From assembly GCA_021613535.1 (NCBI GenBank), contig CP075493.1:4216001-4280000 (forward strand): 64,000 bases of DNA, given 5' to 3'. Shown here piece by piece: positions 1 through 64,000 of this stretch (position 1 is its first letter; each line of letters starts with the position of its first letter). The position numbers were made by a program, and so were the translations under genes. The stretch comes from Adineta vaga. Lineage: Eukaryota; Animalia; Rotifera. Under the pieces are notes generated by a model that did no database searches, was not told the DNA's origin, and saw nothing but the letters and a program-made list of their open reading frames with translations.

Positions 1-1272
1 TACTTCCTTGACCTTGTCCACCAGCAACGACAATTCCTTCTTTTGCGCCTTGAGCCCATTTCATCACTCGATGATTATTCCAATCAGAAACATAGACTGA
101 ATGTTCTTGATCCACAAAAATATATGTTGGATAATTCAATTGATCATTACGATCGCCTTTTCCATTTCCACCAGCAACAACTGTTCCGGTCGTATCGCCT
201 GGTTTCCATCGTCTAACTTCATGTTTTTCATAATCTGAAATATAAAGATCACCATTCACATCCATGGTTAATTGTGAACAATCAATATTAGCAATAACTA
301 TTTGTTGATTTGTTCGACTTCGACGAGACCATCGAACAACACGTTTATTACCCCAATCACAAATAATCAACGAATCATTCTTTCGATCAACAATTACATC
401 CGTTGGACAATTTAATTGATCCATTCGATTTCCCCAACCATTTCCACCTGCAACAACTTGTCCATGATTAGCACCTAATTTCCATTTTACGATACGATGA
501 CTTGATGAATCAGCTATATAAATCTTTCGATCATCATCATCAATAAAAATACCATCAGGATAGGAAAGTTGATTTGCCTGATTACCTTCTTTATTTCCTC
601 CAGCAATTGTTGTTCCATGTTGTTTCCATTTTGTAGTGTTACTAAGAATTGTCGGTGTTGAAACAAATTTTCCTAGAAAAGATTTTGAATTCCTTCTTCT
701 CGTTGTCTGACTTATGAAATCTAAATCTTATTATTTTTTTTACCGATTAACTTACCCGATGATAATAAAACAGAAATCTTATGAATTAATGGTGTTGCTT
801 CTTGTTGAATGGCCATGCTTGATGGTATATTTAATTCATCGGATAATTGTTTTAACTTTTGATTGAATTGATTTAAATCAATTTCATTGAAATCATTTTC
901 TTGTCGAATTTTTCTCAATTGATCAGATAATTTTGCTAAACTTGTTTCAATTTGTTGAATATTTTTTGTTGTATGTTGAATAATCAATTGTCGACAATCC
1001 GTTGCTGTTTGTTGAATTGTTTTTATGGATTCTTCTTCCCATTGTTCGATTTGTTTAATTAATATATGAATTTGTGGATGATTTGCTTGTTCATTAAGTG
1101 TTTGACGAAAACGATCACGATGAAGTTCAATATGATCTAATTGTTTATTTAATTCTTGTCGATGATCAGTTAAATGATCATAACAAAATAATTGTAAACA
1201 ACCTTCACATCGAACAGCTCGTTTTTCTTTATCACATGTTATACAACGACTTTTTATTGGGTCTGTTGCCAT
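1..1272 (-). CDS. B-box/coiled-coil + NHL-repeat (6-bladed propeller) protein, 3' end runs off the window
   Basis: Exon 1 (1272-756) has CITC..CEGCLQLFCYDHLTDH and a coiled coil. A GT-AG intron spans 755-673. Exon 2 (672-<1) encodes NHL repeats (KWKQHGTTIAGGNKEGNQANQLSYPDGIFIDDD..IYIADSSSHRIVKW). Confidence 0.88.
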
Positions 1273-2209
1273 CGATTTCTATGAAAAATTTCAAATAGTA
1301 GACGAAACAAACGACTTGGATATTAGTTTGTGAACATAAAATAACCAGACGAGTCAATGTCAACTAATATTAGGTATATGAAGTAAAGAACAGTTATGCA
1401 TTCATTGACTCAGCCGTGATTTCTGTTCAAGGGTGTTAACCTTGCATGAGAGGGTTTATATTCTCTTTCAGCTTTTTTTTCTCTCTTCTCTTGAATGAAC
1501 ATCAAAATCGACCGTTTTGCACATGGATGACGAGGGATATGGTACAAAAGGACAAGAATATTTCTTTTATTTCTATCACCAAACTGAGCAAGAGAAACAG
1601 AATGATGAAAAGTAAAAAAGGTTGTCGTTCGTGTTATCATGTAACAATCAGGAGTATATTGATGATCAAGGACGTCTTTTCTTATTGGAATAAATCTTGG
1701 AAATAGAAAAGAAAAGTTTTTTTTTAAAGTCTAGTTTGTAGAATTAACAAACAAACCAAGAATAACTTTATCTATTCGATTCTAAGTATAGCAGTCTTCT
1801 TTTACAGGTAAACAAAAAATGGATCACAGTTCTATTGTGTGATTCATTGCTAATGGTTGCCATTTTGCTTCAAAAGTTTTCTGTAAGACAAGTCCTTGAC
1901 CTTCGCTCTTTATCAGTTAGTATTTGATGCTTTAGTTACTTTTTCTTTTGCATATCCTTATGCAACAAATTTGCTTTGTAGTATTATTTATTATCGGTCA
2001 TGCGCAAATAGAGAATATCATGCAATTGAAAACTAGGTACTCGTATTTTTCTTATTATACGACGCAAAATATATCTATATATCTCCAATAATGAATAGAC
2101 TATTCATGCATGACAAACCCTCATTAGATGAAAAAAAGAGATAGGAAGCAAGTCGGAACTAGACAATATATTTATATCGACAAAAATAAAAATAAATATT
2201 ACTATTATC

Positions 2210-3899
2210 ATGTTTGTGTTATTTATTCTTTCATTCTTTATACTTTATCATGATGTTTCTTCTGAGACTAATGTTCAAGGAACACTTCTAAAAATACAGT
2301 GTGGACGGAATCTAACAGCCCTTACTATGTAGTTGGCACTGTTGGTGTTCCAAAAGGTATCACACTAACTATTGAAGCTGGTGTAAAAGTTGTTTTCCAA
2401 CAGGATTATGGAATTCTCATTAAGGAAGGTGTTTTGAAAAGTCTTGGAACTAAAACACAGCCTGTTTCATTCACATCAGCTCTTCATTCAAATAAATCAA
2501 TGATAACATTCAAAGCGACAAATTTGTCCGAATCTGTCATACAAGCGACCCAGTTTTCAGGACCAAAATCATCGATAGTTCTTGGTGTCATTGAGGATGA
2601 TCCTCAGGATAATTATGGTATATTGGTTCTAGAATTTTGTCTATTTATCAATACTATCATCAATAACGGAAATTCAAGTGAGCTATCATGAAATACTATT
2701 TTGAATATATCTATTGAGACGATTTTTAGCAAGACCGACTTGGCAGTATAGTGATTATACTAAGAAAATACTATCGATCGTTTTACGTGATACAATTATT
2801 TTAAACTCAACATTTTTCTGTGGATATGGAAATATTCAGTCAATTTACATGAAATGGTTACATTATCGATAGTTTTATGGAACTAGGAATATATCAAGAT
2901 AGTATTCAATTACATAGTACATACCTGAACAATACTAAAATGGAGTTTAGGAGTTGGGCTTCATCAAAAATGCATATTTATAATTCGACATTGCATAATA
3001 CTCATTTTGAAGTTAATAATGGACCGATTACTTTGTCTATCTATCGTTCAACATTTTTCAATGGATCAATGAAGTTTTACTATAACCATAATGACATAAA
3101 GATTATGGACTCAATGTTAGCATATGTCAATATTGTCGTTAGTGGTTACTATGCATCTTCTGGTCGCAATTATTTTGCACTTTTTCGTTCTACATTTCTT
3201 CATGGATCACTTTCCATACGAGATACTAGTGCTTATTCAATACAATCTAATATTATGCTTGCTGGAACACCTCTTCTTATAGGAGATAACTCAAGAATAC
3301 AGTGCACATCAATCACCAGTCTTGCTGGTGGAAGTGCAGTCACAGCTGGAATTGAAGCTACTGATGTAATTATTAAAAACTCGTCAATGTACAACTTTTA
3401 TACAGGTATTCGTGTATCAAAAACATCAAAAATTTCATTTAGTAATATTTATGACAACCACTATAATATTGAAAATCGAGGACGTAATAATATTGAAGCT
3501 AACAAAAGCTGGTGGGGTACTTCAAATGAAACAGAAATCAGCGAAAAAATATATGATTTTTATGATGATTTAAATTTTGGTCAAGTAATATTTTCGAACC
3601 ATTTCACCAGTACTATCGATCTCAATTCTAGTCAATGTAGCTATACAAAATCATTGACTTTCTACAACAGTTCAATATTTCCAACAACTTTCACATTTGT
3701 GAGAGATTCTCCATGCTTTGCGGTTTTGTTTGACGATGAATCTATGTCAAATCCAGAAAATGGATTTTATTCCTGTGGTTTTAAATATTCCATAGCTTCA
3801 TCGTCTTATAACGGTATTATACTATCATTATCAACTTACAATAAACTACTCATTTTCTTATATATTTTCGTTCCTTTTATCCAATTGTCGATTTTATAA
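2210..3899 (+). CDS. Secreted/GPI-type right-handed parallel beta-helix protein (frameshifted in this sequence)
   Basis: Signal-like start MFVLFILSFLYFI at 2210, then TVWTESNSPYYVVGTVGVPKGITLTIEAGVKVVF, (S/T/N)-rich beta-helix repeats, NNIEANKSWWGTSNETEISEKIYDFYDD and a hydrophobic C-terminal tail. Intron at about 2678-2729. Frame changes are needed near 2248, 2290 and 2850. Confidence 0.6.
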
Positions 3900-4260
3900 T
3901 AAAAATCCTGTTTCTCCATGTCATACAGATGTAATTTAGATGACATGGAACTAAAATAAGAAATAATTGTTAGTAAACAGCCAACATTATCAATGTCGAA
4001 ATGTCTAATATATGTTTTCATTCCATTGTATAATAAAAATTGATAATATTCGCAATCTTTCTTCAATAAGAATAGAAAATCATTGACTTAAACCATTCTA
4101 TTATATTACAAAACTTGAGATTGAATGAATAATCATATTTAATTTGTACTCTTTAGAAGATAGGAAGAAAATCAATCTTTGATAGGTAGTAAAAAACAGA
4201 ATGAATTATAAAAAAGTCTACATCAAAATGTAAAGAAAAAAAGAGGGAAAAAAAAGCTTT

Positions 4261-5771
4261 TCAATCCTTATCAACATCAAATTTTTGGACTCGATGATTA
4301 CCCCAATCGACTACATAAAGATTTCCTTCTTTATCAAATGATAAACAAATCGGACAATTGAATTGATTCGATTGTTTACCTTCACCATTTCCACTAACAA
4401 TAATTGAACCTTGATGAGATCCATTGGACCAACGCATTATTCTATTATTACCCGAATCAGCAACATAAACATTACCTAAATGATCAACAATGACACCTTC
4501 TGGATAGGACAATTGTGTTAAACTATTTCCTTCACCATGTCCACCTGCAACAACAACACCTTCTGTTGAATTATGTGTCCATTTCATCACACGATCATTA
4601 CCAGAATCAGATACATAAACTGAATGTTCTTTATCAACAAAAATATATGTTGGAAAATTTAACTGATTAAGTTCATCACCTTTCCCATTACCACCAGCAA
4701 CGATGGCACCTTTCTTATCACCTTGTTTCCAACGTCTTACTTCATTCTTTCTCCAATCGGAAACATAGAGATCTCCATTATCATCAATTGTTAATTGTGA
4801 ACAATCTATTTTTGATATAATTGTTTGACGATTTTTTGTATTCAGACGAGACCATCGAACAACGCGTCGATTTCCCCAATCACATATAATTAATGAATCA
4901 TTTTTCACATCCAAAATTACATCTGTTGGTAAATTTAATTGATCTCGTCGACTTCCTTTTCCATTTCCACCAGCAACAACTTGTCCATGATTTGTATCAT
5001 ATTTCCATTTAACAATACGATGATTCCACCAATCAGCAATATAAATTGTTTCATCATCATCAACACAAATACCATATGGCCAATAGAGTTGATTCGATTG
5101 ATCACCTTCACCATATCCACCAGCAATTGTTGATCCATATTGTTTCCATTTTGTATTACTATGAATATTAATTGATGCAATAGATTTTCCTAAAAACGAA
5201 AAGAGAAACTCTTCCTATGTAGAATGTCAAAATTGAAAAACATAGACTTACGAAGTGATGGTAAAACAATAGAAATTTTATCAATAAATGATGTATTTTC
5301 TTGTTGAATGGAAACTGTTGAGATTTTTTCTAATTCTTGTGCTAATTGTTTTAAACGATGATTAAATTGTTCTAAATCAATTTCATTGAAATCATTTTCT
5401 TGATGAATATCTTTTAATTGTTCGGATAATTTCAAAAGACTCGTTTCTACATCATTAAAATGTTCATTTCGATATTGAAATAAGATTTGTCGACAATCAT
5501 GAGCTTTTTTTTGTATAATTTGTATAGATTCTTCTTCCCAATTATTGATTTCTTTAATTAAAGAATGTATATGTGGATGATTGGTTTGTTCATTAAGTGT
5601 TTGACGAAAAACGGCAAGATTTAATTCAATATGATGTAATTGTTTATTTAATTCTTGTCGATGATCCGTTAAATGATCATAGCAAAATAATTGTAAACAA
5701 CCTTCACATCGAACGGTTCGTTTTTCTTTATCACATGTTATACAACGACTACGATTGATATCTGATGCCAT
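4261..5771 (-). CDS. B-box/coiled-coil + NHL-repeat protein (paralog of the 1-1272 gene)
   Basis: Exon 1 (5771-5252) is near-identical in its N-terminus to the 1272 gene. Intron 5251-5190. Exon 2 (5189-4261) is open throughout, with six NHL repeats ending ..LYVVDWGNHRVQKFDVDKD. Confidence 0.9.
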
Positions 5772-6780
5772 CAATTGAATACAATAAGAGATAATGTCGA
5801 GAAAGGATGACAGTACTTAATAACTCGTATGTGTAAATGCATGCATGAAAATCAACTTGAATCAATGTCAATAAACATGAACGAAAGGGTAAAGAGCAGT
5901 GACGCAGTCACCTGCTAAGCGAATGCCTGACTATTTATCCTTGTAAGAGAGGATTTTTTTTTCTCTTCAATGAACATCACAATCAATCTTCTATCACATG
6001 GATGATAGTGAATCTATAACTTGTATTTTTCTTTTCTTCACTATCATTTCATAGTGACAGAAACAGAACGAAAGAGAATGTTCTTTTTCTTTCTCGGTTG
6101 TGATATCTTATACCAATCGGATAGATATAGTGATGATCAAGGGTATCGTTCGATTTTTTTCTCGTTCTTATGAATAATCGTAGATAAAAGTTATTCGACA
6201 GAAAGATTCACATATACAAAAAAGGTTATTAGAACACTTCAAATTGGTTGAAACCTGTACATCGAATAATCCATAGATCGAGAGAAAGAGATTTGGTCAA
6301 TATGTACGAAAGTTAAACGGCAACTTTTTATACCAAATCAGGAAGGTACAGAAGAAAATATAACGTCGTAGAATACGAGAGAAGATAAAAAATATTGTCT
6401 TCAAATATGACATTGTAATGAATTGTTTCACTACGAAAAATGACAAAGGAATTTGATGATAGTGTTTGAATGTTACCAATCTGTTTTTCTTGACATTCAT
6501 TATAATACAGAATATCTATCAGATGTTCACGATGGAAGTCAAATTCTCTTAACTCATTGTTTGTAATATATATATATGAGCGAAAGAAGACGAAATGAAA
6601 AATAATATCACCAATGGTTTTATTATGGATTGTCCGTCTTGATGAAATATTGCACAATCATTTGAAATACATTCTATTTACTGTTTTACATTGACAAACC
6701 CACATGGAAGAAAAAAATGACTCTCGTCAAATAAATATAAGGTTCAGATTTTAACAGAACAATATATTTAATTAGATTTG

Positions 6781-7323
6781 ATGTCATCACACAAACGAGC
6801 TTTGATTATTGGTATTAATAAATATTTATGTTATTCATCGAAATATTGTGTAAACGATGCCAATGATTTGAGTATGACTCTTCAACGTATAGGTTTCGAA
6901 ACACATATCGCATTCGATTGTAATTTACGTGAATTTGGCGATCATATCAATCAATTTCTTCAATTAATTCAACCGAATGATGTAGTATTATTTTATTTTG
7001 CTGGTCATGGTAAATATAATCGATATGAATATTATTTATTACCATCAGATTACATTTATAATTTACGAACTGATCAGTATGATTATATCATACGAAATGC
7101 TATTAATAATCTTATGAAAAAAATTCATAAAAGTAAATGTTCTATTCCGATTTATCTATTTGATTGCTGTAGACTTGTAAGAGAAACTCGAGCGACAAGT
7201 ACCAATGATCGATTATTGTTGTTGTTTGAAATGGTTGATCATTATAATTATCGACTACAGCAATTTGATATTGAAAAAGATTATATTAGACGAAGGATAC
7301 TGATTTCCAAAAGATTTCCATAG
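6781..7323 (+). CDS. Bacterial/paracaspase-type caspase p20 domain (peptidase C14), truncated; possible pseudogene
   Basis: KRALIIGINKY, CVNDANDL, FYFAGHG (catalytic His) and FDCCR (catalytic Cys). No recognisable p10 half follows DCCR. Confidence 0.7.
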   Translation: MSSHKRALIIGINKYLCYSSKYCVNDANDLSMTLQRIGFETHIAFDCNLREFGDHINQFLQLIQPNDVVLFYFAGHGKYNRYEYYLLPSDYIYNLRTDQYDYIIRNAINNLMKKIHKSKCSIPIYLFDCCRLVRETRATSTNDRLLLLFEMVDHYNYRLQQFDIEKDYIRRRILISKRFP

Positions 7324-7502
7324 TTGTATTTAGTTCAATCAGATTTTTATTATCAAATATAGAATAATCTTTACAGTCTACAACGTGTTGACCACATTTA
7401 TATGAATTATTAAGTTAGTATTTCATCATTGTTGATATTTATTGAATACTAGAGCGCACTCGACAGTTGAAAGAAGAAAAAAAAATAAGCTGGTCATATT
7501 AT

Positions 7503-9597
7503 TTATACACCGAGGAAAAAATCACCACTAGTTGAAGGACCACTGCCAGGATGCATAGCCCATAAGAGGACTTGATATCGATGACCAGTTATAGTCGGAA
7601 ATGCCTGCATGATATAATCAGCTGCTACAGTGCTACCACCTACATAATAATATGTACCTGCTCTAGCAAAATAATTAAAACCACTGTATGAAAAATTAGA
7701 ATAAACTCCACCCGTCGAAGTCGCATTATTTTGATCACAATAAGCCCATGACGTTAAATCACCAGTTTCAAAACCTCCATTAACAATTAGTTCAGTACCT
7801 AATGCCGCAAAATCTTGAATAGATATATCATCCATAGCAAAATAACCAGTTTGTCTTCGAAGAGCAAATGCAATACGTGTGACATTGGAAATCGCCGTAT
7901 AATTATAACCGAATTGGACATAACTCGTAAAGCTATTACAAGGAGAACAACTTGCTACAATTTCAATACCAGTTAACATTGATGTACAAATATTTGAAGT
8001 AATGGCTAAAATTATAGTTATATAGAAATCTGTTTTTTTTCATTCGTTCCTATACATACTGATTGTAGAAGCTCCACTTGTTGTGCTCGTTGCTAAATAT
8101 AATCGTGTAAAAATAAATAGATTTGATGTACTTTACTCACTCGTGCTAGTATCGGTTATTGTACTTGTTGTAACTGAAATATACATATAGTTCTACATGA
8201 AAAATATCGATAAATTCATTTACCTGTTGTAGAAACCGTAATTGTTGTAAGTGTAGATACTAAATAACATAAAGATATAAAAAATATGTTCTAGAATATG
8301 TATAAAGACTGTATGATAGTGAATTTTATTTTGAAAAATAAATAGACTATGAGAAAATATTATTGAGATATTGATATTCAGATTATTGATAGACATGTTT
8401 AATGCTACCTAATCTCGTTTATAAAACTATAATGGACTAACCTGTCGTAGATTCACTCGTGGTTGTAGGATTTGTGCTCACTGTTGTCGTCGTTGTTGGA
8501 TCTGTGCTTACTGTCGTTGTTGTTGCTGTTGCAGGATTTGTGCTTACTGTTGTTGTTGTTGTTGTAGGATTTGTGCTCACTGTCGTCGTTGTTGTAGGAT
8601 CTGTGCTCACTGTTGTTGTTGTTGTTACATCTCAAATAAAAAGGTATATCTCTATTAATACATTACTCAGCATTCACATACTGTTTGCGAGAGTACTATT
8701 CATCGCCACGGCTATAGTTGTTGTTGTTTTTTGCATAGTGACAATTGTCGCCGGTATTGCTGTAATAGCAGCAACGAGTAATGATATAAGAAGAATCAAA
8801 AGAAAGATTTTCAAAGGTGAACAGGATGCACAAAATTTGCAGCATCGTTTCTTTGTCATATCTTCCTTGCCAATTGTGTATAACTGTCGTCGATCACCAA
8901 AACTTAATCGAAAAGATTTCAACTTATTGATTGATTGCTTTTTTGACAGCATTAAATTAGTATTTGAACTAGCTGATGACTGTGATAAATGATCATTGCT
9001 TGAAGGTGCTACCTATAAGAAAACGTAATACTGTTTATACATCTATTTAAAGATTTTAAGAATTTCACCTTCGATGAAAAATTTGTTGATATATTTGATC
9101 TGGGTGGTGTTATATTCTGCATAACGAGAACAAAACATGTTATGATTATATTTACTGAAACTATTCTAATTACTCGTGATTTATCTTCGGTTATCGATAT
9201 GAATGGAGTTGTATTGACGTTTATAGCAGAAAATAAATTTTCATTAGTCTTATTAGAATGATGTGGATCGATATTATTTTGCTCTGCTGGTGTAGAAGAT
9301 AGATTTTTCATATTTTCATAGACATTCGTTGAATCAGTATTTGTATTGATTACTGATATGTTCGTTTGATCGTGTGCTGGAAGACTTTGCTTATCTGTTT
9401 TAAATGATTTTTGAGAATGAGATTTGATTCGTGTGACACGAACAATACGCGAAGCTGTTCCATCCTATTAAAAATATAAAACGATGATCAACAGAATGAT
9501 AAAGATTTTTCATTACGTTTAATTGATGTTTATTTGAATTTGAATGATGTTTTTTTATGCGTGTTACTGAAACTGCTGAACGTACTTGTCTATTCAT
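7503..9597 (-). CDS. Multi-exon type II membrane protein with Thr-rich stalk and C-terminal carbohydrate-binding-like (NGGFE) beta-sandwich
   Basis: Low-complexity N-terminal exons (9597-9016), TM helix IFLLILLISLLVAAITAIPATIV (~8810-8740), Thr-rich repeat exon (8630-8442), micro-exons (8060-8260) and a final exon with ELIVNGGFETGDLTSW (CBM4/9-like). Confidence 0.7.
8455..8628 (-). repeat. ~30-36 bp degenerate coding tandem repeat (TTTTVST[N/D]P), ~5-6 copies
   Basis: Recurrent gttgtaggatttgtgctcactgttgt on the + strand. Confidence 0.8.
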
Positions 9598-10412
9598 TTA
9601 TGTATCAATATGATTTTGAAATATGAATGGACTGATTTTTGTTTTCGAAATTGAATAACTACTTCACGACCTTATTTTGTATAGAAGATTCTTGTGTTTT
9701 TATTAGGCTTTTATGGAATTAGAAAAAAAGAAATCGTACAAAAACTATTACAATGATTGATAGCTGAGCTGGTGCTGACGATAGCAGTTGTAAAGGTTTC
9801 TTTTTGTTGTTAACATTTGTTAGCGATGCACATTTAAGATGAAAAATATGACTGAGTACCATTCAATGATGATCTTTTGACGATTTTAGATTCCTTTTCT
9901 CGTAAGATTTGCTTGTAATATACATTTGTATAAATTCAAAATTTATATCGCATGATTCTTTTTAAATTTATTCATGTATTATTATGTACTCGTGTATTTT
10001 TTTATCAATTTCAGAACTAGTATAATTTATGCATATACAATCTTGTTAGTCTTCTTGATGTGTGCACTGAAAGGAGCATATTCTTCTATTATTTTCATGG
10101 TAAAATAATCTTTGATGAAAGATAACTTTACCTGTTTAGTCAATTCTATTCATAGCATGTAAAATATTTTCTAAAATATTGATTCATCAGAAAATACTTG
10201 ATCTCGATTATATGTGGCATAAATATCGAAACTATGTTTTCTTTTTTATTTATAAAAACGAAACAATCTATTTCATTGATTTTTATGCTATATATATTGG
10301 TCTCAGTTATTGGTTCATTTGTAATCTCTGGTATAATCACTGTCATAATCTCAAGTGCTATTGCTCTTGTTGTATCTGACTTTACAGATGTAGCCATTTC
10401 TGTTGCTGAGAC

Positions 10413-11745
10413 TTATGATATTGTCGTAGTTTCTGGTTCTACACTAGTAGTTTCTCCCGGTGTTGTTGTCGTAGTTTCTGGTTCTACACTAGTAGTTTCT
10501 CCCGATGTTGTTGTCGCAGTTTCTGGTTCTACACTAGTAGTTTCTCCCGGTGTTGTTGTCGTAGTTTCTGGTTCTACACTAGTAGTTTCTCCCGACGTTG
10601 TTGTCGTAGTTTCCGGTTCTACACTAGTAGTTTCTCCCGGTGTTGTTGTCGTAGTTTCTGGTTCTACACTAGTTGTTTCTCCCGGTGTTGTTGTCGTAGT
10701 TTCTGGTTCTACACTAGTTGTATCTCCCGATGTTGTTGTCGCAGTTTCTGGTTCTACACTAGTAGTTTCTCCCGGTGTTGTTGTCGTAGTTTCTGGTTCT
10801 ACACTAGTAGTTTCTCCCGATGTTGTTGTCGCAGTTTCTGGTTCTACACTAGTAGTTTCTCCCGGTGTTGTTGTCGTAGTTTCTGGTTCTACACTAGTAG
10901 TTTCTCCCGACGTTGTTGTCGTAGTTTCCGGTTCTACACTAGTAGTTTCTCCCGGTGTTGTTGTCGTAGTTTCTGGTTCTACACTAGTTGTTTCTCCCGG
11001 TGTTGTTGTCGTAGTTTCTGGTTCTACACTAGTTGTTTCTCCCGATGTTGTTGTCGTAGTTTCTGGTTCTACACTAGTAGTTTCTCCCGGTGTTGTTGTC
11101 GTAGTTTCTGGTTCTACACTAGTTGTTTCTCCCGGTGTTGTTGTCGTAGTTTCTGGTTCTACACTAGTAGTTTCTCCCGGTGTTGTTGTCGTAGTTTCCG
11201 GTTCCATACTAATGGCTTCTGTCGTTGTTGTTGTTGTTGTTGTGGTGGTGGTGGTGGTGGTAGCAGTGGTAGTTGTTAATGTATGTCCTAAAATAAGAGA
11301 GAACTCCTAAGGTTCAAAGCATTCGGGTGACATATATCGAAATTTTCAGTTAATTTCTTTCGATTTTCGGGCATCAGCACATTACCTGTAGCCTCAGTCG
11401 TACTCATCGTTTTTGTAATTGATTCTGTTGTAATCAAAGTTACTTTTGTTAAATCAGCATCTAAAAATAAAGAAATACGAGTTTTCTCTTGCAAACATAG
11501 TATTGATTATATACTTGTTGACTTTGTCTTTTTCGACAGGACAATACTAACGGGAATAACAATCGCAAAAGCAACAATGATAGTTAGTGTAATACTCAAA
11601 ATCATCCATAATTGCTTTCGTCCAATTAGTAGGGCTCTAGTTAATATAACTTCCTTTTTATTATATCTGAAATAGGAATAAGAAAAAAAAATACATACCT
11701 GGTTCTCAAAGATGATATCGACGAACGATAAATATTGCTTCGCAT
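10413..11745 (-). CDS. Type II membrane mucin-like protein with 15-aa Thr-rich repeats
   Basis: ATG at 11745 (MRSNIYRSSISSLRT), intron, TM exon (LWMILSITLTIIVAFAIVIPVSIVL), Thr-rich exons, then the (EPETTTTTPGETTSV)n array. Confidence 0.75.
10431..11205. repeat. 45-bp tandem array, ~17 highly homogeneous copies
   Basis: Unit ttctggttctacactagtagtttctcccggtgttgttgtcgtagt, with only a few SNP variants. Confidence 0.97.
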
Positions 11746-12557
11746 TGATAAATACTAAGACTATCAAAAAGAGAAGAAGACTATTAGATAATTAAAATAA
11801 CTAACAATATTATTTGAATTATTAATATGATAGATTTTTTGTTCGAAACAAAATCGTTTACGTTTAATTACGTCGTTCTTTTTTTCTCAATAAAATAAAT
11901 CTTGAAAACAAAATGGGAGTATTGCTAATCTAGACCATCTGTTATTTTCATTTTTTTTTTCAGTCTCTATCTATTTTTCAATGAGAACATACTATCTACC
12001 AATAGTCAGTTACTTACTAATATGAATCATATACAATGCTAAAAAATATTGTAAGCAGAAAACGTTTTTTTTTACTTAATTGATTTATTTGTATGTGTGT
12101 GTGTGTGTGTTCAAATGAAAGAGATTTGCTGATATTCATGGATGCTAAGCGATGCAAAGATTGAATCGTGAGATTTTTCCAAACTGTATACATAATTCCC
12201 TATACATTTTGAAATAGAGTATAACGAATTATAATGATGACTATAATACATATCATCTGCGAATGGAATTGAACGAAGAAACTGCTTTCAAAATCTGAAT
12301 CGGTTTTTGGATTGTATCGGATTTCATTTCAAATATGCATGGTGAAAATTGATCTTTAGCAAGAAAACAACTACAAGTACCTGTGACTGCTTGTTTCTAT
12401 TGATATTTCTCAAATTCTCAATTTTGTTTTGTCATCATCAAAGAACCACTTAATATTCACTTCAAAATTTGTCAACTTTAAAGACAAATACACTTCAATT
12501 CTTCGCTTATAAATACGTGAATATCCGTAATATTACTAATACAAATTTACTATATTC

Positions 12558-14003
12558 ATGGCTTATCGAAATATCGTTCATCCGGCTGCTTATGATATAG
12601 AATACTATATTCCTCCTAGAACTCGCGTAGTACAAAGAGAAACGTACGATAGCTATCCGTAAGTAATATTCAATGTATTTTTCTCTTGATTATATCAAGA
12701 ATCTATTTGTAAATGTATAAGACGAAGAAGTTCATGGTATGGTGCATGTTCTTGGTGTAGTCTTTGGTGTTGTTTGCTTTCATTGCTTGGTGGTCTATTG
12801 CTTGCTGCTGGATTAGCTGTAGCACTTGTGTTTATTATCAGATCGGCTAACAAAGATGAAACAACACAGACAAGTAAATTTGAAACTTGTTCATTGTGAA
12901 TACGTTAAAAAATGATCAAACATTCGCTTTAGCAATCAGACCTATAATAACACTAACAACTCGAACATCAACTACAACAACTAGCACAACAAGTATAGTT
13001 TGAGAAAATAAATCAATCTTTGTTCTGAGATTTTCGCTTAATCATTTACTTAAACTTCTTATATTTCAGCGACCACTACCACATCGAGTATAACGACAAA
13101 TGAAATAACTCTAATTTCAAGTTTGACCGATGCTACAAGTAATGAATAATCTTATTTAATGAAAAATAAAAACTATTCTTTGATTTTCAGATTCGTGTTA
13201 TTATGGTGGTGATCTTATTCATTTACTCGATGGAACATATAAACGTATTGATCAATTACAAGTCGGTGATCGTCTTTGGTCACTTACAAAAGATGGTAAA
13301 CGAATAATTGAAGATGAAATGATTTTAATGATGTATGCTGACGCAAATAATTCAAGTAAATATATATTATATACCATTAAATCTGTAGGATACTTATCAA
13401 TCTTTAGTTCTCTTCTATACATTTACAACATATGATGGTTATTCAATCAGTTTAACAAGCAATCATTATATTATAATATTCGATAGTGAACATAACAAAA
13501 TAATGTATATCAGTGCTTCGAAAGTAACACAAGCACATCATCTTATCCTTTCAAATCGTACAAGTCAAATCAAAAAAATAAACAAGTCTGTTCGTAAAGG
13601 TTTCTATTCGCCGTTAACTCTTAGTGGTAGTTTACTTGTAAATAATATTTCCACATCGGTTTATATTGCCAAGTAGCTATAAAATATCCTTTAAAAAAGA
13701 AAGCAACATAATATGTTAATCTTTATCTGTTTGTTTAGTTATGGAATATCTCCTGAAACTTTTCATAAAATATTCACACCAATTCGAATTTATTATCGTT
13801 TTACGCGATGGATATTTGGAAATGATTATAATCCCTATACAAATTACTTAAAACATGGTCTACATCCATTAGGTACTTTTCTCAAAGCTAATCAAAATCT
13901 TATTTGTATTCTTCTTGTATTTGAAAACAATATTCTATGGATACTTCTTACTCTTCTGATTATCTATTCAACTCAAAAATATCTTCTCGTGAAATCAACA
14001 TGA
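12558..14003 (+). CDS. Hedgehog-type Hint/Hog autoprocessing-domain protein with N-terminal TM and Thr-rich linker (7 exons; mostly missed by the ORF track)
   Basis: Exon 1 MAYRNIVHPAAY..; TM exon ~12722-12873. Exon 13191-13355 gives S-CYYGGDLIHLLDGTYKRIDQLQVGDRLW (Hint block A). Exon 13408-13672 gives ISLTSNHY (TxxH block B) and GFYSPLTLSGSLLVNNISTSVY. The last exon has FHKIFTPIR..GLHP (sterol-recognition-like) and a hydrophobic tail. Confidence 0.85.
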
Positions 14004-14270
14004 AACAATCGTTGTAAACTATGAATGTATAACACTATTTTATTCATATAAAAATATCTATTTCGAATTAGCGATCCTATCTTGTACACATGTGTTTAAT
14101 CCATCTAGTTTTTTTCTTCTTAGTTAAATGCTTTGATGCAACAACCGAGTACAATTAGGATTATTTGCATGATATATAACATTTTATTGAATTGACAACA
14201 GTTTGAGAAGAAGTTAAACGTTTATATTCATATGTCATTTTATGAATATGAAAATAAAAGTTGACTAAGA

Positions 14271-15323
14271 TTAAGACTCTTCGTGCATTAATTCATGATC
14301 TGACACTAAATCATCGTCATCATCGGAAACTAATTGATCAGGCTTTGAAGAAAAGTTTACATTCAATGATTTAAATAACGATTGCTGATTTGTATCAAGT
14401 TTCGGTTCTGTTCCTAATATAAATGGCATATCAACATCGAAATTTGTGAATAGACCTTCAACTTTTACTGCTAATTTAAGAAAATAATGAATATCTACAA
14501 GAATTGTTCCTTGAGTTCCTTGATATTTATATGTCGGTGGCATTGTAAGTGACGGGATAGGAACTGAAAATTGTTCTTTAAATTGAAATTCTTTGGTATT
14601 AATGATATTCGGTAATGAAATTTGAAATAAACTAAATCCACGTGCCATTTTACCGATACGATAACCTTGAAACATTGCTACATCAATACGTTGTATTAAA
14701 ATTTGTTGGGAATTGTCAATTTCTAATGTAACATTGATTGATTCACCAGCAACATAACCTGATTTATTTATTGTACCTTTAACAACTATATCTTTTCGAT
14801 TTTGATTAAAGAATTGTATTGATGATGAATGTTGTGGAGTTTTTAATATATTAACATGTGGATAAATTGTGAGATATTTTATTTCTCTTGTATTTGGTTT
14901 ATACCATGATTTATCAATAATAACTTGTAAATAATAACGAACATGAGGATATATTTGTGATTGATTTATTGTTGGTGGAAGTTGATCAGGTATTAGAAAT
15001 TCAAATGGCCATGAATAGTTACCTTGAGATAAAATCAATTCTTTTTGTCCTGATTCTGGTCGTACGAAACAAACAGTCGATGAATAGAATGGGATATGAT
15101 GATATTCACGACGTTTTTCTCGTCGACGTGTACGATTTGAAGTAATACGATTTGTTCTATAACCAATTTCACCTGTTAGTTTTATATAAATTGCTTCTGC
15201 TTCTATTTTATCATTCGGAATTATTAAACTTACATTTCCTAGTATTTTATCACCGGTAAAATAAAATAAACTACTAACATCAATATTCATCGTAATTCCA
15301 ATACTATTGCTACAATTACCCAT
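14271..15323 (-). CDS. Arrestin-domain-containing (alpha-arrestin-like) protein
   Basis: YFTGDKILGNV, GNYSWPFEFLIPDQLPPT, VRYYLQVIIDKSWY, GYVAGESINVTLEIDN, MPPTY, IHYFLK and MPFILGT. MGNCSNS start at 15323. Confidence 0.88.
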   Translation of the reverse strand: MGNCSNSIGITMNIDVSSLFYFTGDKILGNVSLIIPNDKIEAEAIYIKLTGEIGYRTNRITSNRTRRREKRREYHHIPFYSSTVCFVRPESGQKELILSQGNYSWPFEFLIPDQLPPTINQSQIYPHVRYYLQVIIDKSWYKPNTREIKYLTIYPHVNILKTPQHSSSIQFFNQNRKDIVVKGTINKSGYVAGESINVTLEIDNSQQILIQRIDVAMFQGYRIGKMARGFSLFQISLPNIINTKEFQFKEQFSVPIPSLTMPPTYKYQGTQGTILVDIHYFLKLAVKVEGLFTNFDVDMPFILGTEPKLDTNQQSLFKSLNVNFSSKPDQLVSDDDDDLVSDHELMHEES

Positions 15324-15563
15324 TTTTATCTGCGTAAAAGATCCTCTTTTTGATTTGTATTTATTACACAAATCACTATAAAAAAAACTAGGTTAAAATT
15401 ACATTATACATTCTTTTTTTTTGTCGACAAGTAGTCAACAAACATGGTCGTTGTTAAGCATTACTTTTTCTTCTTTTTATTTACATATAAAATAAGAAGG
15501 TCATTTTTTTGACATTATTAAACTTCAAAAAAAATATACATATATAAATCAACATCGAGAAAA

Positions 15564-15821
15564 TTATATCGTGAAAAGATGATCACGTCGAGAATATTCC
15601 GGAGAAGCACGTTTTGATTGTTTCATACGATGAATATAATGATTATAAGTACAACCATTTTCCGAATCACATTCGCCATCTTTACGAACTTTATTGAACG
15701 ATCGTAAAAGAAAATTTGTACGTTTATTGATCAGACCATCTTGTACTAAACGGTCGTAAACAGATCGAGGACTACAAATGGTTACCAGAATAAACATAAT
15801 TAGTAGACATTTAACATCCAT
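15564..15821 (-). CDS. Small secreted prepropeptide (neuropeptide-precursor-like)
   Basis: Hydrophobic signal peptide, dibasic KR/RK/KR/RR sites and one Cys pair. Splice acceptor ttttcag lies just upstream of the ATG. Confidence 0.55.
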   Translation of the reverse strand: MDVKCLLIMFILVTICSPRSVYDRLVQDGLINKRTNFLLRSFNKVRKDGECDSENGCTYNHYIHRMKQSKRASPEYSRRDHLFTI

Positions 15822-17404
15822 ATTGCCTGAAAATAACAGTTAAATATAAAGAAAGCTCTCTCAGTTACGTATATTCTTCGTCAAACAAAATTGATTGATA
15901 TCTGTATGTTAAATATGAATGTGTTCTACGTACACGTGTCGTTCATAGTTTAAAACGAAACATGTATATACCATTTATTTCGATTTTTTCGTACCGAAAT
16001 ATATGACGATATAATATGAAAAAGAAATTGATTGTCCTTCGTTATGCATAATGAAGGATTTCTATCAAACATGAGAAGAAATGAATTCATCCATGACCGG
16101 AGAGAGAAAAATATAATATTCAGCAATAAGCATGTATAAATCTTATGTATAAGTTTATTATCACACATCGAGTAACAACTTACACAGTTATTCAGATAAT
16201 GTTTTATCCTTGAGAAACTATTTTAAAACCATCGTTCAAGTGTGCCGTTCTCAATAAACTAGAAGTACAAAAAATCAAGAGAACAGTCATTTTTTTTAAT
16301 AGAACCGAAATGAGAGAAGAGTACATTTCTGTGTGAATTCCTTTGTATTCATCTATCATCGAAAGAAAAACACATATACATCAACAAAGTTGTATTTTCA
16401 AGAACGATTACGCCATCATGGTACAACAAGAATAAGACACAATAAATTAATTCATTTTTCAATCTTTCTATATTTCTACATTACATTCATTCTAAAATAT
16501 TATTCGTTAATATGTATCACGTTGTTGTTGTTGTTTTTGTTTACGTTTCGAAGGAGAAAAAAAATATTGTCTCTTTTCCTGTTTAGCTCAATATAGCAAA
16601 GTTTGTTTGTGTTTTTAATAATGTGATAAGATACACACGAGAAAGAAACATCTTTTAAGATGTAATCCTTGTGACGATTTCTGATACAAGAGATGATTTA
16701 TGATATATGTATCTTTTATTTGACCCAAAGAAATCGTATCTATATTGTTTTTCCTCGTCCTTATATAGTTCTCGGTACATTCAATGTCACGCTACAGAAA
16801 AATATCAAACTTCATAAGTAATATGTAAAATCTATTGATATCACTAAGCGAGGTTATGGATAAAAGAAACATGCGATCAAAGTTTGTTCTAAGGGAAGAT
16901 AATCTATGTCAAGCATGAGGGGAAAGTACCAACATATCATAAGAAGTAGGAAGAGGGTATACAATCATTTAGATTGTCACAATCCTATATGAGACAGAAT
17001 GAAGTCCTACAAGTCTCGGCAAAGAAGACCTATTAATCATCATTGTTTATAACGATCAGTTTCTTTTGAATAGAAGCTCTGCTAAAAACACTCGATATTT
17101 GTGACGAACATTTGCTGCGATGGATACTAATCCAGAAAACAATGTATCAAAATCCATTGTCGTACATTCAGAAGATAGAGTGGCATTACGTTAGTTCTCA
17201 AAGTTCTTGTTTATTTACTCATGCTTTGTAATGTTTAAATATCTTTTTAGCACCTGCGGAAGCATTGATTCATACAAGCGATGAAATAAAAATAGAATCA
17301 TCTCCGGTACAAACTGCAAGAACGTACTCTTTCTCTCTCAATGAAATGTGTCGATTGTAACAAATTAATTGACTATATTTCTTCTTTATGAATTACTAGA
17401 TAAT

Positions 17405-19267
17405 ATGAATTTATTTAGATATTTTCAATGTACAATCATACTTGTTTGCATATGGTATACAGCATCAGTTGGATTTAATTTATATCTTCAAAAATTGTTT
17501 AATAGAAATCAACATACAGAAGATATTTATTCTTTAGTATGTTTAACTGCATTTATCCAAAATTTAACATGTTTTTTCGGTGTAATTCTATCTTATTTTA
17601 TCTCAAAACTGAAAATCTATCAGTTATCATCGAAAGAAGTATCTCTTAAGATTGAAAAAGAAAAACGATGTTGGATAGTATTCATCGTTGCTGGTTTATT
17701 TCATTGTCTTGGTATTATGATAACCAATTATCTCCTATCTTTATCAAACATTTCCTGTGTTCATACTATTCGTGCATTAGAACCATTAATCGCTAGTATT
17801 CTTATCTATTTCATTCCAATACCGAATCAAACAAATTCCAATTGGAAAACTACAATTTTCGAGAAACTTTTCGGAATTATTCTAATGATTAGTGGTGTCA
17901 TTTTATCGACATCACGTAGTGGTCAATGTCAATTCTTAAGTACACTTATCTATCTTGGATTATTGACGAATTTCTTATGGGTTATTCGAAATATTTGTAT
18001 TCAATATATCAGAATACATATGAATGAGATCTTTACTCAGATGATTATCTATGGAATTAGTACAATCATATCATTTTCATTGATGATAATTCATCGTTTT
18101 CCTTCATTGTTATTAGAAAATCATTGGAATCTTTTAATTTTCATTGGTCTATTAAGTTTGATTTATAATAGTACATCAATAATTGTTTGCAATCGAGTTA
18201 ATTTAGTTTCACATAGTTTATTAACAATGTTAAAACGACCGATTCTTATTATTGTTTCATTGATTTATTTTGATCACCATTTAAATGTAATGATTATTCT
18301 TGGTACTATTCTGATTCTACTCGGTCTTTCCTTCTATAAAATGAATTTAAGTCAACAATTATCAATTTTTCATGAGAAATTCTATGTAATTACACTTTTT
18401 ACAATAATTCTAATTGCTAGTTCGAGTTATTTATTTCATTTGAATACACATCATTCTTTACAGATGAAAACAATTCGTATGAGAAAAGACTTTCCTTTGT
18501 ATTATTGGACACCTGATTCAAAAAATGATAATTTTGGTGATACATTATCATATATTCTTGTTAGATCAATTGTTGGTCCACAATTAGCATTCATTAATAC
18601 GAAAGATCGAAGATCTTATTGTAAAAAATCGAAATTATTAGCAATTGGAAGTATATTTCAATTTGCATGTAAACATGATGTTATATGGGGTTCAGGAATA
18701 TTAAATCCAACAAAATTTCCGTTTTTCAACAATTCTCGTTTGATCAACACAATTGATATTCGTGCTGTTCGTGGACCACGAACACGTAATGCTTTAATAG
18801 CAAAGTATAATATTGACGTGCCAGAAATTTATGGTGATCCAGCATTATTATTACCATTTTATTTGAAATCTTATAAAAAATCTGTGAAATCAATCATTCC
18901 TATTCTACTAATCCTTCATTATAAAGATGCTAAACAAAGGAGAATTCATAGTGAATTAAAAAAGATTGTTACTGTCGATGCTTTTTTACCATGGGAAATA
19001 CTTTTGAAAATGATTCTTCAAAGTGAATTTGTGATTTCAACATCCTTACATGGTCTTATTGTTTCTGAAGCATTTGGTATTCAAGCAAGATTCTTAAAAT
19101 CATCATTAATCAATGTATTTCAATTTCATGATTATTATGAAGGTACAAATCGACCATTGGAATTTGCAACGACGATTGATGAAGCAATTGCTATGGGAGG
19201 ACAACAATTACCGAAGATTAATCTGACGAAATTATTAAATGCTTTTCCGTTTGATAAATTTGCTTAG
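17405..19267 (+). CDS. Fusion: triose-phosphate/PEP-translocator-family (SLC35E/TPT) transporter + polysaccharide pyruvyltransferase (ExoV/PS_pyruv_trans-like)
   Basis: Uninterrupted 620-aa ORF. The N-half has 10 hydrophobic helices with TPT motifs (WYTASVGFNLY, FHCLGIMITN, HTIRALEPL, VSHSLLTMLKRPILII) plus an 11th helix. The C-half has NFGDTLS, LAIGSI, IWGSG, IRAVRGPRT, YGDPALLLP, STSLHGLIVSEAFGI and FQFHDYYEGT. Confidence 0.88.
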   Translation: MNLFRYFQCTIILVCIWYTASVGFNLYLQKLFNRNQHTEDIYSLVCLTAFIQNLTCFFGVILSYFISKLKIYQLSSKEVSLKIEKEKRCWIVFIVAGLFHCLGIMITNYLLSLSNISCVHTIRALEPLIASILIYFIPIPNQTNSNWKTTIFEKLFGIILMISGVILSTSRSGQCQFLSTLIYLGLLTNFLWVIRNICIQYIRIHMNEIFTQMIIYGISTIISFSLMIIHRFPSLLLENHWNLLIFIGLLSLIYNSTSIIVCNRVNLVSHSLLTMLKRPILIIVSLIYFDHHLNVMIILGTILILLGLSFYKMNLSQQLSIFHEKFYVITLFTIILIASSSYLFHLNTHHSLQMKTIRMRKDFPLYYWTPDSKNDNFGDTLSYILVRSIVGPQLAFINTKDRRSYCKKSKLLAIGSIFQFACKHDVIWGSGILNPTKFPFFNNSRLINTIDIRAVRGPRTRNALIAKYNIDVPEIYGDPALLLPFYLKSYKKSVKSIIPILLILHYKDAKQRRIHSELKKIVTVDAFLPWEILLKMILQSEFVISTSLHGLIVSEAFGIQARFLKSSLINVFQFHDYYEGTNRPLEFATTIDEAIAMGGQQLPKINLTKLLNAFPFDKFA

Positions 19268-19569
19268 ATATTTTTTGAGAAAATGTTCGTTTTTTCGTTT
19301 TATCATAAAATAAAAAAGTCATATATAGCAGAACATATTTTCTCTAGTTAGATTATTCATATTATATCATTCGAAGGAAAATATTCGATTAACAAACTTT
19401 CTGACATGTCATCGAGATAGTTGTGCTTTGTTCACTAGCTTTATTTGAAAAGGTGAATATTTAGTCGAATAAAACTACAAAATCTACAGATTTAATGTGT
19501 ATAATGACTTATTAAAATAACTAAAAGGTAGAACTATTACGAGAGAGATTTATATGTTAAATAATCTGT

Positions 19570-22038
19570 TTAATTCATTTGAGATATACGTTGTTTTTGT
19601 TGTTCAATTTGTGTACGAAGATCTTGAGGTAAATCTTCACCTAATTGTCCATCAAGCCATAACAATGTTTCTTCAATATCATCTTTCCAATAATCTCTTG
19701 GTACATTCATTAATTTATCCCAATCAACAATGAGTCCTTGCAGATTAATTGAATCTTTCTTCGGTAAAAGACCAACTGGTGATATTTCCGCAATATCGTC
19801 ACCATTTGTTCGTCGAATAATCCAATCGAGAACACGAATATTATCACCTAGAATAGATTACAATTCAAGAAAATTTCCTTATAAAATGATCTTTTTTTAA
19901 ATTCTTTTATACCAAATCCAGGCCAAAGAAATTTCTTATTTTCATCCAAACGAAACCAATTGACATGAAAGATTTTGGGTAACTAAACAAAATACATTCG
20001 AATAAAATTTCCACAACAAAATGTTAACTTTATTCTTTGGATCTTTTTCAAAATCTAACCAATGTTGAATGTAATGTCCAAAATTATAACCAACAAAAGG
20101 TCTAAATAAAATAACAATCATTTGATTGTTTTTTTTCATCGATGAATAATGATCATTACCGCATAGCAAATGGATCATGCATAATTTGTTTTCCTGTATG
20201 TTCAGCTGCTGCTGTTGTTTCAGATTTCAATTGTGAAGCAAGAAAGATTCCATGCTTCCAATCGAATGATTCAATAACTAATGGAACACCATCAGGTCTT
20301 CGGCCGCCAAAAATAATTGCTGAAATTGGTACACCATCAGGATGTTCCCATTTGTCATGTATAATAGGACATTGTCGAGCTGGACAACAGAATCTTGAAT
20401 TTGGATGACTGGATTTTTTTGTTTTATCTTCACCTAATTTATATCGTTCACCTGTCCAAGAAATAATTTCTGTTCCTGCTGGTGTTTCATCTTCAAGACC
20501 TTCCCAATAGAATCCACCATCAGCTGTTTCACCGACATTTGTAAATATAGAATTTTTCAAACAAGTTAAAATTGCATTTGGATTTGTTTTCATATTTGTA
20601 CCGCTATAGAGAAAACAAAAAAAAACATAAAATTATTGTTAGTATTAAATCTTACGGTGCAACACCAAAGAAACCAGCTTCAGGATTGATGGCTCGTAAT
20701 TCTCCTGTTTTCTTATCAAATCTCATCCAAGCAATATCATCACCTACGCAACGAACTGTATAACCGGGAATCGTTGGTGTTAACATTGCTAAATTTGTTT
20801 TTCCACATGCGGATGGAAAAGCAGCAGCAATAAATTTCTCTTCACCTTTTGGATTTGTTACTGACATAATCAACATATGTTCAGCCAGCCCTTGAGAAAA
20901 ATAAATAAACAAATTAGACAAATAAATCAAACTTTTTATCAAATATCTTACATCCTTCATCATAAGCAATACGACCAGCAATACGTAATGCAAAACATTT
21001 TTTACCAAGTAAACTATTTCCACCATAACCAGATCCATAACTAATTACTTTACGAATATCAGGAAAATGACAAACCTAAAGTTAAAAAAAACGAGCGATC
21101 ATTTCAAAGATTCTGTGTAACGATAGATGGCGCTAAATGACGTGTAAAAGACTTTTTTTTTCGTATAAGTGCTTATTTACCAGAGTTTTTTCTGGATTGC
21201 ATGGCCAGTTATTGATAATTTTTTGTGTATGTGGACGAGGAACACCTACGTAAATCTGGATATTTATTTCGAAAACAAGAAAAAATCAAATTAATATACC
21301 CATTGAATGAAGACATTTCACAAATTCCTCATTATGTTGAAGGCATCTCCAAATTGTCGGTGAAACACGAGTCATAATTCTCATTGAAAGTAAAACATAA
21401 TTTGAATCCGTCACTTGTACACCAATTTTACTCAATGGTGAACCAATAGGTCCCATACTAAATGGAATAACATACATCATACGTCCAGCCATACATCCAG
21501 GAAGTCGTTCATCTAATTCATTTTTCATATCAGCAGGTGCCATCCATTGACCAAGTACACATTTAACACCTTCTCGTGAATGTGGTATCGATGCATATTT
21601 ATCATCAGTAACAATATATGTTTTAGATTCAACACGAGCAACGTCCTTCAAAACAAAAAGATCGAAGAATCTATGAAATAAAACTTCAATAAACGATCTT
21701 TTCTTACACGAGGATCTGTCCAACAGATGTAACAATTTTCATATTTTGTTAATTTTGTCAATGTACCACGTTCAACTAACTTATGTGTAATCATTTCGGC
21801 TTCCGCATCCGATCCATCGCATATATACACAGCACGAGGAGTGCATAATTGTATCTAAATTAACATGAATGATTATAATGTGGAAAAAAATATTCTAAAT
21901 AGTTCGAACCATTTGAGCAAGCCATGATTGTACTTGTAGTGGAAGTGATTGAAAATCACCTTTTGTTACTGGTATATCACCAACTTTTTGGATGGTTACA
22001 TAGTGAACTTCAACGAACGAAACATTCACGTCCTCCAT
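19570..22038 (-). CDS. PCK: Phosphoenolpyruvate carboxykinase (GTP), multi-exon
   Basis: [83 protein letters not shown] and HDPFAMRPF. The acidic N-terminus [11 protein letters not shown] shows no mitochondrial presequence. Confidence 0.97.
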
Positions 22039-23014
22039 ACTTATTTAATCTGAAGAAATGAATGATTTTCTCTATCTTTCTCTTCGAAAAAAAAGAGAAA
22101 AAGGAATCGGTTGATCGAACTTTGACCTATACAAGATCGCAATACCCATGACTGAGTGATTAATACATCACATGGTGTACTGACGAATTATCAAGAGTGC
22201 ACAGAAATGATTGGAGATTCATGCATAAAAGGTTGATGTTATAAATCAATTAGATACTACGCTGAAAAAAAAAGAAAATCTATGCCGAAAACAGAAAAAG
22301 AAAAGAACGATTTACTACGTCGGTACTTTTGGGGTAATGTAACAATCTCTCTCTCCATGCCTGTTTTGGAAAGAGAATATTTTGGTTCTAGAGAGAGAAC
22401 AGAAAAAAAAAGGAAAAGAAATGAGTTTATTGGACACCCACAGCGATCCATATAAACAGTGCGTAGGATAAAAGATGACACTACAATTTTTCTGATTACA
22501 AATGAATGTAAAATAATGAACGTTCGAATGAATATTTTCTCATTTCTCTCATGTGCGTATAGTAATATTAAATGCTTTGCATACTTTTTCTCAATCCATT
22601 TCGTCGTTTATCATAGAATCTGTAATACAAGCAAAAGTTCTGTGTGAATATGATGGCAATAGCAGTATCAATGGTATCTATTCATTTGTGATAGATGTCA
22701 ATCAATATTTTTATTTTAATTCACGAAGAATAGCAGAGATAGATGTGATTAACACCTATCTAAATTAGTTATTCTATGTCAGCTAATCGAAGACAGGCAG
22801 TCTGTAATATATTTCCATTCGAAGAAGTATACATAGTCATGTTGAACTTAATGGAACTATAAGACGTATTGTGAATATATAGACTGTACTGAAAAGAAGA
22901 GAAAACTTCATTGTCTTATGAAATATGCTCAGATCCAATCAAATAATGGTAAACATTTTATTTTGATTCAAGTGATATAATATATACGGATGACGATTTT
23001 CTTTATTATGAAAT

Positions 23015-24277
23015 TTATTCTTTTAATTCAGTCCATTTTTCTTTCTCATTTTTACTATTCGCTACACATGTTTCAATAAAAGCCATACCACGTACTCCTT
23101 CCTTTACTCCAGGAAAATCTTCTAATTGTTCCGATGGATTCTTTTCTCCGTTCATTTTTGCACGAATCGTTCTAGCAAAATTACGATAAATATTTGCAAA
23201 TGCTTCAATATATCCTTCAGGATGACCAGCTGGTATACGCGTATTATGCATAGCACTTTGTGAAAGATATTGTGTTCCTGTACGATAAATTTCTGTTGGA
23301 CTATCAAACCATCGAACTTCTAAGGTATTACAATCACTATGTTGCCATTGAATTGAACCTTGTTCACCATAGACACGAATTTTTAAATTATTCTCTTCAC
23401 CCGTACAAATCTACGAAAGAGAAGAGAATCTATTTGATTTGAAAGAAATTTTTGGATGTATATAGTTTACCTGCGAAGCCATCAATACACCATTCGTTCC
23501 ATTATTAAAACGTAATAATACACTTGCATCATCATCTAATTGACGACCAGGAATAACTGTTCGTAAATCAGCACAAACATGTGTGACTTGAAGTCCAGTT
23601 ATATATTCAACTAAATTAAATGCATGCACACCAATATCACCAAGGCATCCAGCTGGTCCACTTCGTTTTGGATCAAGACGCCATTGAGCTTGTTTTGAAT
23701 TCACATCTGGATAACTCAACCAACCTTGGGGATATTCAACGTATACTTTTCGAATTGAACCAAGATCATTACGAGCAATCATTTGACGAGCTTGTTTCAC
23801 CATTGGATAGCCTGTATAGGTATGTGTTAAACAAAAGATACGACCAGTTTCATGAACAATTTTTGAAAGTTCACGAGCTTCTTGAAGAGATAAACACATT
23901 GGTTTATCGAGAACAACATCAAAACCAGCACGAAGGGCAAGAATAGTAGGTTCATAGTGAACATGATTCGGTGTAACGATGGCCACAAAATCCATTTCTG
24001 AAAGAATTTTGAAATTTTTATAGATTTTTGATGAATCATTTATTACCTCTGGTTTTTTCTTCGTTGTCAATATCTCTTTATACGTTGCATAAACTCGATT
24101 TGCAGGAAGTCCTAGTTCTTTACCCATTTCGCGAGACTTTTCAGGATCTGAACTAAAAGCACCACATACAAGTTCAATTTCACCATCCAAACATGCAGAT
24201 ATACGATGTACAGCACCAATAAATGCACCTGGACCACCACCAATCATACCCATACGTAATTTTCGTGTAGACGTCAT
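23015..24277 (-). CDS. Gfo/Idh/MocA-family NAD(P)-dependent oxidoreductase, bacterial type
   Basis: LRMGMIGGGPGAFIGAVHR, IVTPNHVH, VVLDKP, GCLGDIGVHAF and RIPAGHPEGYIEAFANIY. Introns at ~23470-23411 and probably ~24046-23998. Confidence 0.9.
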
Positions 24278-24906
24278 CTAAAATATATTTGAGAAACGTT
24301 TCAAATTTTTTCACCTGAAAAGAATCAAAGCATATTTGCACATTGTCTTTTTAAAGATACATGTAAATACATATGTTTACTGATAGTGATGATAACCTGT
24401 GAAACAAGCAATAGGACTCGTGCAGAACGATAGAATTCAAATAGAGAAAGACAAAAACATTTGATATAACCACGTTGTTTATCCGGTTTTTTTCCCCATT
24501 ACATACATAGAAACTTATATAAAGAATCTAACATAATTCAATATTCAAAATATCTTTTAATCTGAGGACGATACTACCTCAGGTGAAAACTCTCGTTTGA
24601 TAAAGTATATTGATCTTTTAAAATCTCTGAAAAGATTTCTTCTCAATGTCCTTCCTTTGAAATCTATGGCTCTTTCATCATCATATATATATATATGACT
24701 TATTCCTCGCCATTCGCCTCTATCAAATGAGATATGAATGATTCGACACAGGAGTTGTCACCTGGGTTGGTTCTCTCGTAAGAAATAAAATAAATTATCT
24801 CACTATCGAGAAAAGAGAAAAAGATGTGTAAGTACTTTATTTCTTATTCTGTTTTATTAACATAGATATAACATACGTGTACATTATTAAATCGAATAGT
24901 CTATTT

Positions 24907-26349
24907 ATGACCAATAATTCAAATCGAACACGCGATGGTTTTATTCAATATTCTAATGATAGCCGTGAAACTGGTTTGTTTACATCTGCTGCTGGTGTGT
25001 CGGCAACATCAGTTATCGATACAAACTTCGATGTGATAATTATCGGAGCTGGTTTTAGTGGTTTAGTTGCTGCTCGTGAATTGAGTCTTCGCAATCGAAA
25101 TGTGTTATTAATCGAAGCACGAGATCGTATTGGTGGTCGAACATTTACGACTGAACATGAAAATCAAAAGTATGAAATGGGTGGTGGATGGGTTCACTGG
25201 AGTCAGCCGCATGTGTGGTCTGAAATTACACGATATGGTTTTTCAATTTGTGAAACAAAAGGTGCAACAGCTGATCGAATTAGTGTGTTATTGGATAATG
25301 GTTCACGATTAAAATCTCTTTCGATGACAAATCTAATGTCACAGTTATGTGAAGCAATGAATAATTATAGTAATGTAGATGGTGTTCAAGGACGAACTGT
25401 TTTTCCTCTACCACATGAACCTTTTGCAGCTAAAGAAGTTATTGAAATGTATGATAAATTATCGATGCAAGATCGCTTAGATCAAATATCGACGTCGTTT
25501 GATAATAATCGAGAAATGTATGATATTATGGACGCTTATTTATCGATGAATTCACAAGAAAAATTATGTGAAAGTGGATTTCTTGATCATTTGCGTTGGT
25601 GGGCATTAGGAGATTTTGAAACATTTCGATTATTTGACAAAACTAGTCGGTATAAAATTCACGAAGGAACAAGTGCATTAGCACAAGCCATATCCAATGA
25701 TTGTCGTGATGTAAAATGGTTACTTTCTACTCCGATTTCTTCTGTTCATCGAACGGACGACAATAAAGTTACGATTCATACGAAGAATGGACAGTCATTT
25801 ACTGCATGTACGGCTATCATTACAGTTCCTTTGAATGCATTGTACAAGCTTGAATTTTCTCCGCCTCTTAAACTTGAAAAACAACGTGCTATCAATGAAC
25901 GTCAATGTCGTGGTGGTTCGAAATTTGCTATTAAACTAGCAAAACCAATTGGAAATTGGTGTGGTTTTGCACCGTATCCAAGTCCTATTACACAAGCTTT
26001 TACTGATGACGACGAAGGTACCATTATAATTGCATTTGGCATCGAAGATTTACTAGATATACGTGATTTTAATGCTGTACAACGTGAACTAAGCAAATGG
26101 TTACCAGATATTCAAATCAAATACATTATTGGACATGATTGGCGTAATGATTCATTTGCTGAAGGAACATGGGGTTGGTATCGTCCAGGACAAACAATAT
26201 CAAATCTATTGACGCTACAAGAACATGAACCACCACTATTTTTTGCAAGTAGTGACATAGCAAATGGTTGGCGATTGTTTATGGATGGAGCTCTCGAAAG
26301 TGGTCTTTCTGCTGTTCGACATGTTGAAGAATATCTCAAAAATAAATAG
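24907..26349 (+). CDS. Flavin-dependent amine oxidase, fungal MAO-N/bacterial type, intronless
   Basis: DVIIIGAGFSGLVAARE (Rossmann fold), EARDRIGGRT, EMGGGWVHWSQPHVWSEITRY, NVDGVQGRTVFPLPH, HDWRNDSFAEGTW and SDIANGWRLFMDGALESG. Confidence 0.92.
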   Translation: MTNNSNRTRDGFIQYSNDSRETGLFTSAAGVSATSVIDTNFDVIIIGAGFSGLVAARELSLRNRNVLLIEARDRIGGRTFTTEHENQKYEMGGGWVHWSQPHVWSEITRYGFSICETKGATADRISVLLDNGSRLKSLSMTNLMSQLCEAMNNYSNVDGVQGRTVFPLPHEPFAAKEVIEMYDKLSMQDRLDQISTSFDNNREMYDIMDAYLSMNSQEKLCESGFLDHLRWWALGDFETFRLFDKTSRYKIHEGTSALAQAISNDCRDVKWLLSTPISSVHRTDDNKVTIHTKNGQSFTACTAIITVPLNALYKLEFSPPLKLEKQRAINERQCRGGSKFAIKLAKPIGNWCGFAPYPSPITQAFTDDDEGTIIIAFGIEDLLDIRDFNAVQRELSKWLPDIQIKYIIGHDWRNDSFAEGTWGWYRPGQTISNLLTLQEHEPPLFFASSDIANGWRLFMDGALESGLSAVRHVEEYLKNK

Positions 26350-27143
26350 TTTGTAATAATTGACATACTAGAAACGTACGGGAAAAAAAGACGTTGCATT
26401 TAAGTGAAAAATATGATCATAAATATTGTCTGTAGTTTGATTAGCAGTTGACTTGTATTTGTAGTTGGATTGTAATGAATTATTCACAGAAGAAAATAAG
26501 TATTCTACTCGTATCTATATCAATACATCTTTCATAGTCGACATCTAGAATACGGTATATTCATAATGAATGATCTGACCCGAAGAATTCTATTTAGTAC
26601 AAATATATATGAATTAGAAATATTTTTTGTGTTTGAGATTGAATTCTAAAAGAATTATCTAGTTATCAAAAACCAGTCAATGAAAGAAAGAACAATCAAG
26701 AATATAGATCGCAAGGTATCTTGCAGTAAAAATAAATGTTCGCTCATGTGTTCCAATACATATAACTTATTGATCGATTCTATTTGTATGTTTTTTCTTC
26801 TTTAAATGTACTCATCAAAGACGGATAAAACGAATAAACAGTTTTTGTTTTGAGATATTTTATAATCTATAAGAAGAAAACCATCGATTTGCGTTTAACG
26901 TCAATATATCGATATCAAAAGGTATTTTATCATTCTTGCATTCGTGATTTCAATTGTTAACGCAATGTCAAGATACAATTTTTATATAATCGATCATATC
27001 TTACTCTTTCTCTTCATCTATGTTGGGTGTAAATATTAACAAGGTTAATGAAAGTATGAAATCAATGGTATTAATTCGTACAATAATACACGTTTTGTAT
27101 CACAACGATTTAGAGAAAAAAAGGAGAAGAAAACAGTTAAGTT

Positions 27144-28545
27144 ATCAGCGATTATTTTGTGTCAAAGAATGAACTAAAATATTTAACGTATTTTGCATAT
27201 CGTATATGGAATTTTGTACTTGGGCAAGTTGTCCTTCTAATTTATTTTTGATGCGTAAAAAGGTACTTTGTAGTTCGTGCTTTATTTTTATGTCTCAATA
27301 TCCATAATTTGAAAGCATACTTGATAATATTTGCTGCGTGTACATATTGTTCTTTTGCTAATCCAGTATTAAGAACAAAACTGTGAACGTATTTTTCCGA
27401 TCGATCAAGTGTTAATTTTTGTGAAAAAACCGTAATAAGAAGTGCACTTACAAAAAGGCCAATTAACGCTGCAATAATAGATATAGCTAAAAATGACAAA
27501 TATAGTTATGTTTTGAATTAAATATTCTACTTATTTCTTCCACAATACGTCGATGGATATAGATCTCCATATCCGACAGTAGTGAAAGTGATAGAAAATA
27601 ACCACATGGCATCGGAAAAGGATAGGTGTTCATTATTGGATCGATAACTACAAGCACGAAAACTCCAACGTCCAACAAAAAATGTCACAGTACAAAATAA
27701 CATTTCAACATTGTGTTGGCCAACGATCCAGACAAGAGCGTATAAAGAAAGAGAAAAGTTGTGTTTATTTTTCTCAAATTCAAAACAAAACAAAAGAAAC
27801 CAGGAAACTTACTCGATAAGCCAAGTGCAACATCAATTGATGTATATGAATACTCAAAGGGAACTATTCCTGTTTCATTCAAACGTGCTCTTTCTTCATT
27901 TATACGGCTTTCCGTTGGATACAAACGTGGCATAGGATGAACAGCACAAACAATTAATTCAATTGCGATGAGTAAAATTCTTCCTCGTGTTAGTCTAACA
28001 CGCCAATCATCAATTCCATTTTTTTATAGAATAAAGACTCAAATCGAGACAATGATAAATAAGAACAAGTACGAGAAGAATGCCAGTTAAAATACTAATT
28101 ATTAATTTAAGAAACCAACTTCCAGGCATATCAAAGTCATTCAGATGAGTAAATGTAATTTCATTTGCAACGATCATCAAACCAATACTAACAATACTAA
28201 TAGCACACATAATATCAGTTATAAATGTACTAAAATACAAGATGTAAACATTTCCCATTACAATACAAAAACAATTGATTTTACTTACAGACGATTATGG
28301 CACAATTTTCGCGCAGCTAATCGTTTGCTTACAGTAAGAAAGAAGACTTCGTCAACAGAAGTTTGTGCTCTATGTGTTTGAGTATGTTTAACTTCTTTCG
28401 CTTCTCCAGATTTTCTTTCCGATGGTATAGCTGGTGTCATGTCAATAACTGTTGATGCTTTTGATGTAGATTTTTTCATAGATGGTGGAGTTTTTGATTC
28501 CGAATGCTTGTCGGATTGTTGATCGAGGCTTTCACTTGATGTCAT
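27144..28545 (-). pseudogene. Small-conductance Ca2+-activated K+ channel (SK/KCNN-like), degenerate
   Basis: KRLAARKLCHNR, DDWRVRLT..ELIVCAVHP, pore FSITFTTVGYGDLYPSTYCG and KLTLDRSEKYVHSFV. Frameshift near 28020, the S4/S4-S5 segment is absent, and the CaM-binding region is truncated or frameshifted near 27245. Confidence 0.75.
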
Positions 28546-29812
28546 CTGTAGATTATGATCTGAAAGCGAGAAGTGCGAAAAACAATACCTTGTATCGAAT
28601 GAAAGCAACTTTTGGTTAGTTTCGCTTTATTTATATTCTTCTATACCAATCACCCAGTCATAACAAAAGTATGTACAATACTTAGTCAGTTATAGAGTTA
28701 CTTAAGTCCTCTATATTTATCATTTATGACTGATAAGTAAGTATGATTGGTAAAAAAAAGTTCTAAAGATAAGAATAAACAAAAGTAGTGATTGTTAACT
28801 TGTACCTGTAAACACTTTTACGTATGACAATATCAAGTAAACAGAAAACATAAGAACCTTTGTAAAGGGAAAAAAGATATGATACAGATATTGTCCATAA
28901 TTTGATTCATTTTCATGTTAAAATCATCACATTATATACGAAAAGAAAAATTATTGCTAGTAGTTTAAGAATTTCTAATGAAAATCTAATGTTAGAGTTA
29001 ATATGATGCTCGATGATACATCTAGCTGAATTCAACTGTAAGCGACAACGAAATGAAAACAACTTTGAATGAATAATGGAAAGAAATTACATAAATTCTT
29101 TTTGAATTATCCATGATTGTATGCTTCATCATCAAAACACTAGAAAGATCAATTATTCACGTTCATATTCTTCTCACTGAACAATACATCATACGCACAA
29201 ACATCTATTCATACGTCTTCTTTAAAATATACAGACTCTCAGGATTGTCCATCATTTCAACGATCTGTTCTCTACAGAAAAATATCGATTTAAGGAACCG
29301 AAAGTGATTTCTCTATTGATCAGTTATGTACAAATACTAAGATAGAAAACAAAATAATGCACCCATCCTACATTTAACATTGGATACCAGTATTTAATAT
29401 AAAATATACACCTATTGTCATATTGATTTCATAATGAGATATAGATTTGTATGAATACGAACAATAAAATCGATAATATACATTTTATTAGCAATACGGA
29501 AAAAGAAAAGATTGAGTATTCATTCACCGATCAAACATAGCAACTAAGAGAATTTTTCGATCGAAAAGCAAACGAAAAGATTTTATGAAGATCGTTATTA
29601 CTCAATGTATTTCGAATTTATTGATTATGCTTATATCATGTATTAATTTATCTGTCTTTTGTTTGATGAAGATATTATAATTTCGTATTACGTTTCATCA
29701 AATGTCACTGAATACCTTTTTCTAAAGTTTTTATTTCGAAATAAATATGTAAAAGCCAAAGCATACATGCATAAAAAGTCAAAATCTATTTTGATAATAT
29801 TAAATAAGAATA

Positions 29813-31486
29813 TCAATCTAACCAAATATGTAAATCCATATGTTGATCAATATCATATGAATATCGACGATGATGTTGATTACAATAATTTGATAACCAT
29901 TCGATTGTTACTTCTTTTAAATCTTGATTGATATGTCGAAATGTAATATTTCGTAAATTTTGACCGAAATATTCGAAAAGTTTTCGAATATTTTCGAATG
30001 TTATCAATCGTACACAAAGATATTTAATATGAGGAAATAATAAATGTATTCGTTCGATATTACTAAGACAATCACAAATAGTTAATGAATGAATATTGGA
30101 AAAATCAATCATATCAAGATCAATTAATAAAGTTTCAGTTATACGAAGATATTTTAATGATGGCATATGATTATATAAAATACGGATGAATTCCGGATGA
30201 TGAAATTGACCGAGTTTTAAATCTGTAATATGTGTAAAATCAAGAATTGATTGAAGAAAATCAACTACTAATTCAGTAGATAGATGACATCCATAATCAG
30301 TTAGAATTAGTGTTGAAACATTCGGAAAATAATGAGAAGAATCATTTATCAAATGTTTTCTTTCACTATTTAATGTAGATAAATCAAGTGTTAATTTTGT
30401 CACATTTTTCATACATATTTGATTAACTGTTATCGATGAACGACATTGTTGAATAGGATCTATCGATGGTCGATAGTAAAATTGTGTATCACAAAATGGT
30501 AGAGAATAGAGATGTACCATTGTTGGATTCATTTGATAATCTAACATTACATACCAATGTTTTATATCTAACCAAAATGATGTTTGAAATGTTTCAAGAA
30601 TGATTTCTACATTGAGATTTTGTAATTGTGTACAAAAATTAAATTCAAATATTTCAACAGTCAATGGTAAACATTGTTCCCAAAATTGACCATTAAACCA
30701 CTGTTTACCATTTGCTGTTAGTTTGAAGAATAGTAATTTAGGCATTGATTTTAACAAATTTTCCATTTCAAATTTCGTCATTTCAATGAAAGTTGTTAAT
30801 ATTAATCGTGTAAGATGATTAAACAATGAAAGATGATAAGAATTACTTTTCGTCGTAATTGCCGTATCAAGAAAGATTAAATTTGGCATTCGTGAGGCAA
30901 TTGTTGGTAAGGAAAGTGTATTGAATATATTATCATTGAAATATAAATAATCAACTGATGAATTGAATTGATATTCAAATAGAGAATTTAACGTACCGGA
31001 TAAAGATAATCGACGAAGAGATTTAGAATTATTTATAAATGATGAAAGAATTTGAAATGTTTGTTGATTAACAGATGACGATTGACAATGAAGAATTGTA
31101 AGTGATTTTAATGTTTTATTTGTTGGTAAATCACTTAGAATCTTATTGAAATCATTTGTATTTGGTGGTTGAAGTAATTGAAGAACTTCTAAGTTAAGAA
31201 ATTGTTTGAGAGAGAAGAAATTCAGAAATAAACGAAATTGACCAGGTGTATCATCCATATTTGATAATGTTAATGAAATAATTTGTTGAGGATTTATTCG
31301 TTGTAATGTAAAATAAAAATGAGACATAGAAATTGATTGAAAATTTACTTGATATCGATTATAAGTATGTAAGATTTGATTCAAATGAGTATTGATATTT
31401 TGTAAAGAATAAAATATATCATAACTATCGAGATAATTAAAAATTCGATGAAGAATTTCGATGGGTAATTTTTCAAGTAACAACAT
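29813..31486 (-). CDS. F-box + LRR-like protein
   Basis: LEKLPIEILHRIFNYLD F-box, LRR-like body, FQTSFWLDIKHWYV..HLYSLPF. Intronless. Confidence 0.88.
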   Translation of the reverse strand: MLLLEKLPIEILHRIFNYLDSYDIFYSLQNINTHLNQILHTYNRYQVNFQSISMSHFYFTLQRINPQQIISLTLSNMDDTPGQFRLFLNFFSLKQFLNLEVLQLLQPPNTNDFNKILSDLPTNKTLKSLTILHCQSSSVNQQTFQILSSFINNSKSLRRLSLSGTLNSLFEYQFNSSVDYLYFNDNIFNTLSLPTIASRMPNLIFLDTAITTKSNSYHLSLFNHLTRLILTTFIEMTKFEMENLLKSMPKLLFFKLTANGKQWFNGQFWEQCLPLTVEIFEFNFCTQLQNLNVEIILETFQTSFWLDIKHWYVMLDYQMNPTMVHLYSLPFCDTQFYYRPSIDPIQQCRSSITVNQICMKNVTKLTLDLSTLNSERKHLINDSSHYFPNVSTLILTDYGCHLSTELVVDFLQSILDFTHITDLKLGQFHHPEFIRILYNHMPSLKYLRITETLLIDLDMIDFSNIHSLTICDCLSNIERIHLLFPHIKYLCVRLITFENIRKLFEYFGQNLRNITFRHINQDLKEVTIEWLSNYCNQHHRRYSYDIDQHMDLHIWLD

Positions 31487-31784
31487 TCTTTGTGATTCTT
31501 TTTTATCTTTTTCTATTCATATATTTATATATATATACACTGATATGACGGAATAAAACCTGGTGCCAATGGAAATTTTGAATATTTTATATTTATACAC
31601 ATCAGCTGTACAAATTATAGAGCTCGCTGTGATACAGAAAAGAAAAAAATAAACATAATTGAAGTAGTCCTAAGGTCATATGAAACGAAATAATATGACA
31701 ATAATGTTATCATTTACCTTTGTACTGTTAGATAACAGACCTGTTATTTTATTTTTCATAGTTACAATAAGATTTTCAGACCAT

Positions 31785-32942
31785 ATGGATAGAAGATTTG
31801 ATAATTATTATGAATATATCAATGAAGAATCAATTGATAATACATTAATTTGTCAAATATGTTTTAAACCATTGATTGAACCTGTTATAACTTCATGTGA
31901 AAATCGATTTTGTCGAGTATGTATCGAAGAATCACTTGATGAACATTATATACGATGTCATTTATGTGCGAAATCATTTTTAACAAAACAATTGCATCCA
32001 TTGAATGATTCTTCTATTCTTCTCATACTTGATCAACTTAAAATCAAATGTAAATTATGTAATGAAATGAATCTTGAACGAGTTCTATTTTCCAAACATA
32101 TTTATCAAAATTGTGCCAAAGCAATTGTTACTTGTTCAACAAATGAAAAGAATTGTCCTTGGATTGGTTTACGTGAAGATCTTCGAACCCATTTAATCTC
32201 ATGTGAATATCGATCATCTGCTTTTCAAAGTAATTTCAATCATATCTCATTCGATTCTTCGATCATTAATAAAGATAACTTTATTTTAGATTCTATCGAA
32301 GATAAATACGGTGAATTTTTACCATTTACAAATATTGATTTACAACAACGACCTTTATTTAATCATGATATAGCCATAGCAGTTAAAGCTTTATTAATTA
32401 ATCAACGATGTACATGTTTAGATCTATTTAATAAAGGTATATCATCGGATGATACTTTTACGTTTGCAGCTATTTTATCGAATGATAAATTGTTAACAAC
32501 ATTAAGTCTTCGAAATAATCGTCTTTGTGATTCAGGTGTACAATTTATTGCTCATGCATTATTAACTAATTCCTATTTGAAACGATTGGATCTGAATGAT
32601 AATTTAATAACCGATACTGGAGTTTGTTTATTAACTGAAATGTTAAAAACAAATCAAAGTTTAATTAAATTAACTCTATCATTTAATCGAATTAGTAATG
32701 AAGGAATAAATATGTTAATCGATGTATTGATTAATAATAATTCCACATTAGAATGGTTATGTCTAGCTGGAAATTCAGCAATTGATGATACATCAATGCA
32801 TGGAATTATAAATTTAATTCAACATAATCAATCATTAAGAATACTTAATTTAGAAGATTGTCATTTATCATGGTGGTGTAAGAAACAAATTATTTTCCAT
32901 CAAACAATTCATTTTAAATCAATTTTAGACATTCTATTATGA
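31785..32942 (+). CDS. RING + TRAF-type Zn finger + ribonuclease-inhibitor-like LRR protein
   Basis: CQICFKPLIEPVITSCENRFCRVC..CHLC, CKLC..HIYQNC..CPWIGLREDLRTHLISC, then LxxLxLxxNxIxDxG repeats. Confidence 0.88.
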   Translation: MDRRFDNYYEYINEESIDNTLICQICFKPLIEPVITSCENRFCRVCIEESLDEHYIRCHLCAKSFLTKQLHPLNDSSILLILDQLKIKCKLCNEMNLERVLFSKHIYQNCAKAIVTCSTNEKNCPWIGLREDLRTHLISCEYRSSAFQSNFNHISFDSSIINKDNFILDSIEDKYGEFLPFTNIDLQQRPLFNHDIAIAVKALLINQRCTCLDLFNKGISSDDTFTFAAILSNDKLLTTLSLRNNRLCDSGVQFIAHALLTNSYLKRLDLNDNLITDTGVCLLTEMLKTNQSLIKLTLSFNRISNEGINMLIDVLINNNSTLEWLCLAGNSAIDDTSMHGIINLIQHNQSLRILNLEDCHLSWWCKKQIIFHQTIHFKSILDILL

Positions 32943-33521
32943 TCTATTTCAATGTAGAATTGATTCATTTTTTCAATTTCTAATAGTTCTTACATATCTA
33001 AATAAATATATTATCGAGATTCAACAAGAACAAGTTGACTGATTTGTTACTTATTCAACTAGATGAATAACAACACCTGTAGTTTGAATGATAAGAAGCG
33101 ATGTCTTGAACCTAACGATTCTTCTAAACCGTACACTTGCAAAAGTTTCGTTTATACTATGTCTGTTTATGCTTATAGCGACAAACATAAAACAATGTAT
33201 ATCATTTATTTTTTCAAATTGATTTATCTGTCATACCTATGTGTGTGTATCATATTATTGATTTCTATCTATGATGTTGCCGCATCACAAGAATATTTAA
33301 CTGTGTCAAGAAAAAGGTTTTGTTGCTTATATCAATCAAAGCAAATAAATGCAACATTTCTACATTGCCTTAGGTGAACTCGGAATAAAAATCATCACAC
33401 TTTTTTCAATTAGTGAAGATAATGTTGTTGATCACACATCTCATCTCAATGTTTTGCTGAAATTCGAATGCAATTTTCAGTCACTCTTAATAATAAGAGA
33501 AAATTACAACACAAAATACAT

Positions 33522-35055
33522 ATGGGTGCATACAATTGTAAAAGAATAGACGGTACAGAAAATCTATGCAATTATTATCATAATCAATATCTTCCTATTG
33601 GAGGATATGAAAATGTACCACTTGTTTCTCTCGAAGTAGCTGTTGAACCATTAATATCTCTTCTACCATCTATACAAGAATATGTACAATTAGTTATACA
33701 AAAATGTGACAATCCTTCCGATAATTTAACACGAGATCAATCGGCAGCGATTATGCTTTGTACAATTCGTTGGCAACCATTTGATCAATGTCTTTCTGTT
33801 GTTTTAAATAACATCTTACGTTCAATCAATCGAGAAGAACTCAAACCATGGTTTCTCTATTTAAAACTTCTCTTAATTGCACTATGTCGTTTACCATCCA
33901 TTCATCAGACACTGTATCGAGGAATCAAATGTGATGTTAGTCAATATTATATTAAAGATCAACGAATCATCTGGTGGGATTTTGTTCTATGTACAAAATC
34001 ACTTGATCTTTTACAATCCGAAAAGTATCTAGGTCGAACATCTCGACGTACAATATTTACAATTGATTCTCAATCATCGAAAGATATAAGTAAACATTCA
34101 TTTTATTCAACAACAGATATGATTCTTCTTTTACCGGCAACACAATTTCAAGTTGTACATTGTTTGAAACAGAAAAATAAATCTCATTGGATACAATTAA
34201 AAGAAATTCAATCACCATTTGTTCTTCTACAATCAGTATCAATTGTTTCAAAATTTCCTAGTGTAAGTTGAATATTTTCATTGAAAATTCAATTTTAACT
34301 TTCGAAATATACATTAGGATTTCGTTCATAACGATGTTACATCATTGAAAACAAATCAATCGTGGAATTGTAAATCTTCCATAAACAATACTGATTATTC
34401 TAATCAAGAATTAGAACAAATCATTGCTCAATATTCAACTAATTCATCTGTTTATCTGAAACTAAAACAAGTAACAAATAATGATATGAAAATGATCGTT
34501 CAACAAGCAATTTTCGAGAAAAAATGTACTGAACTTTGGTTATGTAGTGCTCAATTAACATCACAAAATGCATTGATTCTTGTCAATGGTTTATTTAATA
34601 ATAAAATATTAACAAAATTAAATCTTAATGATAATTATATTCATGATCGTGGTGTTCATGCAATAGCTGGTGTTCTTTCATCGAATAATACAAAATTAAA
34701 AGAACTTTGTCTTGCACGAAATGGTATTACAAATCTAGGTGCACAATATTTAGCTGAAATGTTAAATACAAATATTACCCTAACCAATCTTAGTTTATTT
34801 GGTAACCTAATTGATGATCATGGAATACGATATTTTACACATATTTTAAGTTATAATAATAGAACATTGGAATGTTTATATCTGTCGGGAAATAATTTGA
34901 TGAGTGATCGAAGTATTGATTATTTCATTGAAATGTTTAAACATAATCAAACATTGAAATGTTTACATCTATTTAATTGCAATCTTTCAGAATTAGCGAA
35001 AAGAAGATTACGTGATGAAATTCAAACAAAGAAATATTTGACTGTATACATGTAA
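33522..35055 (+). CDS. R-S-E-clade ADP-ribosyltransferase-like domain + RNI-like LRR (2 exons)
   Basis: PIGGYENVPLVSLEVAVEPL, LTRDQSAAIML, LKPWFLYLKL, LYRGIK and LLLPATQFQV. Phase-0 intron 34263-34317 joins this in frame to the LRR exon. Confidence 0.85.
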
Positions 35056-35680
35056 AAAAAACGCATTACTACTTGATTATGTTATATAATCAAATTCTTT
35101 ATTTGAAATGAATAATTAATAAAGCTTTTTTTTAAGAAAGTTTGTATTATGAGGTGAAAGGCATGTTTTGAATACTGTATGTTGAATTGTCGTCTGTTGC
35201 GGATGAAACCATATATTACTACTGAATAAATCTCCCATGCAGAGAATTTATAAAGAATGAAAAATAGAAATTTGTGTATGTTAGATATTACATCAGAACT
35301 TTTCTCAGTCATTCGCTTCTAACCAATGATAGTTACCAATAAAAGCAACTGGAATGACTCATTATTTGTTCTTTCTTCGTTCTTCTTACCGATAATTGCT
35401 TATACGCATATAAAATATATGTCCAGGATGGGAATGCTTGATGACCACTGAGAAGAGAATTTAGTTTTGCCTTGGAGAAAAACCCAGCATTAGTTTCATA
35501 TAAAAGGCGCAGCAACATCTCATTTTTCTTCATTCATCAGTTTACTTAACGCATCTAAAGTAAGTAATACACTTCTTTTTCTTTCCTCTTTCCGAGAGAA
35601 AGACATTCTTACGAAATTTTCAGTGGGAAAAAGTATAGTTTCCTTTTTATTCAGCTTTGATCTATCTACAAAGCATAATT

Positions 35681-38600
35681 ATGGCTTCAAAATATCATCA
35701 AGAACGAATTCCAATTTCATCGGCAATTCCTTCTACAAAATTAACACTTTCTTCGCTTCCAAGTCGGCCAACGCCAAGTGGTTCATCGGGTCGACTTGAA
35801 AATCTTTATACAAATCATTTCACGTGTCAATTTGCCAAAAATCTTCCTCTATATCAATATGACGTAGCTATTGAAGCAATGGGTACAAAATCTGGCGAAT
35901 GGTATGAAGTTAAAGGCCGATCTCGATGTGCTCTAATCATGCAATCATTAATTTCTGCTGGTGCCTTCAATCCACAAGTGATTGTCTGGTATGACGAACA
36001 GAAATGTTTATACAGTACATCAATACTGTCAACTCCACAATTGATTACGAATCATGATGGTCAAGAACGATTGAATATTAAATCATTGGCAAATCAATGG
36101 TCAACAAATGATATTTATGATTATATCAATGGTCAAGGAAAAGAATATCCATATGACGCAGTACGAATTCTTGAGACACTTTTAAAAAAATCTCTTCAAG
36201 ATCAAGTTAAAGTCGTTAGTAATACATGTTATTTTACTAATGAAACACCGCGCAAATTACCAGGTGGTTTTGAAGAACGATATGGTTTTATACAAGCACT
36301 CAATCTTGGTTCTGGTCGTTTAACATTAAATATTCAAACAAAATTAACACCATTCTATCCGGATATACCTTTACTTGATTTTATTCATTTACAAATTGGC
36401 GGAAAACGCATACCGAATGAACATGAATGTAAAAAACTAAATCGTATTTTAAAAGATTGTCTCGTTGTTACGAAACAATCAAATTGGAAACAAGCTTATG
36501 AAATCGATCAATTAAGTGATCAACGACCATGTGATATTAAAATTGAATCCGGTGAATCATTAATTGAATATTATAAAAATGCAAAGAATATCACATTAAC
36601 ACAGACCAATTATCCATGTGTACAAGTTTACATACCAAATGAATATGTACGACCCTGTCATTTACCATTAGAACTTTGTCGAATTAAACCATGGCAAGTT
36701 TATGATAAAATGGTAAACTAATTAAATTTTTTATCAATGAAATTCTTTGAAGTAATTCATTATTCTTTCTCCATTTTAGTTATCTAAAGTACAAGTATCA
36801 CAACAACCACAAAAATATATTCCTAAACCAAATGAACGTTATGATAACATTATGAATACAATTCGTAAATGTAATTATAATTCTCCTGCAAATATTCTTT
36901 GTCGAGATGTTGGCTTTCAAATTGAAGATAATGAAATGTTAAAACTTAATGGTCGTACTTTAACTCAACCACAAATTCAAACTGGTCAGAATAGTACAGC
37001 CAAAGTTCAAATTGGTCGTATACCACTCGACGGTCATCTGTTTACACCAAAGCCTATTTCGGCATTAGCTATTGCTTATTTTGGTAATAATGCGCAACAA
37101 GATTCAGGCTTAATGGATGAGTTTGTCAAAAATTTATTGAATGTAATTTTACTCTCTACTTTCTTTCGTTGAACTCGAATATACAATTTTCTTTCTTTTA
37201 TAGGGCATGCAGAATTATCATATTGATGTCAAACATCAGAGACATACTGTCAGAGCTACAAATGATCAAATAACAGGATATTTTCGAACGATGAGTGAAA
37301 AAAAATGTCAATTTGTTGTTTGTGTTATGAGTGCAAATAATGAGGATGAACTTAAACAATTGAAAGCTGATATTAAAGATTGTGGAACAATTCAATATGG
37401 TATGTAATATCCTTATTTATAGTAATGCATGTAAGATGAATGATTATGTTTTAGGTATCATGACACAATGTGCTGCACTATCAAAAATTGCTGCTAATCG
37501 TCCATTAAAAAATTATTGTGAGAATTTAATACGAAAAATCAATTTCAAAAATGCTGGTATTAATACCAAAGTTAATTTAAATGTAGCATTAAAAGACAAA
37601 AAATCTACAAAAGATTCGTATATGTTTTTCGGTGGTGATGTTATTCATCCAACTAATGTAACTCGTCAACATCCATCGATTGCAGGTAGACTATTGTTTA
37701 GTTTTTTTTTGTAGAATAAAATTAATTTTGTTGTTATTTTTTGATTAGCTGTGGTTGGTTCAGGAGATTCATTATGTTCAACAACAGCTGTTCGAGTTTG
37801 TAAACAATATCCAAAAGAAGGTAAATGTTCTATTGAAACAATTCTTGGCTTATCTGAAATGGTTGAACAATTATTACATTATAATCAACAAGCAAATAAA
37901 GTTCTACCAAATAAAATTGTTTTCTATCGTGATGGTAAGTTTAATTATTTTTCGATAAATTTATAGTTATATGAAATATGTGTAGGAGTTGATGATGGTC
38001 AATTTGGAAAGATTATTGCTTATGAAATTCCTGCTATTCGTCAAGCTTTTAATCGTAAGTTATTGAATTAAATTTGTACAGGATTGTTTTCTATTTTGAT
38101 GTTCTTAGTTGTCTATGGTGAACAAACAAAGCATCCTCAATTGACTTTTCTTGTAGTCAAAAAACGTCATAATACACGATTTTTTACATATAATGAAGAA
38201 AGTCAACAAACAAAGAACATGTCAATTGGTACTATTATTGATACGAGCATTGTTCATCCATATCAAAATAATTTTTATTTGAATTCTCATAATGCTTTTC
38301 AAGGAGTAAATCATCCATCACTTTATCATGTTCTTTTGGATGAAATTGGTTTTACTGCCGATGAATTACAATTATTAACTTATCATTTATGTTTTACTGA
38401 TCCACGTTCATCAGCTTCTGAAGCAATTCCATCAGTCGTACATCATGCTGATATAGCTGCATTAAAAGCAAGAGATTTATTCTATGATGATGAACGGTAA
38501 TATAGAAAATAAAACTATTCAATTGATTTATAAATATGATGTTTCTATGTTTTATTTTAGTTCGTCAGCAACAAGTGTTGGTGGACGTAGTCAACCGTTG

Positions 38601-38681
38601 AGAAATCCAACACTAAATGATGTTAGTTATGAAATTCTTGATGTTCATGAAAATCTAAAAAATCGACCAATATTTGGTTAA
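35681..38681 (+). CDS. Argonaute-family protein (N-PAZ-MID-PIWI), divergent, multi-exon
   Basis: TNHF..LYQYDV, SLIEYYK..YPCV..LPLELC (PAZ), GIMTQC, KINFKNAGIN, FFGGDVIHP, FYRDGVDDGQF, VVKKRHNTRFF, FYLNSHNAFQGVNHPSLYHVL and IPSVVHHAD. Confidence 0.95.
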
Positions 38682-38821
38682 TTAAAATCCTCTTCATTTT
38701 AAATTGCTGAAGACTCATCCACAACTATGTTTTTTTTATACTCTTATATTTGATTTATTTATGAAACAATAAATGCTTTAATCACGATTAAAATTTCATT
38801 ACTTTTTCGTCATGTTTTTTT

Positions 38822-41077
38822 TTATTCCACGGTTATACGTTTGAACATATATTGAAATTCATCCGGTGTATCAAATGCACCGGAAATAAGGATGCGAATA
38901 TTTGTTAAGCAGTCAATAGGAGTATAAATTTCATAAGTTTGTGTTTGTTTATTACAACGTTCAATCCAACCTAGAACAAGATAAGTCTATGAGAATGGAA
39001 GATTTCGAGTATACAATATCGTACCAAAACCAAAACATTCGAATATTTGATCTTGATAATCTAATATCTGGTGTATTCCATTGATAGGGGATGCTTTATT
39101 TTGTAACTAAATTTCAATTCGAAAGAGAATTGATTTGATAAAAAAACTCAAATCTATCTTACTTGATTTATATTTTCATTGGAACAAAATCCTACGATAG
39201 ACTTTTCAAGACTATCAGGTAATGTATTCGGATTTGCATTGTCAAGTAAAGATACATGAATAATTTGTGACCATGGAAGATCAATACGATTCAGACGTAA
39301 AGAAAAGAAATACGACCAAGTCGCAAAAAGCCGATAATCACGAGCACGTATTTTTGGTATCTCAGTAGGAGATGGTCTCGTTTGAATATTTGCAATTGCA
39401 GCTGATTGTAATTTGATATATTCATAATTTAGTTCTCCATCATAATCTTTCTGACGTTCAGAACTCATTTGTAACGTTTGCTAAAATATATATATAAAGT
39501 AAGATATAAATACATAGATTTCAATTCGACACATACTCGATATGGTACAAAAACAGGTTGCTCTAATAACCATTGAAGAGTTATATCAGGCATTCGGTTT
39601 TGAACTTGAGATGAAGTCATATTGTCTGTCAATTGAATAATTACATTTGGACAACACATGCATATTGTTTCTTTTAATAATTCGAGACCAAGACCTATAA
39701 AAAAGAAACAATATAAATACTGAATAAACTAATTTTCAGAGTAATATTTACCAGTTCCCCAACCCATGGTATTGACTAGAATCATTGATCGATTCGGTTT
39801 TCGATTTCGATAATCAACATTCCATAATTGTCTCAATTTATCAATATATTGTAAATATCGAACAGGTGATGCTTGCGGTGAAACTAGTCCATAATAAAGA
39901 AGTCGATCAGGTTTCATATTTGCTTGTATATGTGAAAACGGTGGACCTAACAATGGTGATGTTAAATTTTTGTAAGATACACATCCACCCATTGTAAATT
40001 CACATTGTCCTATATCACAATCGAAATAGATTAAATTATAAATTGAATTGATATGATTAAGAGCACGATTAATCATTTGACGAGTAAATGTCGATTTACC
40101 CATATCTTTTTCACCACAAATTAAAACAACGAATGGAAAATCTAAATCCATCGACATAGATTATGTGATTAGAATCAAAATAGTTTTACCTTCAGTTGTT
40201 TCAGACAACCATCGATTGATTATACGATCGATAGTTGAAATAAATTCGTTACGAGGAATAATTGCATTTGAATTGCTTGTTTCAATAAAACGTATTTGTA
40301 AATCTTGTTCCATTTGTTTCCATTTATCTTGCGAAAAGAATTGATAATTTTCCATAAATAATTTACTATAAAATCGATGTTTTCGTATAGTCTGAATAAA
40401 CAATGAATCATTCGTTGATTCGTTTCGAATTAATAATATATCACCACCTTTCTGTCGAACATGAGAAGCAATATTTTCAGCTAATTGTTCATTTGGTATC
40501 ATTGATTTGATATCTTGTAAATTTATATTCATTGTTATCACGGATGGAATGAATTCCATGGGTAATGCAGTATTTGTCCGATAGTTATAAATTGAATAGT
40601 ATACCGATGGACGAAGAGTATGTCCATGAATACGAACTCGACCAAATAATGAACAAATTTGAAAACTTTGTAAGAATGTCAAATGAGTATCAAGAAAATG
40701 AATCACATATGTGGGTGGATTGGAAAATGAACCAAGAATGTTTGATTGATGAGAGGATAATGATGAAGTGTTGTCTACCTGTAAATAGTAATAAGTTTTA
40801 GTATATTTCTTTCGTATTGATTTTTCATTTATGCTCAATTTAGTCGTGAGAAAAGCTTAGTTGCGGGGTACTCGAAAAAGATACCGTCCAAAATGCAGAG
40901 CAAATCTTGCCGTACAACTTGTGAATCCATCGATGGTTGTTCTCTTTGATCATATCTCGATCGAGATGACGAATATCGAGCCATTTTTGAGTAAGATGCT
41001 TGATATGTTTCATTATCGTCATTATTATCGTTCGAGTTTGTTGAAGATCGATCTAAAGCTGAAGACGAACGCTTCAT
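38822..41077 (-). CDS. NOL9: Polynucleotide 5'-hydroxyl kinase NOL9/Grc3 (Clp1 P-loop family)
   Basis: ICGEKDMGKSTFTR Walker A, FDCDIGQCEF, SPLLGPPFSH, ILVNTMGWGTG and C-terminal FECFGFGWIERC..YEIYTP. Confidence 0.82.
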
Positions 41078-41175
41078 TGATCAATACTTTTCCAATCTAA
41101 AAAATATCAATAAAAATATAAAGCAAAGCCAAAATCAGATCCAATTAGATGTGAAACAGAGAAAAATTAGGCAGA

Positions 41176-42651
41176 TTAAAGATTAAAAATTTCGATCCTT
41201 TTCGGTTCGTTATTATAACTAACAGCAATTTTTTGCTGTTGATTATTACTTATTAAACAGACACTATGCACGTTTTTATCGATTTGTTTCAATATGAAAC
41301 TATTCATCAACCATAATGAACGTGTTGAACGTTCACTAATTAACCATGTTTGATCATTCTCATTTGAAAGAAGTAGTAGACGACAACCAAAACTTGATTT
41401 TTCGACATCATTTAAGATCGTCAATATTCGACCATGATATATTAATTGCATGTCAAAATCAAAAACATCAATACGCCAATAATGATCTTTCTGGAGTACC
41501 ATAACAGCTAGCTGATTTGTCTTGATACATACTCGTATCATTCGAATACCTTGATCTGTAGTTTGTAGGATATCATCTATATTCCAACGTTTGATTAATT
41601 TCCAGATTGGATGAATTTCAGTTGACCAACGTTCAATATAACCATTACTATCTAAACTAATAAATGCATCATTTGTATTCGATCCAACTGCAATGGACCA
41701 AAATGGATGTTCATCGATTGGTTGAATTTCTGGCATTATTGTAATATTCATTTGTTGAGAATCATAGAGAAGAATTGCTTTTCGACAAACCACTAGAAAA
41801 CATCGATTGAGTGTTGGCGCATAAATCATATCACACACATTGCCAAGTCGAACGTCGAGTTCAGTCGAACGAAGTTCTTGACCATCGGAAATATTGTAGA
41901 AAACAAGACGATTTTCATTTCGATTAATACTTAGAATATATGCCAGTATATGTGTATCAGATGCAGCAAGAAAAAAACAATTTCGATCACGTAAAGAAAT
42001 CATTTGTCGATCACATAATAATTGTGAACTTGTTAGATAAGATATTGCAGGGTTTCTTGCTTGATTCATATCAATAGGATCTGATACATGATTGAATTCA
42101 ATATTGATATTAATCTGATGAATTTCTTGTTTGAAACGTTCTAATCTAGCAGATAAATTTTCGATATCATCTTCAAAGAAATCATCATTTTCACGTTTTT
42201 CTGTTAATTCTTTTGTAAATTGATCATATCGACCTTTGATATCATTGAAATGGGTAAGATATTCCAATTGTAGATTATTACGAGTTTTTTCTGCATTTTC
42301 ATGTCTATCAAAAATAAAATAGATATGTCGAAATCGAAACTATTTCAATTATTGATTAAATACTCACACAATAGTTTGCATTTTTATTTCCCATTGATCA
42401 ATATCTTTCAATGATTTTTCCATATTTTCATTAGTTATATTGAAACTATTAAACATTGTCTCAAAGAATTCATCACGTTGAGTAATAACTGTATCAAGTT
42501 TTTGTGCAAGATCTTGTCGATGTTTTGTTAAATGAACTAAACAAAATGCTGATTGGCATCCATGACATGGATGAATACCTAATTTTGGTTTCAATTGATT
42601 TTCTTCAAGACATAGAACACATGATTTAAATGTTGAACTCGAACTGGTCAT
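41176..42651 (-). CDS. B-box-like Zn finger/coiled-coil protein with C-terminal beta-propeller-like region
   Basis: CVLC..CHGCQSAFCLVHLTKHRQ and IDQWE (same module as the NHL genes), intron ~42366-42306, then a beta-rich C-terminal exon. Confidence 0.72.
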
Positions 42652-42835
42652 TTCTACTACACAATCAACTAGTAGTAGGGAAATTTTGTCATTTTGTTTT
42701 TCGCTCAATATACGATTGGTAGAAAATTCAAATGAAATCGTTTTCATTCCCATTAGATGTCACTCAAATAGGTATGATTTATTTTATTCTACATGAAAAA
42801 ATACTGTCACAATATAAAACGAAATATCGTTATAG

Positions 42836-43652
42836 TTATTGGTCACAGTCGATACATGCACTTGTGATATTATTTGTAGCTCGAGAATAGCCTTTTTTGC
42901 ACACACATCCCGGAATGCATTCCGCAACTAAACATGGATTTTCTTCAGTATTTCCACATGATGCTTGACATTGTGACGCACATTTAGTATATTCTTCATT
43001 TTCACCACATTTTGTATTTGTTTCTGCTATAAAAAAAACGAGATTAAAGCATCCGAAACAAGATCGTATGAAAATGCCTACTTTGTTCGCATTCACTTGC
43101 TTCAACACAGGTTTGATTAGAACGCGATACACGAACATAATTTTCTTTACAAACACATCGGTTAACACCACACATTCGTGGACAAGGTCTTGGCCGTAGT
43201 CTATTACATGATGGTTGACATGATGGATGTGGTGCACATTCAGATTGTATTTCATTTGCACCACATTCTTCCGGTTCATCTCGGACTTTACCTAAAGTAT
43301 ATATGTCAAAAAAACAGTCTATCTCTACAGATTGAATTTACATACGTGCATGGCATTGTGCAATTGGAATACAATTCAGATTATCATCACGTACATAACC
43401 ATCTAGACATTCACATGCTACTAAACTACACATACGTGGACATAATTTTCCTTTGGGTTCATCACATGTTGCTTGACAAGATATCTCACGAGCACAATCA
43501 ACTTTTTTTTCATTAGTACTACATTTTTCTGCAGTAATATCTGTAAAAGAAATACGAATAGAAATATATCTGACTGCTAATAGGTTTATTACGTTACTTT
43601 GAAAATGACCTAAGATTAACATCATAGCCAATAAAACCATAGAAGACAACAT
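42836..43652 (-). CDS. Secreted protein with three TIL (trypsin-inhibitor-like, Cys-rich) domains
   Basis: Signal peptide, then CSTNEKKVDC..CQATC..CPRMC..CECLDGYVR, CGANEIQSEC..CQPSC..CPRMC..CVCKENYVR and CGENEEYTKC..CQASC..CIPGCVCKKGYSR, one domain per exon. Confidence 0.88.
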
Positions 43653-44153
43653 TTTATGAAAGCGTAATCTTGTATATACTCACAAATAGAAATTTCTGAT
43701 TTAAACTGAATCACAGTACTGCTTTATATAGACTTCATCGATAAATAGAATAGATTTTTTTTTAGATGTAAAAGAATCCATTACTTTTGCTTGAATGAAA
43801 TGAGCATAATGAAGGTGGATAAAACTTAAGTCAAACAAATTATTCATAAAAGACACTAAACAAAATAATATTTTTAATACTTTTCGATTATTCTTTAGAA
43901 GCTTTGAGAAGAGCCTATTAATATTAAATCAACTGTGCAACCGTCATTGTTATGTAAAATGAAATTGAAACTATTTTAAACAAGATCTATATATTGATTT
44001 ACTCTTTGAATATAATTTACTTTCATGACAAATTCTAAATAAAACTAAAGATAATTAATTATGTACGTTTGACAAATTTTATTGGCAAAATACAAACATA
44101 ATATCACATATAAAAATTTTTTTCACGATGAAAAATAAAATTAACGTTTTGAC

Positions 44154-45482
44154 TTATGTCGCAATATTTTTCGGACGAAATCGTACAAGTAATCCATAGG
44201 CAAGTAATGATGATCTTCTATCGGTAAAATATTCTATTTTGGAATTGGGAACATGTGGACAGATTTGTACTTCACCAGCACCAATTGTTTCTGGACCAAT
44301 GTCAAAGGTACCAGGCATTTGTCGGCATTGTAGAACAATTTGAGCATCATATTTAGTATTATTTTCTGTGGAATAAAATTCATAAGTAGGACTATATGCT
44401 GGACCACATGAATAAGCAATAGTTGGTGAGGTATAAATGTGCATTTGATTAGGAATATGTCCAGGACGAATACCTAATTTCGTACCATCAAGTAGTACAT
44501 CACCCGGCATACAAAATTGACGATGTGTAATAATTGATTGTGCGGCAACTTTTGTAGTACCATGAAATGTAACGATCCATTTTTTCCATATATCTTGTGA
44601 TTTCATCATTACTGGATCAATTTGTAAACCTAATCGTACCCAACCACGTGGAATAACATATGTACTATTACCTGCATCGGTAACATCTACCCATGATTCT
44701 TTATAACATCGACTACAATAACAACGATCATTTTTATTATCAAAAAATGTGGAATGCCAATTTAATGTATTGATAAATTCACGAGCAAGTTCATGATAGG
44801 AACAACCATTTTTACTTGGCATTAAAAAAACAACAAATGGTTGACCATTAGCCCACATGGCTTTGAATTTCAAGGCGTTATTTGCATCAAACTTTTTAAT
44901 CGTCTTCTTTAGTTCTTCCGACGGTGACTTATCTAACTCATTGTCCGTCCAAATACCACTCTTTTTAGTACCATCAGCAAGATATAATGTGCCTTGACCA
45001 TGTTTCTTATTATGTTGCCAATGGCCTTCATAGCGATCACCATTCGCCCATGTGTTAACTCCATATCCGTGTCTCATGTTGTTGGACCATTTACCAAGAT
45101 ATTTATTTTTTCCATCATTATATACGAATGTTCCATGACCTTCTCGTTCATTGTTATCCCATGTACCATCATAATAACATCCGTTAGCCCATGTATTAAT
45201 GCCTTGCCCGCATCGCTCATTATTTGCCCATTTACCTTTGTAATTTCCTCCGTCTGGATAAGTGTACGTTCCATCACCATGCATCTGATTATCTTCCCAC
45301 TGGCCGGCATAACTACAACCATTTGCCCATTTATTTACTCCATAACCACATCTCATGTCTTCTGACCAAGTTCCTTCATAAGATCCACCATCTGGATAAT
45401 ACAAATTTCCTTCTCCATGTTTCATTCCATCTTCGATCTCACCCTCGTATCTACTGTCATCCTCATATTCTATTACGACCAT
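44154..45482 (-). CDS. MORN-repeat protein fused to NEURL4-type (H-Y-E) ADP-ribosyltransferase-like domain
   Basis: About 8 YxGxWxxxxxxGxG repeats, then CYCSRC, YVIPRGWVRLGL, WIVTFHGT, IYTSPTIAYS, QIVLQCRQ.P and IEYF. Confidence 0.8.
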   Translation of the reverse strand: MVVIEYEDDSRYEGEIEDGMKHGEGNLYYPDGGSYEGTWSEDMRCGYGVNKWANGCSYAGQWEDNQMHGDGTYTYPDGGNYKGKWANNERCGQGINTWANGCYYDGTWDNNEREGHGTFVYNDGKNKYLGKWSNNMRHGYGVNTWANGDRYEGHWQHNKKHGQGTLYLADGTKKSGIWTDNELDKSPSEELKKTIKKFDANNALKFKAMWANGQPFVVFLMPSKNGCSYHELAREFINTLNWHSTFFDNKNDRCYCSRCYKESWVDVTDAGNSTYVIPRGWVRLGLQIDPVMMKSQDIWKKWIVTFHGTTKVAAQSIITHRQFCMPGDVLLDGTKLGIRPGHIPNQMHIYTSPTIAYSCGPAYSPTYEFYSTENNTKYDAQIVLQCRQMPGTFDIGPETIGAGEVQICPHVPNSKIEYFTDRRSSLLAYGLLVRFRPKNIAT

Positions 45483-46542
45483 TGTGCTAATTGTTACGAG
45501 ACGGTATGAAGCAGAGAATTTCGTTAGAGTTACTAATCCGATCTGAAATAAATATAATTTGATAAATCCACTTGTTTTTGATAGGCTATAATAGTTTTCA
45601 GATTAACCTATCATTCTGATACCTTAAAAACTCGTAAAATGATGTTTTTTTTAACGCGCATGCTATATATACTGTTGCGCTTTCTCCTTCTTCCGTTCTC
45701 TTACTTGAATATTTATCATGTTATATTTTTGTAAACAACCGTGTTCTGCCATTCCGAAAAGTATCGAAAAAAGATAATTGAAAAAAACTCACTGATTTAC
45801 AAATCGCATTACCTTGCAAATGTCTTACAACTCAAGATGCTTTATTCCTAGAAGAATAAGATTTGTTTTCCTAGTACACATGGACAAACAGAAATTGTTG
45901 ATAATGAAAATTTTGCGTTCTTTAAGGCAGAAAAAAAAGAAAAATCTCAAATGTTTGACGTAGTTATACCTCATCAGACGACACAACAACAACAACAACT
46001 TGTTTTTTTTCTTCTGTAAAGTATTTATATTGTTTCTATCGGAGAGAACGAATGAAAGGTCATGAAAATAAACTTTGACACTTCGCATGATTTTTAAGAG
46101 AAGAATTGGTTTTTTCCACTATTATTTGTTATTTAATAACTGAATTTCAGTCACTTTCGATTCACTCATGGTAATATTGTCTATAACTCGCATTTTGATT
46201 CATAATATCATGAGAGAATAGAATATATTCATTCATACTTTTTCAAAATTTTCACAAAAATATCTTGAAAGTTTCGATTTTACTGCAATTTAGAAACATT
46301 TACATAATATGTAAACTACAATACGAATTTGAATCATGAGATTAACTTGTTATACATGTAAATTAGCAGTTTTTCCCAAGTTCATTTGAATCTAGGATAT
46401 TTATAGTCATCTTGAATTATACACTTAACAACGTGATCTTCAAAACAATATACTAAGACATTTTATCGACTAGATTATCACATGTTCGGTTTGTTCAGAA
46501 TTGAGCAGTCAGCGATAGAGATCGGCTACTGTTTGCTTGGGT

Positions 46543-47224
46543 TTAAGTTGGTAGTGCTTTACAAAGGACTAAACCAACAGAAACCAAATTAAAATAGGAT
46601 AAAATGATACGGTAAGTTCTTGCGTAATCAGGAGGACAACATACTAGTTTTGATAGGGCAGGTATATTACTGATTCTGAAGACGATTGTTTTGTCAATAT
46701 GTGCAATGACATGATTGATAATAGTCAAAGGGATGACTCGATTAGCCACGTGTATACCGCTCCATCCTCTTTTGTATGTTGGTGCAGAACTACACAAGTA
46801 TCGATCAACAGAAGCTAGCACAATTAACCAGAAACCTGAACTTCTACAAGAAGATGAAAGGAGAGTGACACACGAATGGATAACAAATACAATCTACATA
46901 CCTTAACGAATTTAAACACAGCCATGTTATTTTACAAAATACAACTGAATATGCTCCTGGATCTATATCAACAAAAGCTGATTGTATCATTCTCATCGGT
47001 AAAGCATATAGAGTATGCATTATTCCAATGATACTCGCTGCTAAAAAATATCGACTACAAGAATTAGATCTTAATGATGGACGCGTAAATGCATAAATAT
47101 TCAATAGATGACCAATTGTTCCGATAGGTATGACGATAAAACAGTAACATCGAATAAACATCATAGCCATATAATTCAGATTATTGGCTTCTAATATAAG
47201 ATTTACATTAGCTGAAGAGGACAT
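46543..47224 (-). pseudogene. Class A orphan GPCR, truncated after about TM5
   Basis: IPIGTIGHLLNIYAF, CSRYFLAASI, FCKI and LASVDRYLCSS. Ends prematurely. Confidence 0.7.
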
Positions 47225-50200
47225 GTTTGTATTTGAATGAGAATAAATGTGGAAATAAGTGAATATATATTAGTGGTATTATTCTAGAGTATGATAAAAC
47301 TATTTCAAAAGTGCTAAAATAACAGAGAGAAAAGGATTTTGGCAAGTGAGAAAGAACTTTTTTTATTTTATATAAAACTGCTATGGAATATGCATGAGTT
47401 GTTCTTTTTTCCTTAGAGTTTATCTAATTTTTTTCACGATAGTTCTCCGTCTCATTTCAATATACCGTCAGTGCTTCAAATTGCTCGTTATTTTTTTATT
47501 AATTATTAAATAAAAGTAATACATAAATCTGCATATCTCTTCTGATCATCTATGAAATGAAACATTATCTTTTAAATCAATCAAACTGATGAGATATTAA
47601 CAGCACTTATACTTGAATAGAAATGAAGCATTTTTCTAAATAGTTACAATTCAATAAAATTGTTAAGAAAACCCAAAAGTCATCTGTTTGTTTCATGGAT
47701 TTAAAAGAGAGAAAAACGACATCTTTGAGAGCAAATCTATTTGTTTCGTACAACTACAAATCAATAAAACAAGCGTATATCTAGAGCTAATTATAAAAGT
47801 AATTTTGGGATCTTATGTAAAAAGTAGTACAAAAAAAATATTTATAAACTGTAATGGTTTTTTTTCATAGATATGATTTACTTTGTGTGAAAAGGCTGGA
47901 TCTGTGAAATTTCTGGTAGAGAGTATACTTTCTTTTCTTTCATGTAACGATTGACAACGTTTATGCTTTAATAACTATGAATATATCATACGTTATATTG
48001 AGGAATATCTCAAAATATGAGCAAAAGGTTAGCGTTTAACACGATATAGGTGTATCTCATCTTAGACTTATATTGATATATATTTAAGTACATCTATTGA
48101 CATCTATAGAAGTACAGATCGAAATTGTATCGGGAGGATACTTTTATGAGATTCACAGCCTTAAAAGCACTTGCCTTATCTTCAATGAGCTTCCTGACCT
48201 TCAACAAGCTATTCTTGGTTTGTCAAATATTCAATTATCATTTATCATGTTAATGTTTGATTGCAAATGTTTGAATACATGATTTTTGGTGGAATAATAC
48301 CTTACAAATCATTATTGTACGTCGTTATAAACCTTTCATGAAGCGATCGAGAATGCATCGATAAAAGTTCTAACAATCGTATTGTTTTAATTCATAGTTA
48401 TAAAAAGGAACTTGTCTATTCTTTTTCTAATCAGAATATGTCATCCGTAGATACATTCAGTTTTGTTACATATGTATATTATTTGAAGTTTATTAATAAA
48501 AATATGATTGTTGTTATTTATAACAGCCAAAATGTGATGTTATGGAAAACGGAACAGACGATGAGTTTGTACAGTTGAATAATAAAGAGAGTTTTCTTGT
48601 TTAGATGTGAGTTGTAAATCAAGCGAATGAGTATAAACATCGGTCAAAACGATATCGTCATTTGTTTTGAAATCCCATTGTGATCTCGAAACTTCATACA
48701 AAAATCGATATGGCAGCGGATTGATTTCATATTTCTCTTTTCATTCAACCACGATGTATACTGCATCTTTAGCGCATTATTCACATAGTCAATGTGTTTA
48801 CAAGTTGAATACTGAATAATACTTTTGAACAAAAGTTCATTCACAAAAGTCACGTAAGTGGATAAGATAAACTGGATTAATTTGAAAAAAAAGCACATAC
48901 AGGAAATCAATTTGGAAAGAACGATAACTGTCAGAGGTAAGAGAAAAGTTCTGCATTCAACCATAATCGATCTTTACTCTACTGAACAGATGATCTGTTG
49001 TGGAATAAGCTCAACTATGTAAAAACAAAGCCAGCCAAGATATGCATGATATTGATAACGAGTAACCACAATTAGTTTATAATAAATGCTTCATTTGATG
49101 ACCAGCATAATTTTGAGTTAATATTCTGTCGAATCAATAGTTTCTTCTTGTGAAATACTCAAAAATCCATGTTTGTGAACATTCGACACATATTGAAAGT
49201 AGAAGATTGAATAGAAAACAAGTGATAGTCAAATATTTTTTCCTATGCTCGTAAATTTGTACGGTGCTTTCAGTATTCTGTAGACAAATGATAAGCATAA
49301 CTTCATAGAGATAAAGTCAAATCATGAATAGACATGAACAGATGAAAGATGAATGAAATCACTTTTGACTTTCGTCTTCATCGAATTCACCTGTGCGTCG
49401 CCATATCAATTATAATTCATTGAATAGAACTTTGAATAAAAGTTATACGCTGATGGATTTCTGCTTTCTTTGTACGAATGAATATGCGGGAATGGTAATG
49501 ATGTAGAAATATGATCTGTTAACTGATATGTGTATAATGCTAACTTATCAAGCAATAGCAGTTGCTTGCTGGGAAAAAGTCTTATTTGAAAGTTTCCAAA
49601 GACAAATGCTTGATGTGACTGAGAAAACAAACAAAATGAGTTTTTATGTAATATAAAAACATTTTCCCTACAGAATACAATGCGTTCATCTTTTCATAAG
49701 GAAAACTAAATAACTTCTTTCCCGTGTAAGAGAAGATCCCAACGCCTTTTAAGATGACAAAGTGAATCAAAACGTTTTGAGAGGCTTCTAGCAAAACCCA
49801 CGATTTTTTGTAAGTTTTAATCTAAGCAGTTGTTGAGGAAATCACGCAAATTTTCTGAGTTTTGAAAGAGTTCCTTGAGTATTCCATTGCTATTTATCAT
49901 TGAACAAAGTTGATTTCTCTTCTAATAGCGAAAATTTCAGCTGAACATTGTGAAATATAGATAGTTTCTTAGTGAAAATTAGCTCTGTTAGTAGTTAAAT
50001 ATCAATCAAAAGTAGAGTCTTTTTTATGAACTTCACATTGTATCTTTTGAGGTAGAAGGAGGATTAGCAAGAGAATATGCAACTAGTGATATTTTTTTAC
50101 GTTTGTTGTCAGTTATTTTAGTTAGAATTCTACGAATGTCGCGTGTGTATGTGCTTTTTTTTAACTTTCTATTGTTTACTTTTTCTTTTTCTTTCTTCTT

Positions 50201-50355
50201 CTTACTTCCAAGCGGGGGTTAACAATCCGTTGGTAAAAAAAAACAGTTTTTTACATGCTGCTTTGATTTGTCTTTTTCTTTTAAACGAAAGTAAGAAAGC
50301 ATAATTACTTACACTATTCATCTGCAAGTTTTCGAACAACCATACCAGCAACAAC

Positions 50356-51464
50356 ATGTCGATGCATGAGCTTAATACAGATCTTGAAAAACTTGTTATG
50401 CAAATGAACAAGCGTAATCAATCTAAAGTGATAAAAAGACTGGATGAGATTAAGGATGATTACGGTGCTAAGAATGTCGAGAAATGGCAAAACAGATCGA
50501 ATAATAAAAATTCATTACTTCATGAACTCGTCGAACGAGACATGGCCGACGTTATTTGTCATGTCATAGAAAGGTATAGGTTCGACGTCAATGTTCGACG
50601 TGCAACAGTGGTTCCACTCCATATGACCTTGCTTCTCAGGATAGAAATGAAGAATTATGTGAATTGTTGGAAAATTTTGGTTCAGGTGGTGCTGAAGTCG
50701 AACGAGGATCTCGATGGCCTACAGATGAAGAAAAATTAAAATCAACGAATATCATCTGGCTTGATCTTGAAATGACATCTATTGAAGAACCAGAAATCAT
50801 GGAATGTGCTGTCATCATTACTGATAGTGACCTAACCACATTGGATAAAGGTAGTATATATATATATATATATACTCGGCGGCACTTGAAAGATGCAAAG
50901 AAAACGTTTTGATAAACGGAATTCATATTTTTGTATTTGTAGGTAACTGGGTGATTCATTTTGATCAATCAGCTCTGGATAAACTCGGAGATCGGCATCA
51001 AAAAACATTTGCAGATCGAAAGAATGGTGGTAATAATTTGTTTGCTGATTGTCTTAAATCAAGACTGACGAAGGATCAAGTCGAAAATGAATTGTTGACT
51101 TTAATACAACGTCATTGTCCACCAAAGATGTGCTCATTAGCTGGAAGTTCAATTCATATCGATAAACGCGTGCTAGAGTTGCAAATGCCAAAAGTACATG
51201 ACTATCTACATTATCGTATTATTGATGTGAGTTCATTTCAAGCGATCATGAAACGATGGGCACCATGGTTGGAAAGAAAGATCAAAGATCAAGTAGTACG
51301 GAATGGATCAGATACTGTCAATCATCGAGCAATGGATGATATCATATGGTCAATATCGTACATGAGAGAAATGCGTTCATGTCTTAATAAACTGGCACTA
51401 ATACGGAATCCTATTCTATCAGCATCTGAAGATGCAAAGATTTCAGTTTCACATCGTTCTATTG
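50356..51464 (+). CDS. Ankyrin-repeat + oligoribonuclease (Orn/REXO2-like DEDDh exonuclease); probably continues into the RBR exon
   Basis: SLLHELVERD..FDVNVRR..STPYDLA (needs +1 nt near 50603), IIWLDLEMT, intron ~50852-50942, LAGSSIHIDKRVL..MPKVHDYLHYRIIDVSS and NHRAMDDI. Confidence 0.82.
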
Positions 51465-52210
51465 GTATGTATAATCTTGTCTTTTTCACTCACACATCGT
51501 GATTACCTTGCATTTAAAAACATCTAGTTAGCTATTGAAAGACGTAGTCTGTATGAGAAATACTGTACAAAGGAATATTTAAGGTAACTGTTACGTATTC
51601 TCAGTAGAAATTGTACATTATCAAAAGAATTTTATAAACATACTATTGCCAATATCTAAATAAATCATATTTTGAATATAAAATCTATCTTGTTTGTTGT
51701 AGTTGAACTGACAAAAGAATATAAGCAAGCAACACGAATTGACTCTCTTCCATCGACTCAACCACAAAAGCAATCAGAAGAACAGATTCAGTATCAAAAT
51801 TATTCTTATCGACCTTTCTTCTCACGAGGTGCATTATTCAATAACTTCTATCTGCAACATATGAATATGTCTGTTACTTTTTAGGTATGGAAAAGAGTAC
51901 GATATCAAATCAGATAATTCATTCTAATACGTGAGTACATTACAGACTCTTAATAAAATACGTCTCAGTTAGTTCAGAATCATATCTTATTTCTACTGTC
52001 TATAGTTTTCATACCGCATTACTATTATCTTTTGAAAATGATTTCCTCAATCTCACTCTATTCATGAGAATTCTAGATTTCTGTCAACACATCTTAATGC
52101 AAAATGCTTATAGACGTCTTGATCTAAGATGCGTCATTGTCGAGACTTAATCTTATACTAGGACGAAATCTTATGTAAAACAGCTTTCTAAAAGTCACAA
52201 AACTGTTTAG

Positions 52211-52916
52211 ATTATCGGCAGAATCAGCTGCATGTAAGACAAAAGCATGTCAAGTGTGCTTTGACGAGAAACCTGCAGCGTCTTTCACTCAACGTATCAG
52301 TCGACAATGTAAACACCGTGAACGTAACATCTGTAATACATGTATCTATGAACATATTGCTCAAGCATTTCAAAAGATGTGTAGCGATGATGTACGTTGT
52401 CCTGAGTTAAACTGTAGGATTATTTTGGATTACGAGGCAATCAAAAAAATATTACAAGATGCTCGAAATATTGATCTTTTGCAGCGTTATGAACGATTTT
52501 ATCTTGAACATCAGTTGGAACAAATGCCAGAGTTTATTTGGTGTACTCATGCTTGTGGTTCAGGTCAACTTGCTGAACAAGGAGATCAAAATAATATTAT
52601 TAGATGTGTGAAATGTCGTAAGAAATCATGCTTTATCCATCGAGTTCATTGGCATGAGGGTCTTACATGTGCAAAGTATGACGAACAGATTGATTCGGGT
52701 AGACGAGCAACTGATCAATGGTTGGCACAACACACAAAAAATTGTCCAAAATGTCGATATGGAATTGAAAAGACAACTGGTTGTGATCATATGACATGTA
52801 CGCAATGTCATTTTGAATTTTGTTGGGCATGTCTAGCTGCCTATGCAGATATTCGAAGTGATGGTAATCATCGTCATTATCAACACTGTAAGCATTTTCG
52901 TGCATATCCTAAATGA
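52211..52916 (+). CDS. RBR (RING1-IBR-RING2) E3 ubiquitin ligase exon
   Basis: CQVCFD..CKH..ICNTC..CPELNC (RING1), FIWCTHACGSG..CVKC..CFIHRVHWHEGLTC (IBR) and TKNCPKC..IEKTTGCDHMTC..CHFEFCWAC (RING2 with catalytic Cys). The exon starts at an acceptor and has no ATG before RING1. Confidence 0.9.
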
Positions 52917-53439
52917 CAGTATTTTTTAATGAGACTGCTCTTTTTTTGTATCTTACTCAAGAATAAAACTGGAATTTTGTTGTTGTTTTTATGACAAAAG
53001 AAATTTCATAGATTCAAAAGGTAATAATGATAAACTTTCATATAAAAAAAATGGACAAAACCGATTGCTGACTTTGTCTGAGTTACAACAGGTAACGAAA
53101 TATCAATTGTTATCAAGCGGCCTAGTACTTTTACACGTCACTAAGTGTGTCATTCAATAAACTTTCGTCTTCTTTTTTCCACTATAAAAAACAATTGATT
53201 ACTTTCGCAACATTTCGTAATGTTTCACAAAAAATGAAACAATTGTATTTGTTGATTTCTTACATTAACAGAAAAGTTCAACAGTCAGCGACATCCCATC
53301 TGACTTTTTTTTATGAATGGTTAGTTGACAGAACGAGTCATTTGATAGGTGAATTAATCATGGTACTGAACTGATCTATTCTATTCGACTTTCTACTCAT
53401 TTCATTTTCTTCTAATTATTACTTAATTTCGTTACACAA

Positions 53440-54406
53440 ATGAGTGATAAGCCTTCATCATCGTCATCGAATTTAAAACAATTCTTAACTGAAGAACAAA
53501 TTGATATCGAACGACAACGACGACAAGCTGATTGGGAACGTGTACGTTCGGCGACTGATCCAGTCGGTAATGTTATGAAAAAAGAACGACATTTTCAACG
53601 AATTTCATTCATCTCTTTTGTTTTATAATTATATAGAAGCACCAGCTGAAGTTTTTGATACACGATCATTGTATGAAAAACTCAAAGCTCAACATGATGA
53701 GAAAAAGAAAGAGTTCTTGGACATGTGGGCAGCAAGTAAACGACGAATGAAGGAATTTCAGATTTTTATTCATTTTTTTCTTTCTTCTTCTCAGAAAATT
53801 CCATTCGTGGTCTTGATGAAGACGAAACAAGCTTTTTATCTCGTGTGGATAAAGCTAAAATGGAAAAACAACGTGAACTCAAACGATTGGAACAAGAAGA
53901 AATTGAAGAATTAAAAATATCCTTTTTTATTTATTTTGTTAATTGAAATAAGATTTTCTTTAGAATAAGTTTTTTTCCTTAACTCCATAATGCACAGAGC
54001 TCAAAAAGAAATGGAAGAAGCTTCGTCACATACTCGTCTAACAACAGCATCATCGAAACCTCTCATCACACAACCAGTTGTTAATAAACAAAAACAATTA
54101 CTTAGTGGTATCGTCAAACGAAAAACGAATGATACGTTAAAACGTCCATTAGATGAAAGTACTACAGATGATACATCAGCACCACCAGCTCGTTTACCAC
54201 GTTTACTTATTCCTGGTGGTCGTCTACCTGGTATTGGTCCAGCTGAAGGTTTTTCTGATTCATCGGACTCTAATGAAAGTAGTGATGATGATGGCCTTTC
54301 TCGTCATTCAAATAGTATTGGTATTCAATCATCAATAGCTCAACGAAAGAAACTAGTTAAACAATTACAAGATCTTGCTGCAGCATCAACAGGTGGATGT
54401 GATTAA
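53440..54406 (+). CDS. PSME3IP1: PSME3-interacting protein (FAM192A/NIP30 family), 4 exons
   Basis: FLTEEQIDIERQRRQADWERVR..DTRSLYEKLKAQHD..KNSIRGLDEDETSFL, C-terminal LPGIG..SDSSDS. Confidence 0.85.
53917..53995 (+). other. U12-type (minor spliceosome) AT-AC intron
   Basis: 5' end ATATCCTTT at 53917, branch point TTCCTTAAC at 53975-53983, 3' end ..CAC at 53995. Removal joins ELK|RAQKE in frame. Confidence 0.9.
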
Positions 54407-54441
54407 TAGATCAATTGTTCATCTAATTATGTAAAAATAAA

Positions 54442-55396
54442 TCATACATTCACACGTTGTACTTGAGTTTGTTTACTGGCACATTTTCGTATGATATCAA
54501 TCAAGGATTTTCGTACATCATCAGTAGTAATTAAATTTATCAACATACTAGCACTTTGACCAAATGTAATAAACAGATAACTGATACGTGCCATATACGG
54601 CCATGGAGACATAATATGAGACTGAATTAATAGATAGAATAGAGAATAAGGAAAACCAAGTATAAATAGAATGATTACGAGTGTTAGTATGCGACGAATA
54701 AGACGAAGTTCAGATTGACGACGATTTTGACTTATTAGTGTATTCGATCGATAAGTTGTTGAGAATGGTGTACGTTTCATATATTGAACAATTTGAAAAT
54801 AGATAATAATGATGATGATTAATGGTAGAAAGAAAATGACAAGACTAAAATAAACGAACCCAATGGTATCTTCCAAGGAAACCTAGAGCAAAGAGCAATA
54901 CTATTTTAATCAATTTCTAATTACACACACATACCTGACATATACGACTTCCTGATTGATATGTAATACGATTAGTGAAAAAAATAGGAAGTCCAAAGCT
55001 AGCTGAAAAAATCCATTGTATCAATACCATGAGAATAATAAAACGAGTTGTCTGTAAATATTGTTGTGTTGAATATACCGTAACAAATAGACGATAAAAT
55101 GCTTGAACACATAGAGTATGATATAAAACACCTGTTCCTATTTGTAAAAGAAGACCACGAATATTACATAATCGATCATTACCAACATCTAACAATTGAT
55201 AGATTGCTTGACTAATACAAGTAAGATTTGCAATGAGACCAGCTATCGTAGAATTCAGTACAAGAAAAATTGTTAATGTATGACATCGACGATGAAACAT
55301 AACGATAATAATAAATACGAATGCAAAAAATATACCAAATGTACAACATACAATCATTAAGATAGAAGAAACTGTTTCAAAGACATTCATTTTCAT
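54442..55396 (-). CDS. Class A orphan GPCR (2 exons)
   Basis: Seven hydrophobic segments, LCVQAFYRL (DRY-equivalent), ILFILGFPY. Intron ~54933-54884. Confidence 0.85.
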
Positions 55397-56224
55397 TGAA
55401 ATAGAGGAATATAAATCATCAATTAATAAAGAAAATATATTAAGAGAAGTAATACTTTTTCTTGTTCGGAATATGTTGTCTTATTAAATATGGATGTATG
55501 CGTCACTATCCTTGATTGCTACTTAAAATACTCGAGAAGCTATCTAATGAATTCTTAGTTTTGTCAGAAAAGAAAATAACGTGCTGAAATATCTTTTTTT
55601 CGATAATTGCATGCTGCATAAATCTCCATTTGTTTATTCTTTTCCAAATGTCAAAAAGAAGAAAACGACTATTTTATCCAATGATGAATAGTTCGTCACA
55701 TGAGTAATGATGTCTCAAAAGAATATATCTCGAACATTACCATGACTATACATTCACAAGAGATGTTATTACGCATAAAACATGCATACAAATCATTGAA
55801 TACGACGATTATAAACTAGAATTCCGAATATATGGATTGATTAAATAAATTACATTTTCTTCCTATAACTTCAATGTGAAAAATATGTGTCAAAATAAAA
55901 AATAAAAATCTTATTCATTTTTTTTTATTATTTGTTTCCATAGCATAGGCGTATTTCATTTGAATATAATAAAATTAACAAGATTCTTAATGAATTTTAG
56001 TTTATGAATAAAAAATATATGGATGACTTATATTTTAGTCGATTTTTATTCTTTGGAACATTGCCCTGAAAGAACAAATAGAAATACGAGAACGGTTTCG
56101 TTTGATTAGCTTCAATCGAATAATAAGTAAATAGAAAACATGGAGAAGACATAGAGATTTGTATAAAAAATGAGTGGAATGTTCAAATAAGATTGTAAAA
56201 ATCTGTAAAGAAGCAAACTGTTAG

Positions 56225-58350
56225 ATGCAAGGAGTTAGAATCAATCGAATTCAACCTAATTCACAAGATCATCATTATCATCATAAACATGTTCGTATTT
56301 TTCATGATTTAATTTTAATTATGCCTAATAGAATTAAAATTCTTTTTCTTCATTTTATTTAGAATATTATTCAACATTCGATACCAGAATCAATTGATGA
56401 CAATGAAGAATATGCATCAGAATCGATTTCATCTGCTGGTACACGATCAATATTATCTAATAGATCTAGTATTAGATCTGTATCTCCACCAATGGAAGTC
56501 ATCGAAATTCCACGTTCTGTTAACCGCATATCTCAATTACATACTCAATTATCAAATGTTCCCTCGTCGATTCGTACAATTAAAACAATTTCAAGACCAG
56601 CACCATCGTTTCGATCATATATTCTCTCGCCAGGTTCTCCTATATATCGAACAATATCATGGATACCAACAAAGACAAGTCCAATGAAGGAGAATGAAAT
56701 ACAACAATCAACTTCGAAAAAAAATAAACATATTTCCAAAATGTATAATATCTTATTTGCTGCTGTTGTGATTGGTTTAGGAATTGCTCTATGTGCAATT
56801 ATTATTTTGGCGGTACTTTTAGCTTTGAAAAGTAATGATTCATCATCCAATTCAGGTAAATAATCATAAAATCGATATCATTTTTCTATTGCATATCTTT
56901 AGAACGTTTTACATCATCATCATGTGCTGATAATTGTATGATGTCAATAACACCATTTCAAGATTCAACAATTGCATCATGGCAATTTGATGGTAGTCTT
57001 TCTGATGTCAACAATGTTTATTCATTATTGTATTCAAATCCACCAAATGTTGTTTATCGTACTGGTAATATAGGGGAAGCGGTATCCTTTTCGGGTGCAC
57101 AATATGTTTATGCAAGTACACATTTTATGAATATAAGCTATCGAAGTTGGACCGTCGAAGTGTAAGTTGATAGATTTAAAAAAATTATACATTACTTTGT
57201 TTTTTCTCCTGCTTCAAATAGTTGGCTACTATTGAACAGTGTTAGTAATACTCGAGGTATATTTAGTCAATGTCAAACAGCATCAACAACTGATCAATGT
57301 TTAACACTCAGTATACAAAATAAACGATTACATTTAGGGTTTACTAATAATGATCTGGATGGGACAACTATTTTGTCAGCTTCATCAGTTACATGGCGTC
57401 ATGTGGCTTTTGTTTATGATTATATTTTGATGCGACAATCCATTTATCTCGATGGTGTTTTGGAAGCAACAACAGGTGCATCTGGTATTCCTGTAGGTCC
57501 ATACAAAGGACAATCAGGAAATGTTTTAATTGGTCGAACAGATTCAGGAGATTATTTCGACGGTAGAATCGACCAGTTACAAGTATCAGGTAGTGCGAAA
57601 ACTGCTTGTCAAATTTTAAATGATGCAACATTAACAGCTTATTATGCTTTTGATATCGGTGCATCATATCTTGATTCGAGTATGAATGTCTTTCATGGGA
57701 CATCAAATTTATTAATTACATTATCTGGCCGTGTAAATCATGCGTATTCATTTCAGTATGAATATTCATACTTCCAATCACAAGCATTTACAGCTTATGA
57801 TTCTAATGAGCCATTTAGTGTAGCTCTATGGGTAAAACCATTCGTTGTCAATGGTGGCACATTAATTCATTTGTCAACAGGGAATGATGGAAGTAGTTCG
57901 GCTTGTTTTGATTTACTTGGCTTTAGTTCATCTGGTCAATTAATTGGACAACTCTATGAGGGATATGACTGTTGTGTTTGTTGTGTCGTAAATCCACTAA
58001 TATCTTGTCCTTGTCAAAGCTTAAGAAATGTTGCAGGACCAACAATGATTGTAAATACTTGGACACATATCGTTCTCACATATAGTAGTAGCAATGGTAT
58101 GGCACTCTATACGAATGGTACATTACGTGGAGTAACTGATTCATTTTCATCATTTCCTTCGTCGTCGCCTGACTATACAATTCGGCCATATATAACAGTT
58201 GGAAATCAACGAATAAGTGGTGGCTTACATGGTTGTTTAGGAAGTTCACCATCAGTTTCTTCCGGTTCTTATCGTGGAATGATTGATGAATTACGAATTT
58301 ATAGTCGAGAATTAACAAAAACTGAAATCTGCTCTTTATTTCATGTTTGA
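56225..58350 (+). CDS. Type II membrane protein with two LamG/concanavalin-A-like (pentraxin-like) domains
   Basis: ATG at 56225 (MQGVRINRIQP), Ser/Pro-rich cytoplasmic part, TM ILFAAVVIGLGIALCAIIILAVLLAL, then WQFDGSL, WRHVAFVYD..IYLDG..FDGRIDQL and WTHIVLTYS..LYTNG..GMIDELRIYSREL. Confidence 0.85.
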
Positions 58351-58901
58351 TCCTTGATAACTATGATAAAACATGAATGTATCATTAACAATGATATACT
58401 CTCTTTTTTTTCTACTCCTCTTTACACATTTTATTTTAGTTTTGTAAAAATAATCATTAATTCGTATGTTCTATTTTTTTTTAATATGCAGAATTTTAAT
58501 GACGAAGTTGTAATGTGAGTTTGCTGAGTCAAAATAGCATGTACATCAGTGAGATAACAAGAAAATTCAATTTTTAACTGACAAAACATAAAGGATTTTA
58601 TGATGAAATAAAAATTGTTGTCTATACATCAATAAAACGTGTCAAAATATTATCTATCAAACTTGCAAATAATTCTATATTCAATAGAAAAATAGCACGC
58701 TGTTTACAGTTTATTTAATATTAAATATATTTCCTTCCTGACTAAAGCATTCTCATAGTTTTGGAATGTGTTTAATAATAACAATAATATCTAGACAATA
58801 TGTATCTTGCAACTAGAGATATCAGTAAATAAAGAATTGACGTCTATTTAGAAAGTCATTTCATGATAGAACCGTGCCGATAAAGTGCGTTTATTTTACA
58901 G

Positions 58902-59620
58902 ATGTATACGTCGCGTAGCGCGGCCGTTCATCCTCAAAATGCTCTTTCTGGTTATCCAAAATCAAATTTAGATGATCCACGATATCGTCCGTAAGTGTAT
59001 TTTTGTACGACGAATTATATGTAATTATTAAAAATAATACTTTTATCGTTTTCATTGTTTAGTGGACAGTTTAGAAGATTAGATCCGAGAACACGACGTC
59101 GTCGCATACTTCGTTTTATTGTGGTATTAGTTATAATAGTTATTGCTCTTGTCGTTGGAGTAAAAATTGGTTTGAATCGTAATAAAATAACATGTGCTCC
59201 TAACCACGATTCAAGTACTACAAGTGCTTCAAGTAATTTCGTTTTTCTTTTACGAATGATAGAATCATTAATCTACAGAAAACACCTTATGTACCTTTAT
59301 ATTGTATAGTTCAATTCAATAATTCTATTTTTATAGTTCCGATTGCAACAACAACAACAACAACAACAAGCAGTGCATTGATGAACACCAATACTACAAC
59401 AACGACTTTAATCGCAAATAATAACACACTGTCAACAGCAGTAACATCAGTTTCAAACAGCACCAGTGCAATATCAGCTATAGACATTACTATTGAATCC
59501 GCAACAGAAATAAATGATATCATCAGTTCGGAAACAGCAACATCAGTAGACACGGCTATGAATAATAACACCCAGGCAGATAATGCTGGAATTAATGCGA
59601 ATAAGAGCCCCAGAGTATAA
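58902..59620 (+). CDS. Small type II membrane protein with Thr/Ser-rich ectodomain
   Basis: Exon 1 MYTSRSAAVHPQ..YRP, exon 2 RRRRILRFIVVLVIIVIALVVGV (TM), exon 3 poly-Thr. Confidence 0.65.
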
Positions 59621-59960
59621 ATAGTTCAGAATAAAACATTCATTGATATGTCACAAAAATCTTCTTAATCATTTGCTTCAAGCTAATTCCAGTCATATAT
59701 ACTACTTTTTTTTTGGTTTGAACTATGTATAATAATATTACAAAATAAATACTGACTTTACTCTGAAATATGTTCAAGTAGCATAGACAGACTATGCTAT
59801 GTCAGGATGAAGACAATAGAAAGAACTCTCAGAAAATATGAGATAGACATTCGTTTATCATTGAGCTGAAATTGCTTTAGAATTCTTTATTAAATCAATC
59901 AATTCCTGTTTAAATAATTTTAACAACATATAATTCATCATGGTTGTCTTTTTCTTCGTC

Positions 59961-60924
59961 TTATTTTAAAACCAAACATCTTGCACTTATCTTACATAAA
60001 ACTCTTTTGATTTCTAGACGAAAAATTTTCGATGCATGAATAAAAATGAAAAAACTAAGACAAAATGGTATATGATGACTGATAATACCAAATCCATTAA
60101 GAAAATTATCAATTGTTCGATGTAATATTGTTCGAGTTTGATATTTTGTTGCTGCTTCATATGTATAATACATTGCTGCAGATATACTAAAACTCGTATG
60201 AACAAGATCATGATAATAGAGACTACGAAGAAGTTGAAAATCTTTTCTATGCATTGCATGTAATTGCTGTCGATTTTCAATTGGATTAGATTGAATTCGT
60301 CGAACATTTCTGAATGATAACATTGATAAAATCATCAATAGAATAGACGAGAGAAGAGCAATAAATAATGATAAATAAGAAACAAATTCCAAGTAGAATC
60401 CTGATGTATCATAATAACACTTATGATCTGAAGAATTTGCGTCTTGAATATTAACTTTAATCAATGTATGAGTGTAGAATAGTATCCAAAAGCATGTAGT
60501 AATACTTAACAAAAAATAAGCAAGCCGTTTGGAACTGTATAATCGAATATTAATATCGTGATGATATTAATAGACGATCAATTGATGCGCAGACAAAAAC
60601 ATTAGGTGAAAGTGTAGCAAATAGATAGGATAGATAGTAGTGGATCTTACAAATGATTACATTCGAATCTGCTGGATTAATATTAAAACCAAAGGACAAA
60701 ACCGTTCCTAACATGGTCGAATTTGTATAAAGTAAATTAATAAGAATACAATTAAGAAAATAGAATATACAAACATTTTTTCGCCAAGATTTTTTAAGAA
60801 ATATCATCAAGCTAAGCAAATTACCGATATTACTTATGATATAAAGTATCATTCCAACATATCGATTAGTATAAACAACGATATTGTTCAAAATTTCAAT
60901 AGTTTGTCTAGTTGATGAAGCCAT
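59961..60924 (-). CDS. Class A orphan GPCR with a 1-nt frameshift near 60555 (error or young pseudogene)
   Basis: IISNIGNLLSLMIF, ICKIHYY, ASIDRLLISS / RLYSSKRLAY, KDFQLLRSL and HIPFCLSFFIFIHASKIFR. Confidence 0.78.
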
Positions 60925-61211
60925 GATAACTAGTTACAGGAAATTGTTCGTAAGTGATTCTTCTCTTAAGTATATAATAAAGATTAAATTTTCATTGGAT
61001 TTTAATTCTTTTTCTGAAAATCATTTCAGATAAAAATAACACTGGAGAGTTCTCAAAAATAAAAGTTCTTCAAGAACTTTCCTCCGATGTTTAAATTCCA
61101 TCCTTATTTGTCTGGCATTTATTAATTTATTCAAGACGATATGCTGTCTGTTATATCCTATGTAAAAACATGTTCATTTTGCATCCAAAAAATAATTACA
61201 TTAAAGCTGCT

Positions 61212-62000
61212 TTATATTAATTGTCTCTGAGAACTATCGTGTTGCATTCGAAGTCGATCACGTGATTCAATTCTACTCAGAATGCTAACAGCATCTAAAC
61301 TCATATTGTTTCTACTATTCTTGTCATTTTCATCATTATTTGTCTGTATAGTTTCTTTGCCACATAAGAATTGTTTGGTTTCTTGACGAAATGCTTTTGA
61401 TACGGAGACAAAGATGAAAAAAACATGCATAATGTGGAATATATCGTATTTATCGAACATTTCTCAATGTTATTATTGATAAAATAATAATGATAAGTCC
61501 AAAATTAATACTAAAAAACAAACATAGAATACGACATGAATTCAAAATAGAGTCCTGATATTTCGTAAGAACAAATAAATATCAACTTTGATCAACGTAT
61601 AAATATAGAAGAGAATCCAAAGAATTGTACCTATACTTAATGAAAAATATGCTAAACGTTTGGAACTCTACAAACGAGTATTTATATTTCGAAAAGACAG
61701 TAATAAACAGTCAATTGATGTAAAAATCAAAGTGTTAGGTAATCAAACTGCTAGAATATATGACATATAGTACAACAATTTACATAAAATCACGTGAGAA
61801 TTTTGTCCATTGTTATTATAACCATAGATGAAAAATGATGAAAGAAGTACACAATTCACATATGCTAAATTAACGACTAAACATTATTTCGCCATGATTT
61901 TGTCAGAAATATCAAAATATTTATAATCCTATCGATATGGCCTAGAATGTAAATAATAGAATCACCATATCGATAAAGATTAATATAACCGTTATTGAGA
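61212..62000 (-). pseudogene. Degraded tandem paralog of the 59961-60924 GPCR
   Basis: Fragments LCKLLYYMSYI, TSIDCLL, TRL*SSKRLAYFSLSIGTILWILFYI and FFIFVSVSKAFRQE, with multiple frameshifts, a stop and a TM6 deletion. Confidence 0.75.
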
Positions 62001-62262
62001 GGAGAAATACTGCACTGTATACAGAATAAACTCTTCTATTCTTTTTTTTTGGAAATTAAGACATTGATTGTTATAGATATTTTTTCAAGAAAGTCAAGTA
62101 TATCTTTTAGATTCCAAGAAAAGAAATTAAAATATCTTATTGTTAAATGAAAAGAATGAATTTATTATAATTAAGAAAAAGTAAAACAAATTATTTGTGT
62201 GTTAGACTTAATAGGTATAAAAAAATTCGTAGTCTATTGTAATCCACGAGATATCATTGGAT

Positions 62263-62574
62263 TTATTTGCCTGTTTTGATTTCCATACATTCATCAGGAC
62301 GAAATCGTTTCTTGATACAAATATTTGGCTTACAACAGGGGTTGATGCCAAACTTGCATCGAACACAATCTTTACCGATACTAAGTTCCCGTGTGTCTAA
62401 TGATCCAGCATCATCATCTTCTTCACTATCACGTGTTATAGAACGAAGAAACATTCGTGCTTTCTTGTCGGATAATTCCATATCATTGTCATTATCAAGA
62501 AAGAGACGTTTGGCATTTGAAGTTGAAATAATGCACACGAAAGCAATAGCAGCAAGAAGAATAAATGTTTTCAT
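62263..62574 (-). CDS. Secreted cystine-knot-like (C-C-CC-C-C) prepropeptide
   Basis: Signal peptide MKTFILLAAIAFVCIISTSNA, acidic propeptide ending LDTR, mature DCVRCKFGINPCCKPNICIKKRFRPDEC..GK. TATAAAAA lies upstream on the minus strand (~62657-62650). Confidence 0.8.
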   Translation of the reverse strand: MKTFILLAAIAFVCIISTSNAKRLFLDNDNDMELSDKKARMFLRSITRDSEEDDDAGSLDTRELSIGKDCVRCKFGINPCCKPNICIKKRFRPDECMEIKTGK

Positions 62575-64000
62575 ATTGATTTAAATAGAATCGAATGTTA
62601 CCCTGGTTGTGATGAATATTAAACTGAAGTCTGAGAGTAATTCCGCGTCTTTTTATACTATCGTCTCATTTCTCCTTTAAGGCAATTATCAAATATTTAA
62701 CTTATTCATCCGAAAGAAAGAATCACAGTATGTACACCGATCAGATCACAAGCACTCTTTTTTCGTTGTCGGCACTGTTGATATTATTCATGAGAAAGCT
62801 GATAAACATAAGTATTAAGAGAAGCGAATATGTCGTCGTTATATATTTGGCATTATACGATGAATTAAACAGCACAGCTTACATATGAAAGCTCATATTT
62901 CGTATTTCAAAATGATCGATACTTCATTTAATGTCATTGAGTACTTTTTATATATCTCTTTCTTTTTTTTTCTTCTAATCATGAATGATTATATAAACAT
63001 ATCTATTTCAACGAAATGATCTTATGTAGCAAATTGTCTAACATGAATAATCCGTATATTTTACAATGATCTACTATTTTGCATAACATATTGTAAAATA
63101 TATTCAATCACCATCATTACTCTTGTAACGACACGAGAAGGAAAAGACTTCATAACATAATCGACCAATCACCGTTTATTAATTTCTATTGACACAAGAA
63201 AAATATATTGTACTGGATAATTACGATAAATATCGTTTAATATTCTACAGAACGACTGGATACAAGAAATGATTAATCGCCAGGTTTCGAAATATAAAAT
63301 TCAAATGGGATCAATACGGACAGATTAGATTCTGATATGAATAATATTCACTCCGAAAATGTTTCAAGTTTCATAGTCTGTAAGATACAATCGATTAATA
63401 AATTCAATCCATGCCAGAGATCAGTAATTGTCAAGAAAAAAGCGAACGTTAGAACTCTCTTAAGACAATAACAAAAGAATTTGAAAAATCAACGATGTTG
63501 GATATAATTATATGTTGATAATGTTTGTCATTGATAAGATAAAGAAAACGATGGGTATTATGTGGGAAATAGTTTCATATGAATATTCTGAATGATAGTA
63601 TTTTTTTGAAGAAAATCAATTTTCAAAACAAAACTCATAGTCTCTAATACCTATCTGTTTCAAGGTGGAAATATTCTACAGATAGTAGAATATCAATGCG
63701 TACATTTCTTATTATAGTATTCCATCAAAATCATAAACTTTGACTTATTCTGAAGTATTCAAACATACAAAGGAGATTTGATCTTTTTCCAGTTTGCTTT
63801 CTATATTTAAAAAAAATGAAACTACACAATTTTGTTTTTTTCCATGCTGTTAAGTGGAAAATACCAACAAAACGTATTGCTTACTTTTTTCAGTATTGAG
63901 GAAAAGAATATGACTCATCAAACTATGTAGGAAGTAGGTAAAAACTAGGTTATGATTCAATACTATCAGTTACTACAGCACATGGTTACTTTTGTTCTTC

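Follow-up and report, generated by a model that had tools for sequence, protein, structure and literature searches.

The window that we analysed, a stretch of 64,000 nucleotides of Adineta vaga DNA, carries a fusion gene located on chromosome 1: a single open frame codes for a TPT-family carrier, followed by helix 11 and a PS_pyruv_trans domain. The frame without stops extends over positions 17369-19267 of the window (+ strand), with 632 codons counted from a TTG and 620 from the ATG at 17405, and the base composition around it is about 28-30% GC. A separate gene, for a GTP-type PEP carboxykinase (PEPCK), follows on the opposite strand. The features, in positions of the window, are listed here.

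17120-17189, + strand: exon 1, the start and first 23 codons, encoding a hydrophilic N-terminal tail (tblastn of database model P0001, RNA contig joint)
17190-17250, + strand: intron 1, 61 nt, GT..AG (spliced contig of run X4)
17251-17356, + strand: exon 2, the remainder of the N-terminal tail, predicted cytosolic (tblastn of P0001, RNA contig)
17357-17418, + strand: intron 2, 62 nt, GT..AG, holding the ATG at 17405 (spliced contig of run X4)
17419-19267, + strand: exon 3, the entire carrier, helix 11, linker, enzyme domain and stop codon (tblastn of P0001, RNA contig)
17438-18337, + strand: TPT-family 10-helix carrier, ORF residues 12-311 (Pfam PF03151, Foldseek, family profile)
18368-18436, + strand: helix 11, ORF residues 322-344 (hydropathy, AlphaFold model, hydrophobic stretch across fusions)
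18437-18484, + strand: flexible basic linker or stem, ORF residues 345-360 (pLDDT <50 over 343-360)
18485-19264, + strand: compact PS_pyruv_trans domain, ORF residues 361-620 (PF04230, domain model, structural alignment)
19121, + strand: variable position; the assembly has C (Gln573), and one RNA contig from run X3 has A, giving the Lys of the family consensus
19424-21038, - strand: GTP-type PEP carboxykinase, a separate gene (PEPCK-like ORFs, spliced CT..AC joints, poly-T end)

Gene structure, transcription and neighbourhood

In a spliced RNA contig from run X4, position 17189 is followed directly by 17251, and 17356 by 17419, with GT..AG at both joints; therefore, the coding sequence is composed of 17120-17189, 17251-17356 and 17419-19267 (674 aa). 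These joints reproduce the 674-aa database model P0001, which tblastn placed onto the window with the same exons. The ATG at 17405, taken as the start in an earlier note on this DNA, falls within intron 2, and the N-terminal tail encoded by the 5′ exons adds 54 residues to the model given there. That note had also described a stop-free, intron-free frame; the absence of stops stands, while two small introns are present at the 5′-end. Residues are numbered here from the ATG at 17405, and all searches and folds used positions 17405-19264, a query that begins with five intron-encoded residues. The joined three-exon model was used solely to compare frame, length and first residues with P0001.

Transcription of the fusion gene was low (RNA contig depth 2-5). 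The RNA contigs over exon 3 cover 17739-17928, 18364-18533, 18608-18960, 18964-19184 and 19122-19286. Of the region 18340-18500, where the earlier note had proposed to look for RNA, the second of these contigs covers the part from 18364 onwards, across the boundary between helix 11 and the enzyme domain. Alternative splicing was considered at the contig loose ends at 18968 and 19191 and was rejected: there is no GT/AG at these positions and the loose-end letters map to unrelated chromosome 2 sites, so we consider these ends to be contig chimeras.

None of the assembled RNA contigs spans the entire fusion CDS, and one could suspect that two adjacent genes, or contaminant DNA, were taken for one frame. 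Such an artefact is very improbable. Against it stand the 632 stop-free codons in AT-rich DNA, the spliceosomal introns of the gene, the RNA contig across the domain boundary and the occurrence of the same fused frame in a paralog, in Rotaria and in distant eukaryotes; moreover, the locus belongs to an 18-Mb chromosome-scale sequence, and the adjoining PEPCK gene is spliced and highly expressed. The earlier claim that an animal genome has a single-gene fusion of a TPT carrier with PF04230 is upheld; both domains are inside the large exon 3.

The PEPCK gene lies tail-to-tail with the fusion gene, its poly(A) site being about 157 nt from the fusion stop; its RNA has spliced joints at a depth of about 100 and, at 19424, a loose end of poly-T. 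We considered whether the two genes form a metabolic mini-cluster and rejected the idea. PEPCK copies were located at C1:4.24, C4:9.69, C3:9.84 and C6:6.14 Mb, none of them near the fusion paralog at C1:11.21 Mb, and the neighbours of the fusion orthologue in Rotaria are GH76 and a C1 peptidase. As the adjacency is absent at both the paralog and the orthologue, it was treated as coincidence.

The carrier and enzyme halves

Pfam TPT (PF03151) matched ORF residues 12-311 with 45 bits (cut-off 30). The AlphaFold model of the full-length sequence (pLDDT 88) has 10 helices and a further one at 315-350, followed by a disordered linker (343-360) and, from 361 to 620, a globular domain. The sequence contains the motifs LFHCLGI, HTIRALEP and LKRP, in agreement with the ten TPT-type helices and basic/His motifs noted earlier. 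The top Foldseek match of the model was the phosphate translocator 5y78 (E 6.5e-10, TM 0.80 by target); a search of the carrier family profile against PDB gave 5y78 at E 5.8e-30, SLC35B1 at 8e-7 and a GDP-mannose transporter at 2.2. Thus the best PDB match, by fold as well as by profile, was Galdieria GsTPT2 (PDB 5y78), a representative of the plastidic phosphate translocators (TPT/PPT/GPT/XPT), with which the rotifer carrier shares the 10-helix DMT fold and four phosphate-binding positions. It differs from them by the added helix and enzyme domain, and His185 and Phe263 are not kept. A score of 26 bits for NCBIfam TIGR00817 tpt (cut-off 317.9) places it outside the NCBI-defined plastidic subfamily; rotifers have no plastids. 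Word-index searches of the carrier half, both with the single sequence and with the profile, returned family members only and no named canonical TPT proteins.

The phosphate ligands of GsTPT2 are K204, Y339, K362 and R363 (bioRxiv 10.1101/169169). In a 15-member family alignment their counterparts in the rotifer carrier are R123, Y254, K277 and R278; K277 and R278 are invariant, Y254 is present in at least 90% of the members and the position of R123 is Lys in non-bdelloid ones. Conservation of this tetrad favours a phosphorylated substrate swapped for Pi and disfavours a nucleotide sugar. The nature of the substrate is a finer question. Plant PPT is marked by a small or polar residue, Asn, in place of Phe263 of GsTPT2, so that the pocket has room for the C3 methylene of PEP; the equivalent residue is Trp192 in the A. 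vaga carrier and I, M, T, L, V or F in relatives, and His185 of GsTPT2 is not conserved. For these reasons PEP stays a putative cargo.

In the enzyme half, Pfam PS_pyruv_trans (PF04230) matched ORF residues 400-564 with 53.8 bits (cut-off 25.3). The domain modelled alone (pLDDT 91.5) has a two-lobed GT-B-like fold, and its top match by VIA-align was 5ax7_A (Pvg1p), with Z 14.1 and rmsd 3.8 Å over 219 aligned residues; UDP-sugar epimerases and glycosyltransferases came after it with Z of 10-13. Both the Pfam score and the Pvg1p-like fold bear out the description of a pyruvyltransferase-family domain. Sequence searches against PDB gave no match at E ≤10 for the single sequence and no pyruvyltransferase for a 60-sequence profile (a chance NADAR match had E 0.98); the link to Pvg1p comes via fold comparison only. 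In comparison with Pvg1p the A. vaga domain is compact, about 260 residues, without a detectable sequence match. It shares PF04230 with the bacterial CsaB, WcaK and ExoV-type ketal-pyruvyltransferases. A bacterial cluster of 260-aa proteins superimposes on it with TM 0.87 and rmsd 2.2 Å, and relatives with 38-44% identity reside in bacterial gene neighbourhoods. Bacterial PF04230 enzymes occur stand-alone or joined to GT2, GT8 or GH130, and not to a TPT carrier.

The enzyme motifs are NFGD (376-379), WGSG (428-431), RGP (456-458), GDP (477-479), S-L-H (547-549) and R583, and the A. vaga enzyme half keeps 12 invariant and 19 nearly invariant columns. We compared it with the PEP-binding residues of Pvg1p/CsaB (R217/R148, R337/R306, H339/H308 and K361/K328) and with the acceptor Asp106, the residue correspondence being assigned by motif only. 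By this mapping Arg456 of RGP, His549 and Asp379 of NFGD are invariant, whereas the Arg of the Pvg1p motif R337-L-H339 corresponds to Ser547, and to Ser or Ala throughout the clade. Overall, both folds, the phosphate site and most of the family-invariant enzyme residues are conserved. We infer that the domain transfers pyruvyl groups and that its acceptor is a glycan.

The same architecture could still serve some other chemistry: the carrier might move 3-PGA, triose-P, 2-PGA, a sugar phosphate or phosphate only, and the GT-B-like domain might transfer a group other than pyruvate. Such a reading would accommodate the Trp found in place of the PEP-selective Asn, at a position variable in relatives, together with the loss of His185; it would also fit the missing Arg of the R-x-H motif, the lack of an HMM-level link to Pvg1p or CsaB, and the epimerases and glycosyltransferases next in the fold ranking. 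Nevertheless, we regard it as unlikely, given that PF04230 is matched above its cut-off and its named members are PEP-using pyruvyltransferases (PMC6801904), and that Pvg1p stands alone at the head of the structural matches. Besides, a PEP-dependent transfer would leave phosphate, which a strict phosphate antiporter would naturally take as its counter-substrate.

One position deserves separate attention. The assembled haplotype has Gln573 at a site where 59 of the 60 relatives have Lys, while all the other invariant columns are kept. A linked variant, T19103C, changes Ser567 to Pro, which is also the consensus. Since an RNA contig carries both Lys573 and Pro567, the consensus residues occur in at least one of the expressed alleles. 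Two PF04230 loci are present in the A. vaga genome, both of them fused copies; the paralog at C1:11.21 Mb has the same fused frame. A third copy, on chromosome 4, is a remnant with stops, scattered over three frames. Accordingly, one has to weigh the possibility that the copy in the window is decaying or neofunctionalised, its assembled allele having lost a candidate PEP-binding lysine, with function residing in the paralog. The substitutions at 573 and 567, the low expression and the precedent of the chromosome 4 remnant point this way; the intact, spliced and transcribed frame of 674 codons, the retention of the remaining invariant columns and the consensus residues in RNA point the other way, and we consider this possibility improbable.

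Membrane topology and a working model

A hydropathy scan revealed eleven hydrophobic segments, the last of them at 326-344 with a peak of 1.97 (FYVITLF...SSSYLF), and a hydrophobic stretch occupies this position in every aligned fusion protein. Both observations agree with the extra 11th helix reported earlier, although the model helix at 315-350 has low confidence (pLDDT about 60). We propose that helix 11 is a membrane-crossing tether or a one-time signal anchor. Among the nearest stand-alone enzymes, some carry a hydrophobic anchor or a signal peptide at the N-terminus; fusion of an anchored enzyme to the cytosolic C-terminus of a carrier would yield exactly 10+1 helices.

The content of K+R is higher in the predicted-cytosolic loops in all 11 of the 11 full-length fusion proteins. 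In most fusion members the flank before helix 11 is more basic than the flank after it; the A. vaga copy has two K+R before and four after. The charge distribution, along with the anchors and signal peptides of stand-alone relatives, is consistent with a predicted luminal location of the enzyme domain.

Could the enzyme domain be cytosolic instead? Helix 11 would then be peripheral or re-entrant, the acceptor would be lipid-linked or cytosolic as for CsaB-type enzymes, and the carrier would be an anchor or a product exporter. Characterised bacterial relatives do work at the cytoplasmic face on lipid-PP-linked precursors (PMC6801904), in the A. vaga copy the basic residues around helix 11 are more numerous on its C-terminal side, and the pLDDT of this helix is low. 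On the other hand, helix 11 has 19-23 strongly hydrophobic residues and recurs in all fusion members, most of which have the more basic flank before it; several of the closest stand-alone relatives have signal peptides or anchors; and a cytosolic enzyme using PEP would not need a fused phosphate-type carrier. Thus, a cytosolic enzyme seems to us rather improbable.

We think it probable, with moderate confidence, that the single chain of carrier, helix 11, stem and pyruvyltransferase-family domain is a self-supplying system for glycan pyruvylation. The protein would reside in a membrane of the Golgi or ER type; the two carrier termini would face the cytosol, and helix 11 would bring the enzyme domain to the luminal side. 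Cytosolic phosphoenolpyruvate would be swapped for luminal phosphate by the carrier; from the imported PEP the enzyme domain would form a pyruvate ketal on a glycan, releasing phosphate, and this phosphate would serve as the counter-substrate of the carrier, so that each transfer would take one PEP in and one phosphate out. The same degree of confidence extends, jointly with the whole of this model, to the A. vaga gene being functional.

A similar logic operates in S. pombe, where Pvg1p, a membrane-tethered luminal pyruvyltransferase, depends on Golgi PEP import by the transporters Pet1p and Pet2p (PMC4872226, PMC6801904). Transporter and enzyme are separate proteins there, while in A. vaga they make one chain; also, the A. 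vaga enzyme has Ser for the Arg of the R-L-H motif of Pvg1p. The natural fusion would be independent support for the tie between pyruvylation and PEP import into the Golgi, for which fission yeast has so far been the only worked example.

Glycans that carry pyruvate ketals acquire a negative charge resembling that of sialic acid. In animals such ketals are known from sea-hare glycolipids and sponge proteoglycans (PMC6994554, PMC6801904), and no animal enzyme for pyruvylation is named in these two papers or in the other literature found. The fusion family provides a concrete, testable candidate for such an enzyme. If the assignment is true, the family may explain pyruvylation of the sea-hare glycolipids and of sponge glyconectins, and bdelloids would be a further group of pyruvylating animals; we found no report of pyruvylated glycans in rotifers in the literature searched. 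For the engineering of charged glycans, a use already pursued with Pvg1p (PMC4872226), one chain that combines importer and transferase would be a compact building block.

Distribution and origin of the fusion

The complete fusion was found in Rotaria species, in the fungi Mixia osmundae (XP_014566838.1) and Sporobolomyces blumeae (GAA6060577.1), in the transcriptome of Amoeba proteus (EukProt) and in further eukaryotic contigs. The named full-length relatives beyond Rotifera are fungal and amoebozoan. The Mixia, Sporobolomyces, Amoeba and Rotaria proteins have the same domain order with a hydrophobic helix in between; full-length identity is 24-28%, and they have no described function. Between Adineta and Rotaria the fusion ORF is conserved.

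Enzyme halves from bdelloids, fungi and the amoeba group together in one clade (SH-aLRT 95). A single clade for the enzyme halves of the fusions was rejected (AU p 0.0002). Enzyme halves that are not monophyletic, with partners shared in distant eukaryotes, would be expected if the pairing is functionally favoured. We suggest tentatively, as a possibility short of an even chance, that fusions of TPT carriers with pyruvyltransferases are a recurrent eukaryotic invention assembled more than once and with a strict 1:1 relation of PEP import, luminal pyruvyl transfer and phosphate export, and that they are the enzymes behind the pyruvylated glycans of animals.

The presence of the complete fusion in fungi, in an amoeba and in other eukaryotic contigs indicates that it predates bdelloids. 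This finding goes against the earlier suggestion that an animal gained the enzyme half alone by horizontal transfer: the whole fusion already exists in two basidiomycetes, in Amoeba proteus and in eukaryotic contigs. The bdelloid gene was either inherited or transferred ready-made from a fungus-like or protist donor; the ready-made transfer is more in keeping with the known gene uptake of bdelloids. Afterwards the gene would have gained introns and been duplicated. For bdelloid biology it would represent either a foreign gene with gained introns and a duplication, or an overlooked spiralian gene. The earlier note had held that novelty would be lost if the fusion were widespread and characterised; the fusion is indeed not rare, while no publication describing a TPT-pyruvyltransferase fusion was found in the literature.

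An ESM Atlas cluster has the same architecture, with members mostly from Mollusca going by the cluster label alone. Two AT-rich eukaryotic contigs, L004 and L005 (24% GC), carry homeodomain, P450 and split sulfotransferase genes.

Gene structure and transcription

The window lies on A. vaga chromosome 1 (C1), and the protein encoded by the fusion gene is 100% identical to NCBI model I4U23_001332. The frame is free of stops from 17369 to 19267 on the forward strand (local GC 28–30%), and the database model exceeds the ORF, numbered from ATG 17405, by 54 residues that map to two small upstream exons; ORF residue number plus 54 gives the numbering of the 674-aa protein. One RNA contig from sequencing run X4 carries the exon joints 17189→17251 and 17356→17419, each with GT..AG ends. 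Given these joints and the upstream mapping of the extra residues, we assigned three exons to the coding sequence; by the same splice joints the ATG at 17405, taken as the start in the earlier note, falls in intron 2.

17120–17189, 17251–17356, 17419–19267, forward strand: fusion gene, coding sequence (RNA contig joints and database model)
19424–21038 and beyond, reverse strand: spliced gene of GTP-type PEP carboxykinase (PEPCK), introns 19846–19910, 19983–20028 and 20102–20159 (RNA contigs)

Searches used exon 3 of the fusion gene; the three exons were joined only for a check of frame and length.

Four sequencing runs cover parts of the window, and their RNA nature was seen in the PEPCK contigs, which skip the CT..AC-ended introns in all four. 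Both halves of the fusion gene are covered by RNA contigs of low depth (2–5). One of these, at 18364–18533, matches the assembly without a mismatch across the passage from helix 11 to the enzyme domain. As no one contig spans the entire coding sequence, a single transcript for both halves is consistent with the data, short of proof. The fusion gene is real, spliced, transcribed at low level and conserved. RNA contigs of three runs diverge from the window sequence at 18968 and 19191, their remaining letters mapping to chromosome 2 (8.70 and 9.09 Mb); since no splice signals are present at either position, these departures are most likely assembly chimeras.

The PEPCK gene lies tail-to-tail with the fusion gene, its poly(A) site, near 19424 (a poly-T loose end in run X1), being about 157 nt from the fusion stop; it is highly expressed, with contig depth about 100 versus 2–5. 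This adjacency is absent at the A. vaga paralog and in Rotaria, and we therefore regard it as chance. Upstream of the fusion gene, the region 16700–16983 is transcribed at a depth of about 15–19, ending near 16983; several RNA contigs there, with 6–8 differences from the assembly in about 200 nt, may stem from a divergent allele or strain.

Carrier and enzyme halves

Both domains named in the earlier note were recovered with Pfam: TPT (PF03151) at ORF residues 12–311 (45 bits, cut-off 30) and PS_pyruv_trans (PF04230) at residues 400–564 (53.8 bits, cut-off 25.3). Hydropathy gave the eleven hydrophobic segments expected, and the motifs quoted were found. AlphaFold, run on the full-length ORF with a 60-row alignment, gave a model (pLDDT 88) of ten long helices, then a helix at 315–350 (pLDDT about 60), disorder at 343–360 and a confident globular domain at 361–620.

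The best Foldseek match of the carrier was the Galdieria triose-phosphate/phosphate translocator GsTPT2 (5y78; E 6.5e-10, TM 0.80 by target), followed by SLC35B1, the CMP-sialic acid transporter and Vrg4. Combined in a profile, 15 carrier halves gave E 5.8e-30 for 5y78, versus 8e-7 for SLC35B1 and 2.2 for a GDP-mannose transporter. In GsTPT2 phosphate is bound by Lys204, Tyr339, Lys362 and Arg363, and the organic part sits in a pocket of His185, Thr188, Phe192 and Phe263, the last of which is Asn in the PEP-preferring PPT (bioRxiv 10.1101/169169). By HMMER alignments (chain-to-residue offset 89) the phosphate ligands correspond to R123, Y254, K277 and R278 of the fusion carrier; the R123 position is Lys in every non-bdelloid carrier member, and K277 and R278 are invariant (15 of 15 sequences). 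Since these positions are kept, there is good evidence that the carrier would handle a phosphorylated substrate with phosphate exchange. His185 corresponds to I104 and Phe263 to W192, a position highly variable among relatives, and the pocket residues are uninformative as to the organic substrate; for this reason we infer PEP as the cargo from the enzyme partner rather than from the carrier itself.

For the enzyme domain, modelled by itself (pLDDT 91.5), the top solved match is the fission-yeast pyruvyltransferase Pvg1p (5ax7; Z 14.1, rmsd 3.8 Å, 219 residues aligned), followed by a Klebsiella protein of unknown function and then UDP-sugar 2-epimerases and GT-B transferases. An ESM Atlas cluster of bacterial 260-residue pyruvyltransferases superposes on it with TM 0.87. 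Invariant or nearly so among 60 relatives are NFGD 376–379, GS 415–416, WGSG 428–431, RGP 456–458, GDP 477–479, S-L-H 547–549, D576 and R583. Docking and mutagenesis identified as PEP binders in Pvg1p/CsaB R217/R148, R337/R306, H339/H308 and K361/K328, with D106 as an acceptor-side residue (PMC4872226, PMC10435577). Mapped by motif, His549 fits H339 of Pvg1p. Pvg1p and CsaB have Arg two residues before this His, whereas the whole clade of the fusion enzyme has Ser or Ala. Of 60 sequences, 59 have Lys 24 residues past His549; the assembled haplotype has Gln573 there. An RNA contig of run X3 has A at 19121 (Lys573) together with C at 19103 (Pro567), both the family consensus; the conserved residues are therefore present in one or more expressed alleles or strains.

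Membrane orientation and proposed mechanism

In 11 of 11 full-length fusion proteins K+R content is higher in predicted cytosolic than in predicted luminal loops. Around helix 11, most of them have the more basic flank on the N-terminal side, the window copy (2 before, 4 after) being an exception. Among the closest stand-alone enzymes, several have at their N-terminus a hydrophobic anchor or a segment resembling a signal peptide, followed by a short stem and the catalytic domain. An enzyme of this kind, attached to a 10-helix carrier at the carrier's cytosolic C-terminus, would give the observed 10+1 helices, and we accordingly predict a luminal enzyme domain.

The mechanism proposed in the earlier note, PEP import coupled with luminal pyruvylation, is the best available reading; in its favour are the phosphate site of the carrier and the family and fold of the enzyme. 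A PEP-specific carrier, a luminal enzyme domain and enzyme activity are all predicted. The A. vaga gene would be a fused form of the yeast arrangement of Pet1/2 and Pvg1. Pyruvylated glycans of animals include sea-hare glycolipids and sponge glyconectins, and neither review names an animal pyruvylation enzyme (PMC6994554, PMC6801904). We found no description of the TPT–pyruvyltransferase architecture in literature linking pyruvyltransferases with rotifers, bdelloids, molluscs, TPT or fusions.

Copies, relatives and origin of the fusion

A. vaga has two intact fused copies, the window copy and I4U23_003633 (C1:11.21 Mb, 53% identity). On chromosome 4 (G000:C4:15015686–15018802, matches at about 1364–1862) the enzyme half has a third, decayed copy, of which three short matches remain, each in a different frame and with a stop codon among them. 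No unfused PF04230 gene was found in the A. vaga genome. Rotaria species also carry the fusion, in a single exon in Rotaria sp. Silwood1 (locus L008, 1–2260), with two tandem GH76 genes about 5.7 kb upstream. The GH76 family is known mainly from fungi and bacteria, and these may be further foreign genes.

The same domain order was observed in Mixia osmundae, Sporobolomyces blumeae, an Amoeba proteus transcriptome and several further proteins, two of them on AT-rich contigs of 238–365 kb with homeodomain, P450 and split genes. In one relative (L007) the halves do not share a frame, and a GTTAGT donor lies between them; this resembles an intron rather than the border of two genes. An ESM Atlas cluster of 60 members (97% with PF04230, 93% with PF03151) is labeled eukaryotic, most often Mollusca; as a holder of the fusion it is only a lead. 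On a 693-kb metagenome contig (L006; 6001–7128, 11549–13128) a relative ends shortly past helix 11, just into the enzyme domain, its alignment reaching ORF residue 387; no enzyme half was detected downstream of it, and a separate 643-aa PS_pyruv_trans-like gene lies 4.4 kb off on the opposite strand.

A tree built from 92 enzyme domains joined the fusions of bdelloids, fungi and the amoeba in one clade (SH-aLRT 95); fusions from the AT-rich contigs and P0178 were placed elsewhere, among stand-alone enzymes, one of which has a plainly bacterial gene neighbourhood. Forcing all fusion proteins into one group was 213 log-likelihood units worse (AU p 0.0002). This failure of the enzyme halves to group may mean that carrier and enzyme were paired more than once; the same result may also be read as a single origin blurred by fissions, transfers or truncated gene calls. 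On both readings the fusion arose outside rotifers, and the enzyme half was not joined by itself to an animal carrier. The claim that the enzyme half was acquired horizontally is thus unsupported as stated, ready fusions being present in fungi and Amoeba proteus; bdelloids may have inherited the fusion gene or taken it up ready-made.

The nearest bacterial stand-alone enzyme (bacterial contig L010, 8001–11306) is followed by two GH130-like genes, and in other relatives the pyruvyltransferase domain is fused to GH130, GT8 or GT2, which suggests that the acceptors of that branch are of mannoside type or are other polysaccharides.
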